Origin: an uncultured Thermoplasmata archaeon
GTDB lineage: Archaea > Thermoplasmatota > Thermoplasmata > Halarchaeoplasmatales > Halarchaeoplasmataceae
Reading direction: 5' to 3'
Length of the DNA: 64,000 nucleotides
Assembly (NCBI GenBank): GCA_964399335.1
Contig: CAYNQI010000001.1
Coordinates: forward strand, 24,361-88,360
Shown here: piece after piece, positions 1 to 64,000 of the stretch
Numbering within the stretch: the stretch's first letter is position 1
How the letters are laid out: the number at the start of each line of letters is the position of its first letter
Position numbers and translations under genes: made by a program
Notes under the pieces: generated by a model
What the model was told of the DNA's origin: nothing
Seen by the model: only the letters and a program-made list of their open reading frames with translations
Database searches by the model: none

Positions 1-1
1 T

Positions 2-229
2 TCATTAGATATATTGAAATCGCATCCCAACGTCCTAGACAATCCAGAACCACAAGTTAGAGTAAAATCCATGGACGATTCTGCAGTGACATTAGCTGTA
101 CGACCATGGGTTAAAACAGAAGATTACTGGGACACATTCTTCGATCTACAGAAACAGCTTAAAGAAGGATACGATGAAGCCGGTTTGAACATCCCATATC
201 CACAGATGGACGTTCATTTGGATAAGTAA
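2..229 (+). CDS. mscS: Small-conductance mechanosensitive channel (MscS family), C-terminal part; gene starts before the window
   Basis: PEPQVRV..DSAVTLAVRPWV...DEAGLNIPYPQMDVHL is the typical MscS cytoplasmic C-terminus; frame open to the window edge. Confidence 0.85.
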   Translation, partial: SLDILKSHPNVLDNPEPQVRVKSMDDSAVTLAVRPWVKTEDYWDTFFDLQKQLKEGYDEAGLNIPYPQMDVHLDK

Positions 230-327
230 AACACGGGTTTATGTGTGATATCTCTGAGGTGTCACCTGATCCTTTTCTTTTTTTATTATGTTTAATTGGG
301 GGGGAACTAAACAGATATCTTTTTTGT

Positions 328-867
328 CTATTCCTCTAGAATTTCATTAAAGAACTGTTCAGCCTCGTTATGGAACTCTTTGATAGTACCTTCGTTAACT
401 ATCATCTTATCGGCTAGGGCGATGATCTTACCTATCCCCCAATCCAACTCACGATGATCACGCTCTACGAACTGTTCCCAATCTTCTGGTTTATCCTCTC
501 TACCCCTTTTCTTTAACCTTTCATATCTCGTATCGGGGGATGCGTGGATCGCAACTATGACCATCTTCTCCTGAAGTTCGGATTTGAATATTTCGACCTC
601 TTGGTAACTCCTAACTCCATCGATGACGGTTTTACTATCACCGATTCGATTCAAGGTCCTTTCAGCCCATATACCGAAATGGAAGTTCTCTCTTTGATCG
701 TGGGCAAAACTTCCGACGCTTATATCGTCCATGAGCATGTTCTCCTGCTTAGCGACCGTCCTAACAACATCACCCATCCTGACCACGTCGTAATCAAAAT
801 CTCTTGCTACCCTCAAAAACTCTTCCTTGCCTGACCCAGGCATGCCTGTAAGTAGAATCATCACCAT
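328..867 (-). CDS. Archaeal dephospho-CoA kinase-like P-loop kinase (UPF0200/COG0237)
   Basis: ILLTGMPGSGK Walker A, MGDVVR, IDGVRS, LKKRGREDKP, ELDWGIG; ATG at 867 follows a GAGGTGA RBS. Confidence 0.8.
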   Translation of the reverse strand: MVMILLTGMPGSGKEEFLRVARDFDYDVVRMGDVVRTVAKQENMLMDDISVGSFAHDQRENFHFGIWAERTLNRIGDSKTVIDGVRSYQEVEIFKSELQEKMVIVAIHASPDTRYERLKKRGREDKPEDWEQFVERDHRELDWGIGKIIALADKMIVNEGTIKEFHNEAEQFFNEILEE

Positions 868-878
868 GATATCACCTC

Positions 879-1676
879 TTAATCTGAAAACTCTCTCCAA
901 TCGACTCCTATAGTGGCGCTTCTCAATTTGGCTACCGTCGGTATCTTTCTCTTGTGAGCGTTCTTTTCTACCATGGCTTTTATATCTTGAACGTCCTCTT
1001 CAGATACTCCGTTGATCTCAGCGATCCTTTCCATGGTATATCCCTTTTCGATCCCTTTGAGTATCTCGTCTATTTCCTCGTACGCATACCCCAATTCATC
1101 TTCATCGGTTTGTCCCTCCCAAAGACCTGCTCTCGGAACCTTGTTTAAAAACCGTTCTGGAACATCTATGACTTCAGCTAATTTACTGAGGTCACTCTTG
1201 TAGATATCTCCAACGGGTAGGAAGTCTGCAGCACTGTCTCCATATTTTGTAGTGTAACCTAATAATAGTTCACTTTTGTTACTGGTACCAACGACCAAAC
1301 CGTTCTCAACATTAGCAAAGTAATACTCAAGGCACATCCGTATCCTTGCTTTTAGGTTTGCAAAGGCCATCCTGTTATCAGGGTCTCCAGGGAATTCCTT
1401 CAATATATTGTCTATATCTATATCGTGATATTTTACATCCCATTCAGATGCCAACCAACGAGCATCCTTCATATCCTGCTCAGGAGATGCAGATTCTGGC
1501 ATGATGAGGCAGATAACTTTATCGTTCCCTAGTGCGTCTATACATAATTTCAATACCGTTGCAGAATCCAGTCCACCACTCAATCCAAGTATCACTTTAT
1601 CGGAGCCGGTTTTCTCAACCTTGTCCCTGATAAAATTATATATGATCTTCAGAGTTTCGTTATTTGAAGAGGTCAT
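879..1676 (-). CDS. nadE: NH3-dependent NAD+ synthetase
   Basis: LGLSGGLDS, NLKARIRM, GTSNKSE, GYTTKYGD, PRAGLWEGQTDEDELG. Confidence 0.95.
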   Translation of the reverse strand: MTSSNNETLKIIYNFIRDKVEKTGSDKVILGLSGGLDSATVLKLCIDALGNDKVICLIMPESASPEQDMKDARWLASEWDVKYHDIDIDNILKEFPGDPDNRMAFANLKARIRMCLEYYFANVENGLVVGTSNKSELLLGYTTKYGDSAADFLPVGDIYKSDLSKLAEVIDVPERFLNKVPRAGLWEGQTDEDELGYAYEEIDEILKGIEKGYTMERIAEINGVSEEDVQDIKAMVEKNAHKRKIPTVAKLRSATIGVDWREFSD

Positions 1677-1726
1677 GATTTGGAAGTGAACCGTTGTAAT
1701 ATTACTTTTATGGTGCTGTGAACCTT

Positions 1727-2098
1727 TTACACTTTTTCGATCCTGATCTTTCCCTCATCTTTTACATCCTTTAACTTTTCAGATTCCTCCACGGATCCGA
1801 TCACGTTCACGTCACTTGCAGCTACCGGTTTTTTAGTGGTGGAATCCGGTGTTTCACCGAAGAACAGAGCTATGGCTTTACCTGGTGGCCAGTAAGCTAA
1901 GGTTCCTACTTCAACTTCTGTTCGAGCTGTTTCGTCGAGTTCCATCTCAACGGCTATCGGAAAGTAGAACTCGTTACCCCATGTCTGAAAAGCCTTCTCC
2001 ATCGGGAGCATCTCTTCGAAGACTTCTGCACAATTTGTATCCTTTAACTGACCCTTCAACTCTACATCTCCCACGATTACTTTGATCTCACTTCCCAT
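1727..2098 (-). CDS. Cyclophilin-like fold protein (DUF369/TM1367-like)
   Basis: WGNEFYF, GTLAYWPPGKAIALFFGETP, VNVIG motifs. Confidence 0.8.
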   Translation of the reverse strand: MGSEIKVIVGDVELKGQLKDTNCAEVFEEMLPMEKAFQTWGNEFYFPIAVEMELDETARTEVEVGTLAYWPPGKAIALFFGETPDSTTKKPVAASDVNVIGSVEESEKLKDVKDEGKIRIEKV

Positions 2099-2227
2099 AT
2101 TATCAACACTAGATTGGTTACAGATTTATTATTTTTTATGGTGTTTACTAGATCGACATCCCACTAAAATCGAAAGTTTTTTAACTTCTGTATTCCAAAT
2201 AATAATTAGATTATGGAGGCTTGAAAT

Positions 2228-2794
2228 ATGAAGGTTAGATGGTTGGGTAATTCCTGTGTAGAGATCTTTCGAGATCAACATATATTGATAGATCCGAACT
2301 TTCTAGTTGAACCGGAAAAGAAGCCAGATATAGTTCTTGTTACCCATGAACACGATGACCATTTCGATCCCGAGGACTTCGACGAGTATGGAAGTGATGC
2401 AAAACTACTAGCTCCGGAGCCGACTTTGGAGAAATTCGATCTGGACGGTATCGGAGCCGAACCGGGGATGTATTTTAAAGATATTAAGATGTTAGATTGC
2501 CAGTGCTGGAAAGCCGAGAAAAGTGTCAGTTATTACTACAAAGGTGTACTACATAGTGGAGATTCTAATGTTTTCCCGGATGTAGAAGATGTGAAGCTGC
2601 TGTTCACTGCCTGTTTCCCGGATTACTACGACGACTACATCTCAGCTGCAAAAAGGTTGGAAGCAGAAAAAGTGGTCCCGTTCCACTACAGCCCAGAGGA
2701 AGGTACTGATGACGCTGAAGAACTGGTTAGTCTGATGGAAGATGAAGAGATAATCGCTACTCTTTTGGAACTTGGCGAGTCCGTTGAAATCTAG
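2228..2794 (+). CDS. MBL-fold metallo-hydrolase (UPF0173/UlaG-like)
   Basis: WLGNS, ILIDP, VTHEHDDH, HSGD, VPFHY. Confidence 0.85.
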   Translation: MKVRWLGNSCVEIFRDQHILIDPNFLVEPEKKPDIVLVTHEHDDHFDPEDFDEYGSDAKLLAPEPTLEKFDLDGIGAEPGMYFKDIKMLDCQCWKAEKSVSYYYKGVLHSGDSNVFPDVEDVKLLFTACFPDYYDDYISAAKRLEAEKVVPFHYSPEEGTDDAEELVSLMEDEEIIATLLELGESVEI

Positions 2795-2830
2795 AAAGTT
2801 ATTTACACACTTACAATAATTAAGAAAAGC

Positions 2831-4258
2831 ATGAAGACCGCTATAGTCAACACAAAACTGCTCACATTCCAGGGGGAAGGATTGGGTATAATAGACGATG
2901 GAGCTTTGTCATTTTCCCGTGGGAAGATCGACTTCGTAGGTAAATCAAGTGATCTCAAAAGGGATGACGTTGAACGTACGATAGACGGAAAAGGTCACGT
3001 AACTATGCCCGGGCTTGTAAACGCCCATACGCATACTAGTTCTACGATCTTAAGGGGTGGGGCACAGGATGTACCGGAAATAGAGTGGATGAACAAAGCC
3101 ATCGGACCGATCGCTAGGCATCTAAAAAAAGATGATAGGATATTGGGTTCAAAATTAGGTGTGATAGAAGGACTGCGGTCAGGTATCACTACGTTCGGGG
3201 AATACATATCCGACGTTGGTAGATCCATCGAAGAGGTGTATGCACCTTTTGATGTTCGAGTAGCTGCCACGGAAATTATCAACGAAGTGACTTCCAACAA
3301 ACAAAGTTTAGGTCCAAAAGATGTTTACGAATTAGACAAGGATAAAGGAAGAAGAGCTTTGAAAGTGAGTGACAAACTCCAAGACAAGTACGAAGGAGAG
3401 GATCTGGTCAAGATGATGTACGGACCTCAAGCACTGGACATGGTCACTGAAGATACTCTCAAACAAGTTAAAGAACACGCGGAAAAAAGGAGCGCTAAAA
3501 TACATATGCACGTAGCTCAAGGTGAACGAGAACGATTACAGATCAAAGGTAGATATGGAAAGGAAGCCACCACTATTAAAGTACTCAAAGAATCGAACCT
3601 ACTTGATGAAAACCTCTTAGCTGCGCACTGTCATGATACTACACAAGAAGAAAAAGAGATCATGGTCGAAAACAATGTTGATATGGTAGGGTGTCCCAGT
3701 TCTATAGCTATGATAGACGGGATAGTACCACCGGTTTCAGAGTTCTTAGAACTAGGTGGAAACGTTGGTTTAGGTACTGATCAGGCACCAGGTCCGGGTA
3801 CGCACAACCTGTTCAGAGAGATGAGAACGGCCTCGATATTGACTAAAACCAAGTACAAAGACCCAACAAAACTACCTGCATGGGATACACTCAGGTTGGG
3901 ATGTATAGGAGGAGCAAGTGTTTTAGATTGGGATGAAAAGATAGGTTCTCTCGAGGAAGGTAAATCCGCGGACATCATCACTGTAGACCTCTCTAAAGTC
4001 AATTTGACGCCTTCAGTCGATATACCATTCCATAATTTCGTTCCAAATCTAGTTTATTCAGCAACCGGTTTTGAGGTGGACAATGTATTCATCGCTGGAA
4101 AACATATAATGAGGGATGGAGAATTCGTTAAAATAGATGAAAAAAGGGTAGTTAAAGAAGCTCAAGATAGAGCCGTCGACCTGTTCAAAGAAGCTAAAGA
4201 CGACTGGGAAGAAGCCGAAAGTTACCTGGTCGACATGACTCGAGAAGGACTTCTCTGA
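2831..4258 (+). CDS. Amidohydrolase, MTA/SAH deaminase-TrzA/AtzA-like
   Basis: PGLVNAHTH, HMHVAQGE, GLGTDQ, GSLEEGKSAD; substrate cannot be assigned. Confidence 0.85.
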   Translation: MKTAIVNTKLLTFQGEGLGIIDDGALSFSRGKIDFVGKSSDLKRDDVERTIDGKGHVTMPGLVNAHTHTSSTILRGGAQDVPEIEWMNKAIGPIARHLKKDDRILGSKLGVIEGLRSGITTFGEYISDVGRSIEEVYAPFDVRVAATEIINEVTSNKQSLGPKDVYELDKDKGRRALKVSDKLQDKYEGEDLVKMMYGPQALDMVTEDTLKQVKEHAEKRSAKIHMHVAQGERERLQIKGRYGKEATTIKVLKESNLLDENLLAAHCHDTTQEEKEIMVENNVDMVGCPSSIAMIDGIVPPVSEFLELGGNVGLGTDQAPGPGTHNLFREMRTASILTKTKYKDPTKLPAWDTLRLGCIGGASVLDWDEKIGSLEEGKSADIITVDLSKVNLTPSVDIPFHNFVPNLVYSATGFEVDNVFIAGKHIMRDGEFVKIDEKRVVKEAQDRAVDLFKEAKDDWEEAESYLVDMTREGLL

Positions 4259-5623
4259 TCACTTTTTGTGAAGTAAGTACCTCCCAACGTAAACGTCGAT
4301 ATCTTCCTTTCCGTTCACATCAAATTCGATAGTGTTCTTCTGTCCTTCCCCATCGAGGTAATAGAACTCAAAATCTGAGACATCCTCTTTCTTGGGGATC
4401 AACATTATAGATGCCTTTTCTAAATCATCCAAGAACTCCAGTCTTAAGAGTCCCTCGTGCTTCTCGACTTTTGCTTTTCTTGCGCCTCTGAATGTTTCGT
4501 AATGCCCTTCAAGTAGATCGAGCCTATCTTTCCTGGCGAAGAAGGGCATTTCCCTCCAATCGTCACCGTCTATTATATTCATCACTGCCTTGGCCACTGC
4601 TACCACAGATGAGGTTGGTGATGTGTTGCAGGCTAAAGCGACTCCGATATCTTCAGTGAATCCCAAGTAGGCGGAAGCTACAGCTATAGAACCACCGTGT
4701 CCTACCATTTTTTGGCCTTTGAAATCTTTAACACCCCAGCCGTATCCGTATCTGTCATTTTCCCTTGAAACGTAACCTTTGTGCATCTTTTCAATAAGGT
4801 CTTCAGCGATCAGTCTTTCACCGTTAAACACTCCTCCATCCATGTTCATGATCATATAATTGGCTAAGTCATCGATTGGACACAATAAGCCTCCTGCTGG
4901 GAAACTGAATTCTCTGACTGGTAGATCTGTTTCAGTTGGTTCACCGTCTCTGGAAAAGTAAGGTGTCATCTCATCATCTTTTCCATCCAGTTCAAAAACC
5001 GATCGGTTCATAGATAAAGGTTCGAATATCTCATTTTGAATAAAGTTCCTGTAAGAGGTACCTGTCACTTTTTCTATGATCTGACCTAAGAGACAATATC
5101 CAGTGTTGAAGTAGAAGAATCTCTCACCTGGATCAGATGGTATCTCGTCTTTTGCGTTGTTAACATGCATGTACAAGTCATCTAGGTCTCCAAGAGGTAC
5201 ACCTCTTTCTTCCAATCCGATCAACCTCGCAATCAAAACTTCACTTACACCTAGAGAAGGCATCCCTGAAGAGTGTGTGAGCAGGTGATGAATCGTTATC
5301 GAGTCGGGCCAATTTACCGGGATATATTCATTAACTGGATCCTTAACATCTAACTTCCCTCTTTCAACCAATTTCATGATCCCCAGTGCTGTAAATGATT
5401 TAGATATGGATCCGATCCCATAGATCGTCTTGACTGTTGCCGGTAGATCCTTTTTTAAATCCCTAGAACCAAAACCACGGGCATAATTAATTTCACTATC
5501 CTCAACTACTGCTAAACTCATCCCTGGTACTTTTGCTTCAGTCATCCACCAGCTGATAAAATCGCCTATCTCGTTGGAGGTGTCTTCATTCAAATTATCG
5601 ATTTTTTTAGCCATACATGTCAC
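4259..5623 (-). CDS. Serine hydrolase, beta-lactamase/peptidase S12 family (Pab87-like) with C-terminal extra domain
   Basis: SxxK (SISK), YxN (FYFN), HGG, LLTHSSGM. Confidence 0.9.
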   Translation of the reverse strand: MTCMAKKIDNLNEDTSNEIGDFISWWMTEAKVPGMSLAVVEDSEINYARGFGSRDLKKDLPATVKTIYGIGSISKSFTALGIMKLVERGKLDVKDPVNEYIPVNWPDSITIHHLLTHSSGMPSLGVSEVLIARLIGLEERGVPLGDLDDLYMHVNNAKDEIPSDPGERFFYFNTGYCLLGQIIEKVTGTSYRNFIQNEIFEPLSMNRSVFELDGKDDEMTPYFSRDGEPTETDLPVREFSFPAGGLLCPIDDLANYMIMNMDGGVFNGERLIAEDLIEKMHKGYVSRENDRYGYGWGVKDFKGQKMVGHGGSIAVASAYLGFTEDIGVALACNTSPTSSVVAVAKAVMNIIDGDDWREMPFFARKDRLDLLEGHYETFRGARKAKVEKHEGLLRLEFLDDLEKASIMLIPKKEDVSDFEFYYLDGEGQKNTIEFDVNGKEDIDVYVGRYLLHKK

Positions 5624-5712
5624 CTATGATCATCTAAAAGATGGCAAAATAAATATTTTTTTTGTTTTTTCTCCCGTAAATTTAAATTTTCTAAAGGCTT
5701 TCGCAATTATCC

Positions 5713-6111
5713 ATGCATCCTATAGAACCTTTGATACTAGCCGTTTCAGCTATCCTTATCCATGAGGTTTTTCACTACATACCTCATATATTTATGAAAA
5801 CTAAAATAGAAAGATTTATCGTATCTACTAAATCAGTTGGTTTTCAATTCTCAAACGACTTCCTGCAAGAGAAAAATAAGGTGATCGCAGTCTACCTGTT
5901 ACCCCTTTTCCTTTCATCGATATTAGTAATAGATCCTTATGCTCCTCGGATATTCATTTTTGGTATAGTTAATCTCCTTTGGAGTATCACAGATATATCT
6001 ACACTTGCTTCTCTTCTAACAAGATCACCCATTGAAAGGGTGAAATGGGCTGACAAGAAGGATAGGAAGGCTAGAGATAAAGCCATCATAGACTTGTCAA
6101 GATCGAGCTGA
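5713..6111 (+). CDS. Small membrane protein with HExxH motif (DUF3267/M50-like putative zinc protease)
   Basis: IHEVFH inside a hydrophobic helix and a downstream NLLWSITD motif; several hydrophobic segments. Confidence 0.55.
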   Translation: MHPIEPLILAVSAILIHEVFHYIPHIFMKTKIERFIVSTKSVGFQFSNDFLQEKNKVIAVYLLPLFLSSILVIDPYAPRIFIFGIVNLLWSITDISTLASLLTRSPIERVKWADKKDRKARDKAIIDLSRSS

Positions 6112-6115
6112 CTGA

Positions 6116-6448
6116 TCAATAATCTAAATCATCAACTTTCGAAGCGATTATAAAATCGTTTTCTGACAAGCCTTCAATAGCATGTGTGTAAAGGATTAAT
6201 TTTACAGTATTCCAAGATATGTATATATCAGGGTGATGTCCTTCTTCTTCGGCAATGTCCGCAACCTTGTTTACAAATTCCATAGATTCTTCGAAGTTTT
6301 TAAAACTAAAAATCTTCTTGATTTTATGTGTATCCTTCCTATCTATATCCCAGTTATCAACATCTTTTAGATATCTATCTTCTTCTACATCCGGCATCGG
6401 GGACTGTCCCCCTTCACAAGGGACACAATGTTTTTCAGATAATTCCAT
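6116..6448 (-). CDS. phhB: Pterin-4-alpha-carbinolamine dehydratase
   Basis: CVPCEGG, AEEEGHHPDI, YTHAIEGLSENDFI. Confidence 0.95.
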   Translation of the reverse strand: MELSEKHCVPCEGGQSPMPDVEEDRYLKDVDNWDIDRKDTHKIKKIFSFKNFEESMEFVNKVADIAEEEGHHPDIYISWNTVKLILYTHAIEGLSENDFIIASKVDDLDY

Positions 6449-6577
6449 CTAGATTACCATCGAATGATATCAAAACAGATTAATTAAATCTTGTGTTGCG
6501 ATGAATAAATAGACGTTAATCTAACATAACACAATTAAGGGGCAAATACGCAGTATTTTTAATTAGGCTTGATCCGA

Positions 6578-6859
6578 TTAAGGTTCTAAACTGACCGTTA
6601 TAGACATCGAGGAAACGTTGACTGTCCGATCATCCTCTTCTTGTTCTATCTCTTCAGTATCCGTTTCAATGCCGGTTATGTTTGCTTCTTTTAAAAATCT
6701 GTTTTTGGTTATCTCGGCAACGTCAACTGCCTTACTGATGGCTCTTCCTCTAGCCTTGATAAAGACTTCATCAGAGCCGCTATTGAATTGATTCACGACA
6801 GCCATAACGTACGCCATTGTTTCCTTATTTCCGATATACACTGTGTTTTCTTCTGCCAT
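6578..6859 (-). CDS. albA: DNA/RNA-binding protein Alba
   Basis: [33 protein letters not shown]. Confidence 0.95.
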
Positions 6860-6935
6860 ATCTATGTACCTCGCATATCTTGCATTTCCAAATTAAAAAG
6901 GTTATATTTACTATTTTAGTTTTTTAACTCTTTAC

Positions 6936-7215
6936 CCAAGAAGTCATCTTCCTAAATCTCTGATTTAGGTGGGGGATGAATTGGGGTGGCTTTTCAATCA
7001 CACTTTCACTGGCCCCCTCTAATAATGTCTTATATACCTAGAAAGAAATTCATACTTGGATGGAAGCTAAAAAAACCATAACTTGTAGGATTATCGAGCC
7101 CAACAAATGTAAATTAGAAGCCCTCAAGACAGAATATGATAAGGTTCAACGATATATCAAAGGTGAAGATGTTGATACCTATTCGGCTACCGTTCAAGCG
7201 ATGGATAAGTACACA
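6936..7215 (+). mobile_element. IS200/IS605-family (IS1341-type) remnant: left-end hairpin plus the 5' part of tnpB
   Basis: Hairpin CCTAAATC-TCT-GATTTAGG (6951-6969) followed by GGGGGATGAATTG and preceded by TTAC at 6932-6935; downstream ORF begins like archaeal TnpB (KTITCRIIEPNK.KL..L..EY...QRY..G....YSAT.Q..DKY). Confidence 0.6.
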
Positions 7216-7320
7216 GATTTTGGATGCCCTCGACGACGATGGTACCCTGGATTCACCATGCCATTGCTTGCCATCGCGGTAGTCCTAGCACTGGTAATCT
7301 ATTATAAGAAGAGATGGTAA
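7060..7320 (+). pseudogene. tnpB: Chimeric ORF: ~52 aa TnpB N-terminus fused to a PGF-CTERM-like membrane anchor
   Basis: No RuvC or zinc finger; ends PGFTMPLLAIAVVLALVIYYKKRW (PGF, TM helix, basic tail); TTATATA box about 30 bp upstream. Confidence 0.6.
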
Positions 7321-7348
7321 AAACCTATCAAATTCAACCAGGAGTATG

Positions 7349-7813
7349 TCAACCTTCTCTTAACCAATCTTCGAGAGCAGAGATACCAGTAGGATGACTT
7401 ATCTTGATCAATGCTTTAGCGGTTTCATCCTGAACCCATACTTTATCTTCCTTCAAAAGTTCTACTAAATGGTCAACTGCTTCTTCAGATCCTATCTCAC
7501 CCAGGGCATCGGCTGCACAACCTCTTACAAAGTAATGTTCATCATTTAAAAGTTCTATTAGATGTTCAATTAACTCTTCATTTTCATATTTACCTAATGT
7601 CCTAGCAGCTATGCCCCTTACTCTCTCATCATCATCATCTAATGCTTTTACCAAAGGATCGATAACTTTTTCATTCTCGATCACTTCGAGGATTTGAATA
7701 GCCTTTCGCCTAACTTCTGGATCATCATCCTGGAGGTCCTGGATTATTTTTTCGACATATCCCATCGTATCTTTCTCCGGTTCCGTCAACCCAATTTGTC
7801 CAAATGGACTCAC
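7349..7813 (-). CDS. HEAT-repeat (PBS lyase-like) protein
   Basis: Repeated L.D.D..VR..AA.ALG units; start is GTG 7813 or ATG 7765. Confidence 0.9.
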   Translation of the reverse strand: MSPFGQIGLTEPEKDTMGYVEKIIQDLQDDDPEVRRKAIQILEVIENEKVIDPLVKALDDDDERVRGIAARTLGKYENEELIEHLIELLNDEHYFVRGCAADALGEIGSEEAVDHLVELLKEDKVWVQDETAKALIKISHPTGISALEDWLREG

Positions 7814-7949
7814 TCCCTTTTAATAACAAATATTTTTGTTATTATTGAAGATATATTGAGGGTCCGACTATAAATAATTTACTGACAGAATACAATCAAT
7901 ATCAAAAAAAGATCGATTTTAAATGTTTAGATAAAACGGATATATACCT

Positions 7950-7993
7950 AATTTAGAAAAAAAAGGGAGGGAGGGTGATTATCGTGATTTATC
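7950..7993. repeat. ~44-bp dispersed intergenic repeat, copy 1
   Basis: AATTTAGAAAAAAAAGGGAGGGAGGGTGATTATCGTGATTTATC aligns with 59901-59942. Confidence 0.55.
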
Positions 7994-8171
7994 AATTGAG
8001 TAATTTTATAGCTCTATTAACGCAGGATTTATAATGTTCAAAATCCCCGTTACATTCAAAATCGAGAACCTCTTTAGTTCTCTCTAAACAATCCATGAAT
8101 GAACCTATAGAAGAATTAAAAGAATTTAAGGATTTGATATCCTGCCGGGAGATAGTTTCTCGGTCTAACAT
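7992..8171 (-). CDS. Small hypothetical protein (59 aa)
   Basis: ORF MLDRETISRQ...AIKLLN fills the gap; AAGGT upstream, T-run downstream; no recognisable family. Confidence 0.5.
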   Translation of the reverse strand: MLDRETISRQDIKSLNSFNSSIGSFMDCLERTKEVLDFECNGDFEHYKSCVNRAIKLLN

Positions 8172-8325
8172 AATATTGACCTTTAGGTCTGTTGTATATA
8201 TGTGTATATATGCACACATTTATAAACCTTTTGTACCTTGATGAAAATTAAAAAGAATGTTTTTTTATTATTTACCATAAAACAACATAGTAAGATATAT
8301 CATTTGCCCTGTCTTTTGATGGGAT

Positions 8326-8763
8326 ATGGTCTCGGTTAGGACCTTTAGAGTAGATGACCTAAGAAAGGTAATGAAGATCGCTGATGAATCTTTAAAAGAA
8401 ATTTATGATGAAGAGCTTTTTTTAACCCTTCATAGTGCTTGGAATACTGGTTTTTATGTGGCAGTGAAAGACAATGCTGTCATAGGATTTATTTGCGGCA
8501 CCATAATCCCCACTGAGCAAGCAAGATTGTTGATGCTAGCTGTCCATCCATTGTATAGAAGACAGGGTGTTGGGTCCACGCTCATGAGTGTATTTGTAGA
8601 AAAATGCATAATAGAGGAGGTCAAAATCATTGTCCTTGAGGTAAGACCGACCAATCACGTCGCTATCAATTTTTATCTGAGAAGGAATTTCAACCCTGTT
8701 GAAACTTTAGAAGACTTTTACACGAATGGGGAAACTGCGATAAAGATGGTAAAACATTTATGA
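8326..8763 (+). CDS. rimI: GNAT N-acetyltransferase, RimI/Ard1-like
   Basis: LAVHPLYRRQGVGSTL, LEVRPTN..AINFY, FYTNGETAIKM. Confidence 0.85.
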   Translation: MVSVRTFRVDDLRKVMKIADESLKEIYDEELFLTLHSAWNTGFYVAVKDNAVIGFICGTIIPTEQARLLMLAVHPLYRRQGVGSTLMSVFVEKCIIEEVKIIVLEVRPTNHVAINFYLRRNFNPVETLEDFYTNGETAIKMVKHL

Positions 8764-8809
8764 TGCTATGATTTCCAAATCTACGTAATTTGATCAATGA
8801 GGTGTAAAC

Positions 8810-10432
8810 ATGGTAGAAAATATGGATAAACAGTTCGAAAAATTAGAAAAAGAAATCTTCGATAATTTTATGGAAAGAAATCCAACTTGGGCAACCTCTA
8901 TAGGCATCCACGAATACGATCATTTGTTACCAGATATATCACGTGATAAACACTTAAAAGATATTGAATTGATGAAGGGTTGGAAGGATGACCTAGAGGA
9001 GTTCGATCCCTCAGATCTATCCGAAGAAAAAAGGTTGTCAAGAAAATTAGGTATTCATCTTTTCGAATTATTCTTATTTCAAATGGGAGATTTGAGACGG
9101 TGGGAAAAAAACCCATCACTGCCATCTGTGGTAGGAGGGGGGATATTTCCACTCTTGAAGAGAGATTTTGCTCCTATCGAAGAGAGATTAGAAAGCATAC
9201 ATGGCAGAATCCAAGATATACCAAAATTATTGGAGCAGGAAAGAACTAAGCTGGAAGAACCTGTAAAACTTTGGATAGGCATGGCTATCGAATCTGCAGA
9301 ACAACTGCCAATGCTTTTTAAGCTAGTGTTGATGATAGCAAAAAAAGAAGATCTAGATAAGGAAGATATCGATAAGTTAAATGAATCAATCAATAAAGCC
9401 GATGAAGCTATTGAAGAATACATAGAATGGTTAGATGAAAAGAAAAGTGAAGGTGTAGATGAATTTGCCATCGGGTCCGAAAAATTTAGTGAATTGATAG
9501 AAAAAAGAGAATTGGGGTATAACCCAGATGAGATCCTAGATATAGGTGAAACTCTTCTCGAGGAATCAAAGAATCAAATGAAAAAATATGCTGAGCTTTT
9601 AAACAAAGAAGCCGATGTAGATGAAGTTGTTGAGGAAGTTATGTCCCAAACCCCAGAGTCCTTCGATGAGGCTCTAAACTGGTATCGGGAGGGGCTTGAA
9701 GACGCAAAAGAATTCGTAATAGAAAACGATTTGGCCACGATCCCAGAAAACGAAGAGATCGAAGTTACAGAAACACCTGAATACCTCAGACCTTTGATAC
9801 CTTATGCAGCTTATATGCCTCCTGCAAAATTCGATGAAGTTATGAAAGGGATATACATAGTGACCCCACCAAACAATGAAGAGGCCCTAACAAATTACTC
9901 TTATTGGGATCTTAGAAATACGACAGTCCACGAAGGGTATCCTGGCCATCATCTTCAAAACGCAGCTGCTAGAACCAATGACGATATATTTCATCTATTT
10001 TCAAGAGCCATAGAAACTATCGAGGGATGGGCTCATTACTGTGAAGAGATGATGAAGGATCAAGGATTTGACGATACTCCCGAAGCCAGGTTGATACAGA
10101 CAAAAGACGTGGTATGGAGAGCGGCTAGGATTATAGTTGATGTTAACCTCAGCAGGGGTGATATGAAATTTGACGAAGCAGTTGATTTCTTAGTTGAACA
10201 TGCACGATTGAAAGAAAAGGATGCAACAACTGAGGTGAAACGATACACCCAGAATCCAGCTTATCAATTGAGTTACCTTTTAGGTAAAGAGATGTTGAAA
10301 GATCTAAAGGAAGACGTTAAAAGTAAGATGGGGGACGATTATACTGAAAAATTCTTTCACGATACTATCCTATATTCAGGGAGCGTTCCCATGAAATATC
10401 TCAGGGAGATATTTGAAGAAAAAATAAAATAG
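8810..10432 (+). CDS. DUF885 family protein (putative zinc peptidase)
   Basis: VHEGYPGHH, EGWAHYCE, EVKRYTQNPAYQLSYLLG. Confidence 0.9.
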   Translation: MVENMDKQFEKLEKEIFDNFMERNPTWATSIGIHEYDHLLPDISRDKHLKDIELMKGWKDDLEEFDPSDLSEEKRLSRKLGIHLFELFLFQMGDLRRWEKNPSLPSVVGGGIFPLLKRDFAPIEERLESIHGRIQDIPKLLEQERTKLEEPVKLWIGMAIESAEQLPMLFKLVLMIAKKEDLDKEDIDKLNESINKADEAIEEYIEWLDEKKSEGVDEFAIGSEKFSELIEKRELGYNPDEILDIGETLLEESKNQMKKYAELLNKEADVDEVVEEVMSQTPESFDEALNWYREGLEDAKEFVIENDLATIPENEEIEVTETPEYLRPLIPYAAYMPPAKFDEVMKGIYIVTPPNNEEALTNYSYWDLRNTTVHEGYPGHHLQNAAARTNDDIFHLFSRAIETIEGWAHYCEEMMKDQGFDDTPEARLIQTKDVVWRAARIIVDVNLSRGDMKFDEAVDFLVEHARLKEKDATTEVKRYTQNPAYQLSYLLGKEMLKDLKEDVKSKMGDDYTEKFFHDTILYSGSVPMKYLREIFEEKIK

Positions 10433-10477
10433 GAGTGGTTTTAGAAATACCTAAGGTAAGAGAATTTCCTTAGCAAA

Positions 10478-10999
10478 TCACTTATTTTCTACCAGTTCGT
10501 CCGCTTTTACCAGTGATATGAGTTCTACATCCACTTCCTTTAGATTCTCTTCAGCACCTTCCTGCCTATCCACCACTACTATAACTTTTTTGACTTCTGC
10601 TCCGGCTTTTCTCAATACTTCTACGGTTTCAACAGAAGAACCGCCAGTTGTTGTAACATCTTCTACAATCACCACTTCCTCTCCTTCTTCAAGAACCCCT
10701 TCAAGCCGAGTTCCAGTTCCATGACCCTTCTCTTTTTTCCTGACCATTATGTACGGAGAACCGGTCTCTAAAGATACAGCGGCAGCGATCGGGACGGCGC
10801 CTAACTCCATCCCGGCTATCTTTTCATCATCGATGTATTTAGCCATCTTTTGTGCGACCTTCTTTAAAATATCAGGTCTAGTACTGGCTAATTTGATATC
10901 TACATAATAACTGCTCTTCTTACCTGAAGTAAGCGTGAACTCACCGTATTTTATCGCTCCACAATCTTCCAACATCTCTTTCAGCATATATTTCACCAA
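10478..10999 (-). CDS. pyrE: Orotate phosphoribosyltransferase
   Basis: FTLTSGKKSSYYVD, VRKKEKGHGT, VEDVTTTGGS. Confidence 0.95.
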   Translation of the reverse strand: MVKYMLKEMLEDCGAIKYGEFTLTSGKKSSYYVDIKLASTRPDILKKVAQKMAKYIDDEKIAGMELGAVPIAAAVSLETGSPYIMVRKKEKGHGTGTRLEGVLEEGEEVVIVEDVTTTGGSSVETVEVLRKAGAEVKKVIVVVDRQEGAEENLKEVDVELISLVKADELVENK

Positions 11000-11538
11000 G
11001 GTTCGTTTTTTAGTCCTAATTTATATCCTATTATGTTAACTATTCGGTGTAAAAGAGGGATTCCGATTAAAAGGATGATCAAAGCGATCCAACCATCACC
11101 TGAAAAATAGGTTTTTAAAACCCAATTATGATCTACGATAAATGTGAGTAAAAATGCACCGATCACAAAGTCATACTGATCTATCACAGGTGTTTTAGCT
11201 CCTCGTTTTCTTCCTAACCTTCTCTTTAAAAAACTGGCCATCATGTCTCCAAAAAGTGCTCCAAAGGAAAGTGCGAATATGATTATATAAGTTCTCATAG
11301 ACTGAGGAAATATGTTAATGAAAGGAGAAACTAAAAAATTAAAAGCGATAGTAACCAATCCACCAGCTAATCCACCTCCCAAGAGTCCCCTCCATGTTTT
11401 ACCATCTCCAAGGATCCTTTTTCCATGGATCTTCAATCCACCGTCTATAGGAGTACCGCCTCCAAATATTACTGCTAATGGATTTGCAATGAGAGCCGGG
11501 ATGAATGCCAATATCGCACTTAATACTCCGATATTCAT
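10993..11538 (-). CDS. carS: CDP-archaeol synthase (DUF46)
   Basis: ANPLAVIFGGGTPIDGG, GDGKTWRG, GALFGDMMASFLKRRLG, DQYDF. Confidence 0.92.
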   Translation of the reverse strand: MNIGVLSAILAFIPALIANPLAVIFGGGTPIDGGLKIHGKRILGDGKTWRGLLGGGLAGGLVTIAFNFLVSPFINIFPQSMRTYIIIFALSFGALFGDMMASFLKRRLGRKRGAKTPVIDQYDFVIGAFLLTFIVDHNWVLKTYFSGDGWIALIILLIGIPLLHRIVNIIGYKLGLKNEPW

Positions 11539-11575
11539 CGGTTTGAAATCATCTTATCTATTAAATACTCTTTCA

Positions 11576-12343
11576 TCAAAGTAGACTTTTCTCCATCTCC
11601 ATTACCATCTTGATACGCCGTGCTAAAAGTTCGATTCCAGCATCCCACAGTTTTTCACCTTTTTCTTTTGTAGCTTTCTTTGGATCTCCCAAAACACCGA
11701 TTTTACTTAGCTCATGTGTATCCCAGGCAAACTCGAATGGAGGATCATTTTCGAATTCGAACTCGTCACCCGGAAAATCCATCTCAACCTCAGGAATAGC
11801 ATCCTTATCTACCAATTCTTCTCGATTCGCCAGTGAAGTAGATGTTTCATACTCTCCGGCGTGTACATCATTCTTAGAATCTACGTACTTCTTTTTACCG
11901 GGATCCATACTCTCCCCGGAATCTATAAAGATCAATAGTCCAGTTTCCCTTTTTAACTTTCTAGAAGCTATCTTTATAGTTGTTGTGTTTCCACCATGAG
12001 CATTGTATATGAACAGTTTTTGGATGCCATGATGGATGATTGATCTTCCGATATCTATTATCATATCTCGAAGCGTTTCAGATCTCACAGTTATAGTTCC
12101 AGAAAAGGCCATATGATGATCGCTGACTCCGTACGGGATCGTTGGCAATATAAGTGGTTTCGGAGAATCAATTCTTTTTACGGCTTCTTCTAACATATAA
12201 CCAGCATCAAAAGTATCGGTATCCAGCGGTAGATGTGGTCCGTGTTGTTCTATACTTCCTATGGGAAGTAGTGCAGTATCTACGAATCTCGTTCTTTGTT
12301 CAAGCTCTGATCTAGTCATCTCTCCCCATTTTATCTTCTGCAT
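11576..12343 (-). CDS. Creatininase-family amidohydrolase
   Basis: PIGSIEQHGPHLPLDTD, NAHGGN, HAGEYETS, GDP..AT.EKG. Confidence 0.9.
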   Translation of the reverse strand: MQKIKWGEMTRSELEQRTRFVDTALLPIGSIEQHGPHLPLDTDTFDAGYMLEEAVKRIDSPKPLILPTIPYGVSDHHMAFSGTITVRSETLRDMIIDIGRSIIHHGIQKLFIYNAHGGNTTTIKIASRKLKRETGLLIFIDSGESMDPGKKKYVDSKNDVHAGEYETSTSLANREELVDKDAIPEVEMDFPGDEFEFENDPPFEFAWDTHELSKIGVLGDPKKATKEKGEKLWDAGIELLARRIKMVMEMEKSLL

Positions 12344-12419
12344 AGTTGTGAAAACAAAAAAGTTTCATTTAGATTTTTCCTCCCTAAAAATTATTACCCT
12401 TTGTTATGTAAATAAATCA

Positions 12420-12659
12420 ATGGATACTCCAAGAGATATATTGAACGAACTTAAATGGGATAATTCAAAATCTTTAGAAAGGGCTGAGATTTTTTACGTC
12501 CATAGAGGCGCACCTGGTGATTACAAGATCATCAAAGGAGATGAAATACTCGATCTGGGTCGCTCTTTCATCAAGTTAGAAGAAGGCCAGATACCTTATC
12601 ATAGGATCTTTCAGATCGTATGCAACGGTGAGGTAATTTTTTCTCGAGAAAGGTCATAG
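12420..12659 (+). CDS. DUF504/MJ1316-type RNA-repair-associated domain protein
   Basis: PRDILNELKW, YVHRGAPG, IPYHRI; ATG at 12420 (track ORF over-extended). Confidence 0.85.
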   Translation: MDTPRDILNELKWDNSKSLERAEIFYVHRGAPGDYKIIKGDEILDLGRSFIKLEEGQIPYHRIFQIVCNGEVIFSRERS

Positions 12660-13280
12660 CTTTTTCAAGAGTTTATCTATATCTTCTCTGAGTTTTTCCC
12701 TGTTCGAGGATATAGCAATATCCCCTCTTGTTTTTTCTACTAAAGCTCTTGCCATGTCCTGTTTATTTTTGATTGGAATTATAGCCTTTGGATAATCCAA
12801 TTCCATAAGCATATCCTTTATACGACTCATGGCATCAAGCAGTTCTTCAGCTCTTTGAACATCTCCTTCTGTCAGTTTTTCTAGACATTGCCGACGTAGT
12901 TCACCTATGACATCAGCTAGTCCGAGTAGGTAGGCACTAGGTGTGATATCTAATCCCTTTGCTCCCATCAGTTCTCTATCTGAAGTCAGGGCCCAGAGTA
13001 TATGAGCTTCAGCAAGCTCTTGGAAACCGTTCCTTAAAAAACCTGAATGAAAAAGTTCTGGATAACCTTCTATTATACTTTTCAATTTTGATACCTCTTG
13101 GATAGCTTCGTTGAAACTTTCTTGGGGATTACCATCCTGATGGATCTCCTTGATCATTTTCCGAGATGATCTCCTTATAGCCCTAGAGGATTTTAATGCT
13201 AGTTCTCTAACGGTGTCTTTGTCATCTAACTGGCCAACGATCTTATCAACTTTATTTTCTAAATTATCTAAGTTTTTCAT
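12654..13280 (-). CDS. Translin-family RNA-binding protein
   Basis: RELALKSSR, QELAEA, YLLGLADVIGELRR, LMELDYP, KQDMAR. Confidence 0.88.
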   Translation of the reverse strand: MKNLDNLENKVDKIVGQLDDKDTVRELALKSSRAIRRSSRKMIKEIHQDGNPQESFNEAIQEVSKLKSIIEGYPELFHSGFLRNGFQELAEAHILWALTSDRELMGAKGLDITPSAYLLGLADVIGELRRQCLEKLTEGDVQRAEELLDAMSRIKDMLMELDYPKAIIPIKNKQDMARALVEKTRGDIAISSNREKLREDIDKLLKKL

Positions 13281-13282
13281 CT

Positions 13283-14620
13283 CTAGTCCCCTTTGATCTC
13301 TTGCATATGTTTCAATTTTCTTTCGATACTCTCGGGCTTACCAATGTCGTGTCTCATATGGACTTTATCTCCTTTTACATGGGATAAAGCTCTTTCACTA
13401 GCGGATTCTGCTTCTTCTAACTTCTCTGAATAACCACAAACTGCTAAAGACCGGGAAGTTGTAGTGTATATATTCCCATCTTTTTCATCCACAGAAGCAT
13501 AAAACAATTGTGCTCCTTCTGATCCTATAGCATCCTCATCTATTTCCAACTCAGCACCTGAGACCGGATCTATTCCATATCCTTCAGGTACGATATATTT
13601 ACAGACACTTGATTTTTTCTCGAAAGATACTTCCAAATCTGAGATGTCGCCTTGAGCTATATTTTTACAAATCTCTACATAATTGTTTTCTAGTAGTGGT
13701 AGAACATTCATAGCCTCTGGATCACCCCAACGACAGTTATACTCGATGATCTTTGGTCCCTTTTTAGTGAGCATGAATTGTCCGTATAGAACACCTTTGT
13801 AAGTCACACCTTCTTTTTTTAAGGCCCTCAGCGTTTCTTTGATAATCGAAACGCTCTCATCGTAAGTTTTGCTATCCACGAATGGAAGCAACCCGTCAGC
13901 CTGTGAATAAGAACCCATGCCGCCTGTATTGGGTCCTTCATCACCTTCAAATAAACGTTTATGGTCTTGGACTAAAGGCATCGGGATCAGGTTTTCACCA
14001 TCTGTGAATACCTGTAGTGTAAATTCTTCTCCTTTCAATCTTTCTTCCAAGATCAACTTGGAACTGCCACCTATTTTGTTCTCTAGTACTTTATGACAAT
14101 AATCTATTACCTCTTCTTTGTTCTCTAGATGTTCTCCCATGATCTTAACGCCTTTTCCACCGGTTAACCCTACTGGTTTCACTGCTAATTCCCCTTCATA
14201 ATGGGTTAAAAAGTCCTCGATTTCCTCTATATCATCAAACACCTGATAATCTACTTTCCCCGGTAGATCATATTTCTGCATGATATTTCTCATGAATTCT
14301 TTTGATATCTCGATCTGCGCTGCATTTTTATTTGGACTAGCACACTTGATACCTTTTTTCTCCAGCTCATCAACGATACCTTTACCTAGAGGTGCTTCTG
14401 GACCTACAACAGCCAGGGCTACTTTTTTATCAACGGCCCAATCAACAACATCATCGATGTTAGTGCCCTTCTCAAGTAAAAATTCCTTGGATAGACGGGC
14501 AATACCTGGATTTTTGTTGCCCATAACTGCGTAAATCTCAGCACCACCATGATGAAGCGCTTTTACTATAGTATGTTCTCTCGCTCCTCCTCCAACAGTA
14601 AGTATTTTCATAGTTATCAT
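13283..14620 (-). CDS. purD: Phosphoribosylamine-glycine ligase
   Basis: VGGGAREH, VVGPEAPL, GLTGGKGV, QDHKRLFEGDEGPNTGGMGSY, EYNCRWGDPE. Confidence 0.97.
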   Translation of the reverse strand: MITMKILTVGGGAREHTIVKALHHGGAEIYAVMGNKNPGIARLSKEFLLEKGTNIDDVVDWAVDKKVALAVVGPEAPLGKGIVDELEKKGIKCASPNKNAAQIEISKEFMRNIMQKYDLPGKVDYQVFDDIEEIEDFLTHYEGELAVKPVGLTGGKGVKIMGEHLENKEEVIDYCHKVLENKIGGSSKLILEERLKGEEFTLQVFTDGENLIPMPLVQDHKRLFEGDEGPNTGGMGSYSQADGLLPFVDSKTYDESVSIIKETLRALKKEGVTYKGVLYGQFMLTKKGPKIIEYNCRWGDPEAMNVLPLLENNYVEICKNIAQGDISDLEVSFEKKSSVCKYIVPEGYGIDPVSGAELEIDEDAIGSEGAQLFYASVDEKDGNIYTTTSRSLAVCGYSEKLEEAESASERALSHVKGDKVHMRHDIGKPESIERKLKHMQEIKGD

Positions 14621-14650
14621 TAAGGGTAAAAAGGTGGTATAATATAAGAT

Positions 14651-15235
14651 TTAGTCTGAGATATACTCTTCTTTTCTCCTTGATAAAACTATCTTATCAT
14701 CTTCTACAGAATCTATATCATCAGCATCGATGGTAACGTCTTTCGTTTTAACATCAATGAAAGCGGGGACAGGTCCTTCCTCTAAATGACTCGTAGGAAG
14801 AGAGATTGTCATATCCTCGAAGGACATCATGGGAACTGCGTACCTTTCGATCTCTCCTTTTTCATCTCTAGTACGAATGACTTTAGCATGTACACGTATA
14901 TATTCTAAGTCCCCATCCTTATCTTTTTCAGCTTCTACTACTCTACCGATCTCAGTATCTTCACAATCCACTACTTTGGTATCGATTAAATTTTTTTCAG
15001 GACATATCCATAAATATATTTTTTCTGAAGTGATCTTATCGATATATTTGAGATCGATTTTAAAATATTCACCGAAAAATCCCTTGTGGATCAAAAGACT
15101 TGTAGGGCTTAGTGTGGTAATGTTGATCTCTATATCATCTACATGCCCAAAGTGTTCTCCCTCTGCATCGTACACGTGAGTACCTTTGATCTTGTTGAAA
15201 GTGGTCTTCCCCTCTTTAGAAATGATCTTACCCAT
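14651..15235 (-). CDS. Tandem PRC-barrel domain protein
   Basis: Two KGxxVYDxEGExFGxV(D/E)-type repeats. Confidence 0.75.
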   Translation of the reverse strand: MGKIISKEGKTTFNKIKGTHVYDAEGEHFGHVDDIEINITTLSPTSLLIHKGFFGEYFKIDLKYIDKITSEKIYLWICPEKNLIDTKVVDCEDTEIGRVVEAEKDKDGDLEYIRVHAKVIRTRDEKGEIERYAVPMMSFEDMTISLPTSHLEEGPVPAFIDVKTKDVTIDADDIDSVEDDKIVLSRRKEEYISD

Positions 15236-15309
15236 CTCTATCGATATCTATAATGTTTTTAAACTACTTTATATTTGCCCCACCTGTTTAGAGGATTACA
15301 ATATAGGGT

Positions 15310-16752
15310 TCATCTCAACATTTTTTTAATCAATCCAAGATCATCCTTATTGATCCCTTTTAAAAAATACAATATAGTGAAGTAGAATATAATTCCTATA
15401 GGAAGGATCCATAGAGGAGATATCTGTAATCCAAGTAAAGTTGGTAGATAGAGTAACATGGCCATAAACACACTAGAGAGATAAGGTTTCCACAGATAAG
15501 AAGTTGGGATAGGTGATAACTGTTCACAAACAAGATGATAATTTAGAAGGAAATGTGTGATTTCAGCTATAACGATGGCTACAGCAGCCCCATAGACACC
15601 ATAAGACGGGATGAATAAAATTCCCGATATTATTAAAACAGCGGACGCAACTATGAGATTCCTAGATGATTCTAAAGTCCTTTCGCTGGACCACAGCACC
15701 ATTTTCAAACTACCATTCATGAACAAGAAGGGGAGCATCCAAACTATCGTTCTAAACACATGGATAGTCTGTTGATATTCTGCAGCATATATCAAATGGA
15801 TAATATCTCCAGCGATAACATAAAGCCCTAAGGTCAAGGGGAGAGATAAGATCAGCAAAAACCTAAGAGATTCAAAGTAAGCCCGTTTCAATACCTTTCT
15901 TCCAGACGAATATAGTCTTGAAAATACGGGATAGATGGCCCTTCCAAAAGAGTAGGGCACTACTCCTAAAAATATTATGATTTTCCAACTAGCACTGTAA
16001 AGACCTGTAGCGAAGCTACCAGTAAATACAGCCAATAGGACAATTATAACATGACCATAAATGACACCAACTGTCATAAAAAGAGCGAATGGAAAAGAAT
16101 CTTTTAAAAAACTCTTCCATCTTCTTGGATCTGGAGTGGATATCTTAGAGTTAGAAAGTCCCATCTGATATACAATAAAATAGAGGAATAATTGAATCAT
16201 ATAGGAGACCAGAAGAAATAGCAGTATATTTAAGAGATCGTAACCTAATAAAATAGCTGATATTCCAAATGACAAGTATATTACCTTCCAAATCAAAGTT
16301 ACGATGGCCTGCAATTCCATCCTTTCTAGGGCTTGAAATTGTGCTGCGAACGAATTAGATAGTTTTTCGAATATCAGGATAGTTATTGCAACCATGAAGA
16401 TATTAAAAGGTATATTCACTTTGAAAATATTTTTTACCATGAGATAAACAACTGAAATAACTACGACAGTAAGAATACCTAAAAGAATCCTTAGAAAAAG
16501 GATATTGCTTAAAAACTCAGGTGCTTTCTCTGGTCTCCTAGAAACTTCTCGGATAGTCATCTCATCTAAACCAAAATCAACAACGACCGACAAAAGGTAT
16601 GAAAAAGCCATTACAGAATTAAAAATTCCGAATGACGTAGGTAATAGATGGTTAGCTAGAAGTATTATAAAAATTGCACTAAAAACCCTCGCGATTATCT
16701 GGGCCGATGCCAGCCATCCCGTATTTTTTAAAACTTTTACGAAACCTTTCAC
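15310..16752 (-). CDS. Wzx-type flippase (MOP superfamily)
   Basis: Many TM helices, DFGL motif, GLYSASWKI, YGVYGAAVA. Confidence 0.9.
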   Translation of the reverse strand: MKGFVKVLKNTGWLASAQIIARVFSAIFIILLANHLLPTSFGIFNSVMAFSYLLSVVVDFGLDEMTIREVSRRPEKAPEFLSNILFLRILLGILTVVVISVVYLMVKNIFKVNIPFNIFMVAITILIFEKLSNSFAAQFQALERMELQAIVTLIWKVIYLSFGISAILLGYDLLNILLFLLVSYMIQLFLYFIVYQMGLSNSKISTPDPRRWKSFLKDSFPFALFMTVGVIYGHVIIVLLAVFTGSFATGLYSASWKIIIFLGVVPYSFGRAIYPVFSRLYSSGRKVLKRAYFESLRFLLILSLPLTLGLYVIAGDIIHLIYAAEYQQTIHVFRTIVWMLPFLFMNGSLKMVLWSSERTLESSRNLIVASAVLIISGILFIPSYGVYGAAVAIVIAEITHFLLNYHLVCEQLSPIPTSYLWKPYLSSVFMAMLLYLPTLLGLQISPLWILPIGIIFYFTILYFLKGINKDDLGLIKKMLR

Positions 16753-16795
16753 TGGATCACATATTTGTAATGGATACGATTTATAAAAATTCTTG

Positions 16796-17830
16796 CTAAG
16801 GCTTCGATTTGGAATCGATCTTTTTAAATAATCTTTTCATCCAAGAGGTCACATCGATCTTATCTTTTATGAGTCTACTACGGGCTGCCTTAAAGTCGAC
16901 ATTTATAGTTTCTTCGAGGATCGAACGGATGGTGAAAAAGGTCTCATGGGAGGTGGTTATCTGTGCACCCAATTCATATTTTAATTCCTGGTCTTCTAGA
17001 TAACCTCGATTTTTATTGGATAAGTATATCCAAGGAACCCCAAGGACCCCGGCTTCAGAAGCAGTGGTTGCGCCTTCTCCCACATACATTCTAGAAAAGG
17101 CTAAGAGATCATGAAATTTATGATCGGGTATATCAATTTCATACTCTCTGATAGGAGAGGGGATAGGTTCTTCAGAATTAACAATAACCGGGCCATATTC
17201 ATCCAATAATCTGACTAGGTCTATTCTTTCTCTTCTATCTAGAACACGTTCGTCTGCCTGATGACTAGCGTCCATGGCCGAAAATCTTACAATAGTATAT
17301 TCCTTCGATTTCAATCCAAGCTCTTTAAGGACGCCTCTATCGGGTTTGAAGCGTTTAGGATGTAGGTAAGCTAGTTCATGATAACCTCGATAGGTGACAT
17401 GCTTATTTTTTGGAGGGCGACCCCTGTAGCAGTCCGGTGTAGCTATCACGTCAGCACATGGAAAAGTCAGTAAATTGGTAAAAGTAGCTGTTTCGGTATC
17501 TGTAAAATCAATAGTAGTGGCATCTAATAGGGAACCTGCATGTACAGAATACAAACCCGCTATAGATGCTGTTATATCGGGATCTATTTTTCTTGCTTTA
17601 TTGATCAATGAAAGATCGTTATGAATCACCCCCAATCCCTTACCCAATTTTCCACTGTATGTCTTTCCAAAAGTTTCGTATTCAAATCCAAGAAGGTCAA
17701 GTAATGTCAGCGTATTCTCTCTTTCCTTAACCATCAAGTGAAATTCATGGCCCTCCTTTTTCATATCCCATATTAAATTCTTGAAAAAATGAACGTGTGC
17801 GGGATGAGCGATCACTAATAGGACCTTCAA
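16796..17830 (-). CDS. DUF354 family protein (GT-B glycosyltransferase-like)
   Basis: HPAHVHFFKN, YHELAYLHP.RF.PD, GEGATTASEAGVLGVP. Confidence 0.9.
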   Translation of the reverse strand: MKVLLVIAHPAHVHFFKNLIWDMKKEGHEFHLMVKERENTLTLLDLLGFEYETFGKTYSGKLGKGLGVIHNDLSLINKARKIDPDITASIAGLYSVHAGSLLDATTIDFTDTETATFTNLLTFPCADVIATPDCYRGRPPKNKHVTYRGYHELAYLHPKRFKPDRGVLKELGLKSKEYTIVRFSAMDASHQADERVLDRRERIDLVRLLDEYGPVIVNSEEPIPSPIREYEIDIPDHKFHDLLAFSRMYVGEGATTASEAGVLGVPWIYLSNKNRGYLEDQELKYELGAQITTSHETFFTIRSILEETINVDFKAARSRLIKDKIDVTSWMKRLFKKIDSKSKP

Positions 17831-17933
17831 TCTAACACCGTTTTTGGAAAGATTGGAGATAGATATAAATGTAACCCAGAAAGAGTGATAAAGAGTATAC
17901 GAAAATTATTAAAGAAAGCATTTTCTAAACAGG

Positions 17934-18509
17934 TTGATGGATTGGCTTATCATCATCGCCTTGGCTTTTGCAACCGTTGCTCTTGCTGAGATAGGAGATA
18001 AAACCCAGATAATGACTATATCTCTCGCAACCCGCTATAGGAACAATCCTGTTTTTTGGGGTATGTTTTTGGGGATGAGTATAATCACTTTGTTTGGTGT
18101 CTTAGTAGGTACTGTGATCTACCAATTCATTCCTTTGTTTTACGTAAAATTGTTCGCAGCACTTATATTCATATTCTTTGGGACATACTCATTATATATA
18201 AAAGAGAAAGAAGTGGATAAAGATGTAGACGAAAAAAAGGTTTTTTCAACTTCCTTTTTACTTGCCTTAATAGCTGAATTTGGAGACAAAACTCAATTGG
18301 TAGTGATTGCTTTAACCGCAAGGTATAGAGCTCCATTTTTAGTCCTGTTGGGGGCTTTAGGTGGGTTAGCACTGGTGATAGGTATAAGTGTTTTTATGGG
18401 AGACAAGATAGCAGAAATTGTCGAAAAAGATAAAATTGATTTGATTTCATCCGTGCTATTCCTGATTATAGGGATAGCATTTCTTTTTGAGATTTTGTTT
18501 TTCACGTAA
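17934..18509 (+). CDS. GDT1/TMEM165 (UPF0016) Ca2+/Mn2+ transporter
   Basis: Two ExGDKTQ motifs (AEIGDKTQ, AEFGDKTQ). Confidence 0.95.
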   Translation: MMDWLIIIALAFATVALAEIGDKTQIMTISLATRYRNNPVFWGMFLGMSIITLFGVLVGTVIYQFIPLFYVKLFAALIFIFFGTYSLYIKEKEVDKDVDEKKVFSTSFLLALIAEFGDKTQLVVIALTARYRAPFLVLLGALGGLALVIGISVFMGDKIAEIVEKDKIDLISSVLFLIIGIAFLFEILFFT

Positions 18510-18525
18510 ATGATATTAGCACCTA

Positions 18526-19077
18526 TTGAAATTAAGTACTATGGCCCGATGGAAGAAGAAAGATTCTAGGAAGATAGCTGACTCTACGTTCTTCACCTTG
18601 AAAGAGGATGATGTTGAGCTCCCCGACGGCAGTGAAATGACTTACACTATGTTGGATATGCCTGATTTCGCTGGAGTACTACCGGTGATAGATGATAAAT
18701 TCGTTTTGATCAAAAATTACAGATATCCAGTTGATGAGATGGTATTGGAAATTCCCGCTGGATTGATAGAAGAAGATGAAAAACCAAAGGAAACCGCATC
18801 TAGAGAAATGAAGGAGGAGACGGGTTATACACTAAAAAGCTGTGAAAAAATAATTGAATATCATCCCGTAGCTAGCCTGAACACACAGACTGCACATCTA
18901 TTTTTAGGCGAGGTCGACGAAGGTTTTAAAACAAATAGAGATACAGCAGAAGATATGACCGTGGAAATTATCCCCATCCAGGAAGTATATAAGATGTTGG
19001 AAAACAAAGAGATAGTACATCCTCATACTATTATTGGACTTTTTTATAGTAGAGATAAATTATCAGAAATGATTTAA
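18526..19077 (+). CDS. NUDIX hydrolase (ADP-ribose pyrophosphatase-like)
   Basis: YRYP...LEIPAGLIE....ETASREMKEETG Nudix box; start TTG 18526 or ATG 18541. Confidence 0.92.
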   Translation: MKLSTMARWKKKDSRKIADSTFFTLKEDDVELPDGSEMTYTMLDMPDFAGVLPVIDDKFVLIKNYRYPVDEMVLEIPAGLIEEDEKPKETASREMKEETGYTLKSCEKIIEYHPVASLNTQTAHLFLGEVDEGFKTNRDTAEDMTVEIIPIQEVYKMLENKEIVHPHTIIGLFYSRDKLSEMI

Positions 19078-19163
19078 ACAACTTATACATATTGGGAAAA
19101 GAATTCAAGCTCAAAAACAACCGAAAAGGTTTATAGATAAAACGCAATTTTGGAAGACTCTTT

Positions 19164-20471
19164 ATGGCAAAAAAAGTAAAAAGCGAAAGCGGTAACATAT
19201 TTTGTTCTTATTGTGGAACCGCCGTAAAAGAAGATGACGATAACTGTCCTAGCTGCGGTGAAGAACTTGAAGAACGGTTGATCGAAGGGGTGTTATGTCC
19301 GTCCTGTGATAATCCCGTCGATCCTATGGAAAATGTTTGTCCAGAATGCGGTGCAGAATTATCAGATGTTACTTCCGAAGGAGATAGAGATGAGGAATTT
19401 CTCTCTAAGCTACTAGGTTGGGGTGATGAAACCGAAGGCAAGCTGGAAAAAAAGATCGAAGAAAAACGCAAGGCTATGGAGGTTTTCAAGAAGGTAGCTG
19501 ATGGCACAGGCGGTAAAGAAGAGAAAAAAAAGGTTGAAAAGAAAGACAAGGTAGAGACTGATATCTCATATGACCTTATGGTAAAGCCCTTTGAAGATGT
19601 AGTAAAGACTACCGAGGAAACACTAGCTGACATAAAGGATAACATGGTTGAATTAAAAAGTGAGATTGAAGACTGTGAAGATCCAGAAGATAAAGAAAAG
19701 CTTAAAAAAGAGATGGAGGAGCTTAAAAAGAAAAAAAGGCGTTTCCATAATATGATCGCTAGTATAGAACAGATGGACAATGCAGTGGAAACTTTACTAG
19801 AAAAACAGAGGAAGGAATTAGAAGAGAAGCAAGAAGAACTCAAAAACAGAGTTAAAGAGTTCAAGAAGGTAGTTAAAAGGAAGGATAAGGAAAGAGAAGA
19901 CATCAAGGAAAAGAAAGAGGCCCTTAAAGAAAAAGAAGAAGAACTCAAGGAAAGGGAGATGAAGCTCAGTATATGGGAAGAAGAACTAAAAAGAAAAGAA
20001 GCAAATTTATCTGCACAAGTTGAAGAATATAAGGAAGGGGAGGAAGCACTTGAAAAAATCGAAAAAGAGATGCCTAAAGAGGGAAAAGTTACCAAAGAAG
20101 AATGGTTAGAAGAGCAGAAAAAGATACAAAAAGAGCTCTTTGATCTAAAGGATATGTGGGGTGAAGATGACGAAACGATTGATATCTCAAATGATTCCGT
20201 ACCAAAAGTTAGAAAAAAGATAAAAAAGAAGGAAACTGAGTGGAAAAAGAAAATAGAAGAAATGGAAAAAGAGCTAGAAGAAGTTCGTAAAGAGAAGAAA
20301 GAGCTTGAAGCAAAAACCCTTGAGATGGATGTAAAGAAGGAAGAAATCGAAACTATACTATCTGTTTTAGATGATCTATTAGGTAACCTTCCTGAAGATC
20401 GTATCCGTGAGTTTGCAAAATCAAAGCATTTTGAACTTTATGAGAAAGTTCTAGACGCCTTTGAATTATAA
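19164..20471 (+). CDS. Double zinc-ribbon plus coiled-coil protein with a helical C-terminal domain
   Basis: Four CxxC pairs (CSYC, CPSC, CPSC, CPEC), long E/K heptads, C-terminal VLDDLLGNLPEDRIREFAKSKHFELYEKVL. Confidence 0.8.
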   Translation: MAKKVKSESGNIFCSYCGTAVKEDDDNCPSCGEELEERLIEGVLCPSCDNPVDPMENVCPECGAELSDVTSEGDRDEEFLSKLLGWGDETEGKLEKKIEEKRKAMEVFKKVADGTGGKEEKKKVEKKDKVETDISYDLMVKPFEDVVKTTEETLADIKDNMVELKSEIEDCEDPEDKEKLKKEMEELKKKKRRFHNMIASIEQMDNAVETLLEKQRKELEEKQEELKNRVKEFKKVVKRKDKEREDIKEKKEALKEKEEELKEREMKLSIWEEELKRKEANLSAQVEEYKEGEEALEKIEKEMPKEGKVTKEEWLEEQKKIQKELFDLKDMWGEDDETIDISNDSVPKVRKKIKKKETEWKKKIEEMEKELEEVRKEKKELEAKTLEMDVKKEEIETILSVLDDLLGNLPEDRIREFAKSKHFELYEKVLDAFEL

Positions 20472-20483
20472 GGAGTAATACAG

Positions 20484-23400
20484 ATGGGTTTAAGAGAAAG
20501 GGCAAAGAAGGCGCTCGAAGAAGAAGAAAAAACTTCTGAGGAGATCGAAAAGAAGGAAGAAGGAGTCGAAGAACTACAGAAGGATATCCAAGAGCTCGAG
20601 AATAAAAAATCTCAACTCATTGAAGAAATCGATAGATTAGATATCGAGAAAGAAGACCTTGAATCCAAAAAAGAGGAGTTCGAAAATGTCAAAGCTAAAA
20701 TTAAAGAGACTGTCAAAAAGAAGAAGGATTTGGAAGAAGGGATTGAAGAACTTGAACTAGAGTATGAGAAATTAAGGGAAAAACGAGAGGAATTGGAGAG
20801 GTTGACTGAAGAGTATGAAACTGTTCAGAAAGAGAAAGAAAGTTTAGAATCGGAGATCAAAGAACTGAGTGAAAAGAAAGAAAAGATAATAGATGAAAAG
20901 GATAGTATCGAAGAAACATACGGTGAACTTGAAAAAGAGATAGCTGATCTTAAAAAAAGAAAGGAGGAACTTTTAGAAGGGGAGGAGGAACTAGGTGAGT
21001 TATCAGAAAATGTGAAAGAACTGGAAGAAAAGAAAGAAGAGCTTCAAAAAGAAATCGAAGAACTTGAAAAAGAGAGGGGAGAGATTGCCAAATCCAAAGA
21101 TGAGCTAGAAAAAGAAGATGAAGAGCTCGAAGAAAAAAGGGAAGAGTTAAAGAAAAGAGAGCAAGAATTGAACAAAGAAAGAGATGAGTTAAAAGATTTA
21201 AAAAACGAGGTCGAGGAAGAAAAAGAAGTTGTTTTAGAAAAAAGGGAAGATCTCGAAGAAAGAAAAGAAGAATTGGAAGATAAAGAGGGATATTTAGAGG
21301 GAAAAGAAAAGGAATTACAGTCAAAAGAGGAAAAGTTAGAAAGAAAAGAAGAAGACGTTGAGGAAAAGATTTCTGAAATCGACGAAAGGGAGGAAGAGCT
21401 AAGAACATTGAAGAAGAGTATCGATGGGAAGAAGGGAGCACTCCAGAGGTCTAAAAATAAATTGGAGGAGGATAAGAAAGAGTTAGAGGAGAGAGAGAGA
21501 AAACTCCAGGAAAAAGAGAAGAAACTTAGAGAAGAACTAAAACAAGAGTTATTCGAAGAAAAAAGGGAAGAATTGGAGGAACTAGAAGATTCTTTACAAG
21601 AGAAAAGGGAGGAGAAAGAAAAGTTAGAAACAGAAATCTCGGACTATGAGGAAAGATTAGAAGAGATAGAGGACAAAGAAAATAAGTTAGATGAAAAGGA
21701 GACTGGGATAAAAGAAAAAGAAGAAGAATTGAAAGAGCGGACCTCACTCTTGGATGAAAGAGAGTTGGCAATAGAAGAGAAAGAAGGGATGATCCAGGAA
21801 GCTGAAGAGAAACTAGAAGACATAGAAATTAAGGAGCAGGAGCTTGAAGAAGAGATAGAGAAACTAGAGGAGAAAGAAAATGTTTTAGATACTAAAGAAG
21901 AAAAACTTGATGAACTTGAAGAAAAATTGGATAAAAGAGAAAAGTCATTAAGTGAAAGAGAAGATGATACAGCTTCGAAGAGTGAGGAACTTGATGATAA
22001 GGAAGAAGAGCTATCTCAGAAAAATGAAGAACTCGAGGCTAAATCTAAGGAGATAGAAGAGAAGGAACAAGAGTTACAGAAAAGGGAAGAGGAGATAGAT
22101 CAAAGAAAAGTAGAGTTGGAGAAGCTTGAAGATGATATTAATGAAAGAAAAGAAGAGATTCAAACTTTAGAGAAGTCATTAGAAGAGAAAGAGGAAGAGT
22201 TGGAAAACGTCGAAAAAGAATTGGAAGAGAGACGGAAGAATATATCTGAATCTGAAAACAAGCTAGATTTAAGAGAAGAACAATTGATAGATTGGGAAGA
22301 AGAAGTAGAGGGAAGAGAAGAAGAGCTAGCAGACAAAAGTTCCGATTTAGAAGAAAAAGAAAATCAACTCGATCAAAGAAAAGATGAACTTGAAGAACTA
22401 AAAGAGGAGTTGGAGGAACGTGAAAAAAGGCTAGAAGACTTGGAAAGTAATTTAGACGATGTCCAAAAAGAACTTGTAGAGCGTGAAAATCAAATAAAGA
22501 CTCAAGAAGAAGAACTCGATGAACGAGAAGATAAGATCGAACAACGGGAGGCGGAACTAGAAGAACTTCAAACCGACCTCAAAGAGAAAGATGAGAAATT
22601 AAAGGCCAAGGAAAAAGAACTTCAAGAATGGGATAACAACTTAAATGAAAGAGAGCAGGGATTAGATACCAGGGAGGAAGCCATCAATGAAAGAGAAAAA
22701 GAGCAAGATGAAAGAGAAGATAATCTTGCTGAGAAAAAGGAAGAACTGGGTAAAAAAGAGAATCATCTAATAGAGTGGGAAAGTGAACTTGATACGAGGG
22801 AAAACAATCTTAACGAACGTAAATCCAGTCTTGATGATAGAGAAGAAGAATTGAAAGAGCTAAGCGAAGAACTTGATGAACGAAAAGAAAATATAGAGAA
22901 AAAAGAGACGGAACTAGAAGAAAGTGCTCAAGACCTAGATGAGAAAGAGAAAAAACTCGAAGAGATACAAGATTCTTTAGACCAAAAAGAAGAGGATTTG
23001 TCTAAAGAGAAAAAACAATTAAAGGAAGAAAGGGAAGGCCTTCACCAGTTAAGAGATGAATTGAATAGATGGGAGGACAAGTTAGACGAAAAACAGAAGA
23101 TTTTAGAAAATGATAGAGATGAGTTCGAAGAAAGGGTGAGTAATAAAGAGGAGGAATTAAGTGAACGTAGTTCATCACTAGACGAAAAAAGCAAGATATT
23201 GTCAGAAAAAGACGACCGTTTGACAAAGTTAGAAAAAGAACTATCCCAGAAAGAAGGTCGAGTTTCTAAAAAAGAGAAGAATTTAAACGAACTTAAAGAG
23301 GACCTTGAAGATAGAGAAGAAAAAATCCTTGAAAAAGAAAAAGGACTTGGCAGACTTCAAGAAGAACTAGAAGACTGGAGAGAAGATTTATCCAGTAAAG

Positions 23401-24521
23401 AACATAGACTTGAAAAAGAAAAAGAAGAAGTTAGTCAAAAAGTCAAGGATATACAGGATAAAGAAGCTCGCCTTTGTGAAAGAGAAGGTGTAGTTGAAGA
23501 AGAATTAGAGAAGATAGAAAAAGAGAGGGATGATCTATCCGAGATGTGGACCAATATCGGGGAGAAGCTTGAAGATGTTGAAAATAAAGAGGAAAGATTA
23601 GAAAAACAGCGTTCAGAGATTGCGGTACAAAAGAACGAGCTCAAACAGAAAGAGAAAAATCTAAACGAAAGGGAAAGTGACATAAAGACAAAGGAAAAAG
23701 AACTCGCTGAAAAAGAGGAGGACATAGAAGAAGAGATAGAAGAAGTAACAAGGGAGATGGAGAAGGCTCGTTCTTGGAGCCAAACAGCTTTAGACAAAGA
23801 AAAAGAACTCCAATCCTGGGAAAATGATCTTGAAGAATGGGAGGATAAGTTAGAAGAAAGAAGGAACAAGATCCAAGAAGAGAGAGAAGAAATAGAAGAG
23901 CTTCTAGAGGAACTACCAGAAAGAGTCGAGGATATTGAAAGGCGAGAGGAGGAGCTTCGAGGAAAAGAGAATCAATTAGAAGAAGAGAAAGGAAGAATTG
24001 AGTCTTTAAAAGAAGAACTCGAAGATAGAGAAAGGGATTTAGAAGAAGAAAAGAAGCACGTCCAGGATATAAAGGAAAGTGCTATGAACATGATGCAGTA
24101 TGCCAAATCCAAGAAAGCTAGGGAGGAGAAGAAACGAAGAGAAGAGATTCAACATGAGAGAGAAAAACTAGAAAGAGAGAGGAAAAAACTCGAAAAGGAA
24201 TTGGCCCAGAAAGAAAAGAACCTCGAAAAGAGAGAACAGATGCTTGATGATAAGAAAAATGATCTCATGGAAAGAGCCCAAGAGTTGGAAGAAAAGGAAA
24301 CAGAGCTTCAACAACAGCGGGATCAGATAAAGGAAGAAAAGAAAGAACTCACCGAAACTTGGAAAGAACTAGAAGGGGAGTCCAAAAAGATGGAAGAGCT
24401 GGAAGAGCGTGAGAAGAACATCGAAGAGCGTGAGAAAGAACTAGAAGATAAGAAAGAAAAATTAGAAAAGAAGAAAAAGAGGATAGACAAGATGAAAAAG
24501 CATCTTGATGATCTATTGTAA
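20484..24521 (+). CDS. Giant heptad-repeat coiled-coil protein (1345 aa), no globular domain recognised
   Basis: Long uninterrupted L-x-x-(R/K/W)-E-x-x heptads; AGGAG RBS right after the upstream stop; no Walker motif, TM helix or signal peptide. Confidence 0.85.
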   Translation: MGLRERAKKALEEEEKTSEEIEKKEEGVEELQKDIQELENKKSQLIEEIDRLDIEKEDLESKKEEFENVKAKIKETVKKKKDLEEGIEELELEYEKLREKREELERLTEEYETVQKEKESLESEIKELSEKKEKIIDEKDSIEETYGELEKEIADLKKRKEELLEGEEELGELSENVKELEEKKEELQKEIEELEKERGEIAKSKDELEKEDEELEEKREELKKREQELNKERDELKDLKNEVEEEKEVVLEKREDLEERKEELEDKEGYLEGKEKELQSKEEKLERKEEDVEEKISEIDEREEELRTLKKSIDGKKGALQRSKNKLEEDKKELEERERKLQEKEKKLREELKQELFEEKREELEELEDSLQEKREEKEKLETEISDYEERLEEIEDKENKLDEKETGIKEKEEELKERTSLLDERELAIEEKEGMIQEAEEKLEDIEIKEQELEEEIEKLEEKENVLDTKEEKLDELEEKLDKREKSLSEREDDTASKSEELDDKEEELSQKNEELEAKSKEIEEKEQELQKREEEIDQRKVELEKLEDDINERKEEIQTLEKSLEEKEEELENVEKELEERRKNISESENKLDLREEQLIDWEEEVEGREEELADKSSDLEEKENQLDQRKDELEELKEELEEREKRLEDLESNLDDVQKELVERENQIKTQEEELDEREDKIEQREAELEELQTDLKEKDEKLKAKEKELQEWDNNLNEREQGLDTREEAINEREKEQDEREDNLAEKKEELGKKENHLIEWESELDTRENNLNERKSSLDDREEELKELSEELDERKENIEKKETELEESAQDLDEKEKKLEEIQDSLDQKEEDLSKEKKQLKEEREGLHQLRDELNRWEDKLDEKQKILENDRDEFEERVSNKEEELSERSSSLDEKSKILSEKDDRLTKLEKELSQKEGRVSKKEKNLNELKEDLEDREEKILEKEKGLGRLQEELEDWREDLSSKEHRLEKEKEEVSQKVKDIQDKEARLCEREGVVEEELEKIEKERDDLSEMWTNIGEKLEDVENKEERLEKQRSEIAVQKNELKQKEKNLNERESDIKTKEKELAEKEEDIEEEIEEVTREMEKARSWSQTALDKEKELQSWENDLEEWEDKLEERRNKIQEEREEIEELLEELPERVEDIERREEELRGKENQLEEEKGRIESLKEELEDRERDLEEEKKHVQDIKESAMNMMQYAKSKKAREEKKRREEIQHEREKLERERKKLEKELAQKEKNLEKREQMLDDKKNDLMERAQELEEKETELQQQRDQIKEEKKELTETWKELEGESKKMEELEEREKNIEEREKELEDKKEKLEKKKKRIDKMKKHLDDLL

Positions 24522-24522
24522 A

Positions 24523-25512
24523 CTATTTTACCCGCTCTATCATATAATCTACTAGAGAAATCAGTATATTTTTGTGGTTACTTTCTTGTAAAGATTTTAT
24601 ACTATCCTTTGCACTGTTAGCATACTCCACTGCTAACTCTCTACAATATTCGATCGAGTCGTATTTGGTCAGCAGATCTATGGCTTCATCAACTTCTTCT
24701 TGAGTACTATCGTTTTCAAGTATCTCAACGAGACGGTTTCTGTCATCATCTTCTAAATTTTGAAGGGCATGTATCACCATCAACGTCCTTTTACCGGCTT
24801 TGATATCACTACCAACGGGTTTTCCGAGATCATTTTGATTACCCATCAAATCTAAATAGTCATCTTGAACCTGGAAAGCGATGCCCATTTTGCGGGCATA
24901 TTCCCCCAGCATTTCTACCTGTTCCTCGGATGCGTCTGCCACTATAGCCCCACACCTAGCAGCAGCCTGGAAGAGATAACTAGTCTTCTTTTCGATCATC
25001 TCTATGAACTCATCTTCGATGATATCGAAAGTTGTTTCAAATCTCATGTCCTCCTCCTGACCTTCTGCAACCTTCAATACCGCTTGAGATATCTCATATA
25101 GAACTTGTTTTATTTTCACAGGTTCTACATCCATCTCTGATATCAATCTAAAAGAAAGGGCGAAGAGTGCATCTCCGACATTGATAGCAGTGGGTAACCC
25201 TTCCTTTTTATGGAGTGTTTGTCTACCTCTTCTTAGATCGTCATCATCCATGATATCGTCGTGGATCAAAGTGAAATTATGGATCAATTCGATGGATAAA
25301 CCAGGTTTTATAGCGTCGTTCTCATCACCATCCAATGCGCCACAAGATACCATGGCTAAAAAGGGTCGTAGTTTTTTACCTCCAGCCTGTGGGTACCAAG
25401 CCATGTTTTTCCACATGAAATGATCTTTATTTTTGAATATCTTGACGATCTCTTCATCTACGATCTTTTTCCTTCTTTGGATCTCAGCCATGAGGTCTGT
25501 CATTATCTTCAC
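24523..25512 (-). CDS. idsA: Geranylgeranyl diphosphate synthase
   Basis: GGKKLRP, HNFTLIHDDIMD..LRRG, KTSYLF, FQVQDDYLD. Confidence 0.93.
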   Translation of the reverse strand: MKIMTDLMAEIQRRKKIVDEEIVKIFKNKDHFMWKNMAWYPQAGGKKLRPFLAMVSCGALDGDENDAIKPGLSIELIHNFTLIHDDIMDDDDLRRGRQTLHKKEGLPTAINVGDALFALSFRLISEMDVEPVKIKQVLYEISQAVLKVAEGQEEDMRFETTFDIIEDEFIEMIEKKTSYLFQAAARCGAIVADASEEQVEMLGEYARKMGIAFQVQDDYLDLMGNQNDLGKPVGSDIKAGKRTLMVIHALQNLEDDDRNRLVEILENDSTQEEVDEAIDLLTKYDSIEYCRELAVEYANSAKDSIKSLQESNHKNILISLVDYMIERVK

Positions 25513-25555
25513 ATCTAGGTGTAATAATTTGATATATTTAAGTAGAACGCTTGAT

Positions 25556-26599
25556 TTATTGGGATAACCAATCTCTTAAATCTTCAGTAACTATCACCCT
25601 TCTATCTTTTAGATCATCCACGGTAGAACATCCCTGAAGAAACATAGAAACTTTCAATCCGTGGATCACGTGTCGTAAATATTTTACGACCTCGTCTTTA
25701 CCTTCCCTTAAATAAGGTAAAACTCCCCCGGCTATACCAACAACTTCAGCACCCAATGATAAAGCTTTAGATACCTCTATTCCGTTTCTGATACCTCCAG
25801 TAGAGATTATAGGTATGTCTACGGCATTACTGCATTCAAAAGTAGTTACTGGTGTAGGTATACCCCAGTTCCACAACTCCTTCGCTATAGATCTTTTAAG
25901 TTCGTCACTTTCTCTAAAATATTCTACAGCAGAAAAGGATGTTCCTCCCATGCCTCCAACATCTATGGCTTCAACTCCAGTATTCTGGAGTTTTTCGGCG
26001 ACATCTGCGGATATGCCAGCACCGGTCTCTTTAGCTATTATTGGTACTTCATCAGATAATAGAGAGATGGCTTCCAAAACACCCTTCGAATTTGTATCTC
26101 CTTCTGGTTGAACGATTTCCTGGAGATAGTTTAAATGTACAGCTAGGTAGTCACCATCTATCATTTTTAAAGCTTCTAAAGCTTTGTCAACACCATATGC
26201 ATCATCTCCTCTCTGAGAGATCAATTGTGGCGCCCCTAAGTTACCGAACACTAAGGGAGGGTTATGTTCTTTAATAACTTCATAAGAACGTCTCAGACTC
26301 TTATCTTCCAAGGCTGCTCTTTGACTGCCAACCCCAAAAGGTATTCCAAGTTCTTCTGCTGCTTCTGCAAGGATACTATTGATATTTTCAGCACCACTGT
26401 AACCTCCAGTTATAGCTGAGATCATTAATGGCGCGGATAAACTTGATTTTAAAAATTCAACAGTAGTGTCGATCTCATGAAAATCAATCTCTGGTGTTGA
26501 ATTATGATAAAATTTTAACATGTTCCAATAATCTTTGCCTGCCTCCACATCCTCATCCAAACAAATATCCATATGATCTTCTTTTCTTGATTCTATCAT
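25556..26599 (-). CDS. fni: Type 2 isopentenyl-diphosphate delta-isomerase
   Basis: SRKEDH, SAITGG, GVGSQR, HLNYLQE, KETGAG, GGTSF, STGGIRNG. Confidence 0.97.
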   Translation of the reverse strand: MIESRKEDHMDICLDEDVEAGKDYWNMLKFYHNSTPEIDFHEIDTTVEFLKSSLSAPLMISAITGGYSGAENINSILAEAAEELGIPFGVGSQRAALEDKSLRRSYEVIKEHNPPLVFGNLGAPQLISQRGDDAYGVDKALEALKMIDGDYLAVHLNYLQEIVQPEGDTNSKGVLEAISLLSDEVPIIAKETGAGISADVAEKLQNTGVEAIDVGGMGGTSFSAVEYFRESDELKRSIAKELWNWGIPTPVTTFECSNAVDIPIISTGGIRNGIEVSKALSLGAEVVGIAGGVLPYLREGKDEVVKYLRHVIHGLKVSMFLQGCSTVDDLKDRRVIVTEDLRDWLSQ

Positions 26600-27348
26600 C
26601 TTTTCACCTCGGTTGAGACCGTATCTTTTCCATTTAGCATCCGTTTCAATCTATCTTTCTTACTACCGTTGATTACAAATGTCCGACAGTTTTCTGAAAT
26701 CTCTAGCATTTTTTCAACTTTTCTATTCATCCCGCCAGTCACATCTATAGATGTTTCAGTGGTTTTGATGTCCTTTTTTACCAATGGATACATCTCCTCT
26801 GTAAATTCGTAAACTAGCTCCCCTTTTTTGTATATACCATCAACATTAGAAACAAATATTGCCTTCTCTGCTTTTTCACAAAGACCCAGCATAAGATCGT
26901 CACCAGAACATATCGTAACCTTTCTTTTCTCGTCTAATGCAACATCACCGAATGTCACCGGAACGGTCCCTATGTCAATATATCGGTGAAAAATATCAGA
27001 ATTTAAATCCCTCAGTTTGCCATCCGTATATTTTGTAACAATACCACCTGGTATAGATACCGCTGGAAGACGCTCATCTATCATCATCTCTATTATTCGA
27101 TTGTTCAAAACTCTCATATGGTTCTGAACTTTTGAAGTGGCCTCAGCAACGTTCTTAGGATCCTTTGTGTTGAGTTCAAATTTCTCAGCCCCAGGATGGC
27201 CAAAACTACCCCCACCATGCACTACGATAAAGTCATTATCTGTTGAAGAAGCGATCTCATTAATCAGTCTCGTAGTTCTTCTTCTTTTAAAAGTATAAGG
27301 AACATTCTTGTCTGTGATTACACTGCCACCCAACTTAATCAATATCAA
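26596..27348 (-). CDS. ipk: Isopentenyl phosphate kinase
   Basis: IKLGGSVITDK, VHGGGSFGH, SGD, DVTGGM; directly upstream of fni. Confidence 0.93.
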   Translation of the reverse strand: MILIKLGGSVITDKNVPYTFKRRRTTRLINEIASSTDNDFIVVHGGGSFGHPGAEKFELNTKDPKNVAEATSKVQNHMRVLNNRIIEMMIDERLPAVSIPGGIVTKYTDGKLRDLNSDIFHRYIDIGTVPVTFGDVALDEKRKVTICSGDDLMLGLCEKAEKAIFVSNVDGIYKKGELVYEFTEEMYPLVKKDIKTTETSIDVTGGMNRKVEKMLEISENCRTFVINGSKKDRLKRMLNGKDTVSTEVKR

Positions 27349-27354
27349 GGTCTA

Positions 27355-27513
27355 TCATTCCTTCTTCCTACTGCAAATAGCGAATTCGTCCCCATCAAAA
27401 AATACTTCTCTATCTGGATTCTCCCTCTGGATATTATCTATCATATCCTCTATATCGGCGAGCGTGATAGATGAATCGTGACGATCTATCTTTTTATGGA
27501 TCTTTTTATCCAT
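27355..27513 (-). CDS. 52-aa micro-protein upstream of ipk (absent from ORF track)
   Basis: MDKKIHKKIDRHDSSITLADIEDMIDNIQRENPDREVFFDGDEFAICSRKKE; stop lies 6 bp before the ipk start. Confidence 0.7.
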   Translation of the reverse strand: MDKKIHKKIDRHDSSITLADIEDMIDNIQRENPDREVFFDGDEFAICSRKKE

Positions 27514-27731
27514 TAAGATTCCTCTAGCTTATTTTAGTAGGAGATTTAACTACTTATATTTTTTTGGTAAAGAAAAGAAAAAATTCAACATAGATATTTA
27601 GTGATAATGCAAATCGTCATACTGATCCTAGCTAGAATAAGTGATATTGATTTATTCAACGATACTTTTATATATGGTTAAAACTTTTCTAATAATGTCG
27701 GACAAACATATGACATATATGGTGTTAAGGT

Positions 27732-27869
27732 ATGACAGAAAAAGAAAGTATATGGGATGCAGTCGAGAAATACAAATACGCATTTATGTATTACGTATAT
27801 TTCGCAACATGTTTGATAGTCGCACTTTGGCTAGCCAAACCTATGGAGATTCTAGCTTCTCTAATCTAG
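27732..27869 (+). CDS. 45-aa single-TM micro-protein (absent from ORF track)
   Basis: MTEKESIWDAVEKYKYAFMYYVYFATCLIVALWLAKPMEILASLI; AAGGT directly before ATG. Confidence 0.6.
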   Translation: MTEKESIWDAVEKYKYAFMYYVYFATCLIVALWLAKPMEILASLI

Positions 27870-28817
27870 GAGTGACCTAACGGTTAATGCGATCGATTCA
27901 GCACTGGTATATTCCGGAGACCAGCCTAAATTTTTTAGCTTTTCAATAGATAGACGCATAACTTTTACATCACCTTTCCATCCTCTACCACCATCAACTC
28001 CCCCAGTCCAGTTGTATTCTACATCTTCAAGGTTCATTTCATCACAGACTATATCTGCAATTTCTTTAACGTTGATGTAATCCTCGGAGCCTATGTTATA
28101 ATACTCAACTCTGTCCTCAGCATAACGGGTTCCGTATACCATACCATTTATGCAGTCGGATATGTAAAAATAAGATTTAGTGGTGCCAGGGGGGCTACCT
28201 AAGATTTCAAGAGTTTCTGGATCATCTTTCAGTTTATGTACAAAATCATAAGTCACACCATGGGTGCTTCTCGGACCGACTACATTGGCGAATCTGAAAC
28301 AAACAGCCTTCATATCAAACGTATGACAATAAGCCGAGATCATAGCCTCGCAGGAAAGTTTTGAAGATGCGTAAAGGGAAATTGGTTTCAAAGGCCCCAG
28401 ATCTTCAGGTGTTGGAATTACATCCGTTTCACCGTATACTGTAGAGGTTGAGGTGAATACGATTTCGTCAACATCATTCTGTTTCATAGATTCCAAGATG
28501 TTGTATGTGGCTATCACGTTTTGTTCTAAATGGACATGAGTGTCATCGGCTCCAGCTCTAACATCTGGATTGGCTGCAAGATGGAAAACCATATCACATC
28601 TTTCCATCTCCTTATCTAGTCTGTTCTTGTCCAAAACATCAGCGACTATAAGTTCGAAATTATCATTTTCTTTTAGATGAGAAACCAATTCCTCTTTTCC
28701 TGAAGATAGATTATCGTATCCGACTACATGATTTTCCTCGATCAACTTATCACTTAGATGGCTACCTATAAAACCAGCTGCTCCAGTCAATAGTATTTTT
28801 CTATTCTTCAATTTCAT
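27861..28817 (-). CDS. NAD-dependent epimerase/dehydratase (UDP-glucose 4-epimerase-like)
   Basis: TGAAGFIGSHL, HLAANPDV, STSTVYG, YASSK (YxxxK), GWKGDV. Confidence 0.92.
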   Translation of the reverse strand: MKLKNRKILLTGAAGFIGSHLSDKLIEENHVVGYDNLSSGKEELVSHLKENDNFELIVADVLDKNRLDKEMERCDMVFHLAANPDVRAGADDTHVHLEQNVIATYNILESMKQNDVDEIVFTSTSTVYGETDVIPTPEDLGPLKPISLYASSKLSCEAMISAYCHTFDMKAVCFRFANVVGPRSTHGVTYDFVHKLKDDPETLEILGSPPGTTKSYFYISDCINGMVYGTRYAEDRVEYYNIGSEDYINVKEIADIVCDEMNLEDVEYNWTGGVDGGRGWKGDVKVMRLSIEKLKNLGWSPEYTSAESIALTVRSLLD

Positions 28818-29562
28818 CTATTTCACCTTTTTTAGACCTCTTATTTTTAGAATTATTCATATGATTTTTTGAGATGTAATATATTAAAGCAAATATGATC
28901 CCAACTATAACTAAAGCACCGATGCCTTGGAATAAACTTGTTTGAAAAGCCTCGAGTATGGCATCACTCAAGTACAAAGAAACTACAGCGATAAAAGTGC
29001 ATCCTATAAAAGATCCCAATATAATGGCTAACCATGCCTTGAACTTATCTAAACCGATTACCTTCCCTATTATAGATGCACCTACTCCTCCACTCCCCTG
29101 GAAAGGGAACATAACAAATAGAGCTACACCGATGAAAGCCACTTTTGAGATCCATTGTTTTTCTTTCATCTTTTTGGCCCCGAACTTTTCGAACTTTTTT
29201 ATCCAAGTTCCGATAAGGGGTATTTTCTCCGCGATGTAAAAATTCCATAAAAGGAAATACGATGTGACTATATCTACAAAAGCTATAGATCCAGCAACAA
29301 GAACTATGATCGTAGCAGGTGTGAGGATACCTTTAGCATTTATAGCACCTACTGTTAAAGGTATAACACTCTCTTTCCCAGCAGGGGGGAAAAAGTAACC
29401 GAACATCCCTCCTCCGGTTATCCAATAAATGCTTTTATTATGTATGATAAGGTATAGTAAAATTAGGTATAGAGACGCGATAAGAAACGGTAGAAAAAAT
29501 ATTACAATTTTACCAGGTAGTGTGGTAAAGAATCCGTTCAATTCCTTATCTTCTTCCATCAA
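28801..29562 (-). CDS. Small multi-drug export family membrane protein (COG2426-like)
   Basis: FFPPAGKESVIP, FVMFPFQGSGGVGASIIG, multiple TM helices. Confidence 0.8.
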   Translation of the reverse strand: MMEEDKELNGFFTTLPGKIVIFFLPFLIASLYLILLYLIIHNKSIYWITGGGMFGYFFPPAGKESVIPLTVGAINAKGILTPATIIVLVAGSIAFVDIVTSYFLLWNFYIAEKIPLIGTWIKKFEKFGAKKMKEKQWISKVAFIGVALFVMFPFQGSGGVGASIIGKVIGLDKFKAWLAIILGSFIGCTFIAVVSLYLSDAILEAFQTSLFQGIGALVIVGIIFALIYYISKNHMNNSKNKRSKKGEIDEIEE

Positions 29563-29598
29563 AAATGGAGTAGATATAGATATTTAAGAACTTTGGGT

Positions 29599-29724
29599 TT
29601 AAATCCTTGATTTTTTACCAAAAATGACCTTTTTTCCACAGAAAGGACAATCTTTTGATTCGGTGTCCTTTTCTATTTTAAAATGTGTCCCACATTTAGG
29701 ACATACTGCATCCAATTCCGCCAT
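29599..29724 (-). CDS. 41-aa CPxCG zinc-finger micro-protein (absent from ORF track)
   Basis: MAELDAVCPKCGTHFKIEKDTESKDCPFCGKKVIFGKKSRI with two CPxCG knuckles. Confidence 0.8.
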   Translation of the reverse strand: MAELDAVCPKCGTHFKIEKDTESKDCPFCGKKVIFGKKSRI

Positions 29725-29776
29725 GATATGCTGATGTAGATAGTCGATAAAAAGTTTACCTGTCAGCTAACTCATC

Positions 29777-30268
29777 TCACTCGAGTAAGGTGATATTCTT
29801 TTTACCTATTTTTTTAACGACCCGATCGGCTATACTGGAATCGATGATCTTCTCAAGTTTGCCTTTGATGGACTTATGGATTATAACATGGATAATATTC
29901 ATCCGCTCAAATTCGTCGATTATCTCTTTAGATATGTCGTCAGTGGTCCTTAAATAGACACCGTAAGGTATCTCGAATTCGTCCATAACATCTATTATAT
30001 CTGAAGCCATTTCATCTGCCATCTGTTTCTTGGTCTGTTGTACTTCGTTATCTATCTTTTCTTTCTCTTCATGGCCCAAATAAGCATCTACTATTTCCCT
30101 TTCAGGTCTCTCTTTGATTATCTTGAGGATTGCGATCTTTTCTGGATGTAATTTTTTTATGATTATTTTGATCTTTTCAAGTGATCTTTTGGAATATTTG
30201 TGTCCATAGCTGGCTATGAGAAGCGTTTCAGGTTTTTGTTTCCGTTCTTCTTTTTTTATTTCGTCCAT
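29777..30268 (-). CDS. Universal stress protein-like protein
   Basis: USP-like layout ending in GKLEKIIDSSIADRVVK; follows the transporter. Confidence 0.6.
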   Translation of the reverse strand: MDEIKKEERKQKPETLLIASYGHKYSKRSLEKIKIIIKKLHPEKIAILKIIKERPEREIVDAYLGHEEKEKIDNEVQQTKKQMADEMASDIIDVMDEFEIPYGVYLRTTDDISKEIIDEFERMNIIHVIIHKSIKGKLEKIIDSSIADRVVKKIGKKNITLLE

Positions 30269-30287
30269 AAATTTCCACCTTTATTTA

Positions 30288-31697
30288 TCACCAATACCCT
30301 AATAATTTCCACCATGCTAACCCTACTGTGATAAAGGTCAATATCCCGAATATGTTCAGCAATAATCCTGCCTTCAAAAAGTCTTTAGCTTCAAGTTGAC
30401 CCGTTCCATAAACCAGCATCGCACTGGGTGTACCTATGGGTAACAGGAAAGCAAAACCACTAGCTAGTGCAATAGTGAATACTGGAACTATAACAGGGAA
30501 GCCAAGAGGTACCATAGCTGAGATACCTATCGGAAGTATGACCGCCGTTACCGCTGCGTTACTCATGGCACTAGATAAAAACACGGTAAGGGTGGCGAAT
30601 ACAGCGATCATCAATAAGGGGTTGTTACCGATGCCAGAGATAATTCCAGATGAGATACGATCTAAAAGACCGGTATGAGGTAATATCAATGAAAGGGTTA
30701 CTGCTCCTACATACAGAAACAAAGTACCCCATGGCATCCTCGATTCCACATCCTCCCATGTAACGATCTTAGTGGCTCCGATAGCGAATGCCAATATCAC
30801 GGCTACAACACCCATCCCTATTATCTGACCTACAGTAGCCCATGCTATAAAACCTGCAAAAAGGAAGCCGGCAGCCATACCTTCACCCATCTTTAGGTCT
30901 CCCATTTTCTTCAATTCATCTTTGATGTTACTTCTAATGTTTTCCATATCTACATCTTCTAGATCGTATAACCAGTTTAAAACCAAATAAACCACAACGA
31001 TCATGACCAAAGAAACTGGGATAGAGGCAACGAACCATTCTACAAAAGATATCGATTCTCCAGTATATTCTGTATATATTTCCACTGCTAATATGTTCCT
31101 AGCACCACCTAAAAAAGTAGCGATACTTCCCACTGATGTCCCGTAGGATAATGCTAATAGCGTAGCTTTGGCAAAATTTGACTCCATGATGTCTTTCCTA
31201 TTAGTGTAGGCATATATCCCCAATAATATAGGAATGAAAATAGCGGCTATACCATGGGAAGGCATTAGCATGGAGAGTAATGCCCCTACTGCAACTATAC
31301 CTAAAAGAAATCTTTTGGTAGATTTTCCAAAGAATTTTAGGAATGTAAGGGCAACACGTTTATGCAGATCCTGGGCTTCGAAGGCTATGGCTAAAACGAA
31401 GGCCCCCATAAGGAAGAAAAGTGTACCGGAATGAAATCCATAAAAGGCCTCTTCAGGAGGGATAAGACCTAGGATTACAGAAACAAATATTATCAAGAAT
31501 GTAGAAAAGATGAAGGAAACCGGGGTGAGGAGCCACATATAAACTGCAAGGAAAACGATGGCGGCACCATAGTACAATTTTGGATCGGCAGCATATAGAG
31601 TAGAAAGTAATACAATGAATGTAAATACGGCTAAGCCGAGAATTGTCTGGAACTTGTCGTTCCTCAGTATATCCATTATATTACTTCGCTCCACCAT
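30288..31697 (-). CDS. SLC13/DASS anion:Na+ symporter
   Basis: TSVGSIATFLGGARN, MSNAAVTA, AFLLPIGTPS. Confidence 0.92.
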   Translation of the reverse strand: MVERSNIMDILRNDKFQTILGLAVFTFIVLLSTLYAADPKLYYGAAIVFLAVYMWLLTPVSFIFSTFLIIFVSVILGLIPPEEAFYGFHSGTLFFLMGAFVLAIAFEAQDLHKRVALTFLKFFGKSTKRFLLGIVAVGALLSMLMPSHGIAAIFIPILLGIYAYTNRKDIMESNFAKATLLALSYGTSVGSIATFLGGARNILAVEIYTEYTGESISFVEWFVASIPVSLVMIVVVYLVLNWLYDLEDVDMENIRSNIKDELKKMGDLKMGEGMAAGFLFAGFIAWATVGQIIGMGVVAVILAFAIGATKIVTWEDVESRMPWGTLFLYVGAVTLSLILPHTGLLDRISSGIISGIGNNPLLMIAVFATLTVFLSSAMSNAAVTAVILPIGISAMVPLGFPVIVPVFTIALASGFAFLLPIGTPSAMLVYGTGQLEAKDFLKAGLLLNIFGILTFITVGLAWWKLLGYW

Positions 31698-31776
31698 AGC
31701 GTTGAGATATACACCTATGGGTATAAATTTATTTTCCAGTAATTTTTAGTGGTTTGAGATGTTTTAATTTCTCAAA

Positions 31777-32430
31777 TCATTCGACCATCAATATAGAATG
31801 GTCCTTTTGCCATTTTGATATATCTACCGTATCAACCATCTGATACCCTTTATCAATAACCTGTTTTACCAGATCATCGATGACTTTTTTTGATGGTTTA
31901 GAAACATCTATGCTCTTAGCTTTGATAGCTATCATCCCATAACCTCTGTTTTTTTTAAAGGTAAGGTTTTTCAAAAATATATCCAATTGATTACGCTGGG
32001 CGATATCTTGGTAAACAAAATCAACCCGCCCCACTAGATCTCTGTAGTTTTCTGGACGATTAGCATCCGCCATCATCGGGAAGATATTCTTCCTTTTTTT
32101 AGACAACTTCAAAAGGTTGCGATACGGTTTTCTAGCTTTTTCCACAGCGAAGATCCTGCCATCTGTTAATATATCGGAAAGATGTGATACAGTTGTGCCA
32201 TCCCCGGCACCAAGATAGAGGATATCGGCATCTGGACCGAATGGTAAACCGCCTTCTTTGACCAAAAAAGCTCCCAACTTACTTCGATGTGGGTCCCAAT
32301 TTCTGTATTCAAAATTGTCTACTTCTACTAGATCTTCTCCGTAAACAGATTCTCCAGGAACTAGGTTCATTGTATAATATCGACCTTCGATACGGTAAAC
32401 ACCGTCTGAAACAGGTATCGGTTCTTTCAT
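31777..32430 (-). CDS. flpA: Fibrillarin-like rRNA/tRNA 2'-O-methyltransferase
   Basis: GESVYGE, YRNWDPHRSKLGA, LYLGAGDGTTVSHLSD, YQDIAQRNQ. Confidence 0.97.
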   Translation of the reverse strand: MKEPIPVSDGVYRIEGRYYTMNLVPGESVYGEDLVEVDNFEYRNWDPHRSKLGAFLVKEGGLPFGPDADILYLGAGDGTTVSHLSDILTDGRIFAVEKARKPYRNLLKLSKKRKNIFPMMADANRPENYRDLVGRVDFVYQDIAQRNQLDIFLKNLTFKKNRGYGMIAIKAKSIDVSKPSKKVIDDLVKQVIDKGYQMVDTVDISKWQKDHSILMVE

Positions 32431-33521
32431 CTCATTTCATCCAAAACTTCGGGGAACTTCTCAGCAAATTTGCGAGCTCCCTCTTCAGGAACCGTGAAAG
32501 ATATCCTTACGAATTTATCTCCAGCGATATTCGATAGATAGTTACCTCCACGAACGAATATATCGTGTTCGTAAAGGAGTTTTTCCTGGATCTTCTGTGG
32601 ATCTAACCCGGTTTCTTCAATATCTATCACGAACATGTTGGTGTTAGATGGATAAACAGGTAGGAAAACATCGGGTATATCTTCTACTGCTTCCTTGATG
32701 ATAGATTGGTTCTTTCTTGACTGTTCCAACATCCCTGGAAGCCATTCCTTTTTGGTTTCCAAGGCCTTTTTCGCCCCGACCTGTGCGATAACATTCGCAG
32801 ATAGAACGTTGGTTCTGTACTTGTGAAGTATATCAGAGTATTCCTTTGGCATGATAAGTCCGCCCAATCTCATGCCTGCAAAACCCAAATTCTTTGAGAA
32901 GGAGTAAACGAACATCGTACGTTCTGGAACGAATTCAGAAGCTAGGGTGTGTTCGTACGCAAAATCCCTGTAAGTAATATCATCTATAACTAGAAGATCG
33001 TTATCCTCAGCGATCTCACAGATCCCTTTCACATCTTTTTTAGTGTATGATGAGCCTAAGGGATTTAGTGGATCGATAAGAAGTATCATCTTGGTATCCT
33101 TATCTACTTCTTCATTCACCTCTTCGACTGTCATCCTGTAAGGATCCTTATACACATCGATCTCCTTCGGAACAGCTCCACTCAATTTTATCTGATGATG
33201 TATAGGCATGAAACTCGGGTCCGACGCTATGACATTGTCACCTTCTTTTAGTAGAGCACGAGTAAGGGTGTATGTTCCTTCGATGGCTCCATTGGTGATG
33301 ATGGCATCAAATCCATCCTTCAAACCTAGATCTACAAGTAACCTTTCTTTCAATCCAAGTACACCATCTCTATGAGGGTAAAGGTTGAATTTCTTATTTT
33401 CTAAGGCATCTTTCATCGCTTCTAATATCTCTGGGGATGTTTCTATTTGGTTAGTGTTCTGACTCATCCAGACGATCTTGTCCTCCCTTTCATGGGCGTA
33501 AACGAACGGGTCTTTTTCCAT
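32427..33521 (-). CDS. PLP-dependent aminotransferase class I/II
   Basis: TNGAIEG, DPLNPLG, DDITY, YSFSKNLGFAGMRLG. Confidence 0.92.
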   Translation of the reverse strand: MEKDPFVYAHEREDKIVWMSQNTNQIETSPEILEAMKDALENKKFNLYPHRDGVLGLKERLLVDLGLKDGFDAIITNGAIEGTYTLTRALLKEGDNVIASDPSFMPIHHQIKLSGAVPKEIDVYKDPYRMTVEEVNEEVDKDTKMILLIDPLNPLGSSYTKKDVKGICEIAEDNDLLVIDDITYRDFAYEHTLASEFVPERTMFVYSFSKNLGFAGMRLGGLIMPKEYSDILHKYRTNVLSANVIAQVGAKKALETKKEWLPGMLEQSRKNQSIIKEAVEDIPDVFLPVYPSNTNMFVIDIEETGLDPQKIQEKLLYEHDIFVRGGNYLSNIAGDKFVRISFTVPEEGARKFAEKFPEVLDEMR

Positions 33522-33696
33522 TATACCACCGGATATGGTATGGCGAAGTGAGTATAAGTTTTTCGGGCAGAACTGAAAAAACTCTTAGAAAAATATTTAT
33601 CGACCTTTTCTTTTAGGAGGGTGTAGGTGGCTCGTTGGTTTTATATACAACCTGCTTTTAAGAAGAGCACGTGAAGTGTAGTTTAACTTCAAACTA

Positions 33697-33795
33697 GCTC
33701 CCGTGGTGTAGTCCGGCCAATCATCTCGGCCTTTCGAGGCCGATCAAACCGGCCAAAGACAGCCGATTACTCGGGTTCGAATCCCGACGGGAGCA
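33697..33795 (+). tRNA. tRNA-Glu(TTC) with a 24-nt intron (33737-33760) at position 37/38
   Basis: Acceptor GCTCCCG/CGGGAGC, anticodon stem TCGGC/GCCGA with TTC at 33733-33735, T-loop GTTCGAATC; BHB with helix CTTT/AAAG and bulges CGA and ACA. Confidence 0.96.
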
Positions 33796-33922
33796 TTTTT
33801 ATGTTCTTTTAAAAATGTGTAAGGAGGAGTGAGAACCTTTAGGTTCGCGAACAAAATTATGAAGTAATTTTGTGAGCTGTGAGAATTCTGTAGGAATTCT
33901 GACTAGAATCCCGACGGGAACA
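33779..33922 (+). repeat. Duplicated tRNA-Glu 3' end flanking a ~110-bp hairpin-rich insert
   Basis: GAATCCCGACGGGA at 33779-33792 and 33906-33919; inverted repeats at 33833-33846, 33851-33873 and 33882-33900. Confidence 0.8.
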
Positions 33923-34001
33923 CTACAAAAACTTATGGGCTTAAAATACCCTTTCTTCAAAATTTTTCGTGTATCAAATCTTATCCTGAGTTATGTTAAC
34001 T

Positions 34002-34142
34002 TTACTCCTTCTGAGACTCGATCTTCCGAAGTAACAGAATTATGATCCCGACCAGTAGGACGATCACGATCAAAAGACCAACAGAAAATGCATTTGATGT
34101 GGGTCCTACAGGGCATGTCTGGAGATTGATGTTTTCTAACAT
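34002..34142 (-). CDS. 46-aa single-TM micro-protein (different frame from the track ORF 33991-34221)
   Basis: MLENINLQTCPVGPTSNAFSVGLLIVIVLLVGIIILLLRKIESQKE. Confidence 0.7.
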   Translation of the reverse strand: MLENINLQTCPVGPTSNAFSVGLLIVIVLLVGIIILLLRKIESQKE

Positions 34143-34282
34143 GTTTATACCTTATACTATCAATATATAACACAGTGATACTAATACTTTTGGAACTGAT
34201 TCTAAAACAAAATTTCCTCATTGGTTTTAAATATCATTTTTCTTAGTGAAAGTTTTAAAAATGTTGATTTTAATCTCGTTCC

Positions 34283-35452
34283 ATGACCAACGTAGAATTT
34301 GGAATATGTGGAGATTTGGACCCTCATAAAACACCTAATGAGTTGAATCCACTGCCCACTTTAAAAAAAGACGATGTCGGAAAAATGCTGCTCAAGTTGA
34401 ATAGAAAACCCATGGAGAAAAGTCAGTTAATGGAAGAGTATGATAACCTTAAAGGTGATATAGATAAGTTGCTAAAACTAGGGGCATTGAGGGAAGACGA
34501 TAAGGTTTATGTTAATTTCACTCTTTTAGATGCTGAAGATTCGCGTTTTATCTTCGAGGAATGCGAACCTTTTGCCAAAGACCTTTCCGAATTTATTCTA
34601 GAACGGGAAGATGATATTTTTGCAGTACTAACTCAGTACAAGAATCCACATGTACCTAAAGAAAAGTTAGCATTTTTCATAATAGGTTGTTATCTACTTG
34701 ACTGGGGGTCCTTAGAATTGTTCCGGATGTGGGATGTTGCTGATAACAAAAAACCACAACCTGGAGGAAATGAATACACTTTATGGGGAGAAGAAGAGGT
34801 CGACCAGATGTTGAAAAGGATCTACTGGGGTGGACACGCTCTTAAAACTGGAGACTACATGTTTCACACTTTTGGCGATCATCACGATTATGCTCAAAGA
34901 TATGCTCTACCCGACCTTTTGCATGTTTTTCCAGATTTCGATTTTCAAGGTGGAGAGGAGTATGAAAGAGTACTGTTTGATAAACGCAAAGAAATGGCTA
35001 TAGAATTAGGAGAGATTTTGGATACTTTATACCAAAATGAAAATTTGAATCACGATAAAGGTAACCTTGTGGATTTTCTTAAGAAGATAGATTATATAGA
35101 AGATCAAGATGGACTCAAAGTGAACATACCATATTTCACAGAAGAAGAAGTTCCAATCATCGTGGAAGCTATCAAACCGATAATACCAGAGCTTAGGAAA
35201 TGGGTTGATACTGAAATGCCTATTTTAAAGAAGAAACTTAAACCGATCAGACCACTTCAAAACGGAGTCTCTTTTGAGGAGGTTTTCATCCAAGTGTGGC
35301 ACGTGGTCTTCGGACTTACCAACAAGCAACTAACAGAAGCTGGTATGTTCTACGATACCTACCAAGGTGGAATGGGATATTTGCAGGCTCTTTTTAAGGG
35401 CGATGTTTCAAAAATGGTTTTGAACGATTTATTGGATATCGGCATAGTTTAA
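34283..35452 (+). CDS. Hypothetical protein with an internal two-fold duplication
   Basis: Long acidic ORF; both halves share an L.K...(L/I)..DD..(Y/K)VN(F/I)...(D/T).E pattern. Confidence 0.75.
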   Translation: MTNVEFGICGDLDPHKTPNELNPLPTLKKDDVGKMLLKLNRKPMEKSQLMEEYDNLKGDIDKLLKLGALREDDKVYVNFTLLDAEDSRFIFEECEPFAKDLSEFILEREDDIFAVLTQYKNPHVPKEKLAFFIIGCYLLDWGSLELFRMWDVADNKKPQPGGNEYTLWGEEEVDQMLKRIYWGGHALKTGDYMFHTFGDHHDYAQRYALPDLLHVFPDFDFQGGEEYERVLFDKRKEMAIELGEILDTLYQNENLNHDKGNLVDFLKKIDYIEDQDGLKVNIPYFTEEEVPIIVEAIKPIIPELRKWVDTEMPILKKKLKPIRPLQNGVSFEEVFIQVWHVVFGLTNKQLTEAGMFYDTYQGGMGYLQALFKGDVSKMVLNDLLDIGIV

Positions 35453-35511
35453 CTTTTTGCATTCCGGACAAACAGCCCTTATAAATTTATACCACCTATC
35501 TATTACACCAC

Positions 35512-36069
35512 ATGGTTCTAATGCTTGAAAGAGAAGACGTCAAAAAAGTGAAAGACCTCTTGCTCGAGGGAGAAGAGACATCTGATATAGCAAAAAAATT
35601 AGACTGTGATTTTGAAGAGATACAGGATGTAATTGGATTGGAGACAGTGATTGCTGATGAGATATCCCAAGAAAAGCAGTCCAAAGCTTTCAAAGGATTT
35701 TCAGAAGGTAAAAAACCCGTAGATTTGGTGGAAGAAAAACTCCTTAACATCGATGAAGCCGGCCTCCTCTACAAAAAATATGAAGAACTATCTAAACTCG
35801 GAGAAACTAAAGATGATGATAAAAAATCACTTGAAAAATTATCAACACAGATCGGGTTGTTGGGCAGTAGACTATCGAGAATTGAACTTAAGGTTATGAA
35901 TTCTAAACTTCTGCCCGAAACCCAGAAATGCAGTAAATGCCGCTCAGAATCATCGTACAGTGTTGGCGTTGTCTGTTCTAATTGTAACGAAATCGATATG
36001 CTCCAGGATGAGAAGAAACCTGCAGATATTGTTGAAGGTATTCAGAATCTTATCCAGAATAAAAAATAA
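35512..36069 (+). CDS. Hypothetical protein: HTH-like N-terminus, coiled coil, C-terminal zinc ribbon
   Basis: ETSDIAKKLDCDFEEI (HTH-like), CSKC...CSNC. Confidence 0.65.
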   Translation: MVLMLEREDVKKVKDLLLEGEETSDIAKKLDCDFEEIQDVIGLETVIADEISQEKQSKAFKGFSEGKKPVDLVEEKLLNIDEAGLLYKKYEELSKLGETKDDDKKSLEKLSTQIGLLGSRLSRIELKVMNSKLLPETQKCSKCRSESSYSVGVVCSNCNEIDMLQDEKKPADIVEGIQNLIQNKK

Positions 36070-36073
36070 GATA

Positions 36074-36334
36074 TTATTCTTCTTCGTTCTCTAAAATAGT
36101 TTTTACCATACGTTTACCTTGATCTAAACGATCCAACCACATATTTTCACGTACTGGTTTCCAACGATTATTTTCAAAAACTGCGTTCAAACCTGCCTTC
36201 ATAGCGTCAGTTCCTTTCTGACGAATAAACTCTATTCTTTCTTTTTCAGACATCTCTTCAGCGATCTCCATCTTCTCGTCAAAGTCGAAATCGTTAAATG
36301 TTGATTGCTGGACTCTTTCGGGCATAGTTATCAC
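36074..36334 (-). CDS. Small acidic hypothetical protein
   Basis: ORF fills the gap, typical composition, no family recognised. Confidence 0.6.
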   Translation of the reverse strand: MITMPERVQQSTFNDFDFDEKMEIAEEMSEKERIEFIRQKGTDAMKAGLNAVFENNRWKPVRENMWLDRLDQGKRMVKTILENEEE

Positions 36335-36385
36335 ATTTATAATTTGAAAGCTTATACAGGAACTAAATTATTTATTTTACGCTTC

Positions 36386-38236
36386 TCAAGTTCGATCGAT
36401 ACTACCATCCAATACTTTCATTTCCCGTTCAAGGATGCTGATCTCTCTATCTTTCAAAGCAGATGGGCTAACAGTTATCAAAAATACAGTGTCCGTTTCA
36501 GAAACCATATCGATCATATGCCTTAAAAACTGCATAGTAGCATCAAATCCAGTATGGCTGACCAAGTATTCAATCCCGTCGAGCAAGATGACCTTTCCTT
36601 CTTCGATAATCTCTTCAAATCTATATGTTATGCTTTCCAGGTTTGGACGAACTGTCTTTATGTTTTCACTCTCTCTATTAGATAGCCAAAATATTTCTGC
36701 ATCATCTAAATAATATTCCTTTGCGATCATATTTGGATTTATTCTTGAAATAATGTATACTTTACCCCCTTCCTGAAGTATATTTTCTAATATACTGAAT
36801 CCTTTATCTGGACGTTCTTCCTCGATGATATAGCTGACACCGGGTTGTAGCTCTTGGGAATTAAAATTGGAAGATGAAGCCATTTCTTCCTCAAAATGGT
36901 GCCTAAGACTATCTTTTACAGCATCTAAGGTGATCTCTTGATTTAACAAACTTGAAAAAGCCAGTATTCGGTTGATAGCGCCTTCAATCTCCCTTACATT
37001 CTTTGTGATGTGGGTCGCTAAAAATTCTTTTATCTCGTCAGATACATCCAATCCCTGCTGTTTAAGCTTTTCTTCGATAATTTTCAGCCTTGTTTCATAA
37101 GAGGGGGGTTCTATCCTAATAACCAGTCCCGATTTAAAACGAGATACCAATCTTTCCTTTAGATCAGGTATATCTTCGGGAGGCCTATCTGAAGTAAGTA
37201 TGATTTGACAGTCCTCATTATTAAGATGATTGAAAAGATAGAAAATTATCTCCTGGTGTTTTTCTCTATCGGCTAGAAATTGTATATCGTCTAAAAGAAG
37301 TATATCCGCACCATAATATTTACCTCTTAATTCTTCAGATTTTTCGTCTCTTAAACTCGTTATAATCTCTGAAGTACAATTTTCGGTGGTAGAATAAACG
37401 ATGTTTAATTCGGGACGATTTTCTTTTACATAATGTCCAATTGCCTTAAGGAGGTGAGTCTTTCCCAAACCAGACTCACTCGTTAGAACTAGCGGACTGA
37501 ATTTTCTTCCACCTGATCGAACGATTTCCTTTGATGCAGCAAATGCCAATTTATTATTCTCCCCAACCACATAGTTTTCAAAGGTATACTTTCTAGGAAA
37601 ATCAGATCCATTTACCTTCTTACCTGTCCTATCTTTGATGATCATATCGTAAACTTCTAATTCCTTATCATCCCTATGCTTCTTATGGATATCTTCGGTG
37701 ATCTGCTTAGATTCTTCTGATATATTTACATTTTCACTTTCTTCAGAAATTTCCTCCTGGATACTTTTGGTTTCTGTATCTATTTGATCGAACAGTTCCT
37801 GCTTCTCTTCAGATTTTTCCTTTTGCTCTTTCTCAATACCTTCATCCTCAATTTCAAGTATCTCTTCGATACTTTCTTTTTTATCAGGTTTAGATGGTAA
37901 ATCGTCCTCCTTTACCCTTCCCCCGACTTTTTTGATCAAATCATCTATATTGACATTGGTATGTACTTCTAAATATATCTCATCCATATCATCTATACCC
38001 ATGATCTTTAAAAATGCCTCATTTCCTTTGATCTCCATATTAGAAGGAGTGTAAAGGAGTGCATTCATTGGAGATCCATCCTTAAGTGTGATATAGCCTT
38101 CAAGCTCATCATTTAGGGTTATCCTGATATAACCCTGAAAAGAATATTTTTTTAGTTTTTCGAGGGTTTTTGAAAGTTCCCCAGGGCCCTTTTTATCTTG
38201 TATTTTCAGTCCTTCGGGAAATTTTTTCCTTGGCAA
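36386..38236 (-). CDS. DUF2226/PATAN-like + DnaA-type AAA+ ATPase (domain III only) + DUF835 fusion protein
   Basis: YTFENYVVGENNKLAFAA, SESGLGKTHLL, LLLDDIQF, ILTSDRPP, ERLVSRFKSGL, NVREIEGAINRI; C-terminal VILLDGIEYL...LEREM (DUF835); no DnaA domain IV. Confidence 0.85.
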   Translation of the reverse strand: MPRKKFPEGLKIQDKKGPGELSKTLEKLKKYSFQGYIRITLNDELEGYITLKDGSPMNALLYTPSNMEIKGNEAFLKIMGIDDMDEIYLEVHTNVNIDDLIKKVGGRVKEDDLPSKPDKKESIEEILEIEDEGIEKEQKEKSEEKQELFDQIDTETKSIQEEISEESENVNISEESKQITEDIHKKHRDDKELEVYDMIIKDRTGKKVNGSDFPRKYTFENYVVGENNKLAFAASKEIVRSGGRKFSPLVLTSESGLGKTHLLKAIGHYVKENRPELNIVYSTTENCTSEIITSLRDEKSEELRGKYYGADILLLDDIQFLADREKHQEIIFYLFNHLNNEDCQIILTSDRPPEDIPDLKERLVSRFKSGLVIRIEPPSYETRLKIIEEKLKQQGLDVSDEIKEFLATHITKNVREIEGAINRILAFSSLLNQEITLDAVKDSLRHHFEEEMASSSNFNSQELQPGVSYIIEEERPDKGFSILENILQEGGKVYIISRINPNMIAKEYYLDDAEIFWLSNRESENIKTVRPNLESITYRFEEIIEEGKVILLDGIEYLVSHTGFDATMQFLRHMIDMVSETDTVFLITVSPSALKDREISILEREMKVLDGSIDRT

Positions 38237-38349
38237 TGTAAATGGTTAATCGTAACTCGATATTAAATTGTTTCCTGTTTAATCTAAAAACTATTTGTGT
38301 CTAAATAGCAGTTGTCACAATAATTTATGACATATGATTAAATTATTAA

Positions 38350-39324
38350 TTACAATCCGAGATATAAGTATACTAGATATAGAAAATAAGCTATAGTCAT
38401 GATCAACCCTTCTACTCTCCCGATTTTTTTACCTGTATAGATGAATAGTGTCAGAACTAGGCTAACAGATATCATTATCATCATATTAGGGATTATCTCC
38501 GAAGTGAAAGTTATGGGTGCAAAAATTGCACATACCCCAAGGACCATTAGGATATTGAAAGTGTTGGAACCGATCACATTACCGATAGATATATCAGATT
38601 CCTCTTTATGAGCTGCCATTGAAGAGGCGGCTAACTCCGGAAGGGATGTAGCTATAGCTATGATCGTAAGACCTACTAAACCCTCAGAAAGTTGAAATTC
38701 ATGAATATAAAAAACCGCTGATCGGATCATTAGTTCTGCACCAAGTGCTATGCCTATCAACCCGATTATCAGTTTTAGTAAATTGATTTTTAGTTGCTTA
38801 GACTTTACTTGTTCGTATTTTTCAGTTACAAATTTTTTCTCAACTACCTTTTCTTCACCCTCGAAAATAGCTATCCATACAAAAAATACCATATATGCTG
38901 CTAAACCAATGAGAAGTATTATCCCTCGAAATCTATCGATAGACATCCCAATCGAAACAATAAGCAGTAAAGACATCGCACCGAACATTATCGGGATCTC
39001 TCTTTTTATCACCCCACTATCCACCTCGATGGGGTTTACCAAAGAACTGATACCTAGTACTAAAAGCACGTTAGCGATGTTAGACCCGATAACGTTACCG
39101 ATGGGTATGCCGGTCCGTCCTTTGAATACTGCATTCAAGCTTGATGCGAGTTCTGGTAGTGACGTACCAAACGAAACTAGAGTCAATCCTATGACGATAG
39201 TAGGAACTCCTAGATAAGCTGCAGTTTTACCTCCTCCATCTACGAGATAATCAGCACCTTTGATAAGTATGACAACTCCAACGGCTAAAATAGCCGTCCA
39301 CCCTATAAGTTCCACTGCCATCAC
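38350..39324 (-). CDS. Ca2+/Na+ antiporter (YrbG/CaCA family)
   Basis: Two alpha repeats: GTSLPEL..GNVIGSNIAN and ATSLPEL..GNVIGSNTFN. Confidence 0.95.
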   Translation of the reverse strand: MMAVELIGWTAILAVGVVILIKGADYLVDGGGKTAAYLGVPTIVIGLTLVSFGTSLPELASSLNAVFKGRTGIPIGNVIGSNIANVLLVLGISSLVNPIEVDSGVIKREIPIMFGAMSLLLIVSIGMSIDRFRGIILLIGLAAYMVFFVWIAIFEGEEKVVEKKFVTEKYEQVKSKQLKINLLKLIIGLIGIALGAELMIRSAVFYIHEFQLSEGLVGLTIIAIATSLPELAASSMAAHKEESDISIGNVIGSNTFNILMVLGVCAIFAPITFTSEIIPNMMIMISVSLVLTLFIYTGKKIGRVEGLIMTIAYFLYLVYLYLGL

Positions 39325-39409
39325 ATAGATATATATATACCTTTATAAATAATTGACCTACGAGATTATTAAAAAATTATTAGTAAGTGGATAGTTTATT
39401 CGTTGTTTA

Positions 39410-40594
39410 ATGCCTCAGATGGATATCAAAAAAGTAGACGATAACCTTACTTTACTCGGCATCGATTATATCGGTGATGAGGGTGTTGAAGAACAAATAT
39501 TTGATTTCATCGAAGAAAAAGAGCCAGATAAAATTGGCATAACCATTTGTGAAACTAGATTTGAAACTTTAAAGGGTGATGAAAGTTGGAAAGAAAAACC
39601 GTTATTACCCACATATAAGAAAGGTAAGATTGGCCCCTTGATATATCAGACGTTCGTCGATTCGATCAATGAAAACCTAAGAAGATTCAAGAATATTGAA
39701 GCGGAGGGGCATATAGCTAGGTTGGTTCCCTTCGTCGATAAATTAAACACTGATATAGAATTCGTTGATAGGGATATTGCACTTACCCTAGGAACCGCTT
39801 ATCAAAATATGTCTATTTTAGAAAAATTAAAGATGATAAAATATCTAAAATCTACCATGCTAAGTTTTTCTGGTAAAAAAAAGAGTGACTCAGTTGATAA
39901 TATTAAACATCATGATGATATCGTTGAAGGGGTTTTAGACAAGTTAGAAATGTTCGCACCTTCGGTAGTTAGAAAGGCAAGAAGAGAAAGAGTTGAGTAT
40001 ATAGCAAAAAAATTGTACGGGTTCAGTAATAAAGGTACCGTTGTTGCTGTAATACCTAAAAGTAAGATATATGACATTTTTAAGGAAATTAATCGGTTAA
40101 AGATGGAAGAAAGATTCAAAGGTGAGAATTCAAGTGTAACACACTTAGAAAAGATAGGTAAGAAGGTTTACTCTAAAGTGATACGTTACGCTTCATCGAT
40201 TTTCTTCATAGCCCTTGCGATATATCTATTCGTTTTTTCTGATGTTTTGAACATATGGAGAGCTTGGCTTTATTGGTTCTTGGCAGTGGGTGGGATGTCT
40301 GCATTGGGTTCCGCACTAGCTAAAGGCCATCCCTTTTCAATAATCATATCATTTCTACTAGCTCCATTTATGTCTTTGACACTACATGGACCTGGATGGA
40401 TCTCGGGTTATGTGGAATTGAAAGTAAGACAGCCGACGATGGCCGATGTTAAAAGACTTACCAACAGTAAAAACGCCTCAGAATTTCTATCTAACAACGT
40501 TATTAAGGTGTTTCTAGTGGGAACTTTTTCCAACATATTCACATGGATAGGCCTATTCGTCGTACTTCCTCTATTGATAAGGTTCGTAGGGTAG
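39410..40594 (+). CDS. TraB/PrgY (TIKI/GumN superfamily) protein with C-terminal TM region
   Basis: DRDIALTL.TAY..MS..EKLK, LAKGHPFSII, GWISGYVELK. Confidence 0.7.
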   Translation: MPQMDIKKVDDNLTLLGIDYIGDEGVEEQIFDFIEEKEPDKIGITICETRFETLKGDESWKEKPLLPTYKKGKIGPLIYQTFVDSINENLRRFKNIEAEGHIARLVPFVDKLNTDIEFVDRDIALTLGTAYQNMSILEKLKMIKYLKSTMLSFSGKKKSDSVDNIKHHDDIVEGVLDKLEMFAPSVVRKARRERVEYIAKKLYGFSNKGTVVAVIPKSKIYDIFKEINRLKMEERFKGENSSVTHLEKIGKKVYSKVIRYASSIFFIALAIYLFVFSDVLNIWRAWLYWFLAVGGMSALGSALAKGHPFSIIISFLLAPFMSLTLHGPGWISGYVELKVRQPTMADVKRLTNSKNASEFLSNNVIKVFLVGTFSNIFTWIGLFVVLPLLIRFVG

Positions 40595-40637
40595 TGAAAA
40601 ATAATATATCACACTCTATTCTTAATACCAGCATCAT

Positions 40638-41486
40638 ATGAAGAACAAAGAATATATCAAACGTATCTTCGAGGGGGCACTAATGGGAATGGCAAATATA
40701 ATCCCAGGTGTTTCCGGAGGTACCATGGCACTGATAACAGGTATATACGATAGATTGATACACTCTATCAACACCATCCCCATTGACGCACCTATGACAC
40801 TTATAAAGGGTGATTTTCATAAGTTAAAGAAAAAACTTCAAAAGGTAGATTATCACTTTTTAATCCCTCTGATCATAGGAATACTGATAGGTTCTTTACT
40901 TCTAGCTAGAGTTATAGAGTTCATCCTCTATTCACATCCTGCAGTTACTTACTCCTTCTTCTTTGGACTCATACTAGCTGGACTCGGTGTGATAAACAAA
41001 TATATAGAGAATTTAGACATAGAGAACGTTTTCTGTGGATTTATAGGTTTCCTATTTGCATTTCTTATTGTTGGACTTCCAACATTGCAAACGGATCCTA
41101 GTCTTCCACTAGTTTTTATAATCGGAATTTTCGTTATCATCTCTATGATCCTTCCTGGCATATCTGGTGCCTTCATACTCATCTTTTTAAAACAGTACGA
41201 TTATATGCTGCATGCACTAAATGATCTTGATATTCCTGTGATAGTTACTTTTCTAGCAGGTGGGACCGTTGGTCTATTTGGATTTTCAAGATTGCTAGAT
41301 TTTTTATTGGAAAAACATAAATCCCTGATGATGTCATTTTTGTTTGGGTTGATGGTAGGGGGGTTACGTGCTCCTGGAAGTGAAGTGATAGCAATAGATC
41401 CTCCTCTCTACGAGATCATAATACCCGCAATGATCGGTGCATTTTTGGTCATTTTATTAGAATATAAATATGTACGCTCTGATTAG
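40638..41486 (+). CDS. DUF368 family polyprenyl-phosphate translocase candidate
   Basis: MGMANIIPGVSGGTMALITGIY, SMILPGISGA, FLFGLMVG. Confidence 0.92.
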   Translation: MKNKEYIKRIFEGALMGMANIIPGVSGGTMALITGIYDRLIHSINTIPIDAPMTLIKGDFHKLKKKLQKVDYHFLIPLIIGILIGSLLLARVIEFILYSHPAVTYSFFFGLILAGLGVINKYIENLDIENVFCGFIGFLFAFLIVGLPTLQTDPSLPLVFIIGIFVIISMILPGISGAFILIFLKQYDYMLHALNDLDIPVIVTFLAGGTVGLFGFSRLLDFLLEKHKSLMMSFLFGLMVGGLRAPGSEVIAIDPPLYEIIIPAMIGAFLVILLEYKYVRSD

Positions 41487-42146
41487 TCAAATCTTTTTAA
41501 ACCCCCGGCGGACATATCCGAATATTGCTCGTCTGATATAGAAGAATGTTTGCACATAAGTTCTATCCTTCCCTCCAGCATCTACTTTACCTTTCTTTAT
41601 TTGAGTTACAACATCCTCCCACGTATCTATATCTTCAAATATCGTGTAAGCTTTGCCTACGGTTTTCAGTCTGTGTGCATCACTACCACCGATTATTGGA
41701 AGGTTCATCTTTTCTGCCGCTTTTCTAGCTTTCACATTTTTCGTATGCCAGCTTCTTCCATTTATACCTTCTATGGCGGTCCATTTATTGGAAAAAAGTT
41801 TATCCTCGCCCATGCCTGACCAGTATCTATAAGGGTGAGGGGCTACAGCTATACCGCCTTGATCTTCTATTTTGTCTATAGCCTCTGCGATAGTGGGATG
41901 TTTTCCGATCTCCTCCTGAATACCAATAGCTAGAACATGTCCCTCTCCTGTACTAACCTCGATCCCCGGGACTAAAATCAAAGGACTATCAATATCCTTA
42001 ACACTTCTATAACCCTGTAACGTATTGTGGTCCATTATTGCTAAGCCGTCGAGACCAACATCTTCTGCCTTTTTCAATATTTCACCAGGCCTACCATTGG
42101 AGTCTCCGGAGTAAGTGGAATGTACGTGCAGATCTATCTTCATCAA
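41487..42146 (-). CDS. PHP-domain metallo-phosphoesterase
   Basis: DLHVHSTYSGD, MDHN, GIEVST..GH, APHP, GGSDAH. Confidence 0.92.
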   Translation of the reverse strand: MMKIDLHVHSTYSGDSNGRPGEILKKAEDVGLDGLAIMDHNTLQGYRSVKDIDSPLILVPGIEVSTGEGHVLAIGIQEEIGKHPTIAEAIDKIEDQGGIAVAPHPYRYWSGMGEDKLFSNKWTAIEGINGRSWHTKNVKARKAAEKMNLPIIGGSDAHRLKTVGKAYTIFEDIDTWEDVVTQIKKGKVDAGGKDRTYVQTFFYIRRAIFGYVRRGFKKI

Positions 42147-42715
42147 TATCCCTCAATATAATCTAATAATTTTTCAGCTAGTTCACATTCTTGATTCTCA
42201 AGATTTTTATATATCTTTTCCTTTAATTTCTTTTTGTACTCTCCTTCTGCAAGAGGGACTCTTGTAGCGTATACCATCGAATCTACTAAAGGATTTTCCC
42301 TTTGTATGTAATCTCCCTCACCAAATTTTTTAACGACTGAACCTAGAACTTTTGAAACTAAAGCGGTACCTAATTCATCTTCGACCTCATAATTTTGACG
42401 ATCTGAAACTTCACAAAAATAAACTTTAGACGCGTCTATGGGGTAATAAAAACCATCTTGGCATTTCATGGAATCTTCTCCGAGTTCATTATACCCCGGT
42501 TCATCAATTCCTTCTAGGGATGCTTTATAAAACATATATGGATCGTTCACCAAGGAAAAAGTGAACTTATGGTTTTCACGTAAATTTCTAGCAGTGTCTG
42601 ATGGGTGATAAATGTTTATTTCGATTTGATTTTCCTCGATGTCAGCACCTACAGCTGATGTATTTACATGACTATTCCATGTAACCAATATTCCTTCAAA
42701 TATAGGCATATTCAA
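42143..42715 (-). CDS. DUF447-like protein (split-barrel, FMN-binding-like)
   Basis: EGILVT....NTSAVG, IYHPSDTARNL, YIQREN.LVDSMVYATR. Confidence 0.6.
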   Translation of the reverse strand: MNMPIFEGILVTWNSHVNTSAVGADIEENQIEINIYHPSDTARNLRENHKFTFSLVNDPYMFYKASLEGIDEPGYNELGEDSMKCQDGFYYPIDASKVYFCEVSDRQNYEVEDELGTALVSKVLGSVVKKFGEGDYIQRENPLVDSMVYATRVPLAEGEYKKKLKEKIYKNLENQECELAEKLLDYIEGY

Positions 42716-42718
42716 AAT

Positions 42719-43147
42719 TCACGCAACTTCCATACCCCTTTGCGGTTTCTTTTTCTTACCATTTTTTGGTACATTTACTTTTGGCATGGGTATAGGAGGA
42801 GGTAACTGCACCTCTCTAGCGATCAATACTGATTTAGGTATGCAATTTTGTATGATCGCAGAATGGACCTGATTAGCTATTTCATTGGGCATCTCGTTTT
42901 TATCCCTCCACTTTGAGGCCAGGTCCGAAGGTGCATCTTTGATCATCAATCTACCTTCCAACTCGATCCTTCCAATACTTTTGTAGTTAGCTGTGAATCG
43001 AAAATAAATATCGAATGAATCCTTTGTGATCTGCTTGATCTTTGTAACCGAGCTATTGTGATCTATCCTAACATTTTTCTTCCTGTTTTGACTACTAGTG
43101 AAGCGCTCTGCATCGATTGATTTGATCTCAAACTTGGCAATAGACAT
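42719..43147 (-). CDS. Conserved archaeal hypothetical protein (possible SecB-like fold)
   Basis: MSIAKFEIKSIDAERF...FRFTANY..IGRIELEG...VQLPPPIPMPKV; start taken at 43147 because the longer track ORF overlaps the roadblock gene. Confidence 0.7.
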   Translation of the reverse strand: MSIAKFEIKSIDAERFTSSQNRKKNVRIDHNSSVTKIKQITKDSFDIYFRFTANYKSIGRIELEGRLMIKDAPSDLASKWRDKNEMPNEIANQVHSAIIQNCIPKSVLIAREVQLPPPIPMPKVNVPKNGKKKKPQRGMEVA

Positions 43148-43289
43148 GATGTATAATATCCAATGGTGATTTAATAATCTTTCCATTAGGAATTTTTTAC
43201 TGGTTTTTGGTCCTATTTTTACTCGAATATGGGGAAAATCTTTATAATCTTCCAACCTGATTGTTAGGTGACTTATCAGTCTAAAAGTC

Positions 43290-43655
43290 GTGGTTATTAT
43301 GACACCGAATACAATAGAAAGTTTATTAGATAATATCAAGGAAAATCTCGATGTGGATGAAGTAACTTTAATATCTAGAAGTGGAATGCATATCGGGGGG
43401 GATGTTCCAGAGAATGCACATCTGGAAACTTTTGTAGCTATGTCTGCAATATTATTAGGGTCCGCTGAAACAGCTACCTCAGAATTAAAAGAAGAGCTTT
43501 CACACGTTATAGTAGAACTTAAAGAATCACGTGTCCTAGTCATGAATGATGGTCCTCAGGCTTTATTAGCAATCAAAATGCCTAAGAGTTCTGATATAGA
43601 AAAGGTTTTAAAGGGTTTAGAAGAGCCAATAGAAAAACTGAAAGACCTTTTATAG
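43290..43655 (+). CDS. Roadblock/LC7 (MglB-like) protein
   Basis: LISRSGMHI, FVAMSAILLGSAE, VIVELKESRVLVM..G..ALL. Confidence 0.9.
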   Translation: MVIMTPNTIESLLDNIKENLDVDEVTLISRSGMHIGGDVPENAHLETFVAMSAILLGSAETATSELKEELSHVIVELKESRVLVMNDGPQALLAIKMPKSSDIEKVLKGLEEPIEKLKDLL

Positions 43656-43665
43656 AGGGGATACG

Positions 43666-45150
43666 ATGACTAAAGCTTTTATCAATTGTAAGGTGATACC
43701 ATTAGCTGGACGTTCCGAAAAATTTCATGGATTTTCTGTTGAAGATGGAAAAATTTGTTATATAAAGGATTACGATAAGATAATGAATGAGAGTGATGAG
43801 AAAATCAATCTGAAAGGAAGTACTGTTCTTCCTGGTTTCATCGACTCTCATGTACATTTACTTGAGATGGCCCTAAAAAAAAATTGGATCGATCTTTCAG
43901 ATACTAACAGTTTTGAAGAAGCTAAGTATTATCTAGAAAAAAATATCCAAGGTAAAGACAAAGGTGAATGGATCATAGCAGTAGATTTTGACGATAGTAA
44001 ATGGAAAAAAGCAAGTTACCCCTCTAAAAAAGAACTAGACAAAATTAGCGAAGATCATCCTATAATATTGAAAAGGGTATGTGGGCATATAGCGGTCGTC
44101 AATTCTAGAGCTTTAGAAAAAATCGATGAGGATTGGAATAAAGTTAACAGAGAAAATGGTTTACTAAAAGAAGAGGCCGTATGGAACTTAGATGAAGTTA
44201 TCGATCTAGATATAGAAGAAAGAAAAGAGGCCATAAAAGAAGGTATTAAAATCGCCCATGAACTCGGTGTTACTGGAATCCATGAGATAGTTGACAGAGA
44301 CGGCTGGGAGGCCTACGCAGAGTTGGATGACGAGATTGATCTAGACCTTAGAATACGATGTTATCTTCATTATGATGAAGTCGATGAATTAGAACCAGTT
44401 AATAAGAGTGAATTTCTATCTCTTAGAGGGATCAAAATATTTGCTGATGGCTCTCTAGGAGGAAGAACTGCTGCTCTTAACGAGGAGTATAACGATGATC
44501 CAGATAATAAAGGTATGTTGATGCATCCTAAGGGAGAACTAGATGATATCATCTCCATGGCGGAAAGCAAAGGTTTCCAATGCATGATCCATGCCATCGG
44601 AGACCGTGCTATAGATACTGTATTAGATGCTTATGATGATAGCGCTGAAAGGATAAAGGAGCTTCGTCATAGGATCGAACATGCAGAGATGCTTTGGGAA
44701 GGGAACATTAAAAGAGTTAGAGATATGGGGTTATCACTTTCCGTCCAACCTAATTTTGCTTACAATTGGTCCCAGCCTGGAGGTATGAATGAAAAAAGAC
44801 TCGGGAGAGAGAGGTTGGAAAAGACAGATCCTCTTTGGAATATTCAGCGTGCTTTGGTAAAAATGGCCTTTGGTTCGGATAATATGCCAATGTCGCCTCT
44901 TTTTGGTGTTTACTCTGCAACAAACCATCCCTTGTTAGAACAGAGGATATCCACATATAATGCACTGCAAAGCTATATCACAAACAGTGCATATATCGGT
45001 AGAGATGAAAAGGAGATCGGGGAATTGAAAGAAGGTAAAAAGGCTGATTTTGTAGTGCTTTCAGAAGATCCTTTAGAAGCTGAAGATATAAATGATATAG
45101 AAGTTAAGATGACCGTAGTTAATGGTAAGATCGTTTTTGATAATTTATGA
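43666..45150 (+). CDS. Amidohydrolase family 3 (YtcJ-like)
   Basis: PGFIDSHVHL, KIFADGSLGGRTAAL, HAIGDRA, HRIEHA, FGSD. Confidence 0.92.
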   Translation: MTKAFINCKVIPLAGRSEKFHGFSVEDGKICYIKDYDKIMNESDEKINLKGSTVLPGFIDSHVHLLEMALKKNWIDLSDTNSFEEAKYYLEKNIQGKDKGEWIIAVDFDDSKWKKASYPSKKELDKISEDHPIILKRVCGHIAVVNSRALEKIDEDWNKVNRENGLLKEEAVWNLDEVIDLDIEERKEAIKEGIKIAHELGVTGIHEIVDRDGWEAYAELDDEIDLDLRIRCYLHYDEVDELEPVNKSEFLSLRGIKIFADGSLGGRTAALNEEYNDDPDNKGMLMHPKGELDDIISMAESKGFQCMIHAIGDRAIDTVLDAYDDSAERIKELRHRIEHAEMLWEGNIKRVRDMGLSLSVQPNFAYNWSQPGGMNEKRLGRERLEKTDPLWNIQRALVKMAFGSDNMPMSPLFGVYSATNHPLLEQRISTYNALQSYITNSAYIGRDEKEIGELKEGKKADFVVLSEDPLEAEDINDIEVKMTVVNGKIVFDNL

Positions 45151-45193
45151 AGCAGAAATCGATTATATTAAATAACCGAAGTTTGTTTTAGGG

Positions 45194-45586
45194 ATGGTTG
45201 ATAAAATGGCTGAGATAGATGAAGGATTAAAATACACCGATAATCATGAATGGATCAAAATCGATGGTGACGAGATTACCTACGGTATAACAGATTATGC
45301 ACAGGACGAACTGGGAGACATCGTATACGTGGAATTACCCATGGAAGGTGAAGAAGTAGAAAAAGGAGATGTGATCGGAGTCGTCGAATCTGTAAAAACT
45401 GTTTCTGATCTTTATGCCCCTGTTTCCGGAACGATATCGGCAGTTAACTCCATGCTCGAAGGTGAACCAGAACAGATAAATGAAGACCCTTTCGGAGAGG
45501 GGTGGATAATCAAGATAGAGATAGATGATGAATCCGAATTAGATGATCTAATCACTGCTGAAGAATACAAAAAAGAAACCGAATAA
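45194..45586 (+). CDS. gcvH: Glycine cleavage system H protein
   Basis: YTDNHEW, GITDYAQDELGDIVYV, VESVKTVSD (lipoyl Lys), DPFGEGW. Confidence 0.97.
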   Translation: MVDKMAEIDEGLKYTDNHEWIKIDGDEITYGITDYAQDELGDIVYVELPMEGEEVEKGDVIGVVESVKTVSDLYAPVSGTISAVNSMLEGEPEQINEDPFGEGWIIKIEIDDESELDDLITAEEYKKETE

Positions 45587-45600
45587 AAACTCTTTAAATA

Positions 45601-45624
45601 CTTTTTTATTAAAAAATAAAAAAG
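45601..45624. terminator. AT-rich inverted repeat between convergent gcvH and glyA (likely bidirectional terminator)
   Basis: CTTTTTTATT-AAAA-AATAAAAAAG. Confidence 0.55.
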
Positions 45625-45628
45625 GGGT

Positions 45629-46924
45629 TTAGTCGTATTTATCGAGGAAAGAGAACCTCTCGTGTGCCGGTAGACCTTCTTTGTAGCAGTAATGTATCTC
45701 CTGGAAGTCATTTCTGAACTCGATAACATCCTCTTTGACCTTTTTGGGGTCCTCTCCGTCTTTCACGATACGCTTGATGAATTCTGCGACTTCTTGCATG
45801 TGTTTTTCCTTCATGCCCAAACGGGTAAGTTCTTGGGCACCTAATCTGATACCACTGGGTTCCTGAGCACTGTTAACATCGTCCCAAGGCATAAGGTTCT
45901 TGTTAGCGATCATGTTGGCTTCTTCCATGGCTTCTACTAAAGTTTCTCCTCCACCTTCTTCCTGTACGTCAACTGCCAGTGTATGAGACTTTGTGAATCC
46001 TTTGTGCTCGCACATAACGTCCATGTCTCTTTCATAGAGTGCCTGACCGAGGGCCTGAGCGTTCTTGATTATCTGTTTCGCATACTCTTTACCGAATTCT
46101 TGATGTTCTGCTAAAGATACTGCCAGGGCAGCCATGGTGTGAAGATGATGATTTGATAGAACCCCTGGGAAGACACCATAGAACAATTTCTGTTTCATCT
46201 CTTCATCCCTTGGATTTGAAAGGAGTATACCTCGCTGTGGACCAGGTAGTGTTTTGTGGGTGCTTCCAGTCATGACCTCTACACCTTCTCTAAATGGATC
46301 TTGGAACTCCCCTCCAGCGATCAAACCGAGAACATGGGCGGCATCGTACCAAACGTAACATCCTACATCTTCTAAAGTTTCTTTGAGTTCTTTTAATGGT
46401 GGTGGGAACAAGTACACCGACCTACCGAATAATGCGATATCCGGCTTCTCTTTCTTTAGCAGTTTCTTTGTACCCTCGACATCTATATTCATCTCATCGA
46501 CATTGAAAGGATATGTTTTAGGTTCCATACCTCTAAAACCAACTGAGCCGAATTTTGCACTGCTTATATGTGCTCCATCTGATACGTCCACCGAAGTGAT
46601 ACTCTTCCCGGGACCTCCCAAACCCATCAAAACAGCCTGATTTGCGTTGGTACCAGAGATCGGTCTGACATCCGCATAATCTACATCAAAAAGGTCTTTA
46701 GCAAGTTCCTGGGTTTTGATCTCAACTTTATCTACAAAGGTATTCCCTTGATAATACCTTCCACCAGGGGGGCCTTCTGCATATCGATCATGAAAATCAC
46801 TGATCAGTAATTCTCTTGCCATCGGACTGATTATGTTCTCCGAGGCGATCATAGGTAACGATCTCTTGAACCATTCATGATGTTTATCGACCTGTTCATA
46901 TATATAATCTGCATCTTGTTTCAT
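45629..46924 (-). CDS. glyA: Serine hydroxymethyltransferase
   Basis: IASEN, RYAEG, SGTNAN, GSTHKTLPGPQRG, SGIRLG. Confidence 0.97.
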   Translation of the reverse strand: MKQDADYIYEQVDKHHEWFKRSLPMIASENIISPMARELLISDFHDRYAEGPPGGRYYQGNTFVDKVEIKTQELAKDLFDVDYADVRPISGTNANQAVLMGLGGPGKSITSVDVSDGAHISSAKFGSVGFRGMEPKTYPFNVDEMNIDVEGTKKLLKKEKPDIALFGRSVYLFPPPLKELKETLEDVGCYVWYDAAHVLGLIAGGEFQDPFREGVEVMTGSTHKTLPGPQRGILLSNPRDEEMKQKLFYGVFPGVLSNHHLHTMAALAVSLAEHQEFGKEYAKQIIKNAQALGQALYERDMDVMCEHKGFTKSHTLAVDVQEEGGGETLVEAMEEANMIANKNLMPWDDVNSAQEPSGIRLGAQELTRLGMKEKHMQEVAEFIKRIVKDGEDPKKVKEDVIEFRNDFQEIHYCYKEGLPAHERFSFLDKYD

Positions 46925-47051
46925 AGTTATACCTCAAGAGGTGATTGTCTTTTCAATATTAAACCATTTTGTTTAAGTAAATGTCGAATCAAGACAATTT
47001 TTTTATAGTTCGCGGAGCTTATTATAGTAAAGATAATTGAAGGAGATAACA

Positions 47052-48209
47052 ATGGCGCGAGTAGAAGATTTTCAGGCAAAGGACGTGATGACCAAGAATT
47101 TTATAACTGCTAAACCCGATGATAAAGTCTCTGATGCCATCGGCCTTATGCGTAAACACGATGTGGCAGAGATACCTGTTGTCGATAATGAGGAGGTGGT
47201 AGGAATAGTTGCTGAAGATATGTTCGTTAAAAAAAGACATCTACCTTTTTCCACTAAACTAGCCCATATCATGACAAAACCACCTAATGTTGAACAGGGT
47301 GACAATATTATAGATGTCAGTGAGCTCTTATTATCGTCTGGATACAGGGGGATACCGGTCAAATCAAATAACGATATAGTGGGATTCGTTTCCCGGTCAG
47401 ATATTATTGAAGTGATTCCAGAGATAGATGAGCTTAAAAAATCCACTGTCGGAGAATACATGACCCCGTCTCCTACTACCATAAGAGAGCATGACAGTAT
47501 TATTAAAGCTAAAAACATGATGGATAACCTAGATGAAAAAGTCATACCGGTGACCGATGAACATGGGAGAATTTCAGGGATGATAGGTATAAAAGATATT
47601 ATCAAAGAGAGTTCTCGACCGGTATCTAGACACGAAAAGGGTGAGAAAAGTGGGGAGAAGGATTCACCATATTCAGATATGGAGATCAGGAGTATGATGG
47701 TAACACCCCCAATTACTACGACACCAGGGGAAAGTATACATGATGCAGCTGAAAAGATGAGTAAAAATAACATATCCACATTAGTTGCTGTTGAAGACGA
47801 GGCTATCAAAGGTATACTTACTCAGATCGATCTGATAGAAACCATAGCTAGTTTTCGGGAATCTGATCAAGTATATGTCCAAATAACAGGCTTAGAAGAA
47901 GATCCCGATGTATACGACCAGATGTATCAGATGGTTCAAAAATATTTACAGAAGATCAACAGAGTGTTGAAACCTCTTGTATTGAACATCCATGTGGTGA
48001 CCCATCAAACATCAGGCCATGAAAAGAAATTCAGTATTAGACTGAGACTGAATACCGACCATGGTATGTTCTATGCAAAGAAATTCGATTGGAACATAAT
48101 GAGAGCTTTGGATGAAGGTCTAAACAGTTTGCAGAAGAAAATTTACCAGGACAAAGAAAAGAAATTAGATAAGTATAGGAAACACCCCAAATACAGGGAA
48201 TCACGATAG
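47052..48209 (+). CDS. Four CBS domains plus a C-terminal HPF/RaiA-like domain (ribosome hibernation factor candidate)
   Basis: Four CBS repeats, then VQITGL...LNIHV.....KFSIRLRL.T..G.F.A...DWN...ALDE.L..L.K.I; ATG 47052 follows AGGAG. Confidence 0.75.
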   Translation: MARVEDFQAKDVMTKNFITAKPDDKVSDAIGLMRKHDVAEIPVVDNEEVVGIVAEDMFVKKRHLPFSTKLAHIMTKPPNVEQGDNIIDVSELLLSSGYRGIPVKSNNDIVGFVSRSDIIEVIPEIDELKKSTVGEYMTPSPTTIREHDSIIKAKNMMDNLDEKVIPVTDEHGRISGMIGIKDIIKESSRPVSRHEKGEKSGEKDSPYSDMEIRSMMVTPPITTTPGESIHDAAEKMSKNNISTLVAVEDEAIKGILTQIDLIETIASFRESDQVYVQITGLEEDPDVYDQMYQMVQKYLQKINRVLKPLVLNIHVVTHQTSGHEKKFSIRLRLNTDHGMFYAKKFDWNIMRALDEGLNSLQKKIYQDKEKKLDKYRKHPKYRESR

Positions 48210-49205
48210 GCCCCAGTACTTCTTGAGAGTAGCTTTCGTTTCCAAAATCTCTTCCCTTCCTTTTTGTTCCGTATCACTCACTTTTGTATATTCTAGTGAA
48301 ACCTCTTTTCCACTTTCTGAAGCAACTATACCTGCAGCTATCTCTGAGAGGCATTCTAGGTGGTATCCGCCTTCGAGCATGTGTGATACAGAACCCTTAC
48401 ACAACTTTTTTGACAGGGCTGTGATCCTTTCAGCCATCCTGATATAACATTGGCTGGAATATGTTAGACCCGTGAGTTTGTCTGCATAATGCCCATCAGT
48501 TCCAAAAGAAACGATTATAGTTTTAGGTTGGTACTGATTCAATATGGGTTTCATTATCTCGGTCCAAGCTAGATCTAAGGTGGAATCCCCACGTCCTGTT
48601 TTTAAGGGTATATTTATGTTGTACCCCTCGCCGGGCCCTTGACCAACAGCTACAGCCTCACCGGTACCAGGGTAAATTCCATGATGATGTGCTGAGATAT
48701 AAAGAACGTTAGGATCCGAGTAAAATATATCGCTAGTACCGTTCCCGTGATGAGCATCGAGGTCTATTATTGCAACCCTACCGGCGTTTACCTGATTTGC
48801 GGCGATGGCAGCGTTATTTAAGTAACAAAATCCTCCCCCATAATCCTTCCCAGCATGGTGACCTGGTGGCCTGAGAAGTGCTAAGGTCCTTTCACCACTT
48901 AATGCTTTTTTAATACCCTCTAAAGCTCCACCCGCTGCTAGCTTAGCTATCTCATAAGTATCTTCATCAAGGTAAGTGTCCCCACCATCGATATATTGCC
49001 CATAGCTACTTTTTAACATATCAAGATATCTAGGTGTGTGTGTTTTTTCTAAAATTTCTCTTTCCGCAGGTTCGGGTATCAAAACATCCTCGATCAGCTC
49101 TTCATCTTCCAGTCGAGTCAATATAGAATTAAGTCTATCTGGTGATTCTGGATGGGTGCCAAATTGTTTATGATCCAAATATTTCGGATGGAATATTATG
49201 TCCAT
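48201..49205 (-). CDS. Histone deacetylase/AcuC-family deacetylase
   Basis: HPESPDRL, RPPGHHA, GFCYLNN, DLDAHHGNGT, LEGGY. Confidence 0.95.
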   Translation of the reverse strand: MDIIFHPKYLDHKQFGTHPESPDRLNSILTRLEDEELIEDVLIPEPAEREILEKTHTPRYLDMLKSSYGQYIDGGDTYLDEDTYEIAKLAAGGALEGIKKALSGERTLALLRPPGHHAGKDYGGGFCYLNNAAIAANQVNAGRVAIIDLDAHHGNGTSDIFYSDPNVLYISAHHHGIYPGTGEAVAVGQGPGEGYNINIPLKTGRGDSTLDLAWTEIMKPILNQYQPKTIIVSFGTDGHYADKLTGLTYSSQCYIRMAERITALSKKLCKGSVSHMLEGGYHLECLSEIAAGIVASESGKEVSLEYTKVSDTEQKGREEILETKATLKKYWGLS

Positions 49206-49254
49206 ATCCCGTTTAAATAAGCGAAATTATTTAAACGTTGACGTGAAATCTTAT

Positions 49255-49938
49255 ATGGATAAGATGAAGTATGCTGCTCTTTTTTCAGGAGGGAAGGATT
49301 CCGCCTTGGCGTTATGGAAAGCTCAAAAAGATGGTTTGAACGTAGAGTATTTAGTGACCGTATTTCCTGAAAGAGACGACTCCTATATGTTCCATAAACC
49401 GAATCTAGATTTTGTCCCAGATATCGCTGAATCATTGGGTATCGAGTTGGTAAAGGTTGGTACAGAAGGTGAAAAAGAAAAGGAGCTTGAAGATCTGAAG
49501 AGGGGTTTGGAGAGTTTGGAAGTTGATGGCATAATTACAGGTGCTGTGGCATCTTCATATCAGTATGAAAGGCTAGAAAATCTATCATCTCAGTTAGGGT
49601 TAGAACTGTATGCACCTTTGTGGGATATGGATCAAGAGATTTTATTAAATGAATTATTAGAAGATGATTTCGAAGTTATCATCGTGAGCGTAGCAGCCAT
49701 GGGTTTCGATGAAGAGTGGTTAGGTCGAGAGATCGACAGGGATTGTGTTGTTGAACTTGAGGGATTGAACGAAAAATATGGGATCAACGTTGCAGGAGAG
49801 GGCGGGGAGTACGAGAGTTTGGTACTTAATGCACCTAATTACCACTGGGGGTTTGAAGTGGTTCAAAGTAATATTAAATGGGACGGTCATCGTGGTGAAT
49901 ACGATATTAAAAGAATAAAGAAAAGGGATCGAAAATAG
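49255..49938 (+). CDS. dph6: Diphthine--ammonia ligase
   Basis: LFSGGKDS, SYMFH, GAVASSYQ, GEGGEYESLV. Confidence 0.9.
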   Translation: MDKMKYAALFSGGKDSALALWKAQKDGLNVEYLVTVFPERDDSYMFHKPNLDFVPDIAESLGIELVKVGTEGEKEKELEDLKRGLESLEVDGIITGAVASSYQYERLENLSSQLGLELYAPLWDMDQEILLNELLEDDFEVIIVSVAAMGFDEEWLGREIDRDCVVELEGLNEKYGINVAGEGGEYESLVLNAPNYHWGFEVVQSNIKWDGHRGEYDIKRIKKRDRK

Positions 49939-49958
49939 ATTAGGTCTCGAGTTATTTT

Positions 49959-50513
49959 CTATACCTGTCTATCCCTTTCTAAAACTGCTGACATACTCAT
50001 AGAAGCAAAACGAGGTGTTTTTTGTTTTCCTTCTTTTTCAAACTTATCTATACTACTTTCAGACAGGTATTTTTCAGCCTTTAAACTCTCGTAATGCCCT
50101 TTCTCCATCAATGCAATATATCTAAAAAACGTTTCATATTTTTCTTCACGTTTAGCAAGATGGTTGTAAAGATCGTAAGCGTTATCCTCAGCTGACATAG
50201 CACGATCAATAGCTTCGATCAGGTTCCTCACAGTTTTTATCTCTTTAACGAATTCACCCTCATGAGCTGGAAGGCCTTCAGCGTTAGGAACAACATAATC
50301 CTTATCACCAAATTCCATTTCATGCAGTTTTAAAAGCTCTTCCATATGTCTTTTTTCATCCATTGCTAAGTTCTTGAATTTTTCGGATGCTAAACCCTCT
50401 AGCTTTTTAGAAAGAGACATATAACCATCATGAGCTGCTTTTTCACCTTCTATAGAATATCCTACTAGTTCTTTGAAACTTATTTCGTTCAATTTATCAT
50501 ACATCCTAATCAC
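49959..50513 (-). CDS. Ferritin/rubrerythrin-like di-iron protein
   Basis: EGEKAA..Y, DEKRH, AEDNAY..Y, MEKGH. Confidence 0.88.
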   Translation of the reverse strand: MIRMYDKLNEISFKELVGYSIEGEKAAHDGYMSLSKKLEGLASEKFKNLAMDEKRHMEELLKLHEMEFGDKDYVVPNAEGLPAHEGEFVKEIKTVRNLIEAIDRAMSAEDNAYDLYNHLAKREEKYETFFRYIALMEKGHYESLKAEKYLSESSIDKFEKEGKQKTPRFASMSMSAVLERDRQV

Positions 50514-50610
50514 TCTATATATTCGATTAATTCGCTGTTATTAAGTTTTTCTACGATGTGTTGACATAACCTATAAATAATACAGCTAACATTTGCATTA
50601 CGGTGCAAAT

Positions 50611-52050
50611 ATGCGAGAGATCACTGATTATGCTATAAAAAAATTAGAGGACTCGGATATCCAATATGGTGACATAAGATTTTCTGATATATTGACTCAA
50701 TCGATACAGGTGAGGAACGGTTCTGTAGAAACTATAAAAGACAATACCAGCAAGGGATTCGGTATAAGGATAATAGACAAAGGATGGGGCTTTGCTTCAT
50801 CATCTGTCTTGACCAAAAAGGGTATCGACGAGACCATTAAAAGAGCTAAGAAGATCGCTAAGGCTTCAGGTAAAACTTCCGAGGGGGTGGATCTGAAGGA
50901 AGTAGAGATTTATCAGGACAAGTATGTTAATGATTACAAGAAGGAGCCTTTTGAAGTGGATCTAGATGAGAAGATCGAGTATTTAGTAGATGTGAACGAG
51001 CGTCTCGATATCGATGATCAAATTAACGTACGAACATCCAATTTTAAGGCTTGGAGGTTCTTGAAAGAATTTGCTAGTACTGAAGGTGCACGGATAGAAC
51101 AGAAACTGATCCAGTGCGGTGGGGGTTTGAGTGTGACCGTTTCTGACGGAGAAGATGTTCAAACCCGAAGTTATCCCAATTCCTTCGGAGGAGATTATAG
51201 TTCAAGTGGATACGAATTCTTCGAAGGCATGGATCTTTTGGGTAATGCCGAGAAAACTGCCCAAGAGGGGGTCGATCTTTTGAAAGCTGAACAGTGTCCC
51301 GAAGGAAAAATGGATATCATATTGAATACGAATCAACTAGCTCTGCAGGTACACGAAAGCTGTGGGCATCCGACCGAGTTGGATAGGGCTCTTGGAACCG
51401 AAGCAAGTTATGCCGGTACTAGTTTCATGACACCTGACAAATTAGGAAAACTCAGATATGGTTCTGATATAGTTCACCTCACCTCTGACGCTACAGCAGA
51501 AGGTGGATTAGGAACCTTCGGTTACGATGATGAAGGAGTTAAAGCCAAGAAAGTTGATCTTGTGAAAGACGGTATGTTCGTTGGTTACCAGGCTTCTAGA
51601 GAAGATGCGGCCCAGGTAGATGTAGAAGTGAGTGGAAGCATGAGGGCCGACGGTTGGAGAAACTTACCTTTAGTCAGGATGACCAATATCAATTTAGAAC
51701 CTGGTGATTGGTCCCGTAAAGAGATAATCGAAGAAACCGATAAAGGTATCATCTTTGATGGGATCAAAAGCTGGAGTATAGATGATAAGAGGTTGAACTT
51801 CATGTTCGGAACTGAAGCTGGTTATCTAGTTGAAGACGGAGAAGTCAAGAAGTTGATCAAGAACCCCACCTATACAGGGATCACTTACGAATTCTGGAGA
51901 AGATGCAACGCCATATCTGGAAAAGATGATTGGAAACTCCATGGAGTCCCGAACTGCGGGAAAGGAGAACCGCCTCAGGTCATGAGAGTCGGTCACGGAG
52001 TTGCGCCTGCTCGATTTGAAGACGTTACCGTGGGGGTGGGAAAATGGTAA
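50611..52050 (+). CDS. tldD: TldD-family metalloprotease
   Basis: VHESCGHPTE (HExxxH), YDDEG, RMTN, CGKG. Confidence 0.95.
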   Translation: MREITDYAIKKLEDSDIQYGDIRFSDILTQSIQVRNGSVETIKDNTSKGFGIRIIDKGWGFASSSVLTKKGIDETIKRAKKIAKASGKTSEGVDLKEVEIYQDKYVNDYKKEPFEVDLDEKIEYLVDVNERLDIDDQINVRTSNFKAWRFLKEFASTEGARIEQKLIQCGGGLSVTVSDGEDVQTRSYPNSFGGDYSSSGYEFFEGMDLLGNAEKTAQEGVDLLKAEQCPEGKMDIILNTNQLALQVHESCGHPTELDRALGTEASYAGTSFMTPDKLGKLRYGSDIVHLTSDATAEGGLGTFGYDDEGVKAKKVDLVKDGMFVGYQASREDAAQVDVEVSGSMRADGWRNLPLVRMTNINLEPGDWSRKEIIEETDKGIIFDGIKSWSIDDKRLNFMFGTEAGYLVEDGEVKKLIKNPTYTGITYEFWRRCNAISGKDDWKLHGVPNCGKGEPPQVMRVGHGVAPARFEDVTVGVGKW

Positions 52051-53408
52051 GTAACGACTTAAAAAGTTCTGCTCAGAAGGTACTAGATAAAGTCCAAGTC
52101 GATGAAGTCGAGGTGTTGATACACAGAAAAGACAAGGCCTTGACGAGATACGCCAATTCCAAGATCCACCAGAATGTCGGACAGAAGGATTTCGACGTTT
52201 CCATAAGGGCGATCCTAGGTAAGAAAATAGGATCCGTTTCTACAAATTCGGTTGATGAAAAATCTTTGGTAGAAGCTCTACGCAGGGCTGAGAACATAGC
52301 TAAGCATCAAAAAAAGGATCCTGATTTTATCGGTCTCCCAGAACCTAAAGAGGATCGTTCAGGTAAAGAGAACTATTTTGAAGAAACTGTAAAATACACT
52401 CCAGATGAACGGGCTAAAAAGGTCAAAGAGATCATAGAGTATGCCAGCGGTAAAGGTGTTGACCGGATGTACGGAGCTTTCGAGACGGAAACCATCGAGG
52501 TACTTGTTGCAAATACTAATGGGATAATGAAAAGCAGCAGGATGAGTAAAGCCAATTTGACCGCTACCGCTATCGCAGACTGGGATAACGACCAAGGATT
52601 CGGTTGGAGTGAACAGTGCTCCGCTAACGTGAAAGATATCGATCACATGAATGTTGCTAAGACCGCTGTCGATAAGGGTTTGAACAATATGGACACTGAA
52701 AGTATAGAACCTGGAGAGTATACTGTGGTCTTAGAACCGTTAGCCGTTAACACCATGCTCATGTATCTTGCCATGATGGGTATGAGCGCTAAGAAAGTCC
52801 AGGAGAAAAGAAGTTTCATGAACGGTAAATTCGGAAAGAAGATCATGGACGAGCGTGTTAACATCTTCGACGATGCCATGCACGATGAGATGATCGGTTT
52901 CCCATTCGACTACGAAGGTGTACCTAAACAGAGAGTAGATATGATCAAGAACGGGATCGCTAACGATGTCGTTTACGATTCCTATACCGCTGGGAGGGAC
53001 GAAGAAGATAAAGAATCTACGGGACACGCCTTGCCGATGCCAAGCCCCATGAGTCCTATACCTCTAAATCTGATGATGGATACGGGAGATGCCAGCGTAC
53101 AGGAGATGATCGAAGATACAGAGAAAGGGATACTGGTAACTAGATTCAATTACTGCCGGCCGGTACATCCGGTAAAAGGTATATTGACAGGACTTACTAG
53201 AGACGGGACCTGGAGGATCGAAGACGGAGAGGTTACACAACCACTGAAGAATCTTAGGTTCACCCAGAATCTACTCGATGCGTTCAGCAACGTAGAATTG
53301 ATAGGTGATGAACGTGTACTGTTCTCACTGGGCTATTATCCGGGTTATACAAGTGTTCCCGCCATGAAGATACCGGAATTCAACTTCACTGGAACGACGG
53401 AATTCTAA
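52044..53408 (+). CDS. pmbA: TldE/PmbA-family partner subunit
   Basis: Lacks HExxxH; FDYEG, STGHA, TGLTRDG; overlaps tldD. Confidence 0.92.
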   Translation: MVSNDLKSSAQKVLDKVQVDEVEVLIHRKDKALTRYANSKIHQNVGQKDFDVSIRAILGKKIGSVSTNSVDEKSLVEALRRAENIAKHQKKDPDFIGLPEPKEDRSGKENYFEETVKYTPDERAKKVKEIIEYASGKGVDRMYGAFETETIEVLVANTNGIMKSSRMSKANLTATAIADWDNDQGFGWSEQCSANVKDIDHMNVAKTAVDKGLNNMDTESIEPGEYTVVLEPLAVNTMLMYLAMMGMSAKKVQEKRSFMNGKFGKKIMDERVNIFDDAMHDEMIGFPFDYEGVPKQRVDMIKNGIANDVVYDSYTAGRDEEDKESTGHALPMPSPMSPIPLNLMMDTGDASVQEMIEDTEKGILVTRFNYCRPVHPVKGILTGLTRDGTWRIEDGEVTQPLKNLRFTQNLLDAFSNVELIGDERVLFSLGYYPGYTSVPAMKIPEFNFTGTTEF

Positions 53409-53707
53409 AAAACTCTTTTTTCTTTTTTTGATATATTTGACAAAGGCAAGCTGTGGAAAAAGTATTTTGATATTCTAATTCACGTGTTAAGATAAAAAGC
53501 CCGCTAGATACAATCAAGGATACGGAGGAAAGAGGAAACATATGCTGAAATCGAAAAGCAATGATCACCGTGTTCACCTAGAGGAGGGAATATACGATAT
53601 AAAGTTCGGATATCCTAAGTTAAGCGAAATTCTTTTCAGGTCTGCTTCGTTTTTGGCATATACTCTACGCTATCCAAGCTTCTTCCACACCAAAAAGATT
53701 ATATTAT

Positions 53708-53727
53708 TGTGTTGCATTAGTAACACA
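53708..53727. promoter_or_regulatory. Palindromic operator upstream of the antitoxin gene
   Basis: TGTGTTGC-ATTA-GTAACACA, 9 bp before the RHH start codon. Confidence 0.6.
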
Positions 53728-53736
53728 TAGGATACG

Positions 53737-53964
53737 ATGACAACAAAAACTAAAACCCTCAACGTTAGAGTTACAGAAAGACAATACGACGAGTTAGAGG
53801 AACTCGTTGAGAGGGGTGAATATACCTCGAAAGGAGAATTTATTCGTGACTTATTGAGAGAGAAATTTGATGCTTTTTCAGAATATATTCATAATAAAGC
53901 TGAAAAAGACAGAGAAAAACATATTTCTCTTGAAGAATATGGGGAATCTAGAGGATTGGAATGA
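53737..53964 (+). CDS. Ribbon-helix-helix antitoxin
   Basis: TLNVRVT...DELEELVERGEYTSKGEFIRDLLRE; C-terminal ISLEEY. Confidence 0.88.
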   Translation: MTTKTKTLNVRVTERQYDELEELVERGEYTSKGEFIRDLLREKFDAFSEYIHNKAEKDREKHISLEEYGESRGLE

Positions 53965-54221
53965 GTTATTCTATTTTCCTCCATCCAGATGTAGAAAAAT
54001 ATCTTGATTCTCTTTCAGATAACCAGAAGAAAAACTGTTATGATGGTTTAAGAAAATTGTCTACCGATCCTTTTAAACCGAGATCGGGTTGCGATATAAA
54101 AAAGATGTCTGGCAGTAAAACCTTCTACAGATTAAGAGTTGGTAACCATAGATTTCTCTATGTTGTTAAAGATAATGAGATATTGGTGGAAGAAGCTTTC
54201 AAAAGGGAGAAAGGTTATTGA
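53961..54221 (+). CDS. relE: RelE/ParE-family toxin
   Basis: YSIFLHPDVEKYL, KKMSG...YRLRVGNHRFLY; ATGA overlap with the antitoxin. Confidence 0.92.
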   Translation: MSYSIFLHPDVEKYLDSLSDNQKKNCYDGLRKLSTDPFKPRSGCDIKKMSGSKTFYRLRVGNHRFLYVVKDNEILVEEAFKREKGY

Positions 54222-54520
54222 TGTTATATGCCAAAAACGGAGCAGACCCACGATTATACGACTTAGCAGAAGTTTATGCAGATATAACTGATTCGGTACC
54301 AGAGAAAACTCTAGATCTGAGAAATAATCCAAGATGGAAAGGTAAGAATTACACATATACGAGCTCTAGGCTTGACCGGATATATATAAGAGATACTTTT
54401 CCAAGATCTCCTCCTCTCCTGAAACGTTTCTCACTTTTTGGTAAAGATGTTGACGAGGGATCTGGATATTGTGCAAGTGACCATTATGGAGTTGTTGCAG
54501 AAATTATAATCGATCAATGA
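54218..54520 (+). pseudogene. C-terminal fragment of an endonuclease/exonuclease/phosphatase (EEP) protein
   Basis: RLDRIY and ASDHYGVVAE motifs present; N-terminal N/E and D-x-N motifs absent. Confidence 0.65.
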
Positions 54521-54562
54521 TGAGTGTTCTCCCTCAAACTAAAATAGAAAAAGAAATGGTTT

Positions 54563-55627
54563 TTAGAGAGGCAGTTCTCTAACTCCGGCAGATATCAATT
54601 TTACAAGGTTAAGTACATCGTCCCAGTGAGCACATTCCACTGTAGAATGTGAGTACCTGACCGGAACTCCTATCGATATGGTCAAACATCCAGATTCTTG
54701 GAGTGCCATACCATCTGTAGTTCCGCCGGTAACTCCATACTGGAACGGGATATCGTTCTCTTTAGCTACTTTCTTAAAATGCCTTACTAGTTTAGGAGTC
54801 GCTATGGCTCGAGCATCGACCATCCTTAGTACTGGACCGCCTCCGAGCTCTATGGGCTTGTAGAAACTTTCTAGACCAGGTGAATCCGATGTGGTGTATG
54901 TGTCGAGAGCTATCACATAATCAGGTTTCAGCGTATTACCTACGACTTTAGCTCCCCTCAAACCGATCTCTTCCTGGACACTCCATACATAGGATTGCTT
55001 GAACGATGGTCCGTCTTTCAATAGTTCTCTTAGAGCTCCTAATAATCCGAAACATCCGATCCTGTTATCCAAGGCTCTTCCAGCTACTATCTTATCGTTC
55101 ATCAACCTGAGTGGTTTCATGAAGACTATCGGGTCCGGTACGTCGATGCCCATCTTTTCCGCCTCTTCTTTGGAAGAAGCTCCTACATCAACGTAGGTCT
55201 TGGTCCATGAAACGACTTCGTCTTTTTTATCAGCATCAGTTGTCAGATGTGGTGCCTTGTGACCGATAACTCCGTTGACGGGACCTTTTTCAGTGTGGAT
55301 AGTTACGTGTCTTCCCGGTAGAAGTGAATCCTTGACTCCACCGATCTTTTTGATCCTTAAAAATCCATCATCTTCAATGTTCGAAACCACCATACCGATC
55401 TCGTCCATATGAGCTACCATGGCGACATGTGGTTCATCTCCAGATTTCTCGTATATCAGATTTCCGATATTATCTTCCCGGATGTTTTTTGGGTCACTAG
55501 CTTCGACCTGGTCCGCTATCAGACCGGCTATCTTATCTCTGATCGGATCTTCATAACCTGATACGCCTGGGGTCTTCAATATCTGCTCGAATTCGTCTAA
55601 TCCTTCTAATCTTTTCATATATATCAC
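54563..55627 (-). CDS. M42 (TET) aminopeptidase
   Basis: PGVSGYE, AHMDEIG, ALDNRIG, VQEEIGLRGA, GGTTDG, YSHS. Confidence 0.95.
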   Translation of the reverse strand: MIYMKRLEGLDEFEQILKTPGVSGYEDPIRDKIAGLIADQVEASDPKNIREDNIGNLIYEKSGDEPHVAMVAHMDEIGMVVSNIEDDGFLRIKKIGGVKDSLLPGRHVTIHTEKGPVNGVIGHKAPHLTTDADKKDEVVSWTKTYVDVGASSKEEAEKMGIDVPDPIVFMKPLRLMNDKIVAGRALDNRIGCFGLLGALRELLKDGPSFKQSYVWSVQEEIGLRGAKVVGNTLKPDYVIALDTYTTSDSPGLESFYKPIELGGGPVLRMVDARAIATPKLVRHFKKVAKENDIPFQYGVTGGTTDGMALQESGCLTISIGVPVRYSHSTVECAHWDDVLNLVKLISAGVRELPL

Positions 55628-55635
55628 CTATAACA

Positions 55636-55665
55636 GGGGGAGACCCCTGTTTTTCAAGTGGAAAC
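55636..55665 (-). promoter_or_regulatory. ORB-like origin recognition box, copy 1
   Basis: Minus strand GTTTCCACTTGAAAAACAGGGGTCTCCCCC fits TTCCAnTnGAAA-N3-AGGGGT; 29/29 identical to copy 2. Confidence 0.65.
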
Positions 55666-55677
55666 TTGCGAGACCAC

Positions 55678-56787
55678 CTATTCCTTAGAGATGAAAGGAG
55701 GATTTTTAACTTCTGCTTTTTTCTTCTCTCCTCTTATCTCTATATGAACTTCTGTTCCCTCTTCATGATACCCGCTGTCTAGATATCCTAAAGCTATACC
55801 TTTTTTCAGTACTGGTGAGCGGGTACCGCTGGTTATTGTACCTATCTTATCATCACCATCGTAAATATCGTAACCTTTCCTAGGTATTCCTTTTTCTTTC
55901 ATCACCATACCTTTCAGCAATTGATGATCAGTACCTTTGATCTCTTCAAGAACTTCTTTACCGATGAAATCATGATCCCAATCTACTGCATGTTCTCCCC
56001 ATCCTGTTTCAACAGTGGTCCGGGATTCATCGAAGTCCTGCCCAGCTAGTAAAAATCCAAATTCTAATCTGAGTGTATCTCTAGCACCTAGACCACATCT
56101 TAAAGGTGGATCTTCAACAGATAATATCTGTTCCCAAAGGACCTTACCCGCTTTTTCAGGTAATATTATCTCAAAACCGTCTTCACCAGTATAACCACTC
56201 CTTTGGACCAATGGTCTATCTAACATCGGCCAACTTTTATCAAATGCATCCATGACCTTCTTATTGACATTTACCTGTTTAGATCTGAAGAATTCAATAT
56301 CAGAGATATCTTCATCACAAACCTCTGACAATATCCTCTGAGCTTCCGGTCCTTGAAGTGCCAGCATCACAGTATCATAGGTTATATCTGTAAGATGCTC
56401 TTCTCCACCTTTAGAAGCTAACCAATCATATATCCTTTTGTTGTTACCGGCGTTTGGAACTATGTAACAAGAATCTTCTGTTAATCTTGCTACAAGAGTA
56501 TCATCCAGTATCCCACCTTTTTCATTCAATATATGAGCATACTTGACTTCATTTATCTCTGAATCTGTTATATCCTGAGTTAAATATTTACTAATAAATT
56601 CGATAGCTCCGTCTCCCTTGATCAATATCTCTCCCATATGTGAGACATCGAAGATCCCTGCTTTCTTTCTGACTGCCATGTGTTCTTTAGTTATACTCGT
56701 GAATTTTAAAGGCATCTTATAACCGGCAAACTTTGTCATCTTTGCTCCTGCTTCTTCATGAAGTTTACACAATGCTGTTTCTTTCAT
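55678..56787 (-). CDS. gcvT: Glycine cleavage system T protein
   Basis: FAGYKMP, IFDVSHMGE, ALQGP, RSGYTGEDGFE, GLGARDTLRLE. Confidence 0.97.
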   Translation of the reverse strand: MKETALCKLHEEAGAKMTKFAGYKMPLKFTSITKEHMAVRKKAGIFDVSHMGEILIKGDGAIEFISKYLTQDITDSEINEVKYAHILNEKGGILDDTLVARLTEDSCYIVPNAGNNKRIYDWLASKGGEEHLTDITYDTVMLALQGPEAQRILSEVCDEDISDIEFFRSKQVNVNKKVMDAFDKSWPMLDRPLVQRSGYTGEDGFEIILPEKAGKVLWEQILSVEDPPLRCGLGARDTLRLEFGFLLAGQDFDESRTTVETGWGEHAVDWDHDFIGKEVLEEIKGTDHQLLKGMVMKEKGIPRKGYDIYDGDDKIGTITSGTRSPVLKKGIALGYLDSGYHEEGTEVHIEIRGEKKKAEVKNPPFISKE

Positions 56788-56872
56788 GATAATGGTATAG
56801 ACATATGGTTTAAAGTTTTTATTCTATTTTTAGGAAAAGGTACTAAATAATAAAAAAACCATTTAGATAGAT

Positions 56873-58252
56873 ATGAAAGAATATGATGTTATCGCTATAG
56901 GGAGTGGTTCCGTTACTAGTGTGGTTACTCAGGCTTTATCAAGGGATGATACTCTTTCAGTTGCTATCGTAGAGAAAGATGAACCTGGTGGTATTTGTTT
57001 AACTAGAGGTTGTATCCCCTCTAAAATGATACTCTACCCAGCTGAGTTACTAAGTCGTATAAATGAAACTTCTAAGTTTGGTATAGATGCTGAAGTGAAT
57101 AACATCGATTTCAAAAGGATAATGAAAAGAATGAGAGATCATGTTGATAAACAGAGTAATAACATCGGTAATAGTTTAAAACAATCTGAAGATTTAGACT
57201 TTTATCATACCACTGGAGAATTCATAGATGCTTATACTTTAAAAGTGGGTGAAAAAAAGATTAAAGGAGATAAAATACTCATATGTTCAGGATCTGAACC
57301 TTTAGTACCGCCTATCAAAGGTCTTGAAGAAGGTGGATATTTTACAAGTGAAGGATTATTACATTTAACTGAACTTCCAAAAAAAGTAGTGGTTATAGGC
57401 GGGGGATATATCGGTGCTGAGTTTGGATTTTTCCTATCTATGATGGGGTCCGATGTTACAATATTAGGTAAAAGAGAGCAGTTCGTTCCTGGTGAAGAGC
57501 CAGAGATATCAGATGTACTAAAAAAGAAACTATCCAAACATATGAAAATCAGAACTGATCATGAAGTAGTAGAAGTTAAAAGAAAGGGTGATGTAAAATT
57601 AGTTATCGCACAAGATGAACAAGGAAAACGTAAGGGATTTAAGTGTAACGGTATACTCTTAGCAGCAGGTAGGAAATCTACTTCAGAATACTTAAAACCT
57701 GAAAGGAGTGGTATTGAAACGGATGACAAAGGTTGGATCAAAGTTAATAAAAAGATGGAAACATCTAAAAAAAATATATGGGCATTAGGTGATGCAACAG
57801 GTAAATATATGTTCAAACATGTAGCTAACAAAGAAGCTGAAATAGTTTATTATAATGCCTTTACAGAAAGGGAAAGGGAGATGGATTATCATGCAGTGCC
57901 ACACGCTCTATTTACCTATCCGGAAGTGGGTTCGGTCGGTATGTTGGAAGAGGAAGCTGATAAGGAACATGATATCTTAGTTGGTTATTACCCTTACAGT
58001 GATACTGGAAAAGGCATGGCTATGATGGCAGAAGATTATTTTATCAAAGTGATAGTTGAGAAAAATACTTATCGTATCTTAGGTGCTCATATAGTCGGAC
58101 CGCAAGCATCGACTTTGATTCAGGAAATCATCAACCTTATGTACACCCAAGATCAAACAGCTCATCCCATATTTAGGGGAATGCATATACATCCTGCTTT
58201 AAGTGAAGTCGTTGAACGAGCTTTTTACAATCTACACTCACATCATCATTGA
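56873..58252 (+). CDS. lpdA: Dihydrolipoamide dehydrogenase-family flavoprotein (likely GCS L protein)
   Basis: GGICLTRGCIPSK, IGGGYIG.E, GDA, HIHPALSE; divergent from gcvT. Confidence 0.85.
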   Translation: MKEYDVIAIGSGSVTSVVTQALSRDDTLSVAIVEKDEPGGICLTRGCIPSKMILYPAELLSRINETSKFGIDAEVNNIDFKRIMKRMRDHVDKQSNNIGNSLKQSEDLDFYHTTGEFIDAYTLKVGEKKIKGDKILICSGSEPLVPPIKGLEEGGYFTSEGLLHLTELPKKVVVIGGGYIGAEFGFFLSMMGSDVTILGKREQFVPGEEPEISDVLKKKLSKHMKIRTDHEVVEVKRKGDVKLVIAQDEQGKRKGFKCNGILLAAGRKSTSEYLKPERSGIETDDKGWIKVNKKMETSKKNIWALGDATGKYMFKHVANKEAEIVYYNAFTEREREMDYHAVPHALFTYPEVGSVGMLEEEADKEHDILVGYYPYSDTGKGMAMMAEDYFIKVIVEKNTYRILGAHIVGPQASTLIQEIINLMYTQDQTAHPIFRGMHIHPALSEVVERAFYNLHSHHH

Positions 58253-58296
58253 TTGATGATAACATTTAAGTAAAATATTCAAGTTTCAGGGATAAT

Positions 58297-58680
58297 ATGA
58301 AACTTAAAAAGAAACTAAAAGATAATCAGATCATACTATCCATAGTTGTAATTATAATAAGTGCTTATCTGTTCATATTAGGACTTTTCAGTATAGTTTT
58401 GGTCGACTATGCTCCTGGAACTTTACTGGATATGGCAGATGTGATGGGAAACTGGATATACTGGCTATTTGTCATATCAATATTTTCACTAATTGGATTC
58501 TCCTGGTTTCTTGTGGATATCTATCTCAAGATTCAGGAATTCAAGGAACTTATGGATACGGATAGTAAAAGTAAATTCATCAAGAACATCGCTAGGATCG
58601 AAACCTTAGCTTTATACCTGGGATCTGAATATGAAGATAAGGTCATCGAGAAGGAAGAAGAGTACAACATAAATAGGTGA
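58297..58680 (+). CDS. DUF3198-like membrane protein
   Basis: Two TM helices, GNWIYW, F.ELMDTDSKSKFIKN...E.LA..L. Confidence 0.7.
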   Translation: MKLKKKLKDNQIILSIVVIIISAYLFILGLFSIVLVDYAPGTLLDMADVMGNWIYWLFVISIFSLIGFSWFLVDIYLKIQEFKELMDTDSKSKFIKNIARIETLALYLGSEYEDKVIEKEEEYNINR

Positions 58681-58692
58681 CCTCCGACGTTA

Positions 58693-58721
58693 TTTCCACT
58701 TGAAAAACAGGGGTCTCCCCC
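58693..58721 (+). promoter_or_regulatory. ORB-like origin recognition box, copy 2
   Basis: TTTCCACTTGAAAAACAGGGGTCTCCCCC, exact reverse complement of 55636-55664, 5 bp before tRNA-Gly. Confidence 0.65.
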
Positions 58722-58726
58722 CTTGT

Positions 58727-58799
58727 GCGGCTGTGGTCTAGTTGGTTAAGACTCAAGCTTCCCAAGCTTGCTGCCCGGGTTCGAATCCCGGCAGCCGCA
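58727..58799 (+). tRNA. tRNA-Gly(CCC)
   Basis: Acceptor GCGGCTG/CAGCCGC, anticodon stem CAAGC/GCTTG with CCC at 58761-58763, GTTCGAATC T-loop; CCA not encoded. Confidence 0.97.
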
Positions 58800-58831
58800 T
58801 GCGTTAAAAATTATTGATACCGATTTATAGG

Positions 58832-59842
58832 TCATAGAATTTTTTCGAGATAGTCCCCATCTTCCATCACTTTTTCTCCGTCTAGCCACACATCACAGTT
58901 CTGCATTACCATATCTATGTGCTGTTTACATGTCCATCCAGCCATTGTCATGTTTTGATTAGGATCACCAAAGGCTATATGGACTCCAGGTGCTTTTTCG
59001 TCAACAAGTATAGATCCGATCAATTCATCCACATACAGATTAGTACCAAATCCAAGCTCACCTAAATAAGATGAACATTCAGCTTGGCCAATATATTCCC
59101 TAATATCTCTTTCTATTTCTTTATCGTCGCAGGTGATAGATTCCTTTCTTGGAGGTCTTCCGTCTTTTATACTTATCTTAAGAGGAGATTCTTCAATTCT
59201 CTTTAGTGAGTAAACATCGTCGAAATAATCTCCAAGCGTACCGTCGATAACAGCTTTTCCTCTCATGCTTTGAGGAACTGTATATACCATACCATCTGGT
59301 AGATTGTGCCATTCCCCAGGCTCATGTAAAATGCCCGTTGTCGCTATCCATTTGTACTTACCTACTTCTGCTTCGAGATCTGTTCCAGCATCAGATTTTA
59401 TCTTGATCTTATCCACTTTTTTCACTTTAGAATGCATAGTATTCGTAAATTCTTCTACTTTATTGTAATCCCCTGTAAGTCCAGTTTTTACTATCTCTTC
59501 ATTTATATTTACCATATGTGCATGTCGACCGTTAAACACGGCAGACTTTAAAAATGGCATCCTAACAGTTTCCAACTCACCTTCCACGGACTTAGCGGTC
59601 CAAAAAGTGACGGTGGCATCAGTTGCTGCTTTTTCCATGGTATCCGGGTAGGACGAAATCGGTCTTTCTCCATATATATCCAAATTAAAATATCTTACAT
59701 GAGGTGTAATCTCAAGTATTTTCTCTTTCAATTTCTTGGCTATCTTTTCACTATCTTTGTCGGCAATTATCACAGCTTTATCCTCTGGTTTTACACCCAT
59801 GCAGGTTTCTACAGCGGTTCTACATCCTTCTTCTAAAGACAT
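58832..59842 (-). CDS. M29/AmpS-like aminopeptidase
   Basis: NLPDG, LGELGFGTN, DEKAPGVHIAFG, HID. Confidence 0.8.
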   Translation of the reverse strand: MSLEEGCRTAVETCMGVKPEDKAVIIADKDSEKIAKKLKEKILEITPHVRYFNLDIYGERPISSYPDTMEKAATDATVTFWTAKSVEGELETVRMPFLKSAVFNGRHAHMVNINEEIVKTGLTGDYNKVEEFTNTMHSKVKKVDKIKIKSDAGTDLEAEVGKYKWIATTGILHEPGEWHNLPDGMVYTVPQSMRGKAVIDGTLGDYFDDVYSLKRIEESPLKISIKDGRPPRKESITCDDKEIERDIREYIGQAECSSYLGELGFGTNLYVDELIGSILVDEKAPGVHIAFGDPNQNMTMAGWTCKQHIDMVMQNCDVWLDGEKVMEDGDYLEKIL

Positions 59843-59900
59843 AATATTCCCTCTTCCTTAAATATATTATATACATTAGGCTTTATAAGGCTTTAGCAAG

Positions 59901-59942
59901 AATTTAAAAAGAAAAAGGGAGGAGGAAATTATCGTGAATATC
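59901..59942. repeat. ~44-bp dispersed intergenic repeat, copy 2
   Basis: AATTTAAAAAGAAAAAGGGAGGAGGAAATTATCGTGAATATC aligns with 7950-7993. Confidence 0.55.
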
Positions 59943-60032
59943 TTGTTCCATTAAGGCGATTCGGTTCGATAGCTTCTAAATGGTTAAAGGACCACAAAAT
60001 AACCAAGTATAAATAATTTTTCCTGAAATGAA

Positions 60033-62795
60033 TCAAATAAGTTTTTTAGCTTCCTCAAAATCTCGGTTTAATTCTAATACTTTTTTGATCATAGACTTCC
60101 AGTCTTCTTCACCCTTCTGTTTTTTAGCTAAAGCTAGATTGTATAATGTTACAGGATCCTCTTCAAATAATTCATGGGCTCTAGCTAGGTTATCATACGC
60201 GGAGTCGGTTAGATTTCGTTCCAGCTGTGTGTAACCTAGATTGTTCAAGTAAATGAGGTTATTTGGTTGGATATCTATGGCAGTTTCAAAAGATGAAAGG
60301 GCTTCTCCATATCTTTTCATTTTAAACGCAGCACATCCGAGATTGTTATAATATAATGCTTTTTCACTTTTAACAGCTTTCCTGAATTGGTTAATACTTT
60401 TTTGGAAATCTCTTTCTTTATATCTAAAGACTCCAAGTAAATTGAAAATTTCTTCATTATGTCTATCCTCAGAAATTTTTTCTAGAGTTTCTATTCCCTT
60501 TTTGATACCCTCAGTTCCCGCATTACATCTAGCTTCGGCCATTATAAAATCTGTTAATTCTCCATCTGAAAATTCCTCTGCTTTTAAGTATGCTAGTACC
60601 GCTTCGCCTATCTTCCCACCTCTTCTCAGGCTTTCTCCCCGTCTTTCCCAGTATACACAGTTATGGTGAGTATCCTCTACAATGTTCTCAGAAACTTTTA
60701 TACTATTCCTATATTGTTCATTTTGGTAATATACTTCTTCTAGATTCAATTTTCCAAGTAGATCTTCTTCAGCTTTTCTAAACAATTCCTCTGCATTTTT
60801 GATGTCATCACTTCTATAATAGCAAGCACCTAATATGTTAAAAAAATCTGTAGAGTTGATATCTTTTAGTTTTTCAATCACTTTACTATACTCCCCCATC
60901 TTCCACATCAATTCAGCTTCATTGTAAGTGATCCTCTCTTTCAATTTTTCCTCTTCTTTCCTTACCTGAGCCATCCCCTCCATTATCTCTTCTTTTGTCC
61001 TTTTTTCGTCCCTTAATTTTTCAAGTTCGTTTAGTAACTCTTCTCTCTCCTCTTCTAGTTTGTCGATCTTTTCTTCTTTTTCCTCCACTTCTTTCCTAGC
61101 CTTATTTTCTTTCCATACAACTTCCTCTTCCTTTTCCTTTTTTATGCGTTCAAGTTCTTCTTGGAGTTCATTTTTAGTTTGTTTCAATTGGTTTATGATA
61201 TCCCTGCTCTCTTTTAGATCCCTTTTAAAATTCTCCCTTTCTTCCCTTAAACTTTCTATCTTATTTTCTTGCTCATCTAAAGCTTTTGCAAAATCTTCTA
61301 CTTCCTCACTTTCACTTTCCGATTCTTTAACTTTTTCTTCGAGTTCATCCTTCGCTTTTTTAATTTCTTCAAGTTCTTCTGTGGTCTTGTCTAATCTTTC
61401 TTTGAGTTTTTCTTTCTCATCCTCTGCTCTCTGGATATCCTCTTCTCTTTCTTCGACTGCCCTTTCAACTTCTTCCTTCTCGAATGTTTTTGCTTCTTCC
61501 TCTTTAACATATTGCTTTCCAATTTCTTCCTCTTCAACCCTTGGATCTCTTGGCTTGGCCTTTTTAAACTTTTTAGTTTTAACTTTTTCAGTTTCCTGTT
61601 CAGATCTCTCAGCACCCATTATCCTGTTTTTTAACTTTAGAGCAGATTCATAGTTCGGATTCAATTTCAAGGCCTTCTCGATAGATTCCAAAGCATCTTC
61701 TTTGTAGCCAGCCTTCTCTAAAAAAGCTCCCTTTATGTAGTGATAACTTTCATTATTTTGGTACAATTTAGTGAGTTTATCAGCTGTTCCCACAGCCTTT
61801 GAAATTCTACCCTCTTTTTCAAATATTAAGATCTTATTTATCAAAGCATCTTCGAACTCAGGATAGATCGATAAAGCATTATTTATACAATTTAGAGCTT
61901 CCTTTAATTCACCTTTCTTCATCAAACACAGACCTTTATTGTTCCAGGCGACTTCGTCCTTTGGTTCGACTTCCAATACCCTTTCAAAGCAGAGCATCGC
62001 CTCATCATATTCCCCTCTTTCAAATAAAACAGCACCTAGATTCTTCCATGAAGGCACATGGTCCTCGTTGAACTCTAAAGCGGTTTCATAAGCTTCTATT
62101 TCTTCATCATATTTTCCGATTTCATGGTAAGCACTACCTAAAAGATACCACAATTTGGGACTTTCCGAAACGGAGATTATGGTTTCATCAAGCAGCTCGA
62201 TGGCATCGAGAACCTGGCTGGATTCGAGTAGAGCCTGTGCTTTTTTAGTTCTAGCCTTTATATCCTCTGGTTTATTCTCGATCGCTTTGTCGTAATACTC
62301 GATAGCCTTATCGTGATCACCCTTCTGTTTGAATTCATCCCCCCATTTCAATAAACGATCCTGTTCTGTAGCGCTGCTCAAAGTTCTAGTATCTTCTTCA
62401 TCCCCCCCCTCAATCCTAGGGACCATATCATATTCTTTTAACAATTCGAAAAACTCATCCCCCCCGACTACTTCTATCCCTTCGTTTTCTTTAGTATCTG
62501 AGATATCTCTTGTGGTCAAATAAAATCCTCTTACACCAGGGCCAAGTGCATTTTTAAGACCCTGAACCTCTTTCTCAGGGTCTCCTCTAGATCTGGTCAT
62601 CTTTATAACATAATCATCGATTCTTCCTTCTCTGTGCATCTCGCCTTCTGCTTCCAAGTCCCCTCCGAAGCTCCTTGCAGAAGAAATGTCAAATCCCATA
62701 CTTTCAAGTAATCTAATAGTGAGTCTTTGAAAACGTTCACGACTCATCTTTTCGAGTTCGGACAAAACTTCATCTTTATCTGCCAAGAGGTTCAC
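60033..62795 (-). CDS. Mrr-like N-terminal domain + TPR array + coiled coil + TPR array
   Basis: MSRERFQRLTIRLLESMGF...GGDLEA...EVVGGDEFFELL (Mrr_cat-like); many W..LG..Y/A...A TPR units; central E/K heptads. Confidence 0.8.
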   Translation of the reverse strand: MNLLADKDEVLSELEKMSRERFQRLTIRLLESMGFDISSARSFGGDLEAEGEMHREGRIDDYVIKMTRSRGDPEKEVQGLKNALGPGVRGFYLTTRDISDTKENEGIEVVGGDEFFELLKEYDMVPRIEGGDEEDTRTLSSATEQDRLLKWGDEFKQKGDHDKAIEYYDKAIENKPEDIKARTKKAQALLESSQVLDAIELLDETIISVSESPKLWYLLGSAYHEIGKYDEEIEAYETALEFNEDHVPSWKNLGAVLFERGEYDEAMLCFERVLEVEPKDEVAWNNKGLCLMKKGELKEALNCINNALSIYPEFEDALINKILIFEKEGRISKAVGTADKLTKLYQNNESYHYIKGAFLEKAGYKEDALESIEKALKLNPNYESALKLKNRIMGAERSEQETEKVKTKKFKKAKPRDPRVEEEEIGKQYVKEEEAKTFEKEEVERAVEEREEDIQRAEDEKEKLKERLDKTTEELEEIKKAKDELEEKVKESESESEEVEDFAKALDEQENKIESLREERENFKRDLKESRDIINQLKQTKNELQEELERIKKEKEEEVVWKENKARKEVEEKEEKIDKLEEEREELLNELEKLRDEKRTKEEIMEGMAQVRKEEEKLKERITYNEAELMWKMGEYSKVIEKLKDINSTDFFNILGACYYRSDDIKNAEELFRKAEEDLLGKLNLEEVYYQNEQYRNSIKVSENIVEDTHHNCVYWERRGESLRRGGKIGEAVLAYLKAEEFSDGELTDFIMAEARCNAGTEGIKKGIETLEKISEDRHNEEIFNLLGVFRYKERDFQKSINQFRKAVKSEKALYYNNLGCAAFKMKRYGEALSSFETAIDIQPNNLIYLNNLGYTQLERNLTDSAYDNLARAHELFEEDPVTLYNLALAKKQKGEEDWKSMIKKVLELNRDFEEAKKLI

Positions 62796-62825
62796 CGGCT
62801 GTCAATACATATATTGGGAGGTATA

Positions 62826-63752
62826 TTAATTGATTATGCTGTGTCCGGCCCCTTCTAACCTGTTTAGAACATCATCCCACCTGACCTTCAATTCTTGTGG
62901 TCCATATGACTCTAAGGCGAAACTTGCCCTTGCAGAACCTATTAAACAACATTCATAGAGATCATAATCCCTAAAAAGACCAGCATAAAATCCAGCTCGG
63001 TAACAATCTCCAGCACCAGTAGGATCGACTATTTTTTTAGGCTCTATAGAAGGTACATATTTTTCGGTCTGCTGTGTGTAAAGTGTACTCCCTTCTCCAC
63101 CCTTGGTCACTATTACAGAATTCACATGATCCAACATATCTTCAATACGTTCTAAACCCAAATATTTCAAAGCTAGATCTGCTTCAGTTTCATTACAAAA
63201 AAACATATCTGCCATATTCAACATTTTATCGAATATATCCGGTCCATAAACGTATTTAAGTTCTTGAGCCGGATCAAAAGCTATCGTTTTATCCAACTTT
63301 GATGCGATCTCCATGACTCTAACATAATACTCTGGCCTCCCGGTTCCGATGTGTATAACTTCGCTGTTCTCAATATGTTTTCTACTTGCTTTCCGGCCAT
63401 GGATCTTATCCATGGCACCCTGGTCCATAAGAGCCATCTGGTTACCAGCAGGTTCGGTCACTATCCAGCAGGTCGGTGTTTTTCTGTTTTCCAGTTTTAT
63501 TAAATCTTCAAGGTCCACACCGCAGTGTTGAAGCGACTTTTCATAACTTTTAGGAAAATCTTCTCCAACGAATGAGGATAGTGCAGTATCAACTTTTAAA
63601 TCGGCAGATGCCTTGGCAATGTTTGCTCCGGTCCCTCCCCACCGTTCATTTCTATTTTTTACAGCGGTGGATGAATTAGGTTCAGGTAAGCTGTCGGTCT
63701 GCAGAATGACATCTACAGCAGTATGGCCAAAAACTCTCAGGTAATATTTCAT
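62826..63752 (-). CDS. PfkB-family carbohydrate/nucleoside kinase
   Basis: GGTGANIA, FDPAQ, NETE, VTKGGEGS, DPTGAGDCYRAGF. Confidence 0.93.
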   Translation of the reverse strand: MKYYLRVFGHTAVDVILQTDSLPEPNSSTAVKNRNERWGGTGANIAKASADLKVDTALSSFVGEDFPKSYEKSLQHCGVDLEDLIKLENRKTPTCWIVTEPAGNQMALMDQGAMDKIHGRKASRKHIENSEVIHIGTGRPEYYVRVMEIASKLDKTIAFDPAQELKYVYGPDIFDKMLNMADMFFCNETEADLALKYLGLERIEDMLDHVNSVIVTKGGEGSTLYTQQTEKYVPSIEPKKIVDPTGAGDCYRAGFYAGLFRDYDLYECCLIGSARASFALESYGPQELKVRWDDVLNRLEGAGHSIIN

Positions 63753-63854
63753 AAAAGAGTATTAAAAAGAAAGGTAAAAAAGGTTTTTGAGTAATACGTA
63801 GGAAAATTAGTTTTTACTTAACTTGATCCCATTTTACTCATATTAAATGCAAAT

Positions 63855-63998
63855 TCACTCAAGTTCAATCTCTTCTACTGAGATTTCAGATTCAACTTCT
63901 TCCTCTTCAGGTTCTTCAGACTCAACTGAATCTGCTTCACCTTTGACTTCTCCGAAAGCCATAGTGTGGAGAACCTTAGTGATTTCAATTGTAACTTT
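63855..63998 (-). CDS. TRAM-domain protein, C-terminal part with acidic tail; gene starts beyond the window
   Basis: KVTIEITKVLHTMAFGEV followed by an E-rich tail and TGA at 63855-63857. Confidence 0.7.
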   Translation of the reverse strand, partial: KVTIEITKVLHTMAFGEVKGEADSVESEEPEEEEVESEISVEEIELE

Positions 63999-64000
63999 AT

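Follow-up and report, generated by a model that had tools for sequence, protein, structure and literature searches.

A DnaA-type AAA+ module between PATAN-like and DUF835 domains in a Thermoplasmata archaeon, with a candidate role outside replication initiation

Textbooks present DnaA as the protein that starts replication in bacteria; it is not expected in archaea. The window (the whole stretch of 64,000 nucleotides that was analysed) belongs to an archaeal MAG (80%-complete, 212 contigs) and carries a gene in which the ATPase part of DnaA is fused to domains of other kinds. What is such a module for, in a genome where replication is expected to start from two Orc1/Cdc6 proteins, encoded on other contigs than the fusion? 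A literature search found no publication on this PATAN-DnaA-III-DUF835 architecture. The features of the locus are listed below (coordinates are those of the window; residues are those of the fusion protein).

36386..38236, (-): whole fusion gene, 616 aa, TTG start; order PATAN-like domain, linker, DnaA domain III with lid, DUF835
37907..38224, (-): N-terminal PATAN/DUF2226-like domain (residues 5-110), predicted fold beta-alpha-beta3-alpha-beta-alpha
37595..37906, (-): acidic Glu/Lys/Ser-rich linker (residues 111-214), part disordered, part long helices
37118..37594, (-): DnaA domain IIIa (AAA+ base, residues 215-373), Pfam Bac_DnaA 3e-55, structure match to 8bv3 and 2z4r
36896..37117, (-): DnaA domain IIIb (lid, residues 374-447) with sensor II R415 (NVREIEG), weak matches to Hda_lid and AAA_lid_14
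36410..36841, (-): DUF835 domain (residues 466-609), KaiC/RecA-like alpha/beta, without a GK[ST] P-loop
36074..36334, (-): small acidic protein (83-86 aa), about 50 nt downstream of the fusion gene
35512..36069, (+): zinc-ribbon protein (185 aa), convergent with the fusion operon; IGLLGSRLSRIELK then CxxC-x11-CxxC

The gene is a single unbroken ORF whose frame is open across all 616 codons, and its TTG start lines up in the alignment with the Met of the orthologues (MPRKKFPEG...). The one frame with a three-part architecture that had been read from the letters was recovered, Bac_DnaA and DUF835 being assigned by Pfam. An identical protein was found on 7 contigs of independent assemblies, and 137 of the retrieved homologues were DnaA-III-DUF835 fusions with invariant residues in all three domains. 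An assembly chimera at the domain junctions was thus ruled out, and the wider suspicion of an artefact (chimera, pseudogene or decaying remnant of a transfer), for which no evidence came up, is left with next to no probability.

The central part of the protein was matched by Bac_DnaA (PF00308, residues 215-373, E 3e-55, 187 bits), and the lid gave weak Pfam matches to Hda_lid (residues 382-442) and AAA_lid_14. Every DnaA motif quoted in the original prediction was read directly from the fusion protein: YTFENYVVGENN, SGLGKTHLL, DDIQF, TSDRPP, RLVSRFKSGL and NVREIEG. Domain IIIa contains Walker A (S253-T260), the initiator-specific helices (284-308), Walker B (D316/D317), sensor I (D350), box VII (R362) and the arginine finger (R366). 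Domain III and the lid are about 45-50% identical to bacterial DnaA (~50% to B. subtilis DnaA), and the B. subtilis alignment extends to residue 446, thus across the lid. In a sequence search of the PDB, B. subtilis DnaA was found with E 1e-67, against 1e-9 for Hda and 6e-3 for DnaI. The predicted model of domain III was superimposed on the solved structures 8bv3 (TMt 0.92, rmsd 1.9 Å) and 2z4r (TMt 0.94, rmsd 1.5 Å). The Hda model (TIGR03420) scored 108.5 bits against a cut-off of 194.8, the NCBIfam models of DnaC, DnaI and IstB scored far below their cut-offs, and the Pfam DnaC/IstB match (PF01695, 25.7 bits) lies beneath the 187-bit DnaA match. As had been proposed, the AAA+ part belongs with DnaA and not with Hda, DnaC or IstB. 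The replacement of the first Walker A glycine, also noted earlier, is real (Ser253) and common to the family: Ser was found in 114 of the 137 fusion homologues, and Gly in 69 of 74 bacterial DnaA proteins.

The match to the NCBIfam DnaA model (TIGR00362; 308 bits, cut-off 343.9) is restricted to profile positions 53-343 of 437, so that domains I and IV are absent from the fusion. Domain I (DnaA_N, PF11638) had no Pfam match in the protein. Profile searches with Bac_DnaA_C (PF08299, domain IV) found it neither in the protein nor in the 80%-complete genome, a local HMM of domain IV matched 0 of the 137 fusions, and the stretch between the lid and DUF835 is only about 18 residues long. The predicted loss of domain IV was therefore upheld, and no HTH or SAP domain was found in the protein with Pfam and NCBIfam. 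The broader claim of "no DNA-binding domain" is true of the fusion protein itself; a link to DNA is kept open by a relative with a SAP domain, by the zinc-ribbon neighbour and by three retained residues that are described below.

Residue conservation was counted in the 137 fusion homologues and in 74 bacterial DnaA proteins. Walker A and B, sensors I and II and the arginine finger are each kept in at least 94% of the fusions: the Walker A K/T in 135, the Walker B DD in 135-136, the sensor I D in 129, the arginine finger in 129 and the sensor II R (R415 position) in 134; the R281-equivalent is kept in 119. This conservation of catalytic and oligomerisation residues indicates that ATP turnover and contact between protomers are under selection. 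The positions that contact ssDNA in E. coli DnaA behave differently: the V211-equivalent is I/V in 74/74 bacterial DnaA and Ile in only 36/137 fusions, and the K243-equivalent is K/R in 73/74 versus 74/137. Some fusion homologues have deletions in the initiator-specific helices (alignment). The protein studied here does retain I292, R324 and K326, which correspond to V211, K243 and R245 of E. coli DnaA. With the ATPase and arginine-finger residues conserved and the ssDNA contacts relaxed across the family, a switch or scaffold fits better than an initiator.

The C-terminal part was matched by DUF835 over the full length of the profile (PF05763, residues 474-606, E 3e-28, 98.7 bits, gathering score 33.1), and its model alternates beta and alpha elements with pLDDT >90. 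Published work lists DUF835 as a KaiC domain that has lost its activity and occurs in archaeal signalling proteins (PMC5847659). The inactive RecA/KaiC-like domain of the original prediction is what was found: matches to the KaiC-like ArlH/FlaH are weak (E 6e-4 to 8e-3), GK[ST] is lacking from the loop that follows the first strand (EERPDKG), and the active KaiC-like ATPase family PF06745 gave no match at E<=1. Nothing meaningful was obtained from a PDB sequence search with this domain alone. Its invariant residues are Y469, R498, W517, L518, L533, E534, F564 and R572. About nine other DUF835 open frames (eight by Pfam) are present in the source genome, two of them near KaiC-like ATPase genes. 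A local HMM of the fusion domain scored PATAN-DUF835 and SAP-DUF835 proteins at E 1e-42 to 1e-49 and the other paralogues at 1e-17 to 1e-29; by sequence, the DUF835 of the fusions is a subfamily of its own together with those two groups. The C-terminus is thus a bona fide DUF835 like that of the archaeal signalling proteins, from which the fusion differs in its input: a DnaA-type ATPase and a PATAN-like domain, not a receiver or PAS domain.

The N-terminal domain was placed by its predicted structure. The AF2 model (pLDDT 91.5), compared over residues 4-116, resembles PatA_N/DUF2226 clusters in an Atlas fold search (TM 0.79-0.85, rmsd 1.9-2.6 Å, predictions on both sides). Residues 1-116 had no Pfam match to PATAN/PatA_N (PF14332) or DUF2226 (PF09987) at E<=10, none of 27 homologues had one at E<=5, and the N-terminal 116 aa retrieved no family from NCBIfam. 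Against the PDB, Foldseek returned no match at E<=1e-3, and the best VIA-align wide result (Z 5.5) was to unrelated folds. A local HMM detected the domain in 114 of the 137 fusion homologues (invariant residues P7, G9, G35, Y36, G54 and H92), and a word-indexed search found no short proteins carrying it. The domain therefore appears PATAN/DUF2226-like in predicted fold, a likeness to families of bacterial polarity/motility regulators and archaeal proteins that is known from predicted structures only; homology is not established, since a sequence-profile match is missing. The DUF2226/PATAN-like N-terminus that had been proposed is thus probable as a likeness between predicted folds, with no Pfam match at E<=10. 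PATAN domains of cyanobacterial regulators are described in a preprint as binding the type IV pilus motor (bioRxiv 10.1101/2021.06.11.447907). The following linker has pLDDT <50 at residues 116-143 and helices at 139-163 and 174-204 in the AF2 model; its length and content differ between relatives, some of which have a CxxC..CxxC zinc ribbon within it.

A strong DnaA domain was detected in only 44 of 401 sampled Thermoplasmatota genomes. In the sister family f7, the orthologous gene encodes a PATAN-DUF835 protein of 335-356 aa without the DnaA module, flanked by the same AP-endonuclease-like, zinc-ribbon, ThiC, GyrB and GyrA genes, which identifies the module as a cassette inside an archaeal scaffold protein. 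The event looks as if a PATAN-DUF835 gene that already existed had received a DnaA cassette, rather than like the decoration of an initiator, and the original picture of an initiator turned into a switch is to be changed on this point. Split forms, in which a DnaA-III gene is adjacent to a DUF835 gene, occur in four genomes (G094, G150, G129 and G190); the DUF835 partner in G094 has a SAP domain (E 1e-10), and the stand-alone DUF835 proteins of family f25 contain SAP-like sequence. Horizontal acquisition from bacteria, as had been suggested, would be the parsimonious reading, because all bacteria have DnaA and its archaeal occurrence is scattered within a single phylum; the DnaA-III tree, whose root is unreliable, does not place the archaeal proteins within any bacterial phylum. 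Rooting with E. coli DnaC and Hda was tried and set aside: both sit on long branches (2.7-2.9 changes per site), and Hda lands among the split forms.

Gene order around the fusion is kept across genera, down to orthologues of 40-47% identity. The small acidic protein gene is probably co-transcribed with the fusion gene; it adjoins the fusion at five further loci (L012-L015, 76-84% identity; L057, 49%), and the protein has no Pfam or PADLOC match. A zinc-ribbon protein gene is immediately downstream of the fusion in most lineages. The 185-aa protein of the window is 46% identical to the product of the L057 gene that overlaps the stop codon of the fusion, is present at 9 loci, as far as 40%-identical fusion orthologues, and is encoded by a single-copy gene in the source genome, always beside the fusion gene within the clade. 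It matched no family, and an Atlas search with its low-confidence model gave TM 0.28-0.37 only; the model leans to HTH proteins, which is a lead. A Rosetta-stone link for this protein at the level of sequence was dropped: the local HMM missed the zinc-ribbon linkers of other fusions and the type-2 zinc-ribbon neighbours. In two distant relatives (L080/L081), a KaiC-like ATPase is two genes from the fusion; the source-genome orthologue of that gene is at the end of contig C35. The gyrB and gyrA genes are within 2 kb of the fusion in one clade, and gyrBA is on contig C30 in the source genome. That the gyrase linkage is a relic of a bacterial dnaA-gyrB region is speculation, given the single clade and the separate contig here.

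The reading that we favour, with moderate confidence, is that the fusion serves a KaiC-type or zinc-ribbon network as an adaptor that assembles with itself under the control of ATP. As a non-initiator member of the DnaA lineage, it would bind ATP through its domain III cassette. By analogy with DnaA, the ATP-bound cassette would most likely assemble head-to-tail via the arginine finger and fall apart after hydrolysis. Such an assembly would gather whatever the PATAN-like domain and DUF835, the inactivated KaiC, hold, the candidate partners being the adjacent zinc-ribbon protein and KaiC-like ATPases; oligomerisation, partner identity and cellular output are what we infer for the fusion, like the filament formation and signalling of the original prediction. 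Several observations count against the adaptor: no KaiC-like gene was found near the fusion locus in the source genome, the PATAN assignment comes from comparison of predicted structures only, and the I292, R324 and K326 residues, the SAP partner in G094 and the zinc-ribbon neighbour point elsewhere. More tentatively, the cassette might be a portable ATP-driven polymerisation module that Thermoplasmatota placed in an existing PATAN-DUF835 adaptor and that would form, with the zinc-ribbon partner and KaiC-like ATPases, a new kind of archaeal regulatory machine, possibly coupling a polarity/surface-structure system or the nucleoid to the KaiC network. If this were true, the fusion would be the first DnaA-lineage protein functioning outside replication.

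The SAP-bearing split relative, the zinc-ribbon neighbour and the retained ssDNA-contact residues also make a DNA-linked role possible, and we give it a minor share of the probability. On this view the DnaA-III cassette would still assemble, with ATP, into a filament along stretched or single-stranded DNA. The zinc-ribbon neighbour, zinc ribbons of the linker or SAP-DUF835 partners would bring it to its DNA targets, in cis or in trans, and its task would be to organise or repair the chromosome or to regulate replication or transcription, rather than to initiate replication. The SAP-like sequence of the f25 proteins, the clade with adjacent gyrase genes and the HTH lead from the low-confidence neighbour model point the same way. 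Set against these, the ssDNA-contact positions are unconserved across the fusion family, zinc ribbons and SAP domains also occur as general-purpose or protein-binding modules, the proximity to gyrase is a matter of synteny in one clade, and the fusion protein itself has no HTH, SAP or domain IV.

A role nearer to replication, as a Hda- or DnaC-like regulator acting on Orc1/Cdc6 or MCM or as a true bacterial-type initiator, would agree with the position of the fusion in the initiator clade of AAA+ and with its conserved arginine finger; the label "chromosomal replication initiator protein DnaA" that some databases give to relatives is automatic annotation. We consider this role unlikely: domains I and IV are missing from the fusion and Bac_DnaA_C from the genome, the score with the Hda model is well below its cut-off, and the genome has its two Orc1/Cdc6 genes elsewhere. 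The presence of the DnaA domain in 44 of 401 genomes and its absence from the f7 orthologue are also unlike a core replication factor, which would not be so dispensable. Even less probable is mobile-element cargo or a STAND-like NTPase of anti-virus defence. Small uncharacterised genes lie alongside, and NACHT and nSTAND give weak matches on the DUF835 part, but these sit under the stronger DUF835 match; PADLOC gave no relevant match (the best was mad8, E 1.6e-5, on a 70-residue part of the AAA+ core). Moreover, the gene is single-copy in the source genome, its G+C resembles the remainder of the window, and gene order is kept across genera.

A DnaA ATP engine, ~50% identical and with its full set of catalytic residues, has long been kept in an archaeal phylum in a fusion context that cannot be origin recognition. 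Orthologues with the cassette, without it and in split form make a natural experiment on DnaA domain III by itself, and the fusion would be a new input to the little-understood archaeal KaiC/DUF835 network. The public-database label of some of its relatives is a systematic misannotation. To our knowledge, none of the host organisms has been cultured, and the value for now is a clearly testable hypothesis on the fusion protein.

Compared with bacterial DnaA (8BTG/8BV3 of B. subtilis, 2Z4R of T. maritima, 1L8Q/2HCB/3R8F of A. aeolicus), the fusion shares the nucleotide-binding and arginine-finger motifs and the initiator-specific helices, and differs in its missing domains, its linker, the Walker A Ser, the relaxed ssDNA contacts of its family, its PATAN-like and DUF835 flanks and a host that has Orc1/Cdc6. 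Hda (5X06, 3BOS) is a precedent for a non-initiator DnaA paralogue: it derives from DnaA domain III, no longer binds DnaA boxes and exerts its effect through contacts with proteins. Hda works with the bacterial beta clamp and has no PATAN or DUF835 domain, whereas the fusion has 616 aa and two further domains. Tandem DnaA-III proteins of Gemmatimonadota (AAA-AAA, about 650 aa; RMH68997.1, "AAA family ATPase") likewise have no domain IV. They differ in being bacterial, with two DnaA-III copies and no PATAN-like or DUF835 domain, and they mix with the archaeal split and f25 forms in the tree.

The fusion gene was an uninterrupted open reading frame of 616 aa, with a TTG start backed by orthologues that open with M[PS]RKKFPEG at the equivalent position of the alignment and by a database protein, likewise of 616 aa, identical to the gene's product. 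The gene and the domains of its product were as follows:

36386-38236 (-), fusion gene
residues 215-373, Bac_DnaA (Pfam, E 3e-55)
residues 382-442, Hda-type lid (weak Pfam match)
residues 474-606, DUF835 (Pfam, E 3e-28, passing the threshold)

Every DnaA motif quoted in the original prediction was found in this frame, and residues 1-214 matched no Pfam family. The NCBIfam DnaA equivalog scored 308 bits against a cut-off of 343.9, covering only profile positions 53-343 of 437, and the Hda, DnaC, DnaI and IstB models scored far below it. The best PDB sequence matches were to B. subtilis DnaA (8btg/8bv3, E about 1e-67; about half of residues 215-445 identical), followed by T. maritima and A. aeolicus DnaA, versus 1e-9 for Hda and 6e-3 for DnaI. 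The AlphaFold2 model (92 homologues, mean pLDDT 87) was confident in all three domains, with a disordered linker (residues 116-143) and a pTM of 0.58, which indicates a flexible domain arrangement. Its central domain fitted DnaA domain III in 8bv3 (TMt 0.92, rmsd 1.9 Å) and 2z4r (TMt 0.94, rmsd 1.5 Å), and helices 284-296 and 298-308, after strand 2, were the equivalent of the initiator-specific motif. The AAA+ part is thus DnaA, as had been claimed from the sequence. The missing DnaA-box-binding domain IV was likewise borne out: Bac_DnaA_C was absent from the fusion protein (Pfam) and from the window's genome, a MAG of 1.57 Mb that is 80% complete (profile search). We regard the fusion as an AAA+ ATPase of the DnaA lineage whose architecture is non-replicative. 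Public databases label relatives as anything between 'DnaA/Hda family protein' and 'chromosomal replication initiator protein DnaA', and the latter label is misleading.

The N-terminal domain had been described as PATAN/DUF2226-like. The isolated segment had no Pfam match at E<=10, 27 homologues had none at E<=5, and NCBIfam also gave no match. Residues 1-116, modelled from an 18-sequence alignment, were confident (pLDDT 91.5), and against ESM Atlas predicted structures the model matched PatA_N (PF14332) and DUF2226 (PF09987) clusters (TM 0.79-0.85, rmsd 1.9-2.6 Å over 107-115 residues); the Atlas's own model of the domain gave an equal outcome. The description is therefore supported at the level of predicted fold only, but not by a sequence profile or a match among solved structures. 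The same Atlas search listed archaeal proteins joining a PATAN-like fold and Roadblock/LC7.

The fusion belongs to a genuine and ancient family. A word-indexed search brought up some 90 clusters in which DnaA domain III goes with DUF835 (30-75% identity), named Thermoplasmatota, Thermoplasmata or Candidatus Saliniplasma, plus one Aenigmatarchaeota MAG; ordinary bacterial DnaA ranked after them. Among 267 collected proteins, local HMMs recognised N-domain-AAA-DUF835 (114/267), AAA-DUF835 (23/267), bacterial AAA-domain IV (74/267), tandem AAA-AAA of Gemmatimonadota (41/267) and giants in which the N-domain accompanies a single AAA (3/267). Residues were then counted in an alignment to E. coli DnaA numbering.

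Residue conservation in 137 fusions and 74 bacterial DnaA proteins
Walker A K178/T179: fusions 135/137; bacterial DnaA 74/74
Walker B D235/D236: fusions 135-136/137; bacterial DnaA 74/74
Sensor I D269: fusions 129/137; bacterial DnaA 73/74
Box VII R281: fusions 119/137; bacterial DnaA 74/74
Arginine finger R285: fusions 129/137; bacterial DnaA 74/74
Sensor II R334: fusions 134/137; bacterial DnaA 74/74
First Walker A Gly: Ser in 114/137 fusions; Gly in 69/74 bacterial DnaA
ssDNA contact V211: Ile in 36/137 fusions; I/V in 74/74 bacterial DnaA
ssDNA contact K243: K/R in 74/137 fusions; K/R in 73/74 bacterial DnaA

This pattern shows selection on ATP turnover and the inter-protomer arginine finger, not consistently on the ssDNA-binding surface. 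The Walker A Gly-to-Ser change is a signature of the fusion family, and the initiator-specific helices carry deletions in some members.

Among 401 sampled genomes of the phylum, strong Bac_DnaA matches (E<=1e-25) occurred in 44, representing 27 of 162 genera; in the control genomes, matches at this threshold were confined to the ten bacteria. The window's genome had one strong Bac_DnaA domain; for DUF835, Pfam gave eight matches there and a local HMM about ten open frames. Some Thermoplasmatota genomes (G162, G089) carried 6-8 separate DnaA domain III genes, so that the module has grown into a paralogous family there. In a tree of 131 AAA+ domains (IQ-TREE, LG+G4, short search, 233 columns), one cluster held 43 of the 44 bacterial DnaA (SH-aLRT 91); the archaeal fusions fell outside it, in several well-supported groups joined deeply and weakly. 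E. coli DnaC and Hda formed very long branches, and the root is unreliable. DnaA is found throughout bacteria but only here and there in one archaeal phylum, so that transfer from bacteria to archaea is the parsimonious direction. The horizontal acquisition originally proposed stands to that extent, but the tree nests the fusions in no bacterial phylum.

Genomes of family f7, of the same class as the fusion hosts, had no DnaA domain at E<=1e-25 and encoded proteins of 335-356 aa (called ORFs) in which the N-domain (local HMM 1e-8 to 1e-12) was joined directly to DUF835 of this subfamily (about 1e-43):

L107:5277-6293 (-), PATAN-like domain and DUF835, no DnaA module
L108:5800-6807 (+), same layout
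L109:5248-6255 (+), same layout
L110:5637-6707 (+), same layout

The f7 gene occupies the syntenic slot of the 660-740-aa fusion gene in families f8-f10, with 53% identity in the DUF835 part. The common flanks were an AP-endonuclease-like gene (50% identity), a convergent double zinc-ribbon protein (46-49%), ThiC (72%), GyrB (71-75%) and GyrA (73%). One and the same orthologous gene thus occurs with and without about 400 residues (linker and DnaA domain III), which makes the DnaA module a cassette. Split forms occur in G094, G150, G129 and G190, where a DnaA domain III gene precedes a DUF835 gene in an operon that follows the genes for ribosomal protein S2 and Memo:

L069:9360-10178 (-) and L069:10513-11793 (-), split pair; likewise in L070, L071 and L072

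The split DnaA domain III protein has an amphipathic MGxxDRL...KKK stretch at its N-terminus and a coiled coil behind it, and the split DUF835 protein of G094 (L069) carried a SAP domain (E 1e-10). Family f25 had DnaA domain III proteins of about 430 aa, with DUF835 in proteins of its own that showed SAP-like sequence. That the same partners recur in fusion, fission and loss is strong evidence that DnaA domain III and this DUF835 subfamily function jointly.

ArlH/FlaH are KaiC-like ATPases, and the DUF835 of the fusion was weakly similar to them (E 6e-4 to 8e-3), with alternating beta/alpha elements in the AlphaFold2 model. Its first strand leads into a loop reading EERPDKG, and a GK[ST] P-loop is lacking. 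Galperin et al. (2018; PMC5847659) list DUF835 under the name 'iKaiC', an inactivated KaiC domain, and place it in the REC-DUF835 response regulators of Methanomicrobia and Thermoplasmata. In two distant relatives (L080:11790-17794 and L081:12127-18301), the fusion and zinc-ribbon pair was followed, two genes from the fusion, by a KaiC-like ATPase gene (PF06745), an uncharacterised protein of 312-380 aa and large surface proteins of the CARDB or Pilin_N type. The closest orthologue of this KaiC gene in the window's genome (about 70% identity) lies at the end of contig C35. Elsewhere in that genome, DUF835 genes were located near KaiC-like ATPase genes (C16:16095-21678 and C192:2-1706), one of the DUF835 proteins being 1388 aa long, in line with a DUF835-KaiC partnership.

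The genes near the fusion in the window were:

34283-35452 (+), 389-aa protein
35512-36069 (+), zinc-ribbon protein, 185 aa, convergent with the fusion gene
36074-36334 (-), acidic protein of no known family, 83-86 aa, about 50 nt downstream of the fusion gene
43290-43655 (+), Roadblock/LC7 gene standing alone, some 5 kb away from the fusion

The acidic and zinc-ribbon proteins accompany the fusion in relatives down to 45-49% identity, the acidic protein keeping its position down to 49%; the zinc-ribbon gene of L057 and L016 runs in the same direction as the fusion, whose stop codon it overlaps. The 185-aa protein is single-copy in the window's genome and matched no family. In other clades the equivalent position is taken by another zinc-ribbon protein, with a double ribbon and helical repeats (L061-64, L080, L081, L107-110) or multiple ribbons (L079, L083), and some fusions carry a zinc ribbon inside the linker. 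In a small database, the helical module with which split DUF835 proteins begin recurred in the type-2 zinc-ribbon neighbours at E 1e-4 to 5e-9; compositional bias may inflate these matches, and the recurrence is a lead only. The 389-aa protein, whose place next to the zinc-ribbon gene is conserved in none but the closest relatives (L012, L013, L015), had no Pfam, NCBIfam or PADLOC match. The Roadblock/LC7 gene stays syntenic down to a 40%-identical relative (L082).

We lean towards the fusion being an ATP-gated, self-associating adaptor, whose oligomerisation, partners and output we infer. By analogy with DnaA, ATP-bound cassettes would associate head-to-tail via R366, the assembly would bring the PATAN-like and iKaiC modules together with their partners (candidates being the zinc-ribbon protein and KaiC-like ATPases), and ATP hydrolysis would reset it. 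A DNA-linked role, for which the link to SAP domains and zinc ribbons speaks, as do the ssDNA-contact equivalents retained in the window's protein (I292, R324, K326), seems to us less likely, though not remote.

An initiator or Hda-like function is very improbable; two Cdc6_C (Orc1/Cdc6) genes lie on other contigs of the genome. That the fusion gene is defence or mobile cargo is more improbable still: its surroundings (Na/Ca exchanger, TraB-like, DUF368, PHP, DUF447, Roadblock) show ordinary family-level synteny, which argues against a mobile element. The chance of an artefact is negligible, as the identical protein was present on 7 contigs of different assemblies, which excludes an assembly chimera.

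In the literature searched, no paper dealt with the PATAN-DnaA-III-DUF835 architecture. New here are the orthologous locus without the DnaA cassette, the measured loss of ssDNA-contact conservation in the fusions, the variants of the split proteins with SAP or an amphipathic helix, and the 185-aa zinc-ribbon partner specific to the clade. Another non-canonical DnaA domain III family is that of about 41 Gemmatimonadota proteins (P0079-P0092, P0127-P0218; e.g. P0137, RMH68997.1) of about 650 aa, with two domains in tandem and no domain IV; Gemmatimonadota giants of 1876-1990 aa carry two copies far apart.
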